This document shows, one piece after another, positions 1-64,000 of a DNA stretch of 64,000 nucleotides. The notes below the pieces were generated by a model. That model was not told where the DNA came from and searched no databases. It saw only the letters and a program-made list of their open reading frames with translations. Position numbers and translations under genes: made by a program. Position 1 is the first letter of the stretch. Every line of letters starts with the position of its first letter. Location: assembly GCF_000315625.1 (NCBI RefSeq), contig NW_005434636.1, positions 62,001 to 126,000 of the forward strand, given 5' to 3'. The stretch is from Guillardia theta CCMP2712. Its lineage: Eukaryota > Protista > Cryptophyta.

Positions 1-590
1 AGTTGACAAAGACGTAGTCGAGACCCTCTAGCTCACATCGTTGTAGGTGGAGCTCAAGGCCCGAGCTTTTTGCGCCGCAGGTTGGAGGGGACGAGGAGGG
101 ATTTGTTCCAGGGAGGAGGAAGAGAAAGAGGAGGAGGGCTGGAAGCATGCATGAGACAGCAGAGGTCAGAGAAACCTCTGAGGGGGAGGAGGAGGACAAG
201 CAAGCGCGGGCAGGGGTCACACAGCAAAGAAAGGGGACGCAATGGGAGTAGGGAAAAGGGGGATCAGGAATAAAATGGAAAAATCAAGGAGGATGGGGAG
301 GGAGGAGAAAGATACAGGGGCAGCATCTGCCGCGAGGTAGCACAAGAGATTGGGGAGGAAGTCCCGGCCTGTGCGATCCTTGATCTTGTACAGGACATGG
401 CGATACAAGCTTGCATGTTGCGTTAACAGAACCCTGAGCACTCGGCAAACGTTGCGAATGATGGAATAGCAGACATACATTGCATAACAACTTAAACATA
501 ACAAGGTGAAAAATTAAACATTCAACACATCCTGCGGCGTCTTCACACTGATCGACCGTTCTCCACATACGACCAGGACACGAGCCGGTG

Positions 591-1604
591 TCATTCAAGG
601 AACGACTGGAGCAGATCGGTGCTGTCCCCTCCACCCTTCATCTCGGGCAGGACGATATCATCCTCCTTCAGCGCCTTCGCTTGCAAGCAGACAGGATAGT
701 TGATAGCACCATCGTCAAGATCCAACGAGTCGTCTTCAAGTCCATCAAGCTCGCTGCACGCATCTGTAGATGAAAACAACTTGCCAAACTGTTCCCTTTC
801 GCCCTCCCCTTCCGGAAAGCAGAATCTGCCCTGACTCCCGGCTGCTGCTCCTCCTTCGACTTCCTTGTAAGACCCTCCTCCTACCTCCTGCTCCTCCATA
901 TCTGAGCAGCACGTGGAGGCGACGGTACTTCTGTCCGACATGTCCTGATCCTTCGCAACCACAAGCCCCTCGCTGTCCTCGTCCTCTGAAACTTGCTCCT
1001 CCGTTCCGCTCTCGTCCAAGACGTTCAGTCGATACAGGAAGGGGTTTCCTGCCCCTCCCTTGCCGATCCGATGTATCCTCCTGGAGCTAACCAACCGGCG
1101 AAGCGCCTTGCCTGTCCCAGTGTTATCGCCAATGAAGGAGCGGATGACTTTCTCTGTGACGAGCTCCTGGTGGAGCTTGAAGAAGCTGATGATCCTGTCC
1201 TCTACTCTCTTCAGCCGCATCTCCACCACTGGATCCTTCAACCCCTCTCGCAGTGCTTCAGAGGGAGATCTGACGACCTTGTACAAGAAAGGTTCGCTGG
1301 ACCCTCCCTTTCCCATCCTCTCCACCACAGATAGTGCCATCAAGCGCCTTAGAATCTCTCGCGTGTATCGATTGTCGCCAACAGCTGACAAGATTTGTCG
1401 CTCAGTGACAGGCTGATCCCCGATCGCCCGGAGTATGTCTTCTTGCTTGTTGGATGACTTGTTCTTGGACGAATCTTCCACTGGTAGGAATGGTTTTGGA
1501 TTCTTTGCAACATTCAAATTCTTTGCAACATTCGGATTCTCAGCCACTTGCGACTTGGGCAGTAGCAATCTCTTCTTGTTCAATCTTTGTGGGCGACTAG
1601 GCAT
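591..1604 (-). CDS. Tandem winged-helix/HTH domain protein with acidic C-terminal tail (putative transcription regulator)
   Basis: Single-exon ORF, first ATG at 1604 (MPSRPQR). Two ~55-aa repeats: VTERQILSAVGDNRYTREILRRL...RMGKGGSSEPFLY and VTEKVIRSFIGDNTGTGKALRRL...RIGKGGAGNPFLY. These resemble the plant 'GDSPDTSKALR...GxGGxxDPxxY' HTH family (from recall). Confidence 0.7.
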   Translation of the reverse strand: MPSRPQRLNKKRLLLPKSQVAENPNVAKNLNVAKNPKPFLPVEDSSKNKSSNKQEDILRAIGDQPVTERQILSAVGDNRYTREILRRLMALSVVERMGKGGSSEPFLYKVVRSPSEALREGLKDPVVEMRLKRVEDRIISFFKLHQELVTEKVIRSFIGDNTGTGKALRRLVSSRRIHRIGKGGAGNPFLYRLNVLDESGTEEQVSEDEDSEGLVVAKDQDMSDRSTVASTCCSDMEEQEVGGGSYKEVEGGAAAGSQGRFCFPEGEGEREQFGKLFSSTDACSELDGLEDDSLDLDDGAINYPVCLQAKALKEDDIVLPEMKGGGDSTDLLQSFLE

Positions 1605-2934
1605 GGCAACTAAGACAATCGGGATCAAACTTGTTGAAACCAATGTCTGCCCATGGACCGATGAAAGACTTGTGGGGAATTACCACTCAAAACCGAAGAT
1701 TGTCTCCAAATCGACCAATGTTCCGTAGGAAACTAAATGGGAAATGTTCCTAGCAAGAAAGTTACTCTCACCAAGAGAACAAAATGGAGATGAAGGTGTG
1801 CAAGGCTACAGAACAAACTGTAGAGGCAGAAGGCCGGAAAGGAGGGTACAGGAAAAGAAGCGACGGTCAAGATAAAGATAGAGAAGTAGAAGGAGCGTAC
1901 ACTCAGATATTCATAACGGGTCAAAGACAATCAAGGAATGACAAGAGACGTAGCAGATGAAAAATCACAATCAGTTGTGCGATTGATTGGTCGTGACGGT
2001 CGTCAAGTCATGACAACGAAGGGTCGTGAAAGACAAGACTAGATCATTGCAAGAGGGTGATGATCGATCATCGTTGATAAGAGAAGAGACCGAAGGACAA
2101 CAGAAGGGGAGCACAGAGGCTGGAAGAGGGATCTGGGAACATCGGAGCAGGGTGTATCTAAGGGAAGGCGGGAAGCGAGGGGAGGGTAGTTGGAGAGGGT
2201 TTCGGATTTCAGTTGAGCCGTTACGTCTGGTTATCACCGTTTCGGTTGACGTTACACTTCCGTTAAGATTGTCCGGTCCCCATCCGGCGATTTCCTCAGC
2301 AGAATTAGAACACATCCTGCGAAACTCTCGTTAATAATATGACCCTACCCCTTCAAACGAGCAAATCAACTTTTTGTGGATGTAGCTGTCAACTACCCAT
2401 CAAATCCACTTTCAGACTACCCCTCCTTTCAGCTTTAATCGCTGTACCGGACCACCTCAGAATTGGGACCCATAAAAAAGAAAACGCGGTCTCCATCCAT
2501 CGGTGGCATGCTCGAAATGTTGCGCGGCACATGCTTGCTATGGATGGCACCCCCGCATTCATCCTCCTCCTCCTCCCTTCATCTTCCGCAGAACATGAGT
2601 CCTCTCTGTTATGTTTGTTCCTTGGGTCCTTGTTCCCTTGCAATTTTCTCTTTCTGAACCTCTTCCCTTGTATTTCCAATGATTTGGCGGGGCTTTTCGA
2701 TTTATCTTGTGTCACGTCGTCCTGTGCATCGGTTCATCTCTTCTTATTCATACAATCCTAGTCTGCTTGTCAACCCCTTCGTTTTGAAGCGCGAGATTCC
2801 CTGCATATTCCTCTTCCTTGAAACAGCCTTACTCTCCACGTTCAGAAGTTTGATCCCTTCTTCTTGTTTCTCATGACTCGCTTCTGCGTGTAAATTCAAA
2901 CACTCATTTTCATCATTTGCAGGTTTTTTCAAGC

Positions 2935-3846
2935 ATGATGACGATCGCGTGGCCTTACTTGGTTTGGTCCCAAGCTTCACCATTGGTTCTTTTAGCTTTC
3001 ATACTCTTCACTTCATGTGTTGCATACTTCGTTTTGCGAATTTGGTCGTCAGAAACAACGCGCTTGATCGACAAAGATAATAAGGATAAAGCTGCAGATC
3101 ATCGTCGAGCACCTGTGGTTGAAACTAGAGTGAAATCGAGCGAAGGGGGATCAAGGAGAACGTCAACGGACGGGCGGCGAGGCTCAAGTTTTGGGCCCAA
3201 CGTGGATCCTGTGATGGCGTTAGAGATCAAGTCTTTGCGGGAGTCGATGCTGCATGCGCAGGCGACGGGGGACAAGGAACTTGAGTGCATGTCCTCGATT
3301 ATTCTTGCAGAGAAGTGTCTTTCCGTCTCGGAGTTGGAGCGTGCTATTCGTTCCGGTATGCAGGCGCTAGAAGTGGCTAGGTCCGCGCAGGATCGATCGA
3401 TGGAAGGAAGAGCGAATGAGATTCTTGCGCGGATACACTTGCAGTTGCACCAGATCGATCATGCGTCGAAGTACGCGAACCAGGCTCTAAACATCTCCAA
3501 GGCGATACAGAACAAGAAGCTGGAGGGAGAGGCCTGTGCCATTCTTGTCCACTGCCTTCTGCATTGCTCAGAGTCAAACAAGAATCAGCATGGCGAGAGA
3601 AGGGTTGTGAGACCTCCTTCGTTCAATCAACTCGCCGCTCCTCCAGCCCGACAGCGCCATTCGCTCACTTCCAACAGTGATCGGTTTCAGAAGAGCAGCA
3701 CGAATGCTCGAATCCTGCGGCAAGCGAAGATTGAGGAGAACATCTCAAGAGCGTTGAGCCACTCGAATGAGATTGACGCTTTCAATAGCGAAATGTCAAA
3801 CAACGGTCCTAATTGCAACTTGTTTGTTCGCAGGAGTTCATTCTGA
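2935..3846 (+). CDS. N-terminally membrane-anchored TPR-like repeat protein
   Basis: Intronless ~303-aa ORF with a hydrophobic N-terminal segment (PLVLLAFILFTSCVAYFVL) and TPR-like helical repeats (ALEVARSAQDRSMEGRANEILARIH...ALNISKAIQNKKLEGEA). Confidence 0.7.
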   Translation: MMTIAWPYLVWSQASPLVLLAFILFTSCVAYFVLRIWSSETTRLIDKDNKDKAADHRRAPVVETRVKSSEGGSRRTSTDGRRGSSFGPNVDPVMALEIKSLRESMLHAQATGDKELECMSSIILAEKCLSVSELERAIRSGMQALEVARSAQDRSMEGRANEILARIHLQLHQIDHASKYANQALNISKAIQNKKLEGEACAILVHCLLHCSESNKNQHGERRVVRPPSFNQLAAPPARQRHSLTSNSDRFQKSSTNARILRQAKIEENISRALSHSNEIDAFNSEMSNNGPNCNLFVRRSSF

Positions 3847-5781
3847 GGGCTACTATGATTTTCTGCTGGCCGCGCCCCCTGGCTCCGAGCTTCTTTTCAA
3901 GTCACGCATGTGCGCTTTGTAGATACTGATGGTTATTCCTTATTCTTTTCAATCAAGCAAGTTTTAATTCAAACCCGTTGCCCGGAGAAGCCGTCACTCC
4001 GACAGTGGGGGCCCGCGGTGCACCAGGCCCGGCCTCGCCGGGGTCGGTCCGGAGTCCCGCCCCCGGCCGCCCGCCGGCGCGGCCCGCCGGCTGCGTCACA
4101 CGGTTGAGTAGAACCCAGCTCTTATATACAACTGTTTTATAAATTTAGATATATATCTTCTGAGCAGCCTCAGATATGATTTGTACGTATGCTATTTTAC
4201 ATTATAATATGGTACAGATGGGTAGGAGAAAACTGCATACGTCTTCAAAAGCTAAATTCATTTAAAAGTACATAAAATCCCTATTGTATCCTGATTTGTA
4301 CTACCAGTTGTGAAAATGAATTATATTATTATATACTTTGTGGTGTTTTTACTCCCTTGTAGGGGTAAAGGCAGTGAAAGGGGGGTGGGGTCATATGAGC
4401 TAATTATGGGTGGGTCAACACAGATACAGGGTAGGGTGCTAGGGTTGTAGTTCAAAGAAAGTGAGACGTAGAGGACACATGGGGTACTGGTGGAACCACA
4501 TGGGGTAGTGATAGACCCCTTAGTAGGCCTCCATTTTTGTGGCCACGGTGAGGTGGGGGTGGGTTGAAAAACAATTGTATGGTGGGGTAGTGTTTTTCAT
4601 GAGGTAGGGTGCCATTGGAAGTCTTGACTGGTACACAACTACCCTACCCCCTCATCCCATCTCTACACTGTGTCATGCTGAAATTTTTTAGATCGGGAGC
4701 CGTTAGTGCGCTGGAGGGTAGGGTAGGAGCAGATTCAAGGAAATTGTGGGGGTGGGTGAATCCAAATGGAAAAAGGCCATGGAATCGAGGAATCGTGGGA
4801 CATGAGGTAGGGTGGTCCAGATGGTCCATCTGGCAGTACCCCTAAGAATATCAGGAGATTTTGCTATTACGAGTGATGTGGGGTCATGAAAGTAGGGTTG
4901 AGTTGCACAGGTAGGGTACTATGGGGGGGGGGGGGGTCATTGGTACATGAGTTGGGGTGGGATGTGCTTGTTGGGACATTGTGTAAAGACACAGGGGTAC
5001 CTGGGGTGGGTTATTACTCGATGATCAAGGGGGTAGTGTATTGAAATGAATTGGGTATGAGAGTCAATGATCTGGACATGTCAGGGGGTAGGGTAGGGTA
5101 GGGTAGTAAGAGGCGGCGCGGTTGCGTTTTGTAATGTTTGGGCAGTGAGTGTGGACGGAGAGGACATGGAGGATGAGTCCGAGAGAGGAGGAAAAACATG
5201 AGAATGAAACAACGCAAACATACCAAAATTTCCTTGAGTTCGTTCCTTGGGGAGTTTTGGGAGAATAGGGCAGTTGCAGGACACACAAGCGCTGGATGCA
5301 GTACCAGTTTAGCAACCAGGTGGCGACAGCGTTTAAGTGAAATGCACAGCTATGAGGCTCAAGCGAGAAGTTTTCCAAGGCGTTTTAGCTATTATCAACT
5401 CAACTTTGGTGTATTCGGAGCCTTCGTCTGATTTCTACTGATAGTGCATTGCTGGGAAACCATGTGGTGGTCAATGCATGTGATGAACAGTTACTGAGGG
5501 GGTTTAGCAAGGGTTTCTTCTCTTCTTTGGAGTATTTGCGAGCGGCTTTGTCCACTTTAGCTACCCATGTGTCTGTAGTCAATCGAAAAACAATTATGCA
5601 TGCTGTAGAATGTAGGTTTGAAACCTGGAATACGTCGTCATGTATTCTTGTCTAACTTGCACCGGCAGGAATATCAAGTGTTGCATAGAGCCTACATTTT
5701 TAAATCCGGTTCAGCTTGCATGATTGGACTTGGCCTCCGAGATCCTCTCATTACAACAGCTACTGGGTTTGTGTGCTAGCG

Positions 5782-7431
5782 ATGACATTAACTTCGTCTG
5801 CAATGGAGTGGCCTAAGAGAAACGAAGAAGCCTTTCAACGGGGGAAGAGGGTCATAAATCCTGAAAAATTAGTCCCCATGAATGACTTTGCCAGTGCAGG
5901 TCTTGCAATCTTTGGAATGCGATGCACTCAGTTTCAGTTCGGATGACCTTTTACACCTTACCCTGGAGATTTTCCTTGAAGTAAGCTTTTTGTATTGACA
6001 AAGTCTTGCGTATTTGTGACCAAAGCTTTCTATCAATCATTGTATCATCTCTTCATTAACACCCCCGTGCAGCAAGAATTCCCGAAGAAAGTTAATGTTT
6101 CCGAGGAGAAATTGAAGAAATTCATCCTGTGAGATTGTTCGATCGGTGCTCTCGAAGTCGTGACCAGTAGCAAATCAGCTGTGTTCGTTCTTGCATGTTC
6201 GACAATCCTTATCACAACTGGTTTCATGCCTTCGATGTTACCCAGGTCGAACTGCTCTTCAGAATCATTGTTGAGAACTGAACTGGTTCCATCTTGTCAG
6301 ACTGTTTACTGCATGTCTCTCACCGGCGAGACATACAAGACCCTGACTGATGTAGAGTATTTCGCCCTGATCGTGTCGGCACTTTGCCACGACTTGGAGC
6401 ACCCTGGAGTCAACAATCCGTAATAGCGATTTTTGTGCCTTCTTTTGATGCGCTGATACCTGTCTGGTTCAGATTTCTTGTTTCTTCGCGTTCCGATCTT
6501 GCTACTTTGTATAACGATCGTTCGGTACTGGAGAACCACCATTGCTGCAGAGCCTTTCAGGCAGATTTTGTTGATAGGCTATTGTTATGTAGTGATCATC
6601 ATTCTGCAGCTTATGTTACATTCTGAGATTCAACTGTTATCCGAATTCACAAATGCGCAATACATCGCTTTTAGGTACCTCACTGACGATTCTTTGCTTC
6701 ACGTAACTCTTTACTTGCAGAGCTGTTGTGTTGAACAATATCTTGGCAACGGATATGGCAAGGTAAATGCATGAAATGTGATTTGATGAAACGCTGACCT
6801 CGATCCAGGCATGGAGAGTACACAACAAAGCTGAAACGTCTTACGGATCCCAATACCCCACCTGATGATCGGAAGATGGACAAGCAATTTGAGATGGAGA
6901 TTATAATTAAGTGCGCAGACACGTCGAATGTACTACAAGCTTTTGATTGTCCGATTCTGTTTGTAACGTTGAAATCTTTCAGGTGTTGAAGCCTTTTGAT
7001 ATAGCGAAAAAATGGGCCATGCGCGTGACCGATGAATTCTTCTTGCAAGGTATCGTGTATCCTAGACAGATGTATGCATGGTTGACACAGGAACAGGCGA
7101 CAAGGAGAAAGCATCTGGAATGCCGCTCACTCCTATGTGCGACAGAACGTCGCAGGTACAAAAGGAGCCACTGAAGTGAGGCATTGACTGACTGCTGCTT
7201 GGCAGGGGAGAGTTGCTCTGCAGAAGGGTTTTGTTGATTTTGTTATCGGGCCGTACTACAAACTCGTTGCAGCGGCATTTCCCAACCTCACCCCGGTTTG
7301 ATCAAGATGAGATCATTCAGCTATCGTGACATGCATTCATACAGGTTTTCAGTCTCCTCACAGACAACCGCAAAGCATGGAACAACTACGATGACAAGAC
7401 CTTAGCAGATGAACTCGGAGACATGTACTGA
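5782..7431 (+). CDS. Class I 3',5'-cyclic nucleotide phosphodiesterase (multi-exon; start approximate)
   Basis: Spliced exons give NPYHNWFHAFDVTQ, CHDLEHPGVNN, LYNDRSVLENHH, ILATDM, IKCADTSN, EFFLQGDKE and QKGFVDFVI, which are the canonical PDEase_I motifs. Stop TGA at 7429-7431. Confidence 0.93.
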
Positions 7432-7718
7432 GATTGTGATTGTCTTTTTCTCGCGCAAGGAATCCTCGGCTGTCTTCATGCGGGGAAAGCGAGACACTGC
7501 TCTTCATGGAAAAGAGAGTTTGGAAGAGACAGCAGCGGATTATAGTAAGAATAGTCAAACTGAAGTAAATAATGGCGATGGGTCCAGGCGTGCATCACGA
7601 GATGATCCGTTTGATCATGTCGCTGTCACCTCGCATACATGTTGCATCTGATTCACACGCGCTCTGCTTGATCGTCTTGAAGATGTCAAGTCAGCTAGCG
7701 GCAGTTCGCCAGATAATG

Positions 7719-10700
7719 TCATGGCGCATTATCGAGGGTGCGGACGAAGCAGGATGAACCTCCGAGGCAGGGGAGGCATCGGAAGAATCCTCTAGGTGGA
7801 GCATCGTCCGACGTCCCGCCAGTTGCCCCCATCACGCTCCTCCTAGCGGCATCCTCCTGCGCCTGCAAGGTTTGTCTGCGATCAGCCTCATAGGCTTCCA
7901 GGAGGAGCTTGATGGCAGGAGAGTGAAGGGCTTCTGCCATCGTCATAGCGGTTTGCTTGCTGCTAGTTTGCAAGGAAGGATCAGCTCGGTGCTTGAGCAA
8001 CAGGTCGACGAACTCGACTTGGTCGTTCTCAACAGCCATGTGGAGAGCTGTCTTTCCTTGCTCGTGCTCGATGACCTGATTCACCTCGAACTCGCCTGAT
8101 AGCAGCAAGTGGTGCATGCTGATCAGGTTTGAGTCCAACATGTGCTGTATCACTTGCTGTTTCAGTCTCGCTCGCTCAGCGTCGCCCTGCGCTGCTTCGG
8201 TTCCGCTTTCTTGCTCGTCTCCTCGTGTCACTGCAAGCGCCACCATGCTCCGCGGGTTCCCGACCAGCAGAGCATCGATGACGTGGACAGCAAGGTCCCA
8301 CGTGCTCATCCCGTCGACCGCGTGGATCAAGTCGCCGACCTGCAGCAGGCCGCTCTTGCCCGCTGCCTCCTGGGAGAGAAGTGAGAGATGAGAGCTGAGG
8401 GCTGAGGGAGCAGGGAGAGGAGCAGGGAGCTGTGCTGGGACAGACCTGAGGATGGACGGAGACGACGTGAGCAGGGCCGTTGGGCTGAGGCTTGGAAATG
8501 GAGATACCGAGACCGACTCTCTCTGTCGCCTGCCCCTCGTTCCTCAGCACGATGATGGTACGAGGCGCTTCTCCTCCTTCCTGACCCTGCGGCTCGTGGG
8601 CAAGAAGCGACTGCGAGGAAGAGACGTCAGCCCTCGCATCCTTGGGACGAGGATGCGAGTCTGTTTGCGGCTTGTCAGTGAAGGGAGACTTGGCACGAGG
8701 AGGGAGCAGAGGAGCATCGGGAAGGGCTGGGCTGCTGGGGGTTCTGCTATGGATGTTGCTGAAGAACTCTGAGAGGGTTGTGGTCGTATTGGTGGACTCG
8801 GAGCGATCGGTCGTTGGGGTGATGACGGGGAGGGAGGAGTCCGGGTCATGCCCAGAGTCGTCCCAGATGTTGCTCAGGTTGTGTTGCTCCACCTCTCCCC
8901 CACCTGGGTCGCGTCAAACACTTTGACAACCGTCGGACGTCAACAACCCATGTCCGTCGAGGAGGCTCCGAGCTGCTGGAAGATAGCGTCGAGCGAATTC
9001 TCCTTGCCGTGCGCTGTCTGCTCCCGCCAGAGGGGAACATCTGCCAAGGGCACCAGCTCTTCTTCCTGCTTTCCTGGGATGTGGTCTTGTTTGCAACCTC
9101 GTCAAGAATGCAAGAGGAAGAAGGAAGAGGAGAGAAGAGACAAGAGGCAGCAGGAAGAATGTAGAAGGAAGGAGTGAGGAGGAAGGAGAAAGGAAGAGAA
9201 GGAGACAGAGGAAGAGAAGGGGGAATGGTTTACCTGGCAATGAGAAATTTGGATCTCTGGCATTGAAGAGATGAACATTCCTAAAAGGAAAGTAGCCGCA
9301 GCTCTTTCGCAGGAGGGAGAGATCTCCTGGGAACCTCATCGTTCTTGTCTCATGATTTCCTATCTGCAAACAATACTGAGCTCCGCTCGTCGTGTTCGTC
9401 GCCTTCAATCACCTTCACCCCGAAGATCCAATCCATCCCTTGAGATTTGAAATCGTGAAAGGAGACGTCCAAGACTTCGTCCTTGGATATCGAGAGCTGA
9501 CCTGGGGGGTGGAGGTCTCTAGGAGGGAGGGAAGGGAGGAGGAGGCAAACCTTTGTTGTGCGCCTTCCACGTCTCAACACATCTCGCCTTCATCTCAGAG
9601 CCGAAGATCCACGTCCTGCCCTCATCCTCGTCAGCTTGCTGGCCTCGCATCCCCTTCAGTCTCACTGGGCCGGGAGCACGCAGCTCTCGAGCATGGCGAG
9701 CTTGACAGCGGTCAGCAGCAGCAGAGAAAGAAGCTGACAGACCCGAGCGACAAAGTCGGAGGGGCAGGCGGGCAGATCCTCCGACTCGGACGCTTTCGAT
9801 TCGTCACTTGATCCAGGGGAAGCTGCGAGACGCCATGAGGGAGAAATGGGAGAGGAAAGCGATAAAAAATGAGATGAGATGAGATGAGATGAGATGAGAT
9901 GAGATGAGATGAGATGAGATGAGACGAGACGAGATGAGATGAGACGAAGGAAAAAACGAGGAGAGGGGAGAATAGAGGAGAACAGAAGAGGAGAGAAGAG
10001 GAGAGAAGAGGAGCGGAGACAGATAAGATAAAATGAGAGATGTGAGAGAAGAGAAGAAAGGAAAAAAACAGATGTGGGATTGAACAAGAGAGGAGCGAAG
10101 AGAGGAGACCGAGGGAAGAGGAATAATCTGTTTCTTGCAAGGAGCTTCTTGTGAAGACTTTTTTGACCGGTACTCCCTTCTCTCTACTTTTCTCCTCAGG
10201 GAATTGCTGCAAAGTTTTCGTCATCTGACCCATCAGCTCGCATCAGAGGTACCTGAAGCATCAGCAGCCCCTTGCGCACGCCCTCTGCCTCGTCCTGATC
10301 GCCTCTCAGCGACATCGCCACAAGCTCCAGCTGGTCCTCCATGACTGCAGGGCAAGTAAGAACCTGTCAGCTGCTCCTTTCCTGCCGCATCCCTCCGACC
10401 TGTCTCTTCCCCTCGCGATGCTGGCGCTCTGCATGGAACCATTTCAGTTGTTCCTCTCCTCGATAGAAGCTCTACCTGTTCGCTTCCTCCTCCTCAGCTC
10501 TCCCTCTCTTCACCTCCACGCTAGTGAAGTCGATGGCTCTCACGTTCCCTTGCACAGTCTCTCTCCTCGCCACCCTCAGTCTTGGCGCCTCCTCCTCAGG
10601 CTCTGCAGGCTGAGATTAGCGAGGAGAAGGAAGGAGCAGGGCGGACCTCTCTCCCTCATGATCGAGCTCTTCTCCACACTGCTGCTTCCCGCTCGTCTCG

Positions 10701-11073
10701 TTCCCCCGAGCACTGGAGGAGAGAAGGAAGGTTCAGCAGGAGGCAGGGAGGGCCTCGAGGACGGCAGCGACTTTGAGAGCGACGGGGGAGGAAGAAAGGG
10801 CTCGGGAGGAGGGAGGCCGCTGGATGGATGGCGGTAGCCAGAGAGAGATCTGAGCTTGTCCATGCTGCTGCTGTTGGAGTAGCGAGAAGAAAACTCAAGA
10901 GGAGGAGAAGGTCTATCAAGACGAGGGGCTCGATGCCATGAAGGCTGTGGATCCACATGGAACTGAGATGGTGGATGATTGGAGGAGGAGGAGGAGAGAG
11001 GAGAAGGTCGTTGGTGAGCTGGAGCATTGTTCTGCATCCTTGCTCTCAGCTGGTCGATCGTGCTCACCGCCAT
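7719..11073 (-). CDS. SH3-PDZ-ankyrin repeat protein with Ser/Pro-rich N-terminus (multi-exon; 5' part tentative)
   Basis: SH3 after removing two 49-nt introns: ARCVETWKAHNKGQLSISKDEVLDV...WIFG...GYFPFRNV. PDZ: GLGISI...VVSVHP|AAGKSGLLQVGDLIHAVDG. Ankyrin: GKTALHMAVENDQVEFVDLLLKHRAD. Cys-rich C-terminus. Confidence 0.75.
9871..9945. repeat. (GAGAT)n/(GAGAC) pentanucleotide microsatellite, intronic
   Basis: About 15 tandem units seen directly. Confidence 0.95.
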
Positions 11074-11318
11074 TGTGTGCGGCTTCGAGAGGTTCTGGCC
11101 CGTTGACTTTTACGGCAGGACCAAGAGCGACATGGTTAGGAGCAGGAGAAGAACTCAGAGCCTTGTGGTTCAACAGAGAGGCCGACTGTGCGACAAGTTG
11201 GATCTTGAAAGGCTCGTCATGCAGACTCTTCAAGCACCTGAAAGTAGAGTCAGTCAACACTGCCAAATCTACTCATCTGTCTCTGGTCATGTACTAGTTG
11301 TCTCTCTGCTTTTTGCTA

Positions 11319-11368
<50 letters not shown>

Positions 11369-11655
11369 CGCTCCTTCTGCTCCTGCTCCTGCTCCTGCTC
11401 CTCCTCCCCCTCCTCCTCCCCCTCCTGCTCCTTTTCCTTTTCCTTTTCCTTCTTCTTCTTCTCCTCCTTTTCCTCCTTTTCCTCCTTTTCCTCCTTCTCC
11501 TCCTTTTCCTCCTTCTCCTTTTGCTTCTTCTTCTCCTTCCCCTCCTTCTCCTCCTCCTTCTCCTTCTTCTTCTTCTCCTTCTCCTCCTCCTTCTCCTCCT
11601 CCTTCTCCTCCTTCTCCTTCCCCTTCTTCTGCTTCCTCTTCTTCTCCCCTTCCCT
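11319..11655. repeat. (CTCCTG)n microsatellite grading into a degenerate CCT/CTT polypyrimidine tract
   Basis: Seen directly in the sequence. Confidence 0.95.
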
Positions 11656-11963
11656 CTGATCTCATATTTCTGCTATCGTCATTTTCGAAGCCCAGCTTCC
11701 GGACCTACCTTTTCAGAACTTTTTACACGCCTGCAACACGCCTTCTCACCAAGTTCCGAGTTCAAAACTCAGTCAAGTTTCAACTTTCAAACTTCATCCG
11801 GCACTCAACTTCATAGTCTACTGATCCGATCAGATCGGTCTCCCAGCACCAGTCATCATCCATTAGAGACATGAAACTTCATTAATCTCTTACAAACTTG
11901 AGACAACAATATGTATCACTCAAAAACGTAAGATGACTTGATTTATCATATGTTATCCAACAG

Positions 11964-14900
11964 CTAATGATTCGCACTTGGGAAAGAGAGGGAGGATTTC
12001 GGTCGCTTGCTCTGAGGAGTCTCCGCGTCCTCCTGGCAAGAAAATCATTACTATCATCGCCACCACAACCACCACCATTTCACATAATCATAATCACCAT
12101 CACGAATCATCATCATTACCATCACGAATCATCATCATTACCATCACGAATCATCATCATTACCATCGCGAATCATCATCATCACCATCACAACAGCTTC
12201 GTTCAACACTTACCTCGACCATATGGCGAGCATCTCTCTTTGGCGTATTTTTGCAGCCATTTTCATCACCCACAGAAATAGACGTCGAGAGATTTTGAAG
12301 AGACTTAAGATCTCTTATCTTCTTTTCCTCCTGCACAATCTTGGTGCAGTGTCCTTTGATCTCCTGCCGGCAAACATCACAAATCACAAATCACTTTCAC
12401 ACTTGTCTCACTGACCTGCAGCAGATTCTCCATCGACTCCGCTGCCTTGTACTCGTGCTTGAGCGCCTGCTGCGTCCTCGATCTCCAGTCGTTCGCGACT
12501 CCCAGCACGTTTCTTGTCGTGTCATCCACTCGCCTTCCGATGATTCTCGTCCCATCCCACGTCAGCACGTCATTGGGCGCGTCAAGTCCCACAGCCAGCT
12601 CGCCTCTAGCAGCACGATAGCTGGAGGCCTTCTCTTGCTCGTCAAACACCACGAGCCTGTCGAAGAAACGACGAGCAAGACTGCTCAGACCCGCCACCTC
12701 TGCCGTCGGCCGCACGAACTTGCTCGCCCTCCCCAGGGCTCCCGGGACCTCCTGTGCTTCAAGCCCCTCTTCATTGAGCCCCTCCAGGCACAGGGCGCGC
12801 ATGGTGACGTCGTTGGGTCGGCGCGCAACCTTGTCAAGGAAGTCGTTCATGCGGCTCCTGGAAGCGAAGACGAGGGTGGAGAGCTCGAAGCCGAAGGCTG
12901 TCGACATGGCGGTCTGAAGCTCCAACGCTCGCCTGTCATCGATGAGAAAGAGGGAGGCAACACAGCCAAGACAGTTGCTGCTGCTCTCGCGAGGAACGTT
13001 TGCCTCGTGCTTGCAGGAGGGAAAGACTGTCCTGTTGATGCGACTCGTCTCCTCCTCGTTGTGTTGCATGCAGCCTTGTGCGACTGAGATCCACTCCTCA
13101 CACAAGCTGACGCGTTGATTTACGTCCTCCATGTTGTTCAACTTGCGGGAGAATTCCTGGATTCGATTAGACAAGAAGCTGTTGAGAGGCATCTTCTGCA
13201 AGCAACCAGCAATCTTGTGCTTGCAGCTGGCGATCTCGTTCTCACTCTCTGAGATCTCTTTCTCTCTGTTCCTTGCCTCCTCTTCTTCCTGCGCGACTCC
13301 AGCGTCCACATCAGGCATGTCGCTGTCTGTTGCCGTGTCGTTGAAGTACAAGTTGACCGGCTTGCCGCAAGTCGTCATAGCAAGATCGAAGTTGCTCTCG
13401 GCGTTGAAGTTGACATTGCATAGCAATGGGTGGCCTCCCTCCGGCTCTCCAACTGGGATGAGCTTGAACCTTGACCGCAATCTGGAGGAGGAGGAAGAGA
13501 GTTGGATGGGGTCTGCCTCAATCGCGAAGTATTCCTCTTCCAATACGCTCAAGGTGATGGTCATCTTCCAGTCAGCACCATCATGGAATGATGTCAGGTT
13601 GCCATTCCCGTCGACTGCCTGGGCATTGAAGGTGAACTCATTGCTCCTGTCCCCGCCCACAAGTTTGATTTCCGTGATGCTGAACGAAGCCACTGGACCT
13701 GGACGACAAAGTTACAAAGATGCGAGCTGCAACAGATGCGTCATGATGGAAGGAGGCGATGACGAAGAAGGGTCGGTCATGTTGTATGGAGAAGGGCGAG
13801 AGGAGGAGCCGTTACCTGGTTCAACTTTGAGCTTCAATTTGTTCGACTGGTGTTGCTCGGTTGACGAGTTGCAGGGTCTGCTATCCTTGAACTCCGCCTT
13901 CACATCCATCCACCCCACCTTGTCCAGGAAGAACTTGCACTCGAGCTGCTTGCCATCGAACTTCCCGAAGGTAGTCGCCACCTCCTCCTTCCTCCGAGAG
14001 CCGAACATGCAGAGTTTCACGTCCGGAATTTCGGAGTTGGGGTCTTTCAAAGGCTTCCCGTCCTCCGTGTGGAAAATTATCCGAGCAGTGAACTCAGCGT
14101 CGAGCTTTCCTGACTCACGTTTTGCAAGCTTCTGCGTTCTTTCATCAACTTGCAACTCAAGTTGCTTGACTGTGTTGCCAGCAACAGCGATGACGCGCAA
14201 CTCAAGAGGTTTCAAAATCTTGACATTCATCGACTCGACTTGTACCGTCATGTTGTGTTTGCCTTTGGGCAAGGGAGGAAGGTGCGTCAGTCTGAATGCT
14301 ACCTCTCTTCCTTCCTCTCTCCATTTCTCCAAGGCTGGGAGTTCTCGTTTCCCGATGTTTGCCTTGACAACTGTATCCCAGGCGTCAGACAGGTTGTTCT
14401 GTAGTCTGTCTATCAGTTTGAAACGGATGTCACAAGCGTATTCAGCGTTGTAGGGGATTTCTAGTGGAAACAGGTCGGAGGTATGGTAGTCCTTGTCCAC
14501 GACGATGGAATATGGCTTTCCAACCTTGAGATCGACGTTGTGCTCTAGAGCTCGAAGGAGAAAGCACTTGTCACTTCGAGAGGCCGGCCTGATTGTCATC
14601 TCCATCATCAGCTTGCCCGTGGTTGCTTTGCATTCGATGACGACGTTCTTCAGCACGAAATGAGAATTGTGCAAGGCAAAGTTGCCTTGACCTCCGTCGA
14701 GGATCTCTTCAAGATTGTTGTTCCAAAACTTGACCTCGATCTCCTGCCGGGCGTCTGTCTCGAACTTGAGTCGAGATGTTTGGAAATCGAACTCAAACTG
14801 CCTCAGGTTGTCGAACTGATTCCCGTTGCGATCGCAGACGGTACCGAGGAGAGTGAAGGGCTCTCCCACTACGATGGGCTTGTTTCCTTCTACTTCAAGC

Positions 14901-17900
14901 TTCAGCCTTGCCGGGTCCTCTCGCCGAACTTTCACCTTGAAGGACAACTGCCTCTCAGTCTGACCATACTTCACAGTCAGTTTGTATTCATCGTCTTTCT
15001 TCGCTAAGATCTGCGGGAGTTGCAATGTTGTCATATGTCCGGGCTTAAAGTTCAAAACTTGTTGTTGGCTCCAGTTACATCTGACTTGAACTTTCACGTC
15101 GCCAGAGCATGGCAGCAGCGCCTCGTCGCAAGCCTTGAGGTGGAGGTCCGCTATGGCAGCATCATGCTCTGCTTCAATCGTCTCTCTGTCCTCCCCCCCT
15201 GGCAGATGGAGAAGTTGCAAGGCGAGCCGCTTCGCTTGAGAGCCATCGAGACTCTCCGGTGAAGCAGCTGGTCTCGACTGTGCGAGAAGACGTCCAATGA
15301 CGCTCCAAGTTGTCGAGGACAGTCGTCGCATGGCGCGAAGTAGACGCTGTCGCTCAAAGCCCTGGGGTCAAGACTGTCCTTGAGGGATTCGTGAAGTACG
15401 AAGATTCTCCTGTGGAGGCTCATGGGGTCCAAGACCTCGCTAGCATCGGGCAAGGGCAAGAGGAGACGGGAGCTGTCTGAACGCTTGAAGTACTTGATGC
15501 GCCAAGTGTTCCCCCCTTGCTCCTTGCAGACTGACTCTATCCTACCAGGATGGTACTCATTTCTCCCTGTTTTTAACTTGAAAAGAACTTCCACCCAGTC
15601 CCCAACGCAGAAGAATCCATGAAAAGGGTTGAGAAAGCCGATGGGTTTGAGCTGCTTGGCGATCAATTCGTTCCACGTCTCCTCCAGCTCAACTCCTGAC
15701 TCATCTCTGTTTCTCTTTGTGAGATCCCAACTTCTGACAACACTGCACCTTGTTGCCTCTTTCTGACCTGATTCAGGGCTCAAGAAGTACAAACTCTGAA
15801 CTTGCTTGTCTGTCTGGAAGGTGTGCTTTCCGTGATTCACCTTGCCGCTGATGAAACAATCAGCAAAGTGGAGGTCAGCGCTCGTGAGGTACAGGATGGC
15901 ATCATCAACCCTCGTACACCTGTTCCCGAAACCATCCTGAACAACGCAGGTCAGCTCGGGGAGGACAGAGCGATTGATAAGCTCCAGCCCTTCGCTCTGC
16001 TCTACCTGCAGAGATTGCGCGGCTCCATGGCTGATCTCAATGTTGAAATGTGTCTCCTTACCCTCCCCGTCGTCCCTCATCACGACCAGTTTCGCTGAGA
16101 ACCTTCCGCATTTCTCGCTTTCCACCCTCACGATCTTCATCTGCATCGCGTATCCCTCGAACGTATGCTCGACGTCAAGCTTGACAAGACCCGATGCAAC
16201 CTCAATCTTGGGCTTGTGCGAGACCTTTGGCGGGATGGTGTTCTTGTACTCATCGTACAAGGTGACTTTGAACGAAGATTCCTTGCCATGCTCCATCTTC
16301 ACAAGATCTCTGTCTTCCAATTGCAACTCAACGTCCTTCACATCTCCTGGGTGAATTGTGAAGCGAAAAGGATCGCAAATGAGCGGGTTGCTGCTGTCCT
16401 GCTGCTGTACTGCGCGAACTGTGTACTGCCCAGCTTTTTGCAAGAAGTCGGCATCGGGAAGGAAGGGACTAAAGGTGTATCTGAGCTTGAACCTCTGGTC
16501 TTCTCCTCCCTCTGGCGTCACTATCAGGTCGCATTCTGGTTCGACGGTGATGGACTTTCCTAGGTGGTTGAGGCATTTGAGCTGAAACGGAGAAGTGCTA
16601 TCACCAGCTGTGAACTTCTTGCTCGCATTGACAAATTGAACTCTGTGTACGATAGAGCACTTGTTCTTCTCCTTGCGAGCTTCAAAGTCCTCATCACTCA
16701 GTCGTTTCATGGACCAATCAGGGATCTCAAAGCGTTGGTCTTCCTCCAAACGATTGTTCTTCTCGAGGACGCGGCAAACAACTTTGCCCTTGCAACCTTC
16801 ATGATCATTGGTTGCCTTGAGAAACTTTACCACCTGCCCAACTTTAACGTTTTTAGGCTGCTTGGATCTTTTAAATTCATCTCCTTCAGACAGCTCAATG
16901 TAATCCCCAATCTTGTACTCATTACCACAATAATTGATCTTCTGATGCACAAACATCCCTTCTTTTTCACAGTACGTTGGCTCGTCTTCGAAGGTCAACT
17001 CGTCATCATACTTGCGGTGGCACAACCTCAACCACAGATGGTATGCATTGACAAGTTTGGTGTCGTTGAGAGCTTTGCGCAATTGGTCCAGGTAAGAATC
17101 TTGGCCATTCACGTTGTCGCTCAAACTAGTTTTGTTGGATTTGGGTTCGATACCTCTGTCGAGGAAGAGGATGCCAAATGTTCTCTTGAGGCATTTTACA
17201 GGAACCTTGCTCTCTGCTAAGTCCTTCTTCATAAATTCTGGCATGAATTGATCTGCTAGCAGCAACCTCCCCATCCAGAAAACCAGAAACCTTCTGTCCT
17301 CTCCAGACGAGTGTCCAAAGAACCGATCAACGTATTGAATGGTTTCCTTGTTGTCCTTGTTTGGGAAGTAAAAGAGCGCTCCCATCGCAATCGATCCACC
17401 CTCTTGCTGATCCACATTGCCTTTCTCCAGCTCTATGTGTATGGGAAAGCAATCCACGGCCGCGTCGCTCAGCAGCGTGTTCAGACAGGAAATGCTTTTT
17501 GACAGCGAAGCCTCCACTTCCTGTCTCAGTCCAGTCGCATCAGGATAGATCAGCTTGCAGCTGATATTCAAGCGAGGAGAAGTTTTCGCCCTCTTGCAAC
17601 CTCGCATGGCCTCTTGCAGCTTGCGCTTGTCATCTTCCATCCTCTTCACTTCAGGTTTCGTGTTCATTCGTATCTTGTTGAGCCCTTCTCTGTGAACGCA
17701 AGTATCATCCAACAACTTGAGGATTTTGCGGGCTACAAAGTGATATCCGGGCATCTTGTCACCAAGGAACATGAAGTATATCATTCCAAGATTATTCACG
17801 ACCTCCTCCCATCCTTGGAGCGTGCTTGACGAGCCTCCGGTTGTGAGCAGCGAAGTTTTGAACTGATCGATGTCGATCTTGCAGTAGCTCTTGCTAATTT

Positions 17901-18842
17901 CATCATCATCATCATCGATGTATTGCTCAAAGCTCTCTGCTTCCCATTTCTCCTCGTCCCGATCCGTGGTGGAGTGGATCAATGAACTTCCCTTGACCTT
18001 ACTCGCGATGTTGATGATTATGCCTAGGGAGTGGCCTGCTTTCTTCGATCCGACTCCATACCGTGAGAACATCCCGCAAGTGTACCTATCGAACGTCTTG
18101 CACTTGGGATTATATCTGTCTGATACCTCTGCCTTTTCAGATCCATACCGGAGCAATCTTTCCGGATCCTCACAGCCAACTCCATTGTCATGTATGGAGA
18201 AAGTTTTATCAATGACGTTGAAACAAATCACAATCGTTTTCTCATCCATTCCATTCCGCATCACCGCTTCGATCGAATTGTCAAGCAATTCAGCGACGGC
18301 TGACAGTAGCGAGTAGTCACATGTCGCGCCCTCTTTGAATCGTGGCTTTTCGGGAGCGGTGCTCATTATTCCCATGCAGACATCATTCACTGATGCGAGT
18401 AGAGGAAATCAACCCAGGCAGAAAGATCAGAAACCCATGATTGCACCAGTGAAGCTTACCGTCTTGTACGAAACGCAACCTACATTTCCCATTGCTTATA
18501 CACGAGTTGAGCTCGTCATTGTCCGCCAGCTCCCTCCCACGCCCAGTCGCGGCGCAGAGTTTGAAGCCCTTTAGACAACAAGCATCAGAAAACTTCAAAG
18601 CGTATGGATAATTTGTGGAGATTACCTCTTTTCCTGATAGTCCTAACTTCTTGTTCACTTCGGTCAAAATGTCCTGTAAACTCAGAGATGATTTGTATTT
18701 CAAAATGAGTGGGCTATCCAAGCCAAATTGTCAGCGAGAATCCACGAGTTTTCATCACTGACCTCGTGATGTTCGGGTTTTTCTCTTTGATTTTCTTAGA
18801 TGTCAATATTGTCACTTCAATGCTCTTTTTGTCCGTCGGCAT
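11964..18842 (-). CDS. SMCHD1: SMCHD1/GMI1-like protein: UBL - GHKL ATPase - transducer - BAH-like - Ig-like repeats (+ Tudor-like) - SMC hinge
   Basis: GHKL motifs AVAELLDNSIEA, IHDNGVG and FSRYGVGSKKA. SMCHD1-type transducer motifs FWMGRLL, RTFGILF, SNKTSL and WLRLCHRKYD. Repeated Ig-like VxDxxGN motifs. C-terminal hinge LGCVASLF...LVVFD...VLTWDG. Small 5' exons (18470-18842) encode a UBL-sized beta-grasp-like segment. Last exon ends at TAG 11964. Confidence 0.88.
12050..12190. repeat. Degenerate CAT-rich tandem repeat (CATCACGAATCATCATCATTAC units) in the last SMCHD1-like intron
   Basis: Three to four ~22-nt units seen directly. Confidence 0.85.
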
Positions 18843-20912
18843 ACTTTCGTCAAGCAAGAGAAATTCAAGTGGGTTCGCCTCCACCAAGATGCCCGAAAAC
18901 AGTGAAGCACGTGAGAGAGAGCACAGTGAAGAAAAGGCTAGGAGGGGATTTACAGTCAATCAGTTATCAGAGCAGGGCAACAAGACGAGTTGCAAGTGAA
19001 CAGACGCGGCAAGGCAGGAGGATGGGGAGAAGTAGCGGTGAGAACCTACGGGAAATACGGCAAGCGAGGTAAGAAAGTGTATCGGTTTTAGTACCAGATG
19101 GTTACAACATGTATTGGAACAGTACTCGGAATTTCTAATTATATTATTATTTTGTACCATCAATATGTTGGGCTGAGAATCTGTATTTCCACGAACTCAA
19201 AATTGCATCTGAAATATATTCAATCAAGTTTTACATAGGCAAATAACAACTACTTTTAGTATGTCGTCTTTTTATTAGCGTTTAATTCGGTCGCCCAGCC
19301 ACCTAGCTAACGCACCAGTCCTCAAGAAGTACCCAGAGAAGTACCCTGAGAAGTACCCCTCCTTTTGATATCAAAGTACCCATGCCTCTGGGTCCGACAT
19401 GAAATGGGTCGGCATGATTCCTGATGGTATCTGGGGCTAAGAAAAAGATGATCGAGGGGGTAGGGGTACTTACCCATACCCTACCAAACAGTATGGAATC
19501 TTTTATCCACCCCCACCCTCAGGATATCATGCTTGTCCTAGCTTGTGAAACCTTCTGGTCTGCCAACGCCAACGTTCAACACCACCACAGTCGAGAATTC
19601 ACCCCACCCCTCCTCTTAACAAGAGTTCGGATGGAAGAAGACGGGGTACTCCTGTCGGGCGATGGGGTCACTGAGACATCTCCAAGAGAGGGACAACGGA
19701 GGGGTGGTTCAGATTTTTATAACTAATTCGTACCAGAAAATTGGAGTCTATTGTGGGCTCCTGGGAATGTATGTGATAACTAATAATTCTTGTGGTAATA
19801 AATACCTCCAACTGATACACCAATTATGTAACAACACAATTTAATTTGTATATCTAAAACCTTTATAGCCAATCTGGCCATGAATCTTATAATATTTTTG
19901 CAGTAGATTACACGTTGGTCGTCGGCATCTAAAGGAAGTTTTGGCGGGAACAGACGCGTGAGAGGAAGAGGGAGAGGGAGGAAACGAGCAGAAAAACAAG
20001 GTCAATGGGGGACGGGCTGGCTGGGAACGTGGGGGGAGGAACAATCATGCGAGGATAGGGTACATGGTAAAGACGAGAGCAAAGGACAGATGGTTGGAGG
20101 CAAAGGAGGATGAGTGAGGACGTGGGTTACAGATGAGAAGCGTGAGAAAGTTCGTTTCATCAAGTTCGACAATGGAAGTCGCATGGTTGGGGCCTTGAGA
20201 GCAAAGAGAAAGTGAAACCGGGAGATCAAAAACGATGTAGCTCAAGGAGGCAAGATATAACATGGGCATGGGGAAGCAATCGTTCAGTAATGAGAATCAA
20301 ATGTTTGCGAGGGTTCGGCAGTGAGTGGATAACTGAGATAGAGGTGAACCCAAGATACGTCTTAGATCATTGAAGTCCATGACTTCAAAGAGAAATTGAA
20401 GATTTTTGAAGCCGGTGGTCATAGTTGCCGTCAAATTGATGTAGGGAGGGCAAATGAGAATATGCGAGAAAAACTTATCCAAGGGATAAAATAGTGTACA
20501 CAAGGAACATTAGTTGTGTAGGAAGGTTCCAGCGCACTCATGTGATGAGCTACCGTCTCGATGTCACAGATATGTAGCCGACTACAACATTTCAGGGATG
20601 ATTGCATGCAGGGAAGCCAAGAAGTAAAAGATGCCCGCAGTTTTTAGCCTTCTTCCACATTGGTTAGCACGGAATCAGAAAGTCAATCAAGTTCGGTGAA
20701 AGTTGATGCGAAACAGATGAGGAATTATATCATTTAGAAGCTGTTCAGATCAATCAGACATTTCCCTTGGTTCACTTGTGGAAAGTTTCAACTCAGTATT
20801 CAGAGTGAGGAGACGTGCAGAAAGCGTGATGATGAGAAATTAGTTTTCTCGACCATGTAGCCCTCGCTAACGGGCTATTCTCTGCAGTTGTCCGGAGCGA
20901 ATAGCTAGCACA

Positions 20913-21325
20913 ATGGCCGATGGGGAGAAGAAACCACCAGTGAAAGGCGAAGATGGCGGAGAAGGCAGCGAACACATCAATCTCAAGGTCAAGGGGCAGG
21001 TGCAATAATCAGCGAAGAATAGCAAGAAGAGCCTGACCTGTGCCTAGGATGGAAATGTTGTTCATTTCAAAATTAAGAGGAAGACTCCCCTCAAGAAACT
21101 GATGGAAGCCTATTGCTCCAGGCAAAGTTTGCAAATGGACCAGTGAGTTTGTTTCATATTTCTGATTCGAATCGCAATCATTGCATATTGGTGACCACGT
21201 TTGGCAGAATTCGATTCCTCTTTGACGGGCAAAGATTGCGTGAAAACCAAACACCGGAGGAACTTGACATGGAAGATGACGACGCAATTGACGCCATGCT
21301 TCATCAAATCGGTGGAACACTCTGA
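20913..21325 (+). CDS. SUMO: Small ubiquitin-like modifier (SUMO), 3 exons
   Basis: MADGEKKP...HINLKVKGQ|[26 protein letters not shown]...|[38 protein letters not shown]. Diglycine motif followed by a 2-residue propeptide. Confidence 0.97.
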
Positions 21326-22772
21326 ACTTGTCATGTTGAACTGCAGGACAACAAGATCAAGCAGTGTGTAAAACATTTTTGATGATAGCTTGCGAATTTT
21401 GCTCGTCTCCCAAAAACGAACTATTTAATCTGTGTTATTTGGAAAATTTGTCAAAAAGATCTACAAGCATGTCTGAAGCTGTACAGTCCTGATCCAGTGT
21501 GTTGGCTAATCAGGGTGAGTGTGGCTGACTCGAGACCATTGTTCCACTCTGAATCATGTGACGGCCGGCATCAGCACTTTGAAATGGTCAACTGGAACTC
21601 GGCGACTTGCTGGAGTCGGATATGCGGCCGGGCCGGGGGGGGCCGGGCCGCAGCCCCCGGCGGCGTCGTCGACTCGGAGTCCGATTGTGACTCTGTGAAG
21701 GTGACTGCGAGTGTCTGACTGCCGCACCGTCAGTCCAGGCGATCTGCCGGGCCACTCGGAGTTTGACATCCCAGTACAAAAAATAACTAGGGGCAGCCTA
21801 TACGGTCAGTTTTGTGACTTACTGAGTACCTAAAATTTACCTAAACCCATTTCCCTTGTACTGATACATTTACTTATTTATAGCCCTGTAGTAAGTATGA
21901 GCAAAGTGCATTTTAGTTGAGTCATATGTCCTAGAACTCTTTCTAGGACCATGTCCTATGAGCTAGATAGGTCTAGTCAAATCGATTCCATAAGACCCTA
22001 GGAAGTATCCATAGGTACTGTTGGATTTCCTAGGACCCTTCCACAAACTTGGGGAGACGGGGGTGGAACGGGGAAGGTAGGCTATAATGAAATGGGGTGG
22101 GGTAGTGCATAATTTTGAAACTCTTCTTCCTCCATTGAAAAATGACGCTGAGATTTGATGAAATATACGAAAGATTTCCAAGGAGGGGGGGAGAAGACGT
22201 TCCCCAGCTTCTGTTTTCCCCAATGGCGGGATCGTGGCATGCGCTGGACGCGGGGCGATGGCCAGAGAAGACATTAAGGGCAGAGAGGGAGAGACGGGAA
22301 AGCAAGGAAGAGAGCTCTATGAAGAAGAGAGAGAGTGGCTCTTGCAAGGATTGACGTGCTAGAGAGGAAATCTTTTGGGTATCAAAATTTGGGTGTGCTA
22401 AAAGTGACTGGAAAAGTTGACGTTGGTCAAGGTTCACGAGAAGTGATCATTCTTTGATGAGGAGGTTAACAACCTGAAGTTTGTTGCGGATGTTCACCAT
22501 ATGATAACTATGCATTGCTTGTCTCAGGGCTCGCCGAAACATTGATACTATTAGAAGCATTCAAGTCTTGTGTCGCGTTGTGTACTTGCCTGTGTGCCAA
22601 GTGTTGCTTCTGCTCGCGGTTTTTTCCATCCATGACCATTATTGTTGTCAAAACCTTTCTGAATAAGTAACTAACAACTCTGGTTTTTCTGGGGTATTGA
22701 TTGGCGGACAGCTTTGTGACTTGTTACTCTGACTTAGTCTGACATCTTGTCGTCTGGCAGGTTTGGTTGTAC

Positions 22773-24074
22773 ATGGTTGTGCAGGAAATGGGACTCAGCT
22801 TGAAGGAACAGATAACGATCACAGACAAAGAAAATGACATGAATGTCAGCATGCAGCATTTCTTGGCCTCGGAGCAAGGAGCTTGTGACATAATCCAAAG
22901 CATGAGTTTGAAAGAAGAGCCAGACACAAGTCAAACCATGTTCCTAACAGCCATCGGAGAGGAGAGCCACCCTTCAGATCTCAAGCAAGTGCCTGATCAG
23001 TCCATGTCTTCGGATCAGTCAGAAGGAAGCCGCCATCCTCGTCTTGAGCGGCAGATCTTTGTCGGAGGGTTGCCGACTGACGTCACCAACACTACATTCC
23101 GTGAGTGGGCCGACGAGACGTTTGCGGGGAGAGTGGTCAATGCTGTGCTGGTGAGTGAAGCATTGTGATGCACATTGAGAGATGATAACGAAATTGCCAG
23201 GTGGTGGACAGGCTTACACACTCTAGATCGAGAGGGTTTGGTTTTATCACCTTCGACTCAGTCGAGGTTCAAGTCTTCTTGGCTCTCGTTGAGAGATGTT
23301 GATAGATGCTGGCAGGTAGCAGAAGAAGCAGCAAGGCAAAGGTTGCTCGCTTTCAACGACAGGACAGTAGAAGTGAAAAGAGCTCAAAACATCAGCTCGC
23401 TGCAGAAGGGGAAAGAAGGACAAGCAACAGACAACACGAACAAAAAGGAAAGTACGAGGAAGACATCGCAGAAGACGGATCAAGCGTCTGCGAGGACAGG
23501 GAGTACAAAGCAAGGGAAGGGATGTGAAGTGAAAGGGAAGGGCTCTGATGGCAGCAAGCAAGAGGGAGGCTACTCCAGGCGAGTGTCACAAGGAGGGGGA
23601 CGAAGCTTGAATGGGAGGGAAGGACGTGCGGGGAGCAGGTTTGAGAATCGCAATGCCTACGAGGAGTCCTTTCAGGAGCGAAGATACGGCATCATGGATG
23701 TGGGGATGGGGATGGGGATGCCTCCTCTGCATGTGATGCCTCAGGCACAGAGCTGGGCTGAGATGCAGGGGCAGATGGGGCAGTGGATGGTGCCGCAACC
23801 GCAGGAGATGATGCATCCTGCCTGCTTCTACCCCGCTGGAGCGGGGGGGTACTACCCTGTCTACCCCCCTCTTCCTGCACACTGGCCATGGCCGATGGCG
23901 CTTCCCAACGAGATGCAGATGGGCTACAACGCATTTCCCTACCCCATAACTCCGATCCCTCAGGATATGAGTACCTTTGGTGGTGCTCCTGGAGCAGCAG
24001 TGAAGGATGGAGGTGAAAGAAAGCATAATGGAGGCCAGCCAGCGGCAGACAATCGCTCTCCCCCCGTGTTGTGA
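22773..24074 (+). CDS. Single-RRM RNA-binding protein (hnRNP A/Musashi-like RRM) with a Pro/Tyr/Met-rich low-complexity tail
   Basis: RNP2 IFVGGL, RNP1 RGFGFITF in the second exon, and VEVKRA at the domain end. Two short introns. Confidence 0.85.
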
Positions 24075-24499
24075 GACTCGAGGAGCAGAGCCACCAGCTG
24101 TCGCCTTCTACACCAGGACAGGAGCGTGAGGGCAAGAGTCGAACAACTTGAACCAGGACGGGAGGGACTAGGAGAACACGGGAAGGAAAGATCAGCATGC
24201 GTAGATGATGTAAATTCATGTAGACTTTGGCGTTGGAAACTGACTCGGTGAAAAAGATATTCTTGGCCATGAGCACACCCACCACTATTCGCTGATTTTC
24301 TCCCCGTCCATCCCGTCTCATCTCTCCCAGCATGTCCGTCTGTTTTCCTTCCCATCGCACCAGCAACATCATGAATCTCAATTATCACCTGCTCCTGCTC
24401 CTGCTCCTGCTCCCGCTCCCGCCCTTTGCTCCTCTCTACCACACAGCGCACGAGGTCCGTCATTTACTTTACAACGAGTTCACCCTCTCTCCCTTCCCT

Positions 24500-26404
24500 T
24501 CACTCCGACTCGCTCTTGGACCCAGACGCCGCAAGCCCCTCCGATGCCTTCGCCTGCATGCATGTCAGCCTCCTCTCCTCTCCCTCGTTTGGCCTGCCAC
24601 CATTCTCCCTCCTCCTCACTGACCTGAGCAGCCTTCTTTGCCTGACGTGCTGCGCGGGCAGCCAGGAACTTGGCCCTGACCTCATCGATCTCCTCGGGCT
24701 TGAGTTTTCCCTCCTCCTGCCTCCGCGTCAACCAACTGTCTTAGGTATCTGACCTCCTTACCGTGTCGTCCTTGATCCAGAACTTGGCGTCGAAGATCGA
24801 AACCTTGTCCTCCTCCTCCATCTTCTTCTCGGGCTTCTCAGAGACTTCTGGGAGGCCCATGCCCTGCGTAGAGCGTGAGGGTCTGCGGTTGCGGAGAAAG
24901 ACAAGATACAAGGAAGTCGTCGAACTTCTTGTACACAGCCTTCACGCCTCTGATCCATCCCTCCTGATACCAAACTGTCATGTTTGAGCACCCAGCTGTG
25001 CCATCTTCAACCTCGTTGATCTGCTCTTGCATTTTCTTCTCCGCCTCAGTCTGGATGCCGAAGTCTGCATAGCTATCAGACGAGCACGGGTCCCTTCCAG
25101 CGCTTCCTACCAACATGAGCGGCAGCTGCCTCCAGCTGCGGCTTGAACTGGTTCTTGATGTACACCTTCGCCACGTCAGCTTCTGCTCCCGCAGTTTCAC
25201 AGCTTATGTCACCTGGATGGCTGTTGTGAGGACGGTGTTGAGGAACCAGTACAAGGAGCAGCCAGCCGGAAGGTTCAGCGCAAACCAGCCGATAAGGTAC
25301 GGGAGGATGGCAACGAGCGTCTCGGCCGACCCGTCGCCCTTCTGCTCCGAGGGCTTCTTCGCTGGCTGTCCAGCCTTGGTGATGGAGGTAGAGACGAGCT
25401 GCGCGACTACGATGAGGATGGGAAGAGCACAGTAGATGATAGTGTCGTGCCATCCAAGAGGCGGAGCTCCGTTCTGCCAGTTCTGCAGCAGCCAGGGAGC
25501 GTCTTCTCGTACCCCCACGTAGTCCGTTGGCAGTCCAGCGACAACTGGTCCTTCCAGAGAAGGAAGGAAGAGAAAGGGCTCTCCGAGCATGCGATCCTTC
25601 CCGAGGTTGAGCAGAGTGCGGTAGAGGGCGATGAAGATGGGAAATTGAATGAGAATGGGAAGGCAGCCAGCAAGGGGGTTCACTTCCTTCTCCGCGAAGA
25701 GGACACTGGTTCTCATGTTGATAAGGTCAGGGTTGTCCTTGTACTGCTCCTTGATTTTGTCAATCTCTGGCTGGATGGCTTGCATCTCGAACTGAGCTGC
25801 GTACACCTTATAGTTGAGAGGATAGGTCAAGGCCTTGATCATGAGGACGATGGCAGTAATAGACCAGCCGTAGTTCCCCGTGACGTCATGGAGCTTGATG
25901 ATCGTAGTCCTGAACAGTCCCATCCACATGCCCCAGAAGTCAGGCAGCTGCACGGAGGGAAGCTTAGGAAGAGAAAGCGAGGGGAGCGAGGGGAGCGAGG
26001 GCAGGTCCATGGGCTTGGTCAATCCAGTACCCGAGACCCCAGAGGTGACCTTGGAGATGTCGACTACATCAGCAGCTGCTGCTCCAGCATCGGCTGCGAG
26101 GAAGGTTGTCAGAAGAGAGAACAGAGGAGCTCACGTACACTGGCATACCCAAATGCATGAAGGAATGATGGACCTGCGAAGCGATGAACCCGACGTCGTG
26201 TTGAAGCAAGTCGGATGCATAATGGACTGACGACGGATCCAGCGCTGATCGCACGGTTCTAACTCCTTGTATCTTGGGCGTGTGACGAGGAATTTGAGGT
26301 GCAGCTTTGCCTGTCCTCAATGGAAGGCGGCTTGGAAGGACAGAAGGCGAAAAAGCGTTGCAGGAGGCAAGGCCGGCGACGAACATTGCGAAGAAGAGCC
26401 TCAT
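24500..26404 (-). CDS. ALB3: Plastid YidC/Oxa1/Alb3 family membrane insertase (ALB3-like)
   Basis: GNYGWSI...IKALTYPL...MQAIQPEI...VNPLAGCLPILIQFPIFIALY...LPAGCSLYW. N-terminus MRLFFAMFVAGLASCNA-F is a signal peptide with Phe at +1. Last exon AKASEGLAASGSKSESE*. Confidence 0.93.
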
Positions 26405-27526
26405 TGCCAGTGACTCTTGTGTTTGAGTGTGTATCAAGCTTCGAACTTTGATCTCTTGATCGACTTGTTGTTGCTGTCGTTCTCCTTTCTCCTACTTCTC
26501 TTCTGCTCCTCTAGCCTACACCTCGTCACACTAGCATGAAAAAGCCTGCGGCCTCCTCCTGCTATTTCCGCCAGAACATTCTTCACCATTAACATTTTTC
26601 AAATATCACGAGTACATTTCAACATTGATCTTTGATATTTTAATATCTATCAAGTAAATATTCAACATTGTGAACCAATACGCGGTGATCGGGACCCAAT
26701 CCCTTACCATCCTGACGGGTTACAACCACTACCCCCTTTTACATCTTTGTGGTACCCCTTTTTGCAGGTACCCCTCCTTTTCATACTCGAAATACCCCAT
26801 CTTTTTGGCTCATCATAACACCCTTACTTCTCCCTGCAAGTACCCCTGTGGATTGGTCATCACATTGATACCCTCCTTTCTCCCTGGTAAACTACCCGTA
26901 CTCTTAAGGTTGGGATAAGTACCCCTACCTTTGCCTTGAAAGGCCCTTCATTGACGAAGTTTGTACCTTCACCCACTAATTGGCAGTTTCTGAGTAGGGT
27001 GGGGTTATCGACAAGACGAAAATAGACGAGGGGAATGCAGATGTCGTCAGTAACGAGAAGCTGCATGGGGAGACGAAGCAAGAGGATTCAACGTAGAAAA
27101 CGATGAATAAGTTGTCCTAAAATGATCAGAGTTGAAAATAGTGAAATAGTAGTCAATCACGCTGAATCATGCGATATAGGAAGCATACCAAACGAAGAAG
27201 GGATGTGCCTGATGCTTACAAAGAGTCAACTTGCTTGTTTTTGCCATCGATAGCGAAGGTTGAATGCATGGAGAAAAACGACTGAGTGTTAGAACCTGAC
27301 TTTGATATTGCAATATGTATGATGAGTGTAGAGTTGTTTGGGCGGAGCTGGAATCAAGGATTTTCTGCTCTGCTTCTTTGGCCTTTTCACAATTTCTATG
27401 AATTCCGATCGTGATTTCAGGGACTGACAAGAGGTAGAAGCTCAATTGAAACGCCACTTGACGATTAACTCACCATGACCTTTGTTTTGTGTTGAGAGGG
27501 TTCAAAGACTGAATGTTCTTTCTAGA

Positions 27527-27838
27527 ATGTTCGCCCTGATCCAAGATGCTCACAAGCTCTCCAATGCTGTCTGGACTCAATCCTTGGTAAGCGGTCCTGA
27601 CGACTTGCCTCCTGGTCCTGGTGAATACGGCGGTGCTGTCGGAACGGTATCGGAATGTTGTCCCGTTGTTTCTTGCTCACCCCATTCGCTGTGAACAGGG
27701 TGACCTTTGGGGTGATTATTCTGCTGTCGGATTGGGATCGCGTGGAGCATATTGCGCACCTGAGATGAATGAAGCTAACACGTGAGTTGCAATCTCCAGC
27801 ATTTTGATTTTCTGACGCCTCAAAACAGCTGCAGCTAA
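27527..27838 (+). CDS. Putative 70-aa microprotein, 3 exons
   Basis: Exons 27527-27646, 27699-27781 and 27829-27838 are joined by 52-nt and 47-nt GT-AG introns (CTGAC in intron 2). Product: MFALIQDAHKLSNAVWTQSLVSGPDDLPPGPGEYGGAVGTGDLWGDYSAVGLGSRGAYCAPEMNEANTCS. Confidence 0.55.
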
Positions 27839-28094
27839 ACATGCTGCAAAAAAACGACTTGTGGAAGATGAGCCCTTGAAAGCGTGAGTTCTGAAAGATT
27901 GTCGATGTCCTGCACAACGGCTTTCGATGAGATGCCTTTCATGCTGAAGGGCTTGTTTTATTAGTAAAGCACACATTTGTGTGAATAGTATAGTTCTTAA
28001 AGGAACTATGCATCTAAGATTTTGTTCGCTACATCGCGGAACTTGCGATTAAGAATGCTGTACAGTCAATTGTTTCTTGACATTCAAAAGGGCA

Positions 28095-28706
28095 TCAAAG
28101 TGCTGTGCGATCCCATTCCCGACAAAATTTCACATCGAATGATGACGTTGAACAAATATCTTCCAAAGGCCTGTTGGAGATACTTGTAACAGGAAAAATG
28201 TGGTGAGTAGCAGCAATATGCAGAGCTCTCATTCTCCTCGGTGATGTGTGCTCTTTGTAGCAATCTGAATAGCAAATTCGTTGATTCCGCTGACGTGATC
28301 GAATGGCTGTTCTTTCCGTGTTTGAGGCGAAGTCTGAGGCAGAAGCATCATATTGGGTAGGAGGCAACTCCGCCCCCCCACCGAATCTCCGAACAAAAGA
28401 ATCCATGCGGCTTGTGACTTGCTGTTCCAGTTTGTTCAACCAGCAAAAACTCTTCAGATGACTCAAAGGCGAGCTGGCTTCCTGCAAAGACATGACCATT
28501 GCAGCATCCAATGCATGATTTTGGACATTCTCATAATTCTGGCTGTTGTCATGATCGTTGTAGGCGTGAGATTCGCAGTCTCGAAGACTAGGATTACGAA
28601 TAAGATCAAAACTCTCGAAGGACTCGGGGTTCTGATCAACGCTTGAAAGAAAGGAATCAGGTTCATACCACATGCTGTACAGCTCGATGAAAAATCTGTA
28701 TTGCAA
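28095..28706 (-). CDS. Hypothetical protein
   Basis: 203-codon ORF in otherwise empty space, convergent with the microprotein. No recognisable motif. Confidence 0.35.
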   Translation of the reverse strand: MQYRFFIELYSMWYEPDSFLSSVDQNPESFESFDLIRNPSLRDCESHAYNDHDNSQNYENVQNHALDAAMVMSLQEASSPLSHLKSFCWLNKLEQQVTSRMDSFVRRFGGGAELPPTQYDASASDFASNTERTAIRSRQRNQRICYSDCYKEHTSPRRMRALHIAATHHIFPVTSISNRPLEDICSTSSFDVKFCREWDRTAL

Positions 28707-30144
28707 GAGTCAGACGCCTCTTTTCCGAGTTCAATCAGGCAATCATGTTCGTTTCTATTTTTGCTTGGTTTTTTGCATTTCCGAACGCACATGGACTGCA
28801 ATAGTTTTCAAGCTTGCTTGCACTGTGCCTATGTATTCGTGCATGGATCATACTTCATATTTCTATAGCATCATCTCTACCATCAATTCTCTTCCAGACG
28901 AATTGTGGGGTTAAAGGTCCTAATCGTTCCAGTTCAGATTTGTGTTTCTGGACTGCCTATGGCAGAACTTACGTTAGGGAACAAATGACATAAATGGTAT
29001 GCTTGAGTTCTATCCTCCTGCATTCCTCCACTCCTCCACCCCCCCCCTCTATCCCTCCCTTCCTGGCCTTCTGCCCCATCCGACACTGTACGAGCTTCGA
29101 CATTTCGGAGATAATCCTCTCTCCGTGTCCACACGATCGGGTGGGGGTCATTATGGACCATCCACCCCTGCTCCTCATGTTCTTCAAGTACCCCTCAATG
29201 TGTATGATGGTTATTAGGGAAGTGTGGGTGATCACGCCAAATCAGACCCTACCCCCCTCTTTGACATTAAAAAACAGTTTTTATTTGGAATAAGGATTAT
29301 AAGATGTCCTTTTGGTTTGTACTTGTGCTGCTTTTAAAACATTGTATCACCGTGTAAATAAGCTTTTAGGTGACCCTGCAGTTCGGCATAAGGGTGGGGT
29401 CCTTTTCGAAATCAGGTGATTCCGGGCCCATGTAAATGACCACGGTTCACCATCTTTTGTGGTTCCAAGAGTTAAAAAAAATTCTTTTTTTATTTTACAG
29501 ATATTTTTCTATGAGGCCCCTCCCTCCTCTGAGGGCGGGAAAGGCCACCCACCCCCGTCCCAAGAAAAGATGACCCCACCCTAGGCAAATGGACACAACA
29601 GAATTGACCTTGTGTACCCCCGCAATTGAGCAAAAGTACCCAACCCTTACCCAAGGGAGCACAGTTCACCCACCCCCTGGGAAGATGCATTCGAGTTTTC
29701 CCGCCAATCGCCACAAACCCACAATGCACTAGCTCAGAGGCGGTGACGGGAAGGTGTGCGGGCAATGAAGATGATAGGGACGGCGAATAAGGAGGGAAGA
29801 TAGATGTAGATGATGAAAATGGAGATACTGAATGAATATTTGAGCATGAAGAGGAGGCTGATTGCCAGTGAAAGGAGGAAAAGAGGTTTGAATAGTTGGT
29901 CACCCGTGGGATGAAATTCAAGTCGAGAAGAGAGATAGGGGTCAAGGATGCTAACAAAATGACTGAAAGTGTATGGTCAGTCCATTCTGATGACTTTTAG
30001 AATGAATTGTTCGTGCCGAAATGCAGAAAACCACAGCTTTTGTTTGATTGCCGAGAAATGAAATACCCGGTAAAAGCTGACAGTCGAGAACGTTTGGTTT
30101 GATACTATTGAGTTGGAGATTCTGAAGATGTCTTGCAAGACTGA

Positions 30145-35024
<4,880 letters not shown>

Positions 35025-35800
35025 GATTCGTAGCCTTTCGTTGTATATTAGTTGGTGTGTACTGCTTTTGTTGCAGCCTTTTTTTTGAATCATTTCAATC
35101 AGCCTGTGATTGCCCTCATAGTGACCGAGTCGTGAGCTTCCAACTTGATGCCGTACAACCGTTGAACCGAGTCAGTGACAATCAGGAGTGACTGAGTACT
35201 GTGACTCAGAAGAGGTGACAACTTGAAGGAGTCAGTGATAGCTGAAGCAGTTCACCGGTGCGACGAGCCAGGCCCGGTACCCGTGGCTGCCATTCAAGTA
35301 GTGACGGCAGGTCACTGACCCGGTTGAACGGTTGGTTCAACGCCGTTACGTCATCACTGATGTTGACAGTTACGTTCCGTTATACCGTTCATTTTCAGTA
35401 AGTAGAGATGTAACCGTATAAACGGCCGTGGGATAGAGAATGCTGTCATGGCGATGGTGGCCGCCATGACAGGAGGAGGACGAGGAGGACGCGAGCATGC
35501 GAGAGAGGGAGGGAGGGACGGAGGGAAAGAGACTGAGATGAAGTGATGAAGAGGTCTGATCGAGGAGAACATGTGTTGAGCGCGAAAATGATGGAGGGAG
35601 CGAGCGAGAAATATGGAGAGTAGGTGCTAATGAGTAGAAGTGGAGAAAGAGGAGGGCAATGAGTTGAGTAAACCGCAGAAAGATAGAAATTGGATGTAGT
35701 TAAACCTGCACAATCCACGAATTCCTGCTTGATTCACTGCGAGGATGAGAGCTGACGTTTCTGTCGCAGGTTTATTGTTTTCATATTCATGAGCTTCAAG

Positions 35801-37654
35801 ATGAGATTCAGTTACTTCCTGCTCGCCTGTTCTCTCGGATGCATTATCGAGAGCTCTCAAGCATTTCAATTGTCTTCTCTTCATGTTTCCCCAAGCCAGC
35901 GCCAGCTTGCATCCTGCAAGAAATATACGCCGACAAGACATTGTCGAGGAGGACCTGTGCCTGTGAAGGCGACAGCCACTGCTGTAAGATTACCTCCTCT
36001 CCTCCTCCTCTCCTCCTCCTCTCCTCCTCCTCTCCTCTTTCTCTCTTCATCGCTTCTGTCCTTTTCTGCCTCTTCGCATCCATCCTCACCTCCCCCTCTC
36101 AACCTCTCACTGTGAGCAGTTCGACGAGGCGAACAAGCTCCCGACATACTCGAGGTTCGGGCAAGTCAAAGTGAAAGGAAAGTCCTTGAGCGTGCCTGTG
36201 AGTCTTGTCTCTCGGTTGCTCCTTGTGACGCGAACTGCAAGATCGGGCTGATGTTCATGCTCGGCTCCTTCGCCTGGGCTTGTCTGCTCTTCCCAATCGT
36301 TTTGCTGGTAGCAACCTCTGCGCCATGTCCGTATGCTCAGTGGTCGCAGGCCTACGCGTACAGCCTTCTCTTCGACAAGCTGAGGAGGAGAGCGGTGGAC
36401 TTCTTCGTCGCCTTGTGGGCCAAGGGAGCAATGACTTGCTTGTCTGTCCTGCTTGTCTCACGTCTTCGTCCTCACCCGCTGTTACAGGCTCTACTGGCCC
36501 AAGCTCGAAGGAAGGGAGAACCTGTTGCCTGCTAATGAGGTATGAGGAAGCGGGAGACGCATCCAAGCGTGACAGCTCCTCTCTCCTCCCTCCTCTTTTT
36601 CCTCCCTTCCTCTCTCCTGTCTTCCCTCTTTGCAGGCATGCATGTACATTCCCAACCACTGCAGGTGAGGAGCTCATGCTTACTGGGGANNNNNNNNNNN
36701 NNNNNNNNNNNNNNNNNNNNNNNNNNNNNNNNNNNNNNNNNNNNNNNNNNNNNNNNNNNNNNNNNNNNNNNNNNNNNNNNNNNNNNNNNNNNNNNNNNNN
36801 NNNNNNNNNNNNNNNNNNNNNNNNNNNNNNNNNNNNNNNNNNNNNNNNNNNNNNNNNNNNNNNNNNNNNNNNNNNNNNNNNNNNNNNNNNNNNNNNNNNN
36901 NNNNNNNNNNNNNNNNNNNNNNNNNNNNNNNNNNNNNNNNNNNNNNNNNNNNNNNNNNNNNNNNNNNNNNNNNNNNNNNNNNNNNNNNNNNNNNNNNNNN
37001 NNNNNATTGGGGGGGGGGGGGGCGACGAGGAGGAGGAGGAGGAGGAGGAGGAAGACTAAGAACTTGTCAGATCGTCCCTGTTTCCATCTGCAACCTCTAC
37101 AAATGGATGCCAGGAAGCGCTGCCACTCCTCTTGCTTTTCCCCGCAACGTGCAAGTCAAGGTCATCCAGCCTTCTGCTCTCAATGCTCCTGCGATAGCCG
37201 CCGCTTCCTCCTCCTCCTCCCTGGATGCTCCTGCTGCTCTCCTTCTTGGCAAACCCTCCCTCCCTCCCTCCCTCCCTCCCTCCCGCACCGCCTCCCTCCC
37301 CCTCCCTCCCTCCCTCCCTCTCCTCCGCCCTCGTTGCCCGCCTCCTCCTCTGCGTTCCCTTCCTCGTTCCCTTGTGCCTCACACGAATTCGCAGGTACAT
37401 CCAGCGATTGACCCTAAGGACAAGGACGAGAAAGAAATTTTGCGGTAGGAGAGGAGGGAGGGAGAGGAAACAAGAAAGGAGGAGCAGCAAGAAGAATTTG
37501 AGAAAGGAAGGAGGGTGCGGAGGAAACGAGGAGGAAGTGGAGGAGGTGCGGGAGGTGGGGAGAGGGCTGAAGAAAGTGCAGGTACGTGTTCGACTCTGTC
37601 AATCAAGGACTTCCCGAGCATCAGAAGACGGAGAAACTTGTTGAACAAGAATGA
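35801..37654 (+). CDS. Plastid-targeted 1-acyl-sn-glycerol-3-phosphate acyltransferase (LPAAT/PlsC family), interrupted by a sequence gap
   Basis: Signal peptide ending SSQA-F. TM segment, then LEGRENL and YIPNHC(S) (acyltransferase motif I) before the gap. IVPVSICNLYKWMP...VHPAID after the gap. Confidence 0.8.
36690..37005. other. Assembly gap (N run)
   Basis: 316 Ns. The gap hides central LPAAT exons. Confidence 1.
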
Positions 37655-37716
37655 TGACAGTCAGTGATGCTGTTGCTTGCTTGTGATTGAATGTCAAAAG
37701 CTCATGAACAACCTTC

Positions 37717-37815
37717 CGTTCCTCCTCCTCCACCACCACCACCTCCTCCTCCTCCTCCTCCTCCTCCTCCTCCTCCTCCTCCTCCTCCTCCTCATCATCA
37801 TCATCATCATCGTCC
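37717..37815. repeat. (CCT)n(CAT)n compound microsatellite between convergent genes
   Basis: Seen directly in the sequence. Confidence 0.9.
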
Positions 37816-37885
37816 ATCAACCCTCCACCACCTCTTCAACTCATTGAGATGAAAGTCTGTATACAAAACTGCATCCTTCTACTGC

Positions 37886-40139
<2,254 letters not shown>

Positions 40140-41182
40140 CTTGAGTTCTGTGGATTCTTGTGGGTCAACCGAAGGATGTACAAAACTGATATCTGTAGGA
40201 GACAAGATTATCTCAGAGAGAGTTTACACATGGCTGATCAGGGCAGAGGTACAAAATGAAACCAATCCAAAAACAAAATCAGTATCAACTCTTGTTGAAG
40301 TCAGACACTTTGGAAGATACAATGAAGCCAGGTGTGCAACAAGACAACAAGACGTCTCATGTCATCTTCTTCCTCTCATCTCTCATCGCTTCTCCATGAT
40401 CGCTCATGTCCTCTCACCTCTTCCTCGCGTCTAGCTCTCCTTTCTCCGTTCGGTCGAGAGCAAACTTTCGCTCTGGTGGATCGAAGAAAAACTTCTTTAC
40501 CACTGTACCCCTCCAGATACCACTCAGTCCACCATAACCACCTACCCTGACCCAATCGAGGTTTATTCTTTTTTCTACTTAGTACCAAATAGAAGTTGTC
40601 TAAAAACTCATACTGTTTTGATCTCCATCGATTCTGCACTCAGCCGCAACACGATTATTTTACACGAAAAAAAGAATGTATTTTTTTGTTTTTTTACTTT
40701 GTTTATTCCCCTCCCTCCCTCCCTCCCTCCCGCTCTCAACTCCCTTCCTCCCTGGTCCCTGGCCAACAATCACGGCTACACTATCTCTATCTTGCCCGAA
40801 ATCCATGCACGCGTACATCTCCCTTAGGTCCCTTTCCTACTTTTCAACAACCATCTCCTCTATCTCCCTTTCCCCTACTCCACCCTCACCCTCTTTCACT
40901 TTCCCCTTCTCCCTGTTTTACCTTTCTCCCTGACTTACCTGGTTTACCTCCCACGTCTACCTCCCACGTCTACCTCCCACGTCTACCTCCCTCCCTCCCT
41001 CCATCCATCCATCCATCCATCCATCCATCCCTCCCTCCCTCCCTCCCTCCCTGCTCTAACTCAGCTCTTCACTTATCCCTCCCTACATTGTTTTCGTTGC
41101 CCGCATCTTTCAGTTGGTGATTTCTCATCTTCCTTCACAGGCATAATCGTGAGAATCAGAGTGCATCTTGAGTCCTGAGAAC

Positions 41183-41818
41183 ATGGTCAATGGCCAGGAA
41201 GCTGGCGGTCAACAGCAGGGCGACGATCTGTTTGAGTTCTTGTCAGGCTATGCAAAGGAGCTCGAAGACGAGGCTGGTCAAGCTGATCCCGAGCTGCGCG
41301 AGAAGATCGCGCTGCTGCAGCGAACGATCAACAGCAGAGACTCTGTGGTGCGGGAGACCGTGCAGCGAGTCGAGAACGGTGGGATATCGGAGGTCCTGAA
41401 GCAGCTCAACAGTATGGAGGAGGCCGTGGCTTCGATAGAGCACGACATTCAGGTAGTCTTGGTCACACCACTTGGCTTCTTGCGTCTCATGCGCCAATCC
41501 AGGATGATCGCGTCCTCGGATTCCTTGCCGAAGCTCGTCCCATGTTGCAAGGAGTTCTCAGTCTGGACGGGAGCACGTATCAAGTGCACGAGGGGGAGGA
41601 GCAGAACAAGACTATCCCGGAGGGGGAGGTGCGAGCGGAAAGGCGAGGAGGTGAAGGACGGGACTAACTGGTCTTGGCTGCTTCAGGTTGACAACGGAGA
41701 ACAAGCTGCCGACGAGGTTTGCTGCTTTCCCTCGTGCTTGAATGTGGCATGACGTTGTAATGGGTGTTTGCAGCAGGGCGACACAAAGGCGGATCTGCGC
41801 AATCTGAAACTCAACTAG
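41183..41818 (+). CDS. Small acidic coiled-coil hypothetical protein (about 4 exons)
   Basis: Coding-like first exon (LREKIALLQRTINSRDSVVRETVQ...LNSMEEAVASIEHDIQ) with in-frame GT-AG joins to TAG at 41816-41818. Confidence 0.55.
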
Positions 41819-42308
41819 TGTGAAGAGCAAGAAACTGTGGTGACTATTTGCATGGCAATGCAGCAAGACAGAAAGTAAAAGTAATGTGGGAGGTTGAAGA
41901 ACGAAGGGGCAAAAAAAAGAGCAGCTGCCGACCCATATCATGTGAGGAAGTGGGGATAGTTCGAAACTTAGTTCGAGCACATCTATTAAGAAATGCCACG
42001 ATATTTGTGAGCCTTTGCTGTCTCCTGCTTCACTTCTGGAGTCAAATACAAGCCTTTTCATGCCTTGCGTCTGATGCTGGACAGTGTAGTTTGTTTCTAC
42101 TACCTTCTCCTCTCTGTCTCTTTTTAGCCATCTGTTCCTCACATCTTGTCTCCCCTGCTTCCTCTGCTTCCTCTGCTTCCTCTGCTTCCTCTGCTTCCTC
42201 TGCTTCCTCTCACTTCTTACCGCCCCTCCTCCATCCCACTGCCCGACAAAAAATTCCCAGGGCCTCATCCGGTTGTTTTATTTGGAGTAGGGCCCTTTGC
42301 GATGGCAG

Positions 42309-42313
42309 ACTGC

Positions 42314-42374
<61 letters not shown>

Positions 42375-42375
42375 A

Positions 42376-42466
<91 letters not shown>

Positions 42467-42478
42467 TGATGAGGACGA

Positions 42479-42517
<39 letters not shown>

Positions 42518-42558
42518 TGAGAAGAAGAAGAAGAAGAAGAAGAAGAAGAAGAAGAAGA
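42309..42558. repeat. Compound trinucleotide microsatellite (GCT)n(GAT)n(GAC)n(GAA)n, preceded by (CCTCTGCTT)n at ~42155-42210
   Basis: Seen directly in the sequence. Confidence 0.97.
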
Positions 42559-42744
42559 AATACAGTTGATGTTGCCGAATGCAAGCGAGTTCGAGATCAT
42601 AGAGTGTTCAGTCCGTGATGCTGATACCAGCAACTCTACAACGAATGATTGTTTTCTTGGCAACCTACCTGTTTACAATGCCTGTCCAGTTTCAATTATG
42701 AAGATCAAGTCGATGCAAGAAAACATGCTAATCCTGCTTGCTCG

Positions 42745-43949
42745 ATGATGAAGGAGAGGTAGAAGACCTGAACTCATCAAATCTTGTGTGAATGATCATT
42801 CAGTTCAAGAAACGTTGGACTGTCTTGGATAGCAGCGTTGTGTTGCGTCGGGTGACTCAGGTACTTCAACCACGAAGAAACTGAACGACTTCTCGTCTAC
42901 AGCCTGCTGGACGTCGTCACAGCTGGATGGAGCAACGGCAACTCACAAGAATTTCAGAATCAGTGAGGAGAGAGGAGAGTCCGAGAACCGCGTGACTTGT
43001 TGGGCTCAGGTTCCCAGGAACGAGCCAATGGATCGACGGGTACGGCACGCAAGGAAGTCCTGTAACGTATCTCATGCAGCATCGACTACCAGGCATGTGT
43101 TGACAATAGCACAGGTTCTGCCCTTGGAAGTGCATTCCGTATGAGCAGAACTACGATGTTCATGTACATGCTGTCAACTCGTTCCAACCGCGCTGATTTC
43201 TCGAGCAGGAAGATGGTTCAGGGATCTACAACAAGGGATGGACTTCCCAGGGTTGGACGCAACAGCAGTATGCTCCGGTCTCATCGCAAGAGTCACAAGC
43301 AGGGTATGTTCAAGCTTCCTTGGGGTTTGTGCAGGCTGGGGTAAGATGAAGCAGCTGCAGCAGTCACTCAGCTGGATCCACAGGTGTCTACGTTCTGCAA
43401 GAAACCATATTCTGTCTGCGCTTATCCAGAAGGAGACGTCCACGTTATCAATGTGAGAACTGGTGATAGCTGTATGCGACAAAGTGACAAGTGCCGTCAG
43501 GCAATGCAAGAGCTGCTCAGAAAGACTACAAAGGAGCAATGTCATATTGCCATGAAGATGTTTCTTTGCACTCTTTACAAGTAAGTGAAGGCATGCTATA
43601 ATTGCATGGGATAATCTGTCACAGGCGAAGGTGCTTGACTGCCACAGACACAGATCAAAAGTCATCGACCTATGGGAACAATGCAATCTATCCCGTGTGT
43701 TGGAGCCTTTGCATGAATGCATACACGTATGTCAGTATCGTCTGTTTGACTTGTAATCAGTCTATTTGCAGGACTTGCGACTTCGGGGCAGACAGCGCGA
43801 ATCTGATATGTGGGCAGTACATCAAATCAGGATGGGTGCAGTATTCATACGAGGAATCTTTGAAAACTTGTGACAACTCAGCTTCCAAAGCGAATCTGAA
43901 TATTCTTGTGATGTTGCTCTTCCTTCTTGTGGTTTTTCAAATAACTTAG
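42745..43949 (+). CDS. Secreted, probably GPI-anchored protein with a Frizzled-like cysteine-rich domain (about 9 exons)
   Basis: Spliced: signal peptide (GLSWIAALCCVGLLDVVTA); CHIAMKMFLCTLYKRRC...PVCWSLCMNAYTTC (Cx8Cx6C...Cx3Cx6C); C-terminal NSAS followed by a hydrophobic tail. Confidence 0.7.
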
Positions 43950-44099
43950 GAAGTTGTTTAAAAATGAGCTCGAAGCTCAAGTCGTGCGAAATGCATCGAA
44001 ACGAAACTGAGCAGAAGACTGAGCAAGTAGAGGATTAAGAATACAAATGCGATCATGAGTCTGATGTCTCTTTCAACACATGTGATGGCACCGCTACGG

Positions 44100-44999
44100 A
44101 ATCATTCAGAGTGAATAAACGCCTGCGACTCCGCATACCTGGACACGAGTTGTTTTACAATGGCTTGACTGGCTGCGTCGATAGGAAGCGACCCGCCACA
44201 TGCTAGCTCGGTGACCTGCCCTGCTGGTTACTTCATCGCAAGACATGAGGAGAAAGGTACCAGCGTGGCGATACAGGTCGTGCTCCACATGGTGTAGATC
44301 TCCATCACCTTGCTAACTGTGAGCAGTGTGCATGATCGAGCCTCAGGGCCCTTGTTACCGTCAGAATGACTCCGACCAGGCAGATGACAGCAGTGATGAC
44401 ATCTAAGAGGATGGAAGAGACTATGCCATACTTCCAATCAAAGCACCTTGAAAGCTTCAGCTCTTAACCCAGCACTTGTGATCGGATCTCACAAATGATG
44501 CGCTGGATTCTCATGGACAAGAACATTCTTGGAAACACAGAACGTGTTCCTACCTAGGAAGAACAAAGCAGCAGATATCTATCTTGATCGTCATGAACCA
44601 TGATATAACAGCAAAAGCATACCGCAAGAATACCCTGCATGAGCTGGAAGTAGTAGATTGATTTGTCCATGATGTTGAATGTCATGGTACCAGCTTTTGT
44701 CGCCACCTGCCGATAGTGCTGTCACATGCTTCGCCTGAAGCTCAGAGATGAATACATCGATAGGAAGAAACCGTTGAGAAAACATGTCAAACACGATCCA
44801 GCTGCAGAAGGAGATGAGTCCAACGAAGAAGTGCAGGGTCTGAAACGTCGGGTCAACAACTCTGGTTGACAGAGCAAGGACATGTTCACATGGTATTTCT
44901 CGAGCTGCTTGGACGACGCCATCTTCAGTCTATCTCTTCATGCTTCAGCCGCTCTCATCCTCCAGCGTCTCCTCCACCTCTCCGCCTTTCCCCCGCCAT
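44100..44999 (-). CDS. Hypothetical small multi-pass membrane protein (boundaries approximate)
   Basis: Hydrophobic exon fragments (LHFFVGLISFCSWIVF; ILAVCFCCYIMV; IVSSILLDVITAVICL) separated by intron-like segments. Confidence 0.4.
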
Positions 45000-45247
45000 G
45001 TCTGTTGGCGCCAACCGCTGCCAGGACCTAGCATGGACCACCCCTTCGAAACCGACTACCCCAAATTTCATTGTAAGTGGACCCCTTCCTGTTTCCGACT
45101 CCCCCAAGCCCCTTCGTACAAGACCCGAACATCCTGCCGTCCTCCCGTCCTCCCGTCCTCCCGTCTTCGTTTCCTTCTTCGTTCTTCTTACCTTCTCTCC
45201 CCTGCCCATCGTCAACATTGAAAGTTATCTGTCACCTTGAGTTCGGG

Positions 45248-46460
45248 ATGGAAGGCGTCAACCCGCGGTTCATGGAGCGCGCGTACGGGGAATTCGTGAA
45301 CATGTCGCCTCGAACATGGAAGCGGAAGCTGGAGACCATAGGGCTCGGGCGATACTTCTCATTGTTCTACAGGGATGCCAAGTCTGTGGTCGACTCCTTC
45401 GATGACGGCAGCATCGAACTGCCGTTGCCGATCCATGAGCTGATGCCGTGGAAAGCCATGGCGGCAGAGCGACAGGTGGAGTCTGAAGAGAGAATTGCTG
45501 GAGTCTTGATTCCATGGTTCAGCATGAAGACATCAACGCGCGGGAACCTCTGGTGCAGACAGACTTGGCGTCCTTTATAGACAGCTTGCAGACCATGTTC
45601 GACGCGACCAGGAGAAGGTGCATGCTCGAGGGTGTTCTATGTCAGGCCTGACGAGGACCTTTAGGGAGGGCGGAGAGGTTAGAGAGATCAATGCAGCAAC
45701 TTTCGTGGACATGGTGATGAAGTCTACCTCTGTTGGGACCAGCCATGTGTTGGACGATCACACCGGCGATGATCAGCTGCTAATGTACCTACTGTGCTCC
45801 AGCCCTCCGTGCCTCCCTGATGCTCTGCTGCAGGATGGATCGCTTGCAAGTGTCGGCGGCAGAACGGAGACGAGACTCAACATACTTCGAGAGCAATCAC
45901 ATGAAAATAGACAAAAACGCCTTTCGAAGTTTCGGGGTTTACAATGGAGAAGTTCTGTGCGGCAGACTTGAGGTGTAAGAGTTTGCGGGGTTGGCCCCAT
46001 TGAAGCTGCTCCTGCAGGAACGTCCCGGAGCAGTGGAGATAGTCGATGAGCACGACAAAGTGGATAGTTTGAAACCTGTGAAGCGTCTCGAGACAAGATA
46101 TGTCACTGGGAGAATCCATGACATCTACAGGTAAGAGCACCGTATCCAGTCGCTGCCTCAGTGCATTTGAACAGTCGGAATACTATCATCAGCATCATAA
46201 CGAGCAGCAAGGGCTTCAACCATCTGTTAGACGTAGACTGGTGTTCCCCATTGCCATGTGAATGAGTATGCTCCAGAATCTGATCCGTTCGGGGTTTGAT
46301 CTCAACTTCAACATCGCCAAAGGCAGCAGAGTCTCTCGGTAGTCTGAGCATCTCAAGTCCAGTGTGACGCTGACGGGAAGTCAGATGCTGGCGAATCACC
46401 TCTGAAGATACGCCAATAGGAGCGATCTGGGATAGTCCTGGGACTTACAGCTGTCTGAAG
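45248..46460 (+). CDS. Hypothetical protein, multi-exon (3' end uncertain)
   Basis: Coding-like first exon MEGVNPRFMERAYGEF...; the segment LETIGLGRYFSLF is weakly SAM-like. Confidence 0.35.
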
Positions 46461-46769
46461 TGAGAGGCTGAACATGAGGGCGGGTAGGGGATGACTAGGC
46501 CTAAAGGTGGCAAGTTCAATCACAGAACGAGTCTTGGGGTACTGTCTGCATGTACATCAGCGAATTCAGCGACACGTTCAAAATGCAATGAAGCGACGAT
46601 GATGTATTCGAGCTGACTCGACCCTGCAGGTGCTGGGATGCGTTTCGAAACAGCAGAAACAGCTCAGACATGCGAAGGTACTTGATGGAGCTCGGGTTCT
46701 TAACATCCCCTGTGTATTACAAGGCAAACTCTTGCGACCTCGACTCCACCAAGGGAAAGTTGGACAAGA

Positions 46770-49700
46770 TCAAAATGAGATGAATTCCGACGTCTCATCC
46801 GAATCTTTCAGCTCGACCAGCGCTCGTTCATTTTCCTGCAAATATTTCAGCGTATGGAGCAGGAGAGATTGAAACATAGAATACATTCATCTGCTGCTGC
46901 TGTAGGCGCTTCCTTGCGTCCTCGGCCACTCCCTCTTCAACCTGGCGCTGTACGTTTGTCAGAGGGGAGACGGACAGGAGCGTCGGAGCTCACTCGTTTC
47001 TCCTCCTCATCTCGCTCCATCTGACTGATTTCAGACATGCTGACTTCTTCTGGAGGTAGCCCCCGCCTAGTAGCGAGTCAGTGCAGCAGCAGCGGCAGCG
47101 GCAGCGGCAGCAGCAGCAGCAGCAAGAAAACTCACTCATCTGCGACTTTTCTCTGAAGGTGCAGCATGTATGAGACTCTCGACATACTGTATCCACACAT
47201 GTCCGCCTCCGTCTCGTTCAGCCGTATCGATCCATTCTCCCCCCGGATGAATAGGGGATCATCAAAGATCATAAACAGGCTCTTCCTGCTTTCTTCATCT
47301 GGCACGAGCTTCACTGTTGTGGGATATTCTCGGTCTGCTGTAAGTTTGGCTTCCTCCTTGACCTGGGTACAAGTCAGGGAGTGGAGATTTGAAATCAAAG
47401 GCAGACCCTTTGAGAAGTGCGATAATCGACGAGCAGCTTTTGAACTCTTCCCTGCGTCATATTGTCAATTAGACTGACGGCAGTCCCACACGTCTTCATA
47501 CCTCTGGAACTATCCAATCGAAGTGTTTTTCTTTGATCGCATTGCAAATCCTCCGGAGCCCGTGATTCGGGTTGTCCCTTTTCAAGCCTTCAACTTCTGC
47601 CCGAAGTTCCTTGAAATTTAAAACTCAGCAGAGTCATGATAGAAAAAGGGCAAATGTGTATGAGGAGAAGAGAATGGAACAGGAAGGAGGAGGAGGAGGA
47701 GGAGGAGGAGGAGGAATTACCTCCATGATAGGGACTCTCTTTGGTTTGTCCATGAGCGCTTTCTTTTCGTTTTCTGTCAGCAGTTCTGATGTCATTGCTT
47801 GCTTTCTGTCCGTCAATCTCCTCGTCCGTTCAAGGTCCTCGTCTTTCTCCGCCATCTCCTTTTCCAGCGTTCGCAAGATGGCACCCTATGTAAAGTCAAC
47901 GGATGTGCTCGGACGGAAGAAGTAGAGGAACGCAAACCTTCTCTTTGCTTGCTTGTACCAAGTCAGCCTCCCAGTCAACTAAAGTTTCAATGCCGTCCCT
48001 GTCCATTTCCGAGGTCTCCGAGGCAGTCTCGCTCTCCACGTAGGACTCATTCTTGATCTCTGTCTTGAGGCGCAGAGATCTCCGAATGAACTGAGTCATG
48101 TTGTCATCCCCGTACTCCACTCCGCTCTTGATGACGTGGAGGGCTCCGGCATGAATCGCGTAGTCATCGTCGAGGACGTTGGCGATGGCAAGAGACACAA
48201 AAAACCTCATGTCTGCTTCATCCATCTCAGAAATCTCCTGCATGCTGACAGCTGAGACAAGACATCCTCTTCGTCTTGCAATGACCCGGCGGAAGATTTC
48301 ATGTCTCTCCTCTTTGCGTGCACTGTTACACAGCAAAACTCCCCGACGCCACAGCTCGTCGTTGATCCTCTGCAAGCCCTTGAACTTCAGGTTCACATTG
48401 TCACTCTGCATCAACTGTATGATCTTGTTCTTCGCCTTCTCCTCCTCTTGCAGCTGCTCATCGAGATCGTCTGCCTCTATCTTCAAGTCCTCCTCGTGAT
48501 CCAACTGGTTCCTGTACGCCATGAGCAGCCTCGCCTCGTCCATCGTGTGTATGAAGCAATTGGCCGTCTCCCCAGCTTCTCGGATCAGCGGCCGCAGATC
48601 ACCGTTAAGGTGGAAGGGAAGGGCGCGGTATTCGTCGGGATCTCGATTGAAATTTGGGTTCATCGTAGCGAGCACGTGGGGGAGGGGAAGTTCCTGTATC
48701 CTCAAGTGCGTGTGCATTGGAAAGTCTTCCTCCTCATTGATAGCGTCAAAGTTCTGCTTGATCTGCAGATGCTCCACTGGGAATATCCTTTCTGACATTA
48801 ACGACAGCGCACGACTGAAGTGGTCTCGACACTTTCGATATTGCAATTGAATCCAAGAATGGTATGGGATGTCCATTTCAGTATCAGACGGCATCTCGCT
48901 CTCGCTGTCATTCATCAGCTCCTTCTCATCTGTGTGGAACTCCGGATCTGATCGAAACATGCTCCTGCAACAACGAGATATCGTCATCACCGCGTGTAGA
49001 AACAGAACAGTTCTCACATGTAGATCTTTCTGATGCGCAAGCATGCAATGTTGTTCTCAGCAATAGCCGTGTAGATTGATGGAAGATGTTGCATTTCAAC
49101 AGCCTGCAGAAAAGCAACATGAGCATGAGGTAGAAGGGTGATTGAAGGATACATCATCAGTCTCGATTGAATTCGCATAGTGTCGCAAGGCGATTGTATA
49201 GTCCTTCCACATGCTCTTGGCCAACTTCTCGTTCTCTTTACACAGGAAGGAAACATTCCATGGTGACTGACGGAGATTCCTGGTATCACTGACAACAGCA
49301 AACATATGGTTGACTAGCTTGTTGTAGTCGCTGGCCCACTTCGACACCAAGACATTAGCTATACGCATGCTGGTGTGCACGTTCAAGACGAGGTTGGTGG
49401 ATCGATCAAGAGACTGAAGTGCAGCGAGATTGAGCTCCAGGGATCTTTCACGCAACCTCGAGCAGATCGACTCATCCCCCAAGTCAGGCTTTTGCAAGGC
49501 TGACGCTCCCATGCCTTGTACAGCTTTGGTGACATCATCAATGCCGTTGCTCCTGATCCACTGCAACGAGCCTGATCGAGGAGTGCAGGCGAGGAGGGCG
49601 ACATGAACAGCCTGCAACTCCTGCAGGCTTGAGGACGAGCAGCTCAGAAAGACAGGATCCTGACAGATCTCCGCCATGCAAAGGTGAACGCTCGCGCTGA

Positions 49701-52700
49701 GCGAAGAAGAGGACGAGGAGGAGAATGAGAGCATAGGAGATTTGGGATCAAGAACGAACCCAATGCTGGGTTCAAAGGAACTGCAAGAACGAGATGGTTG
49801 AGATGAGAAGAGGAAATCAGACAAACTCACATGTCATGCTTGCACAACATTTCAGATAGAAGCGAGATGGACTGGAGAAGATGCTTCAGGGCATGGTCGA
49901 GGTTTAGAAGTCGAGATCCCTTGATCCTGCAGGAATATGCTCGTCCTAGCAAGAAGTGGAACTGAAAACATCTGAGAGACAAGCGACTTATCATCATCGA
50001 GATACTACACAAGAACAAGTCTAACCTGATCAAGTTTTCCTTCCTGTCCAGCGTCTGCAGCACTTGCGTGCAGACAGAGATGACGTCATCGACCTCGTTG
50101 CTGGGGTCTCCTTGTCGGTGAGAGGTGAAGATGAGACGTTTAGGCATGTGGAGTCCAATCAAACACAAGCAGAGCTGAGCATAGTGCGCCACGTTCTGAT
50201 CCTCCGCATCGCCGACGGAGAGACACTTGTGGAAATGTCTTCTGGCTCGGTCCAACAGCGGAAAGTTGAGGTCTTGCATACCTCCATTCCAGGGTCGCTC
50301 GGTGAAAGGATCTCGGATGAACTTCTTCGCATTTTTCGTGGCGCATGCCATGTACTTCTTCCTGAACAAATTGAAGGCGAAGGAGCCCATGGGAAAATTT
50401 CTCTCGTTCTCGAGAGCAGCGAGCAGGCAGGCTTCCCCGTACATCACATGCGCTCTCCTCCACTCAAATGCGTTTTTCTCTCTTGACAGAAAGCGAAGCG
50501 CTTGCCTGACATGATGGCAGATGCTTGACATGCAAGCTTGATCGCCCAGCTTCCATGAGAGGAGGTGAGCTTCGGCGAGACGGAGGTGGCAGCGGGACCA
50601 GCACACGTTCCCTCCCTCCCACTGGTCGATCGAGCGGGTGACGAGGAGACCCGAGTAGTGATCTGATTCCTCGTCACAAACAACATGACGGCACATGAGC
50701 TCAAGTATCACCGATCAGATCGTCCAGCGTCAGTTCCGACGAGGATTCGCGGAGGAGGATGCGGAGAGTCTGAATGTGAAGTTGCCTCCGCTTGTCCCTG
50801 GTCTCCCTATTCGATGGAAGCATTTCCAACGCCTTGGCTCGGTACATCAGAACCATCGAAACCTCAATGCTAGCACGGACATTACCTCTTGCAAACATCT
50901 CAAGGCCTTTCTTTTCTCTATCAGGTATGCGTCTGAGACTTGATCCTATAATCGAAACGCGTCAGCTGACATGAACTTTATCCATCAAATTCACCTTCCG
51001 ATACACAAACATTCTGTCCTCATGGAACTCGGACAATCTCTGCAAGATCACAACTTGCATGCTGTCCACGTCCAGGTTCCAGATACCTTCACTCCAGACC
51101 TTGCTGTTGACAAGAAGAATCAAAGTAGAATCGATTCAATTGACACGTCATCAGTCAGTCATCTGTCGAAAATAGGAATGCATCGCATCATCTCTAGAAT
51201 ATCAGCAAGTGGTCATCCGCATGCAAAATATGTACACTACGATGTTTGCGTAGTTTCAACAACAAGGACCTGAATGCTTTCATTCTCGTTGACATTTTGT
51301 CGACGGCAAATCGCAAGTGATCCGTGGCAAGTTGATGATGAGACATCATGTCTTCCACTTCCATGTCATGGCGAGTCTGGTCCATGCGAGAAGGGAGTTT
51401 GACACTCATTAGATGGCATACAGGATTGTCTTTGTGAATGCAGTTGGATCGGCCCAAGATCTTGCAAAGACAATTGAAGTCCTCACATTCCACTTCTGAT
51501 ACTTCTTGAAAGGTTCGAGATAACAACTTGTGAAGCAATCTTTGAAACAAAAGATCATGGTATAACGCAAGAACTTGGTGCGACTTTAAAGCCTCCTTGA
51601 GTACAATCGGTCTGTCCAATTCTACATCTTCGAAGCACGAACAGCACTTCTCCATATATGCCCTTGCTTCGTGCAACAAAGCGTCTCTTGTCTCACAATC
51701 TTCCATCACCAATCTTCTCATCGCTTCCGAACTTGCATTGATATTCTTGATGACGCTCCTCCATTGTAAGAATTTGAACAATCCTATCCTTCTCTCGAAG
51801 AAGCATCGTTCAAGAGAGGTTGGGTCTAACAAATCTGTTGCATTCTCATACACTGAGATGGCTTTCTGCAAGTTGGTAAACCCATCACCCTCTTTGCTTT
51901 TCCTCAACAAGTATCCCAATCGCAACGATATCCTGAGGGATCTCTGCAAAGAGCGGGTCGGCGGAGAAGAGTCAAGTACCTTCTCATATAAATGAATCGC
52001 CATGTTCGAGTGGTTTCTTCGCACGCAAGTATCATTCTCCCATCTCGACAACACGTCGTACGCTGTAGCCATCTTGAACCACAGACTGACCACTGTATCA
52101 TGATTGCTGCTTTCTACCACCTCGTCCAGGACAAGCAGGCCGTGATGTAACACTTGCCTCGCTATCTCCTCCTCGTCGGCCAACAAGGAGGAAAATGCAT
52201 CGACCAACCCGAGGTTCAAAGTCATCCAAGTCGACAGCTGCTCCTCTCTTGAAAAGAAGGCAAGAGCGTTCTGGAGGTGAGAAATCGCCGTCTGAAGGTT
52301 CGTTCTCCGAGCTCCCTTCTTGCGCTGTGAGTAGGACATTCCCTGCCGTACGTTGTCAACATCACAAAGTCTTCGCGGTTGTCACTCAAGATAATCAGGT
52401 CGATCATCATTGCATCACATGTCAACTCAGCAATACAAAACCTGCATTCGAACACGGAATGCTTGAGCACAACAATCATCCATCATTGCCGTCACCATAG
52501 GAATGCAACACACAACTCGTCGCTTCTCACCAGACTTGCTTGGATCCTTCCCCACTGCTCCTCATGCTTGCTCACGTTGTACACCTTGATCGCATTCCTC
52601 CAGCATCGGATCGCGTGCTCCACGTTCTCAGATCTCACTCCTCCATCTCTGCTCAAGTAAACCTTGGCGAGGATGTCGTGTACCCTGGCCCATGCAAGAG

Positions 52701-55267
52701 GATGTGAGTTCTTCCTGTACACCTCCAGCGCCTGGTTGCAGCTGTCGATCGCCATCTCAAGGTTCTTGGACTTCTCTCCATTCACTCTGTTCGTGTAGGC
52801 CTCCCCAAGATGCACATGCGTCGCTGCCCAAAGCTGCGGGAAATCTTTGCGGCTGAAGACTCGCAGCGCCTGCCAATGATGGGAGATGGCAAGTTCCAGC
52901 AAGTCCCCTCGATTTCCTCCCTGCTGGCTCGCCAGGACCCACCCCAGGGTACACTGAGCCCGGGCCCACATCTCAGGGAAAGTTTCTATAGTGAAGAAGG
53001 ACAGGGCACTCTCGCAGTGTCCCCGGGCACTGGCGAGGTTGAGCGTGCGGTTCCCCTCGATTCTTGAGACGAAGCATTCCGCCATCTGATAGTTGAGCTT
53101 CGCCCATTCCTTGGGGTGTACCGTTTTGTTGATGACAGACAGAGCGTCGCTGAAGTGGGAGAGGGCCGCTTCCAAGTCGCTGCTACGTGACGACGAGATT
53201 CTCTCGCACATGGCGGTTCCCAGCCCAATCTTGGCGTCCAAGTAATCTTGTGATGTGTTCCTATGCTGGAAGAAAGAGAGTGATTGATTGAAATGGTCAA
53301 TCGCCTCTTCTATCATCTCCTGCGATTTAGATTCAACCTGAGTCTGATAGCTTGTGACCTTTGTTGTGCCCAACTTGAGCTGAATGACAGCCCAACTCTC
53401 CGTCCTGTTGTGTTCTGCATACACCTCGAGGGCAGTCGAATAAGCTTTCAGAGATTGTTGCAAGAGCTGCGATGTAGATGCTTCAGACTCGACTTTGGAG
53501 TATTCGATGATCTTCAGACACACGTTAGCAATGTAGGTATTAATCTCCGCATAACGGATAGGATGAGCTGATTTATGATAAACACTGAGGGACTCATTGT
53601 AGTTCTGTAATGCGTTGAACCCTGGGAACAATCTTGCAGCAGAAATCGTTTGCATCCATGCATCAGCTATGGCTATGTGTACCTCCGCCCAGTCCTGCAT
53701 TGCCCCCAACATCTGGTAAATCTCCAGGGTCGCCTTGAGGTGATTGATAGCATTCTCAATATTCAGAAACTTTTCTCCACTTTGTTTCATGAGCAGCCGC
53801 ATGCCGAGAAGTCGCTGCGCTTTCACCCAGTCGTGGGGATAGCTTTCAGCTGTAAACCCTGGGACCTGCACAGCAGTCAGTATCATGGGCACACAAACAA
53901 CATGGGAACAGATAAGAGTTCAAGCGACTTCTGCCTGCCTGTTTAGCAGACTTGCAGCAAGACAGACACATAGACAGAGAGACTGTAGCTTTCCTGCAAG
54001 GCTGCTTCGAAACAAGAGATAGCTCTGTCTTGGCTCCATGATATATCTCCTACTTTCTTCAGACCGTATGCCTCCCCGAGCAGAACATAGGTTCGCGCGA
54101 GGGATTCATACAAACGCTCAACCCCAAAGATCTGTTATGATAAAGTCATATAAATCCACCAAAGTGAATTTAGCATACCTGAATCGAAAGCTCGAAGTGC
54201 TGAATGGAAAAATCTCCGAACATGAACTCTTGTTTGGGGTATTGCTTTCCCGACATGATGGACATCTCTTGCCGAAAGATGTGCGAGAGTTCCTCCCTGC
54301 CGATGACGTCTACGTGTTTCTCTAGCAAGAGCAAAGACTTTGCAAGCTTCTCATGAGCTTTTCCACATTGACTAGGGAATCTGCTCCTGGTGTAGATTGA
54401 TAGTGAAGAGTTGAAATGGAAAATTGCTCTGATGTTGTTTCTCTGCTGATCGCCATGGGTCTGTTCTTGATATGCCATGCCGAGTGAATGGTGTACAGCT
54501 CCCCATGCTTCGGAGTGATCTGGCGTGATGACTTTGATCAGCATTTCCCAACCTTGAATTGCCAAGTCGATGTAAAGGTTCTCTCTGCCTGTCACGAAGA
54601 TAGCATAGAGCTGCGTGCATGCATTGTGAAGTGATTTTAGCTTGCTGGACATATGTCGAGGGTCGTGATCTATGAAGATCTCGTCCTTCAGGAACAATGC
54701 CCACAAGCCATTGACACTCGTGAAGTTGTGAAGGGGAGCTGAAGCGTCCCACACAGCATCTGCATCAAGTTCTCCAAATATGAACTTCCGGAAGATTGCA
54801 TAGCAGGCTTCCTTCTCCTGCTGGCTGGAGTTTTCTTCTTTCATGTGCTCCCTAAACGATGCTACGCCTTTATCGACAGCAGCCCCTCCTCGCTTCTCTT
54901 CAACTTCCTTGCCCTTCTTCGGCCTCCCGCCCCTCAAGGAAACCAAAGGATTCCTTCGTGCATGCTCTGACTCTACTCCAAGTTCCCTTCCTCTCCTGTA
55001 TTCTTTTGAGTGACATCTTTCTACCGTGGTGATTCCTCCGCAACCTGCTCTCCTGCACCGACCCACGTCCGGATCCCCCGATTCTTTCTTCCTGACTTTC
55101 CTGAACAACTGCAGTGTGGCTTCGGTCGTCAGTTCTGAGGATAGAACCGTCAGCATTTCCCGTGCGACATCTCGCTTGTCATAACTCTGCATAGCAGCAT
55201 CTTCTACTGGCGCCATCGTTGCCGCAATCCCAACTATCATCCATAGCGACCGCTGGCGCGCGTCCAT
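46770..55267 (-). CDS. Very large TPR-repeat protein with an N-terminal hydrophobic leader and LRGG motif (multi-exon; 3' end approximate; could be two genes)
   Basis: Chain of long minus-strand ORFs. ~46-aa repeats such as AISHHWQALRVFSRKDFPQLWAATHVHLGEAYTNRVNGEKSKNLEMAIDSC. C-terminal coiled-coil region. Confidence 0.8.
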
Positions 55268-55597
55268 GGTGGGCCCTCATACAGTCCAAATGGAAGCCTC
55301 ATCCTCATACCTTGAAAGGTTGAAATTGTAGGATCAAATTTCAACATTCCCCGCATATTTGAAACTTTTATGCGACACATGTTGGAAGTGGAAGATTGAA
55401 AGTATATCTGAAAATTTCAAAACATACAGAGATGTTTCTATCTGTTTCTGTGGGTGGTACCAGCCCGATGCGTAAAGGGGAATGAAAGCAAGTGAACGTA
55501 GAACGGAGAGAAGAGTTGATGAATACTCGGAGCAACAAGATGGAATAGAAGACAGAGTGAAATGAAGATCTCATATGTTTGCTGTCCTCCTGATTTT

Positions 55598-57263
55598 ATG
55601 TTGTTCATGCTCGATCTAACATGGCTGCGCACAGGAATTTTTACCATAGTGAATGCAAGGCATTTCTTGCGCCCATACAGTGGCTTCGAAACGATTTTTA
55701 ACTCTACAGAAGAAATGCATTAACCACATCAGAGTACTCTCTCGTCACGATGCCCGCCTCTGCCATGCTGGCGAAAGCGTAGATGTAATCAGAGTTCAGG
55801 CGAAATCCAGGTTACGAAACTGATTTTGCCCTGCTCAGGCCTATGGCAAGCTTTGTGCAGAAGAGATCGCAAAAAGTTTTAACGATCGGCTTCAATGCAA
55901 AGTCTTAGAAACGAAGGTGAAAACAATCATGAGCAGTCCTTTCAGTCATGATGAGGCGACTTTGTTTCTAGGCCCTCGGGATCAGCCCAAAGTTGCTTGG
56001 TATCATGGCAACAAAGAATCAAGCAGCGATGGACTATGCGCATGTGACGAAGTCTTTTTGTCATGTGTTGGACTGCTGTTGAACTGTGTTTCTTCAGTGG
56101 ACAGCAAGATCATGCTCCCAGAATGGGATAGATTTTCATGTGGTGGAAACTACCAAGTCTTCGGTCTTCGATGAAATACGTAAGGCGAATGGTGAGTGAT
56201 GTTTGCCCTCTCCCAGCCCCTTTTTCTTATTAGAAGCGTAGAGAATCCAAATGTCCATGGGATAATCTTCTACTATCCCTGCTTTGGACCAACACCAGGA
56301 CCGGAGTATGCACTTTTCTGCACAGTGTCGATACAATGACGTGCTGTGTCTCACCAGCGGGTCTTCGGATGAAGTAATAAGGGAAATGATATCAGTCAGA
56401 AAGGATGTAGAGGCGCTTTCTCAACCGTTGTCTACAACCTTCACATGATTACCTCCTGACGAAGTACTGTTGCACAGATACAGGGAAAGGTTGAAAATGA
56501 ACATCAGACTCTTGGATAGCCCTGTACTTGCTGCATATCTTTTTCTGATGCCCATTGAAATGTTTCGCAGTGTATGAGAAGATGGAGACGAAAGAGCTTG
56601 CTTCCTTGTACACCGCTGGCGGTTGTAAAGATTTTAGGTTTAACCCTTCCTGCTTTTCCTGAAACATTGATTCCTACCGACAGAATACCTCAAGATTCAT
56701 AATAGATGCCTACCTATCGGGTCTCGGATCAATGTAAGGATTAGTTTGTCTCAATTCCAATCTTCTGATAGCTTGCAAATCAGAACAAAACAATATCAGT
56801 CTTTAATCGGAGCGAAGTGGTCGGGCGGCCTCTAGCCTGCATGCTGGCCAACGATGGAGCAACTGTGTTCAGCGTAGACGACAAGGAGACCATGTTGGTC
56901 CAACCATGCTGTGAAGTGCCAACGGATCTAGAGTGCGAAGACGTGATCAAGTTGTCGGATGTTCTGGTGACAGGAGTTCCATGCAGCAAGTTTAAACTAC
57001 CTTGTGACCTCATTAGACCTGGGGCCACAATTATCAACCTTTCGTCCTTCAGCAATGTGGACGAAGAGAGGTTGTTGCAAGTGCCCAATGTGAGATACGT
57101 TCCCAAAGTGGGAAAAGTCACAGTGTGCATGCTCCAGAGAAACCTCCTGAAGCTTATCTATAACTTTCATCTCAACAAAGATCTCCCAGACAACCAGGAC
57201 TTGGAAGATGTTTTAGATCTAGAGCACAAAATAGAAATTCAATCGAAAAGTGTAATCCATTAA
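55598..57263 (+). CDS. MTD1: Methylenetetrahydrofolate dehydrogenase, NAD+-dependent Mtd1 type (FolD superfamily; start tentative)
   Basis: NRSEVVGRPLACMLANDGATVFSVD, VHGIIFYYP, KDVEAL, DVLVTGVP and VGKVTVCMLQRNL resemble yeast Mtd1 rather than bifunctional FolD. Confidence 0.88.
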
Positions 57264-57436
57264 AACAACAATTAGAAAGACATACTGTTGTAATATCAAT
57301 ACGATCACAGATAATGATACAATATGAAAACAAAGATGGAGATTTCAATAGATATGATTCAGGGCATCCAGGCCTTTCAAAGATCTTTTCCGGTCTTCAT
57401 GAACACCTTCACAAGCTCTTTTGCCGCCCATCTGCT

Positions 57437-59058
57437 TCAAAATTGAGCCAAAGAATAAATGAGAATACACTCTGTTGCAAACCTAGGCGTTTTCTCGCTC
57501 TGGCGCAGTTCAACCTCAAGCTGCAACTCAGGGTCAGATTGGGGGATCAAAGACACAAAACTACCAATCACCTCTTCTGCTCGTTTTGTTACCAACTCAC
57601 AGTCTTCGAGCATTTTCACGATCTGTCAACTGAGATCAGGGCATGCATTCAACGCAATCACAAGGTGCGGGAGTCAAACATATAGCTGAGTCACTCACAT
57701 CTTCCTTGGACTTTCTCCACATCCAAGATGCTCGTTGCTTTCCTCTACGAAGTCTCAGATCGCCTGATTCATCGCCCAACTTCCAGTAGGTCTCAATGCT
57801 CGACATGATGTCATTCACTCCTTCCTTGGTTTGGGCAGAGCATGTCAGCACGTCACTTTTCCACCACTTGTGTCCGGCTCCCCCCCTCAGAAACTGCAGA
57901 GCAGAACGACATTCGCTCTGAGCCTTCTTGGCCAGGAGCTTGAGGTCGCCATCAGCCTTGTTAATGACTATCAGATCTGCCGCTTCCATGATTCCTCTCT
58001 TGATGCCCTGCAGCTCGTCGCCGCCGACGGGCGGGAGCAGCAAGATGAACATGTCTGCAACCTCTGAGACGAGGACCTCGCTCTGCCCTACTCCGACGGT
58101 TTCAATCAGGATGACGTCAAACCCCGCAGTCTCGCATAGAAGCACGACTTCGTCCGTATGCTGCGACAGCCCTCCCAAACTTCCTCCGGTGGCACAAGGA
58201 CGGATGTATGCGTTGGGATGCGCCGCCAAATCGTTCATCCTCGTCTTGTCGCCAAGAATCGATCCTCGAGATATCTGAGATGACGGATCCACCGCAATCA
58301 CTGCGACTCTGCACAACAACGTCATTCTCTGCTTTCATCTTACAGTCAGAAAGTTGCTTGCCTATGTCCTTTCTGCACAAGCTCGATACCCAATGCCTCG
58401 ATAAACGTGGACTTGCCGACTCCCGGCGGACCTGAGATCCCAAGGCGGATCGAAGATCGAGCTGTGATGGAAACATCAGATCAAAATATCCTTTAGGCTA
58501 CCATAGCTCTACCTGGGTTCCTATAGTTCCTCTGTTTCATCACCTTGAGCGCGACGTCAAGAATCTTCATCCGCATGTCAGGGATCGCCCAAAATGCAAT
58601 ATCAGGATATCCAACCTCTGAGCCCTTCTGTCGGTGTTCCTCTTTATTGGACTCTATCATCGTGATAACCCTGCTGAGAACAAATCTGCCATAGCAGTGT
58701 GAACATTGCTGATAGATGGGGTGTATGAGTACCTGTTGTGATCAATGATGTCTTGGGCCATCTTCGATGTCAAGTCTGGCTCTGCGTCTGTGCTCATTGC
58801 ACAGCTCTGAGATGATGGAGAGAAACGAACACCATGGAGTGCGTTCCTCGAGAAACACCAGGGCAATCCAGGCAAGGGGGAGGAATTCGTAGCTGGGGAC
58901 AAAGTGAAGAAGCGACTGAGACAAGAACGGGAGGATTGATGCGAAACCAGACGTGATGTGCAGACGGAAAGATGAGGGAGATGGGGGGAGGGAGTCAGGA
59001 GCAGTTTGATCATTCTTTGCGAGCGACCCTTCGCCATAGCCCTCGTTGCTGCCGCCAT
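57437..59058 (-). CDS. MMAA: Methylmalonyl-CoA mutase-associated GTPase MMAA/MeaB, mitochondrial
   Basis: [18 protein letters not shown]...[32 protein letters not shown] and NKADG. Basic presequence lacking acidic residues. Confidence 0.95.
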
Positions 59059-59899
59059 CGCTGCGTTACGGCTCTACAAAGTCACAGCTTGAATCGATTC
59101 GAACACGTAAATGACACGTAAGAACGGTTTTAATTGGTTCAATTCGGTTTAAAGTGTTAGTGCTAGCTGGAAGTCGTGGTCCTGCCTCTATTTTTTTTTC
59201 AAAAATATTCCTACCCCGCCTAGCAGATGCCCCACCCACCCATTGCATGGCCAACAGTTCAACCCACCACCCTACCTAGTCGACTTGATTTATTAAGAGT
59301 ACCCATAAAATTCCCCTAAAAATAACCCCTAAAAAATTAATACTACCCCATGTTTGCAACAAGACCTGAAAGTCCCACCCCACCTACAGAGCTTTTGAAT
59401 TTTAACGTCGAAAATGCGCGGGCATTTCGCTCATGATCGATATGAGGAAAGAGAGGAAGAGGAAGGAGAGGAGAATGTCAGCATGGCAGACACAAAGGGA
59501 CCGAAGCGAGATGCTAGCAGAACGAGGATGACGACAAGGACGAGGAGAGATTCATGATGGGTTTAGGAGCAATGAAGCAGGAAGCGAGTACGAAATGATG
59601 TTCAAGAGCAGACAAGAAGTGCGTGAGACAAGAAGTGCGCAAAGGCAACCATAAAGTTGTATTGTAGGAAGAAGAGGGAGAAAAAGTCAAACAGAACACC
59701 AATCAACAGAAATATTTTTTTTTAGGTCGGACTGGATGACAAGGCACATTGCTTCATAGTCGGGTTCTGATGATCCCTTGTAGTATCACGAGGACACAAG
59801 CATAGAGCAGGGAACTAGCACGGGATAGAAGGGATACTATTGGAAGATTCAAGTATTCCTATGGTGGCAGAGGTCAAGCTAACAAGCCCTTTCCTGTAG

Positions 59900-62800
59900 A
59901 TGGACTCTCCGAACGTATCGGTCACCGACGACTCGTTGGATCATTCCAAGATGGATAGAAGGCAGAAGCTTTTGCTCTGGCAACAACAGAAAGCTGCGTC
60001 CAAGAAGGAAAACAAGGGAACGTCAGTGAACGCAGCCAAGATCTCCTCTCCTGCAGGTATGCTGGAAAAATAGCGTGATCTCCTTTGACTGTCCTCGCTT
60101 TCCAGATATCAAGCAAGGAAAGAGAGAAGGGTTGACGGTCATCACTAACAAGCAAGCAAATCAAAGAAACAGTATCCTCTCTTCGGCCTCCAAAGCAAAA
60201 GGTTCTGTTCAATCTGTTACGCCGCGGATCCAAAAGAACAAACCAGCGGAGAAGACTGTTTTGAGCGTGGGAAAGGTACGCGCAGCCTGTATATTACGAG
60301 TGTTCTGAATGCAGCTGCTTAATAGACTTCTGCATCAAAGAGAGAGAAAACGGTTGCAAGCGCTCAGAAGACGCGAGCAGCCGCGGGAACCAGAAGGGCG
60401 GCGCAGAAGCAGAAGAGCTCGGATGAGAATACTTGTCTGGAGAATGTAATGGAGGCCAGTCAGTCGACTAACAGAGCTTCACTTGATGCATCAGCTGCTG
60501 CAGAAATGCCTGAGACTCAGGTGAAACAGAAAGACTTTTCTGAATCCACCATCTTCCCAAACCTGCCTCTGTTGTTTTCCTTGACCTGCTCCTCCTCCTC
60601 CTCCTCCTCCTCCATGGTGAAAATCATGGCGTCTAAATGTCCTCTTGCACAGGTCGATGAACAATCGGCCATGGAGGAAACTACTGTCGAGTCTGAGATC
60701 GCTGATCTCAATATGTACCTCGTCCCTGCCGACGATGAAGAAGAGGCGATGGCGTCGGAAAGCGAGAAGGCAGAGGACCCGAACGAAGATTTAGAGGCTG
60801 AGGTTCAGCAAGTCACCAAGGAGCTGAGCGCCTCCACTCCCAAGACTAGACGAGTTCTTCAGAGCGAAGACGTCTTCACACCCGAGAGCGATCACGGTGA
60901 GGAGACGATTGTTGATCTTCGGGGGCTGAAGAGGGCAAATAGGAACGGAAGAGAGCAACAACCAGACTAATGTTGCTCCGGTGAACGCTGGTGAGAAACT
61001 AGTTGTTCCTCACTATTCCTTTGCTGACGAAATGAATTTGAAGACGAAGTGCGAAGCAATCTGCAAGGAACGCAGATCAGCCCTCTTGCGAACAAGTAGT
61101 CTTGCCCTTGCTTCCTCCTGCCCGCTAACACATGTTACCCAACAGCTCCACTCCAGACAATGATGGGCGTGCATCTTCCGATCGAGAATCCAGCAGCAAG
61201 AGAAGGTCTCAGCATCATATGATGCCGTCACTATCGGATTGGAGGCCTTATACGCTCTTTTACAGGCGCTCAGGAATGATGGCTTTCACCCTTTCCGCCT
61301 CCGGCTTGACTCCGCTTTCAAGAAACTCTGCCCGAGATAGGTGAATCAACCTTCATCCAGTCTACTTCTTATTCAGTTCCAGGATGGCGGAGGCGATGCA
61401 GGACGATCACAATGACCTTGACCAAGATAAATCCAACTACCTCCGAGTATGGAAATTCGGAGATTCAGAGATTCATCACCTGCATAGCCCTTCCAAAGAC
61501 AGCTCGCAGGGAACTGCCCCGTCTTCGGACGATTCTGACGCAGCCGGTGCTCTCTCGCTAACTGTAACTGTCCTCCTTACCTTGTAACCAGCACACAACA
61601 TTGCGAACTCATGCTTGACTCCACGAGGGATGCGGAAAACTGGTTGAAAATGAGCCTTGGTAGGGATCTTTTGACTTGTACCTCAGGCATCTCAGGGACG
61701 CCTCTCCGCATCGCATCTCCAGCCGCTCTCTCGGAACCAGCAGCTCGTGTTACCCCATCACCACGGGCATGTATCAGTGTGCCTTTGTAGTGCGGTGACG
61801 CCTGTGCTCGCAGGGATCGGCCGCTAAGAGCATCTCCTTTGACAATGCCAGCGACCGATTGGGAACTAACGACGAAGTCGTGCTTCCTCGAACGCCCGGC
61901 AGCGCCATGAGACCCGCTCTCTCCCCCATCCCGCAGGTAATCCGGCGATGTCTGCTGCTGTGTGGTGACGCATGGCAGGAGGAGGAGGAAGACGATGAGG
62001 CAGAGGGAAGGAAACAATCCATGGAAGGTGCAAAGACCTTCAAGACTTCGGGATCGGGTTGACCTTAACATTAGGAGCTCAAGAGAATCGCACCGTTGCT
62101 GCTGTCACTCCCGGGGGGCACAGGAGGAGGACGGGGATCTCGGGCACTCCGGTATGTTGCCAGCTGGTTGGGAGACGGGGGCTGACAGCAGCGTTGAAGA
62201 TGAGGCTCTCCCACCTCGTCCAGGACACGATCTCGAGCTCTTGCAAGAAGAAGCGGGCGAGACAGAGCCAAGACGTCGCACACTCCTCTGATCTCAACAC
62301 GGAGACATCTGGCTCCATCATCGAGCGGGTCTGGCGCTGACCCTCCTCTTCTTGCCCTCCCTCATCCTCACCTTAGGCGAAAGTCCGTGCAACGGCAGCG
62401 CAAAAGGAAGAGCTGGGAACAGACTATGTCTTGACTCCCGTCCGAAGGTGCCTGCTACCCGATGCTCTCACGGCGACTCGGCTGAGCAACTTGTAGATCT
62501 GGGAGGAAGAAGAGCGGATGGAGCATCGAGGATGCCACTTGCATCCGTGAAGAGCTCATGACAACCGGGTGACTGTCTCCTCGCCTCTTCTTGTTCGACC
62601 TCGTGATGAGAATGATCAGGTATGCCTATCAGCCCAACAAAGCGCTTTCGATGCTGGACGCTTTTGACAACGCTAAGGTCCTGCTTCTTTCCTCCTACTC
62701 TCCCTCCAAACCCTCCCTCGCCATTCCCATTCCTCAACAACCTCTTCCTTGGCCTCCTTTCGGAATTTCCTACCACCGTTCCTCCTCTTGTCCTCGTCTT

Positions 62801-63204
62801 CTCTTCACCTCTTCTCCAATAATCTCCCTCTACTTGCTCGTGCTCGGTTAAACGCCTGACAGGATTCTCCCACCGCTGAGCCACAAGAGGCAGTAGCCAG
62901 CCCCCTGCCCGAGCAGACGCCAAAGAGATCGGCGAGGAAGAAGAAGGAAGAGGCCCCGCTATCCAGCCCCAGCGACCCCCCGAGGTCCACTCGACGAACT
63001 TCGAGGGCGTCAACGACCCCCGGGAAAGAGGTGGGGGATCCTTCGTCCATCGCGAAGAAGCGACAGCAGCTCAAGGCAAAGCTCGCAGCAGGTTTGACTC
63101 CTGCTTCTCTCTCGTTGAAGACTGATGCTGGGTTGCAGCATCTCCCCTTCACAGTCCGAGAAAGTGATGAGACAGCAACGACAAGTCTCGGCAAGTGTTA
63201 CTAA
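59900..63204 (+). CDS. Large low-complexity, S/T-P-rich protein with CKAP2-like motifs (multi-exon)
   Basis: N-terminal RRQKLLLWQQQK; spliced C-terminal LGTDYVLTPVR|RSGR...LMTTG|YAYQPNKAL; last exon ends ...SLGKCY* at 63204. Confidence 0.55.
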
Positions 63205-63280
63205 CCATAAACAATATAACGCGGGATTGAAAGTGAACAAGGAAGAGAGAAGGCAAAGTGGCAGATGGAGCTGAGAAGGC

Positions 63281-63881
63281 TCAGACGGGGATGGGGATGT
63301 TGTTTGCAAACTCTTGGAAATGAATCTCAACAAAGATCGACTTGTCATCTTCCTGAAAGAGATCATTGAAGTCAGTGAGGCGAAAGGATATGCATGATAA
63401 CACGGAGTGCCACCTCCTCCGTCCTGTTGCTCAGCATGTCCATGATGTCGCCTGCATCGAGGTCAGGAGCCAGCAGCCACCGCTCTGCCTCGACTTCGCG
63501 TGCAGATGGCGAGAGGATCAAGCTCTTCGATGTGCGAGCATCTCCAGACGACCCATGCGGAGCTGCCGATGCCACGTCAGCTCAGCAGGAGGAAGGGAAG
63601 AGTACGTGGTGAATGTGTAGGGAGAGCTCTGCGAGATGTTGAGATTCATTTGAGTCCTGCCAAAGTCTTAGAGGAAGGCGAGCAGAGGAGAGAAGGAACA
63701 CGATGAGAGCAAGGGGGCGGAATGAGGGACAATGAGGGAGGGTGAGATAGATGGAGCAGACCCGAGGTCCCAGAAGGTCTCGTTGAGCGAGTTAAATCGA
63801 CGGCTAAGGCCAGTCGAGCACTGGGTGAGAGTCCAGTTGGTGTCCTGGTCAAGGACAGTTGAGCTACAGGAGGGATTTGGG

Positions 63882-63923
<42 letters not shown>

Positions 63924-64000
63924 CTGACTGAGACGGCGAATATTGACAGCCCACTCGTTATGTGCAAGGGTGGAACCTGTGCAGGACGCTCTCAGCGCAA
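63281..64000 (-). CDS. 3' part of a hypothetical multi-exon gene running off the window
   Basis: Exon fragments (EAERWLLAPDLDAGDIMDMLSNRTEE; DLFQEDDKSIFVEIHFQEFANNIPIPV*) with short introns. Confidence 0.4.
63883..63923. repeat. (GGACGA)n microsatellite, probably intronic
   Basis: Seen directly in the sequence. Confidence 0.9.

What the first reader, a model, noticed from the sequence alone, without database searches (positions are those of the whole stretch)
11964..18842. Full-length SMCHD1/GMI1-like GHKL-SMC hinge protein in a secondary-plastid alga
Seen: UBL-like 5' exons, GHKL motifs with the catalytic Glu (AVAELLDNS), SMCHD1-type transducer motifs (FWMGRLL, WLRLCHRKYD), a BAH-like segment (YKIGDYIEL...GQVVKFL), Ig-like linker repeats and an SMC hinge. 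Known: this fused architecture is characterised in vertebrates (SMCHD1, silencing and X inactivation) and plants (GMI1, DNA repair). Inference: the architecture is ancient, and this alga may have an undescribed SMCHD1-based silencing or repair pathway.
Basis: partly seen in the sequence, partly recalled or inferred. Interest (0 to 1): 0.75.

Follow-up and report, generated by a model that had tools for sequence, protein, structure and literature searches.

The report
SMCHD1-like chromatin ATPase gene in Guillardia
The cryptophyte alga Guillardia theta has an expressed gene for a roughly 2,117-residue protein built domain for domain like animal SMCHD1. The find is sound but ordinary: the family and its age were already known, the public gene model is simply cut short by a one-base assembly error, and the gene is one of at least eight copies.

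Summary
Window 11964-18842 (minus strand) is one expressed gene of the Guillardia theta nuclear genome.

- **Transcript:** spliced contigs from two runs cover 12846-18845 in one piece with four GT..AG introns removed.
- **Assembly error:** these two runs and an unspliced run carry one extra base in a G7 run at 15192/15193. The assembly lacks it. This false frameshift truncates the public model GUITHDRAFT_109200 to 1,171 aa. The corrected CDS is 6,354 nt (2,117 aa) with no internal stop.
- **Family link:** an N-terminal family profile hits human SMCHD1 (6mw7) at E 6e-54, against 0.025 for the best MORC.
- **Hinge:** it has no direct Pfam hit, but its model matches SMC hinges at Z about 13, and 6 of 7 paralogue exons hit SMC_hinge weakly.

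The genome holds at least eight such loci, seven with a hinge exon. Three paralogues are already annotated full length, and UniProt names them by the SMCHD1 domain. The fused lineage was called ancient in 2008. This scan already reported a full-length SMCHD1/GMI1 homologue on other DNA of this genome (s1-441171). It is a new member of a known kind, and its function is untested.

The parts
18763..18842 (-). Exon 1. It holds the ATG (18842-18840) and the start of the UBL-like domain.
   Evidence: RNA contigs of X1 and X2 join 18763 to 18713. It matches the N-terminus of P0001.
18714..18762 (-). Intron 1 (49 nt, GT..AG).
   Evidence: Skipped in the contigs of X1 and X2 and kept in the unspliced run X11. 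Splice dinucleotides checked.
18626..18713 (-). Exon 2 (UBL-like).
18569..18625 (-). Intron 2 (57 nt, GT..AG).
   Evidence: One search reports a joint 18567/18625 with 'cut +1'. The sequence shows GAG|GTAATC ... CTAAAG|GGC.
18460..18568 (-). Exon 3 (end of the UBL-like domain; residues up to 92).
   Evidence: The profile alignment to human SMCHD1 begins at chain residue 33, inside its UBL.
18390..18459 (-). Intron 3 (70 nt, GT..AG).
13816..18389 (-). Exon 4, one giant exon of 4,575 nt in reality. It runs from the GHKL domain to the Ig-like array.
   Evidence: One contig piece covers 13814-18389 with a single 1-nt gap. All paralogues have one open frame of 1,547-1,603 aa here.
17950..18315 (-). 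GHKL ATPase core. Motif I is AVAELLDNS, with catalytic Glu126 and Mg-binding Asn130. Motif II is DNGVG and motif III is YGVGSK.
   Evidence: Pfam HATPase_c_3, 2.8e-8. The motif residues are invariant across the family alignment. They align to the E147(A) and N151 region of human SMCHD1.
17011..17484 (-). SMCHD1-type S5 transducer domain. It holds FWMGRLL, the switch lysine (K512 of P0001) and WLRLCHRKYD.
   Evidence: Pfam PF22899 at 5.5e-14, 52.8 bits against a cut-off of 27. It aligns to 6mw7 residues 449-558. K512 is invariant.
16657..17004 (-). BAH domain 1 (P0001 555-670).
   Evidence: In the AF2 model, residues 1-116 match DNMT1 BAH1 7lmk (Z 9.8, 95 aa) and TNRC18 BAH (Z 9.7). It sits where human SMCHD1 has its BAH, residues 571-688. 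No Pfam BAH hit falls on this segment.
15775..16653 (-). Three filamin-type Ig-like domains (P0001 about 672-964).
   Evidence: The AF2 model is all-beta with pLDDT about 80-90. The best-placed domain (model 220-328) matches the Lin-41 filamin domain (Z 9.6, rmsd 2.5 A) and the TRIM3 filamin domain (Z 9.4). Tandem-Ig proteins head the Foldseek list.
15304..15672 (-). BAH domain 2 (P0001 about 999-1121).
   Evidence: Matches, as Z / rmsd: MTA1 BAH 7ao8_D 10.6 / 2.6 A; EBS 9.4; ORC1b 9.2; Sir3 9.1; AIPP3 8.8 / 2.3 A. Three paralogue or homologue segments give weak Pfam BAH hits (best 0.003). The two located fall in this domain (0.0037 and 0.058, below the cut-off).
15192..15199 (-). Assembly error: the G run reads G7 in the window and G8 in the reads. 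It creates the false stop at 15151-15153 that truncates the public model.
   Evidence: An extra base sits behind 15192 in X1, X2 and the unspliced X11. Paralogues and Hanusia homologues read straight through. With N inserted the CDS has no internal stop.
13817..15190 (-). Further beta-rich stretch, presumed Ig-like array. Its fold was not tested.
   Evidence: It is conserved in all paralogues. Atlas feature hits point to filamin/invasin Ig families, but at scores of 0.86-0.89, which makes them leads only.
13699..13815 (-). Intron 4 (117 nt, GT..AG). Its position is conserved in the paralogues, after '...PG'.
12416..13698 (-). Exon 5: last Ig-like domain, coiled coil, SMC hinge and the start of the C-terminal helix.
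   Evidence: AF2 model with pLDDT 79. Paralogue exons match at E 1e-32 to 7e-98.
13337..13684 (-). Last Ig-like domain (exon-5 residues 4-119).
   Evidence: Beta-sandwich matches at Z 8-8.7.
13031..13303 (-). Coiled-coil helices leading into the hinge.
   Evidence: Helices 131-166, 176-187 and 191-221 in the model. They align with the coiled coils of hinge constructs 4rsi, 4rsj and 6oit.
12494..13012 (-). SMC hinge domain (exon-5 residues about 228-400).
   Evidence: The top 48 Foldseek PDB hits are all SMC hinges, with E down to 3.8e-8. VIA matches: DMS3 Z 13.5 (3.2 A over 167 aa); T. maritima SMC Z 13.3 (2.8 A over 150 aa); mouse SMCHD1 hinge Z 7.9. Six of 7 paralogue exons hit Pfam SMC_hinge weakly, and this copy does not. 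The homodimer model scores 0.63 against a best control of 0.01.
12364..12415 (-). Intron 5 (52 nt, GT..AG). Predicted only.
   Evidence: Splice sites and frame were checked. The donor position ('L-K/Q | V') is shared by the paralogue exons, and the spliced paralogue model P0011 continues with a similar 'EI.K.C' stretch. The reads call did not cover it.
12214..12363 (-). Exon 6 (continuation of the C-terminal helix and tail).
12033..12213 (-). Intron 6 (181 nt, GT..AG). Predicted only. It holds a short tandem repeat.
   Evidence: The length of the X1 contig beyond 12846 (716 nt) fits removal of both 3' introns plus about 67 nt of 3' UTR, but this was not shown directly.
11964..12032 (-). Exon 7, a basic tail containing KRPK, and the TAG stop (11966-11964).

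Best explanation
Window 11964-18842 (minus strand) is a single, intact, transcribed nuclear gene of Guillardia theta. It encodes a roughly 2,117-aa member of the SMCHD1/GMI1 family.

**Domain order:** UBL, GHKL ATPase, SMCHD1-type S5 transducer, BAH, three filamin-type Ig domains, a second BAH, a further Ig-like array, a short coiled coil, an SMC hinge and a coiled-coil tail.

**Why the public model stops at 1,171 aa:** the assembly lacks one G in a homopolymer.

**Likely mechanism.** This is inferred from the anatomy and from published work on mammalian SMCHD1. None of it was measured here.
1. The C-terminal hinge holds two chains together permanently.
2. The N-terminal UBL-GHKL-transducer modules dimerise on ATP binding and part on hydrolysis. 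Hydrolysis uses Glu126 as catalytic base, Asn130 for Mg and Lys512 as the switch lysine.
3. The hinge and the BAH-Ig module contact nucleic acid or chromatin.
4. The dimer would then act as an ATP-regulated clamp that compacts or bridges chromatin, serving silencing and/or DNA-damage repair.

The gene belongs to a cryptophyte-specific expansion of at least eight loci in this genome, split into two subfamilies.
For: **One gene, transcribed**
- Spliced contigs of 6,630 nt (X1) and 6,521 nt (X2) cover 12846-18845 with four GT..AG introns removed. The unspliced run X11 keeps them.
- The frameshift is absent from all three contig runs that cover the site (X1, X2, X11).
- The corrected CDS is 6,354 nt with no internal stop.

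**Family**
- Pfam SMCHD1_S5 at 5.5e-14 and HATPase_c_3 at 2.8e-8.
- The protein alone hits 6mw7 at 4.8e-4. The cryptophyte profile scores 2.6e-14.
- The wider N-terminal profile scores 6e-54 and aligns from inside the UBL to the end of the transducer. On that profile MORC4 scores 0.025 and MORC3 0.16.
- The catalytic and switch residues are invariant.

**BAH domains and Ig array**
- AF2 model with pLDDT 81.9.
- BAH matches at Z 9.7-10.6 and filamin-domain matches at Z 9.6.
- BAH1 sits at the same position as the human SMCHD1 BAH, residues 571-688, which is followed by IGL-1.

**Hinge**
- AF2 model with pLDDT 79.
- All top Foldseek hits are SMC hinges, with VIA Z about 13.
- Paralogue exons hit Pfam SMC_hinge.
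- The homodimer model scores 0.63. The best of 3 controls scores 0.01. On eukaryotes the mark was reached by 17 of 29 proteins solved as pairs of one chain and by 0 of 30 solved as single chains. Contact agreement between runs was at least 91% and partner pLDDT at least 64.

**Paralogues**
-.
Against: - This copy's hinge exon has no direct Pfam or PDB sequence hit. The hinge-exon profile also found no solved hinge.
- That profile did not retrieve animal SMCHD1 or plant GMI1 among 1.84 billion representatives. It found only cryptophyte proteins and a few metagenome proteins.
- The modelled hinge is nearer to DMS3 and to canonical SMC hinges (Z about 13) than to the mouse SMCHD1 hinge crystal structure (Z 7.9).
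- I built no tree that includes SMCHD1, GMI1 and MORC.
- The two 3' introns and residues 1159-1617 rest on prediction alone.
- RNA support comes from assembled contigs, not long reads. Only 7 raw RNA reads were laid from X17, so expression there is low.
- The dimer pass may reflect the model's memory of solved hinge dimers.
- All functional statements are by analogy.
Confidence: 0.85

Rival explanations
1. The protein is the same, but its main job is double-strand-break repair, as reported for plant GMI1 and as one role of SMCHD1, rather than heritable silencing.
For: SMCHD1 accumulates at DNA damage sites (PMC4004971, listed). From my own knowledge, GMI1 was described as a gamma-irradiation-induced repair factor. 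The modelled hinge is closest to the plant hinge protein DMS3. Nothing in the sequence separates the two roles.
Against: Two BAH domains are typical of chromatin-reader and silencing proteins such as DNMT1, ORC1, Sir3, EBS and AIPP3. No damage-induction data were available.
Confidence: 0.3
2. The cryptophyte SMCHD1-like genes are a diversifying genome-defence family. Each of eight or more paralogues would be aimed by its BAH and Ig modules at different invading or repeated DNA, such as transposons, viral DNA or DNA transferred from the nucleomorph or plastid. This gene would be one specialised member rather than a housekeeping orthologue.
For: - At least eight loci carry the domain. Three lie on contig C62: two head-to-head near-identical copies and a third copy with no hinge exon found.
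- The subfamilies share only about 30% identity.
- Eukaryotic MORC-type modules trace back to prokaryotic restriction-modification systems (PMC2292703).
Against: The duplications predate the Guillardia/Hanusia split and the catalytic motifs are conserved in all copies. That pattern fits stable subfunctionalisation as well as an arms race. I ran no test of positive selection and have no target data.
Confidence: 0.15
3. The locus is a pseudogene or two separate genes. The frameshift at 15192 would be real, the GHKL half (the 1,171-aa model) would stand alone, and the Ig-hinge half would be a separate or dead gene.
For: The reference assembly and the NCBI model GUITHDRAFT_109200 stop at 15151.
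Against: - All three contig runs that cover the site, from two organism labels and three studies, carry the extra base, including the unspliced DNA-like run.
- One spliced contig crosses the site.
- Both flanks stay open and conserved against the paralogues and Hanusia transcripts.
Confidence: 0.03
4. It is a MORC-type or other GHKL protein whose C-terminus only superficially resembles an SMC hinge.
For: This copy has no direct Pfam SMC_hinge hit. MORC and SMCHD1 share the GHKL+S5 plan.
Against: - The SMCHD1-specific S5 model scores over its cut-off and no MORC S5 model appears at E 0.1 or better.
- 6mw7 scores 6e-54 against 0.025 for MORC4.
- The hinge fold matches at Z about 13 over 150-167 residues at about 3 A.
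- No CW zinc finger was found.
Confidence: 0.02

Closest known systems
Vertebrate SMCHD1 (structures 6mw7 for the N-terminal module and 6n64 for the hinge)
   Same: The order UBL, GHKL, S5 transducer, BAH, Ig-like domains, short coiled coil, C-terminal SMC hinge is colinear, and the size is similar (2,117 against about 2,005 aa). The catalytic Glu, the Mg-binding Asn and the switch Lys are conserved. The N-terminal profile hits 6mw7 at 6e-54. BAH1 lies exactly where the human BAH (571-688) and IGL-1 lie.
   Different: Sequence identity is low. The hinge is not linked to SMCHD1 by sequence, and its model fits 6n64 only at Z 7.9. A second BAH domain sits between the Ig arrays; whether SMCHD1 has an equivalent was not tested. 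There are at least eight paralogues here, whereas by my own knowledge vertebrates have one SMCHD1 gene. Function is unknown.
Plant GMI1 and DMS3
   Same: GMI1 has the same GHKL-to-hinge fusion (my own knowledge; it is cited together with SMCHD1 in papers listed). The DMS3 hinge with its flanking coils is the best structural match to this hinge (6ois_D: Z 13.5, 3.2 A over 167 aa, 20% identity).
   Different: DMS3 has no ATPase module.
MORC ATPases
   Same: Both have a GHKL + S5 ATPase module that dimerises on ATP, and both have chromatin roles. Iyer et al. 2008 treat the hinge-fused proteins as a lineage of the MORC module.
   Different: MORC3 and MORC4 match only at E 0.025-0.2 over motif I. 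There is no MORC S5 hit, no CW finger and no C-terminal hinge in MORCs.
Canonical SMC proteins (cohesin, condensin, Smc5/6, bacterial SMC)
   Same: The hinge fold with flanking coiled coils matches (Z 12-13.5), and a two-fold hinge dimer is predicted.
   Different: This protein has no ABC-type Walker A/B head. The hinge is at the C-terminus and not mid-protein. The long antiparallel coiled-coil arm is replaced by BAH and Ig domains.

Membership tests
SMCHD1/GMI1 family | GHKL (Bergerat-fold) ATPase with catalytic Glu, Mg-binding Asn, and the DxGxG and GxxGxG motifs | tested here: met
   Pfam HATPase_c_3 at 2.8e-8. E126, N130, D160/G162/G164 and G204/G206 are invariant in the family alignment. 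They align to the E147/N151 region of SMCHD1.
SMCHD1/GMI1 family | SMCHD1-type S5 transducer domain with the switch lysine | tested here: met
   PF22899 scores 52.8 bits against a cut-off of 27. K512 is invariant and aligns to the human 'NK' of K525.
SMCHD1/GMI1 family | N-terminal ubiquitin-like domain ahead of the GHKL domain | tested here: inconclusive
   The family-profile alignment to 6mw7 starts at chain residue 33, inside the human UBL (24-111). This 92-aa segment was not fold-tested, and the first open frame has no Pfam hit.
SMCHD1/GMI1 family | BAH domain directly after the transducer, followed by Ig-like domains | tested here: met
   On the predicted fold, model residues 1-116 match BAH domains at Z 9.7-9.8, followed by filamin-type Ig domains at Z 9.6. 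Sequence-level BAH evidence is weak and, where located, falls in BAH2 of paralogues.
SMCHD1/GMI1 family | C-terminal SMC hinge flanked by short coiled coils | tested here: met
   On the predicted fold, all top 48 Foldseek hits are SMC hinges, with Z 13-13.5 at about 3 A. Helices lie on both sides of the hinge. By sequence, only the paralogues reach Pfam SMC_hinge.
SMCHD1/GMI1 family | All modules on one polypeptide | tested here: met
   A single spliced contig in each of two runs spans them. The CDS is continuous after the indel correction. Paralogues are annotated full length.
SMCHD1/GMI1 family | Homodimerisation through the hinge | tested here: inconclusive
   The model scores 0.63 against a best control of 0.01. 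On eukaryotes 17 of 29 solved homodimers and 0 of 30 single chains reached the mark. The pass may come from the model's memory of solved hinge dimers. No experiment was done.
SMCHD1/GMI1 family | Phylogenetic placement with SMCHD1/GMI1 rather than with MORC or MutL | tested here: inconclusive
   Profile scores strongly favour SMCHD1 (6e-54 against 0.025 or weaker). No tree including SMCHD1, GMI1 and MORC could be built, because their sequences were not retrievable with the tools.
SMCHD1/GMI1 family | ATPase activity, chromatin binding, and a role in silencing or repair | not testable with these tools
   These need biochemistry and genetics.
MORC family | MORC-type S5 domain, usually with a CW zinc finger and a C-terminal coiled coil | tested here: not met
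   No MORC S5 or CW hit appears at E 0.1 or better. MORC structures match only motif I, at E 0.025-0.2.
Canonical SMC family | ABC-type head split by a long coiled coil, with a central hinge | tested here: not met
   No SMC_N or ABC hit was found. The ATPase is GHKL and the hinge is C-terminal.

The most novel reading that the evidence does not exclude
Cryptophytes have turned the single-copy SMCHD1 design into a multigene system. Guillardia has at least eight loci in two old subfamilies, each protein carrying two BAH reader-type domains, and the set includes recent head-to-head duplicates and a copy with no hinge exon found. In this reading, different paralogues, possibly pairing through their hinges as homo- or heterodimers, recognise different chromatin states or foreign DNA. 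That would be a diversified chromatin-compaction or genome-defence system in a cell that manages four genomes.
Probability: 0.15. Interest if true: 0.6.

Novelty: new member of a known kind. Interest (0 to 1): 0.35.

Why it matters
- **Annotation fix.** The work corrects a public gene model. GUITHDRAFT_109200 is truncated by a one-base homopolymer error, and the corrected product is about 2,117 aa.
- **Depth of the SMCHD1 plan.** The full mammalian layout, including the UBL, the BAH next to the transducer, and the Ig array, is present in Cryptista. That supports the older view that the fusion dates from early eukaryotes.
- **Comparative material.** The second BAH domain and the eight-copy expansion could help those working out how the poorly understood middle of SMCHD1 works.

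It does not open a new question by itself, because family membership is already flagged by automatic annotation and nothing is known about function in this alga.

Tried and rejected
**Searches that gave nothing or little**
- Direct Pfam and PDB sequence searches of the hinge exon found nothing.
- The seven-paralogue hinge-exon profile found only chance matches in the PDB.
- Word-based homologue searches with the 1,079-aa frame and with a family alignment gave only 4-5 hits. I judge their sensitivity too low to map the family.
- The look-up of encoding contigs for P0001 found nothing on record.
- The large profile search with the hinge exon gave 17 hits. It did not reach animal SMCHD1 or plant GMI1, so it gives no sequence bridge between this hinge and theirs.
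- Foldseek on the 604-residue central model was swamped by tandem-Ig proteins. The BAH domains appeared only with the VIA wide search.
- Pfam gave no hit to any Ig_SMCHD1 family in the Ig regions.
- The ESM Atlas feature search of residues 1160-1617 scored below 0.9, so it is a lead only. The Atlas shape search gave TM of 0.41 or less by the query.
- Two SMCHD1 papers I searched (the review PMC7458401 and the preprint 10.1101/2025.07.08.663435) held nothing on BAH, Ig-like domains or evolution.
- The open frame upstream of the hinge-less copy on C62 has no protease domain by Pfam.
- The careful tree did not finish in time, so only the quick tree is reported.

- The joined spliced protein was not sent to any search or fold tool.
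- I used exon-wise references and the database model P0001 instead.
- The join was made only inside a script, with N at the indel, to count length and stops. It was not printed.

**Other limits**
- I did not determine whether the 3' half of this gene has its own public gene model.

Full report
**What is in the sequence**

The finding's coordinates are exactly the coding span of a minus-strand gene. The ATG is at 18842-18840, the first ATG after an in-frame stop, and the TAG is at 11966-11964. Four long open frames tile the span:
- 18383-18721 (112 aa)
- 15151-18390 (1,079 aa)
- 13712-15331 (539 aa)
- 12377-13693 (438 aa)

A word search identified the organism. The 1,079-aa frame is 100% identical to GUITHDRAFT_109200 of Guillardia theta CCMP2712, a 1,171-aa model (P0001). 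UniProt already names it 'SMCHD1 ribosomal S5 domain-containing protein'.

**Gene model and transcription**

I laid four public runs on 12846-18845.
- Two runs (X1 and X2, from different studies and organism labels) each give one contig that covers the whole stretch, of 6,630 nt and 6,521 nt.
- Four segments are skipped, all CT..AC on the plus strand, which is GT..AG on the minus strand: 18762-18714 (49 nt), 18625-18569 (57 nt), 18459-18390 (70 nt) and 13815-13699 (117 nt).
- The unspliced run X11 keeps these segments. The spliced contigs are therefore RNA-derived.
- X1, X2 and X11 all carry one extra base behind 15192. This is the edge of a G7 run on the coding strand.
- The overlap of the 1,079-aa and 539-aa frames is therefore an assembly error and not a real frameshift or an intron. 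It explains why the public model ends at a false stop.
- Paralogues and Hanusia phi transcripts read straight through this point.

Two further 3' introns, 12415-12364 and 12213-12033, are predicted only.
- They have GT..AG ends and keep the frame.
- The first has a donor position shared by all paralogue exons. The spliced paralogue model P0011 continues in a similar way after it.

With N at the indel, the CDS is 6,354 nt (2,117 aa plus stop) with no internal stop. Raw RNA reads (X17) were few: 7 were laid from the roughly 6% of the run that was read. Expression in that sample is low.

All searches used exon references or P0001.

**N-terminal module**

- Pfam finds HATPase_c_3 (2.8e-8) and the SMCHD1-specific S5 family PF22899 (5.5e-14; 52.8 bits against a cut-off of 27). 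No MORC S5 model appears.
- The sequence alone hits the human SMCHD1 N-terminal structure 6mw7 at 4.8e-4. FWMGRLL aligns to FWNGRLI, and WLRLCHRKYD aligns to WLKDCHEKYD.
- A cryptophyte profile raises this to 2.6e-14.
- A six-sequence profile raises it to 6.1e-54. The profile holds this protein, a paralogue, Hanusia, the malawimonad Gefionella okellyi and two unnamed eukaryotic proteins.
- That alignment runs from chain residue 33, inside the human UBL (24-111), to residue 558.
- On the same profile, topoisomerase IV B scores 4.8e-4, MORC4 0.025, MORC3 0.16 and PMS1 0.34.
- The catalytic Glu (E126, in AVAELLDNS), Asn130, the DNGxG and YGVGSK motifs, and the switch lysine K512 are invariant in that alignment. 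They correspond to E147, N151 and K525 of human SMCHD1 as described in bioRxiv 10.64898/2026.02.05.704097.

The UBL claim thus rests on profile alignment only. I did not fold that segment.

**Middle region**

I folded P0001:555-1158 with ten homologous rows. Mean pLDDT is 81.9 and the model is all-beta.
- Foldseek returned only tandem-Ig proteins: S-layer proteins, NUP210, complement, titin and cadherins.
- The exhaustive VIA search resolved the domains:

| Model residues | Best matches | Reading |
|---|---|---|
| 1-116 | DNMT1 BAH1 (Z 9.8), TNRC18 BAH (Z 9.7) | BAH1 |
| about 118-410 | Lin-41 (Z 9.6, rmsd 2.5 A) and TRIM3 (Z 9.4) filamin domains, on model 220-328 | three filamin-type Ig domains |
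| 445-567 | MTA1 (Z 10.6, rmsd 2.6 A), EBS, ORC1b, Sir3, ZMET2, AIPP3 (rmsd 2.3 A), PBRM1, ASH1L | BAH2 |

- DNMT1 and MET1 match both BAH regions at once.
It lies exactly where human SMCHD1 has its BAH (571-688), which is followed by IGL-1 (688-819).
Three homologous central segments give weak Pfam BAH hits (best 0.003). The two I could locate fall in this domain (0.0037 and 0.058, below the cut-off).
- Residues 1160-1617 are conserved among the paralogues. I did not fold them. Atlas feature hits to filamin/invasin Ig families score 0.86-0.89, which makes them a lead only.
- The Atlas rows show that current Pfam holds 'Ig_SMCHD1_6th/7th/8th' families. An Ig array is therefore a recognised part of SMCHD1.

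**Hinge**

This copy's last large exon has no Pfam or PDB sequence hit. Three lines of evidence show that it is still a hinge.
1. The same exon exists 4-5 kb downstream of the S5 domain in six other loci of this genome (E 1e-32 to 7e-98). Six of the seven exons hit Pfam SMC_hinge (best 3.5e-4). In the six-frame genome scan one of them passes the cut-off (24.5 bits).
2. An AF2 model built with 18 rows has pLDDT 79. It shows an Ig domain, long helices, an alpha/beta domain at residues 228-400 and a C-terminal helix.
3. Its top 48 Foldseek PDB matches are all SMC hinges, with E down to 3.8e-8. The VIA scores are below.

| Structure | Z | rmsd / aligned |
|---|---|---|
| DMS3 (6ois_D) | 13.5 | 3.2 A / 167 aa, 20% identity |
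| T. maritima SMC hinge | 13.3 | 2.8 A / 150 aa |
| Cohesin and condensin hinges | about 13 | about 3 A / about 155 aa |
| Mouse SMCHD1 hinge (6n64) | 7.9 | 3.8 A / 138 aa |

A two-copy model of the hinge fragment passed the tool's mark.
- The score is 0.63, and the best of 3 controls is 0.01.
- On eukaryotes the mark was reached by 17 of 29 solved homodimers and by 0 of 30 single chains.
- Contact agreement between runs is at least 91%, and partner pLDDT is at least 64.
- The pass may come from the model's memory of solved hinge dimers.

**Family context**

- The genome has eight loci with the SMCHD1_S5 domain, each in an open frame of 1,085-1,603 aa. Seven of them have a hinge exon downstream on the same strand.
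- The gene plan is shared: a giant exon, a conserved intron after '...PG', then the hinge exon.
- Three paralogues are already annotated at full length: GUITHDRAFT_141368 (1,962 aa), _121490 (2,120 aa) and _141135 (2,146 aa).
- A quick tree (SH-aLRT only; the careful run did not finish) gives two cryptophyte clades.
  - Clade A holds this gene, the C52 paralogue and one Hanusia protein.
  - Clade B holds the rest.
  - The Guillardia-Hanusia pairs show that the duplications predate the split of these genera.
- The hinge-exon profile found only 17 proteins among 1.84 billion representatives. They are cryptophyte proteins plus a few metagenome proteins. A 2,073-aa member (P0051) of one hit's cluster also has the SMCHD1_S5 domain.
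- Gefionella has the UBL-GHKL-S5 module in proteins of 1,607 and 1,888 aa. Pfam detected no hinge there.

**Comparison with what is known**

- The GHKL+S5-to-hinge fusion was described as 'a distinct ancient eukaryotic lineage' and predicted to loop chromosomes by Iyer, Abhiman and Aravind in 2008 (PMC2292703).
- The BAH next to the ATPase was reported by Brideau et al. in 2015 (PMC4628070).
- The only paper in the library that holds both 'SMCHD1' and 'Guillardia' is an unrelated review that mentions each once.
- This scan has already reported a full-length SMCHD1/GMI1 homologue on another piece of this genome, with the same conclusion (s1-441171).

**Mechanism**

What is shown:
- the domain anatomy;
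- the conserved catalytic residues;
- a single transcript;
- a predicted hinge dimer.

What is inferred by analogy with SMCHD1:
- constitutive hinge dimerisation;
- an ATP-driven closing and opening cycle of the N-terminal heads;
- nucleic-acid contacts through the hinge and the BAH-Ig module;
- a resulting chromatin clamp used in silencing and/or repair.

The sequence cannot tell silencing from repair.

**Verdict**

The gene is a new member of a known family in a lineage where it has not been studied. The useful additions are a corrected gene model, a second BAH domain and an eight-copy expansion. Interest is modest.

Noticed in passing
window 15192-15199: The reference assembly has a one-base homopolymer deletion: G7 in the window against G8 in X1, X2 and X11. 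It truncates the public model GUITHDRAFT_109200. Other homopolymer errors may split genes elsewhere in this assembly.
   Followed up: yes
window about 32404-32721 (+) = G000:C38:94404-94721: A canonical SMC hinge (Pfam SMC_hinge, 71 bits, one TGA inside the match) lies about 14 kb from this gene. It is probably an exon of an intron-rich classical SMC gene. The two long open frames nearby gave only weak coiled-coil-type Pfam hits.
   Followed up: partly
G000:C62:39000-69000 (L028, L029) and C62:95000-105000 (L030): Two near-identical SMCHD1-like genes lie head to head about 17 kb apart on contig C62. A third close copy has a 1,588-aa giant exon, but no hinge exon was found downstream. Its upstream 387-aa frame has no significant Pfam domain.
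   Followed up: partly
G000:C20:300988-328651 (L014-L016): Three near-identical copies of a gene with long coiled coils and a weak SMC_hinge hit (21.8-24.1 bits) lie within about 25 kb. By eye they look like an Smc5/6-type gene that has been triplicated.
   Followed up: partly
window 11294-11816: Just 3' of the gene there is a low-complexity stretch. It yields long spurious open frames on both strands, rich in Ser/Phe, Gly/Glu or Pro/Ala. It is probably simple-repeat intergenic DNA.
   Followed up: no
window 12033-12213: The predicted last intron contains a short tandem repeat, with units like GATGATGATTCGTGATGGTAAT.
   Followed up: no
P0016 and its cluster; P0051 (metagenome proteins): Unnamed metagenome proteins of about 1,800-2,070 aa share the Ig-coiled-coil-hinge end with the cryptophyte family (E 6e-7 and weaker). 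P0051 also has the SMCHD1_S5 domain. P0016 shows no GHKL or S5 hit in Pfam. Their organisms are unknown.
   Followed up: partly
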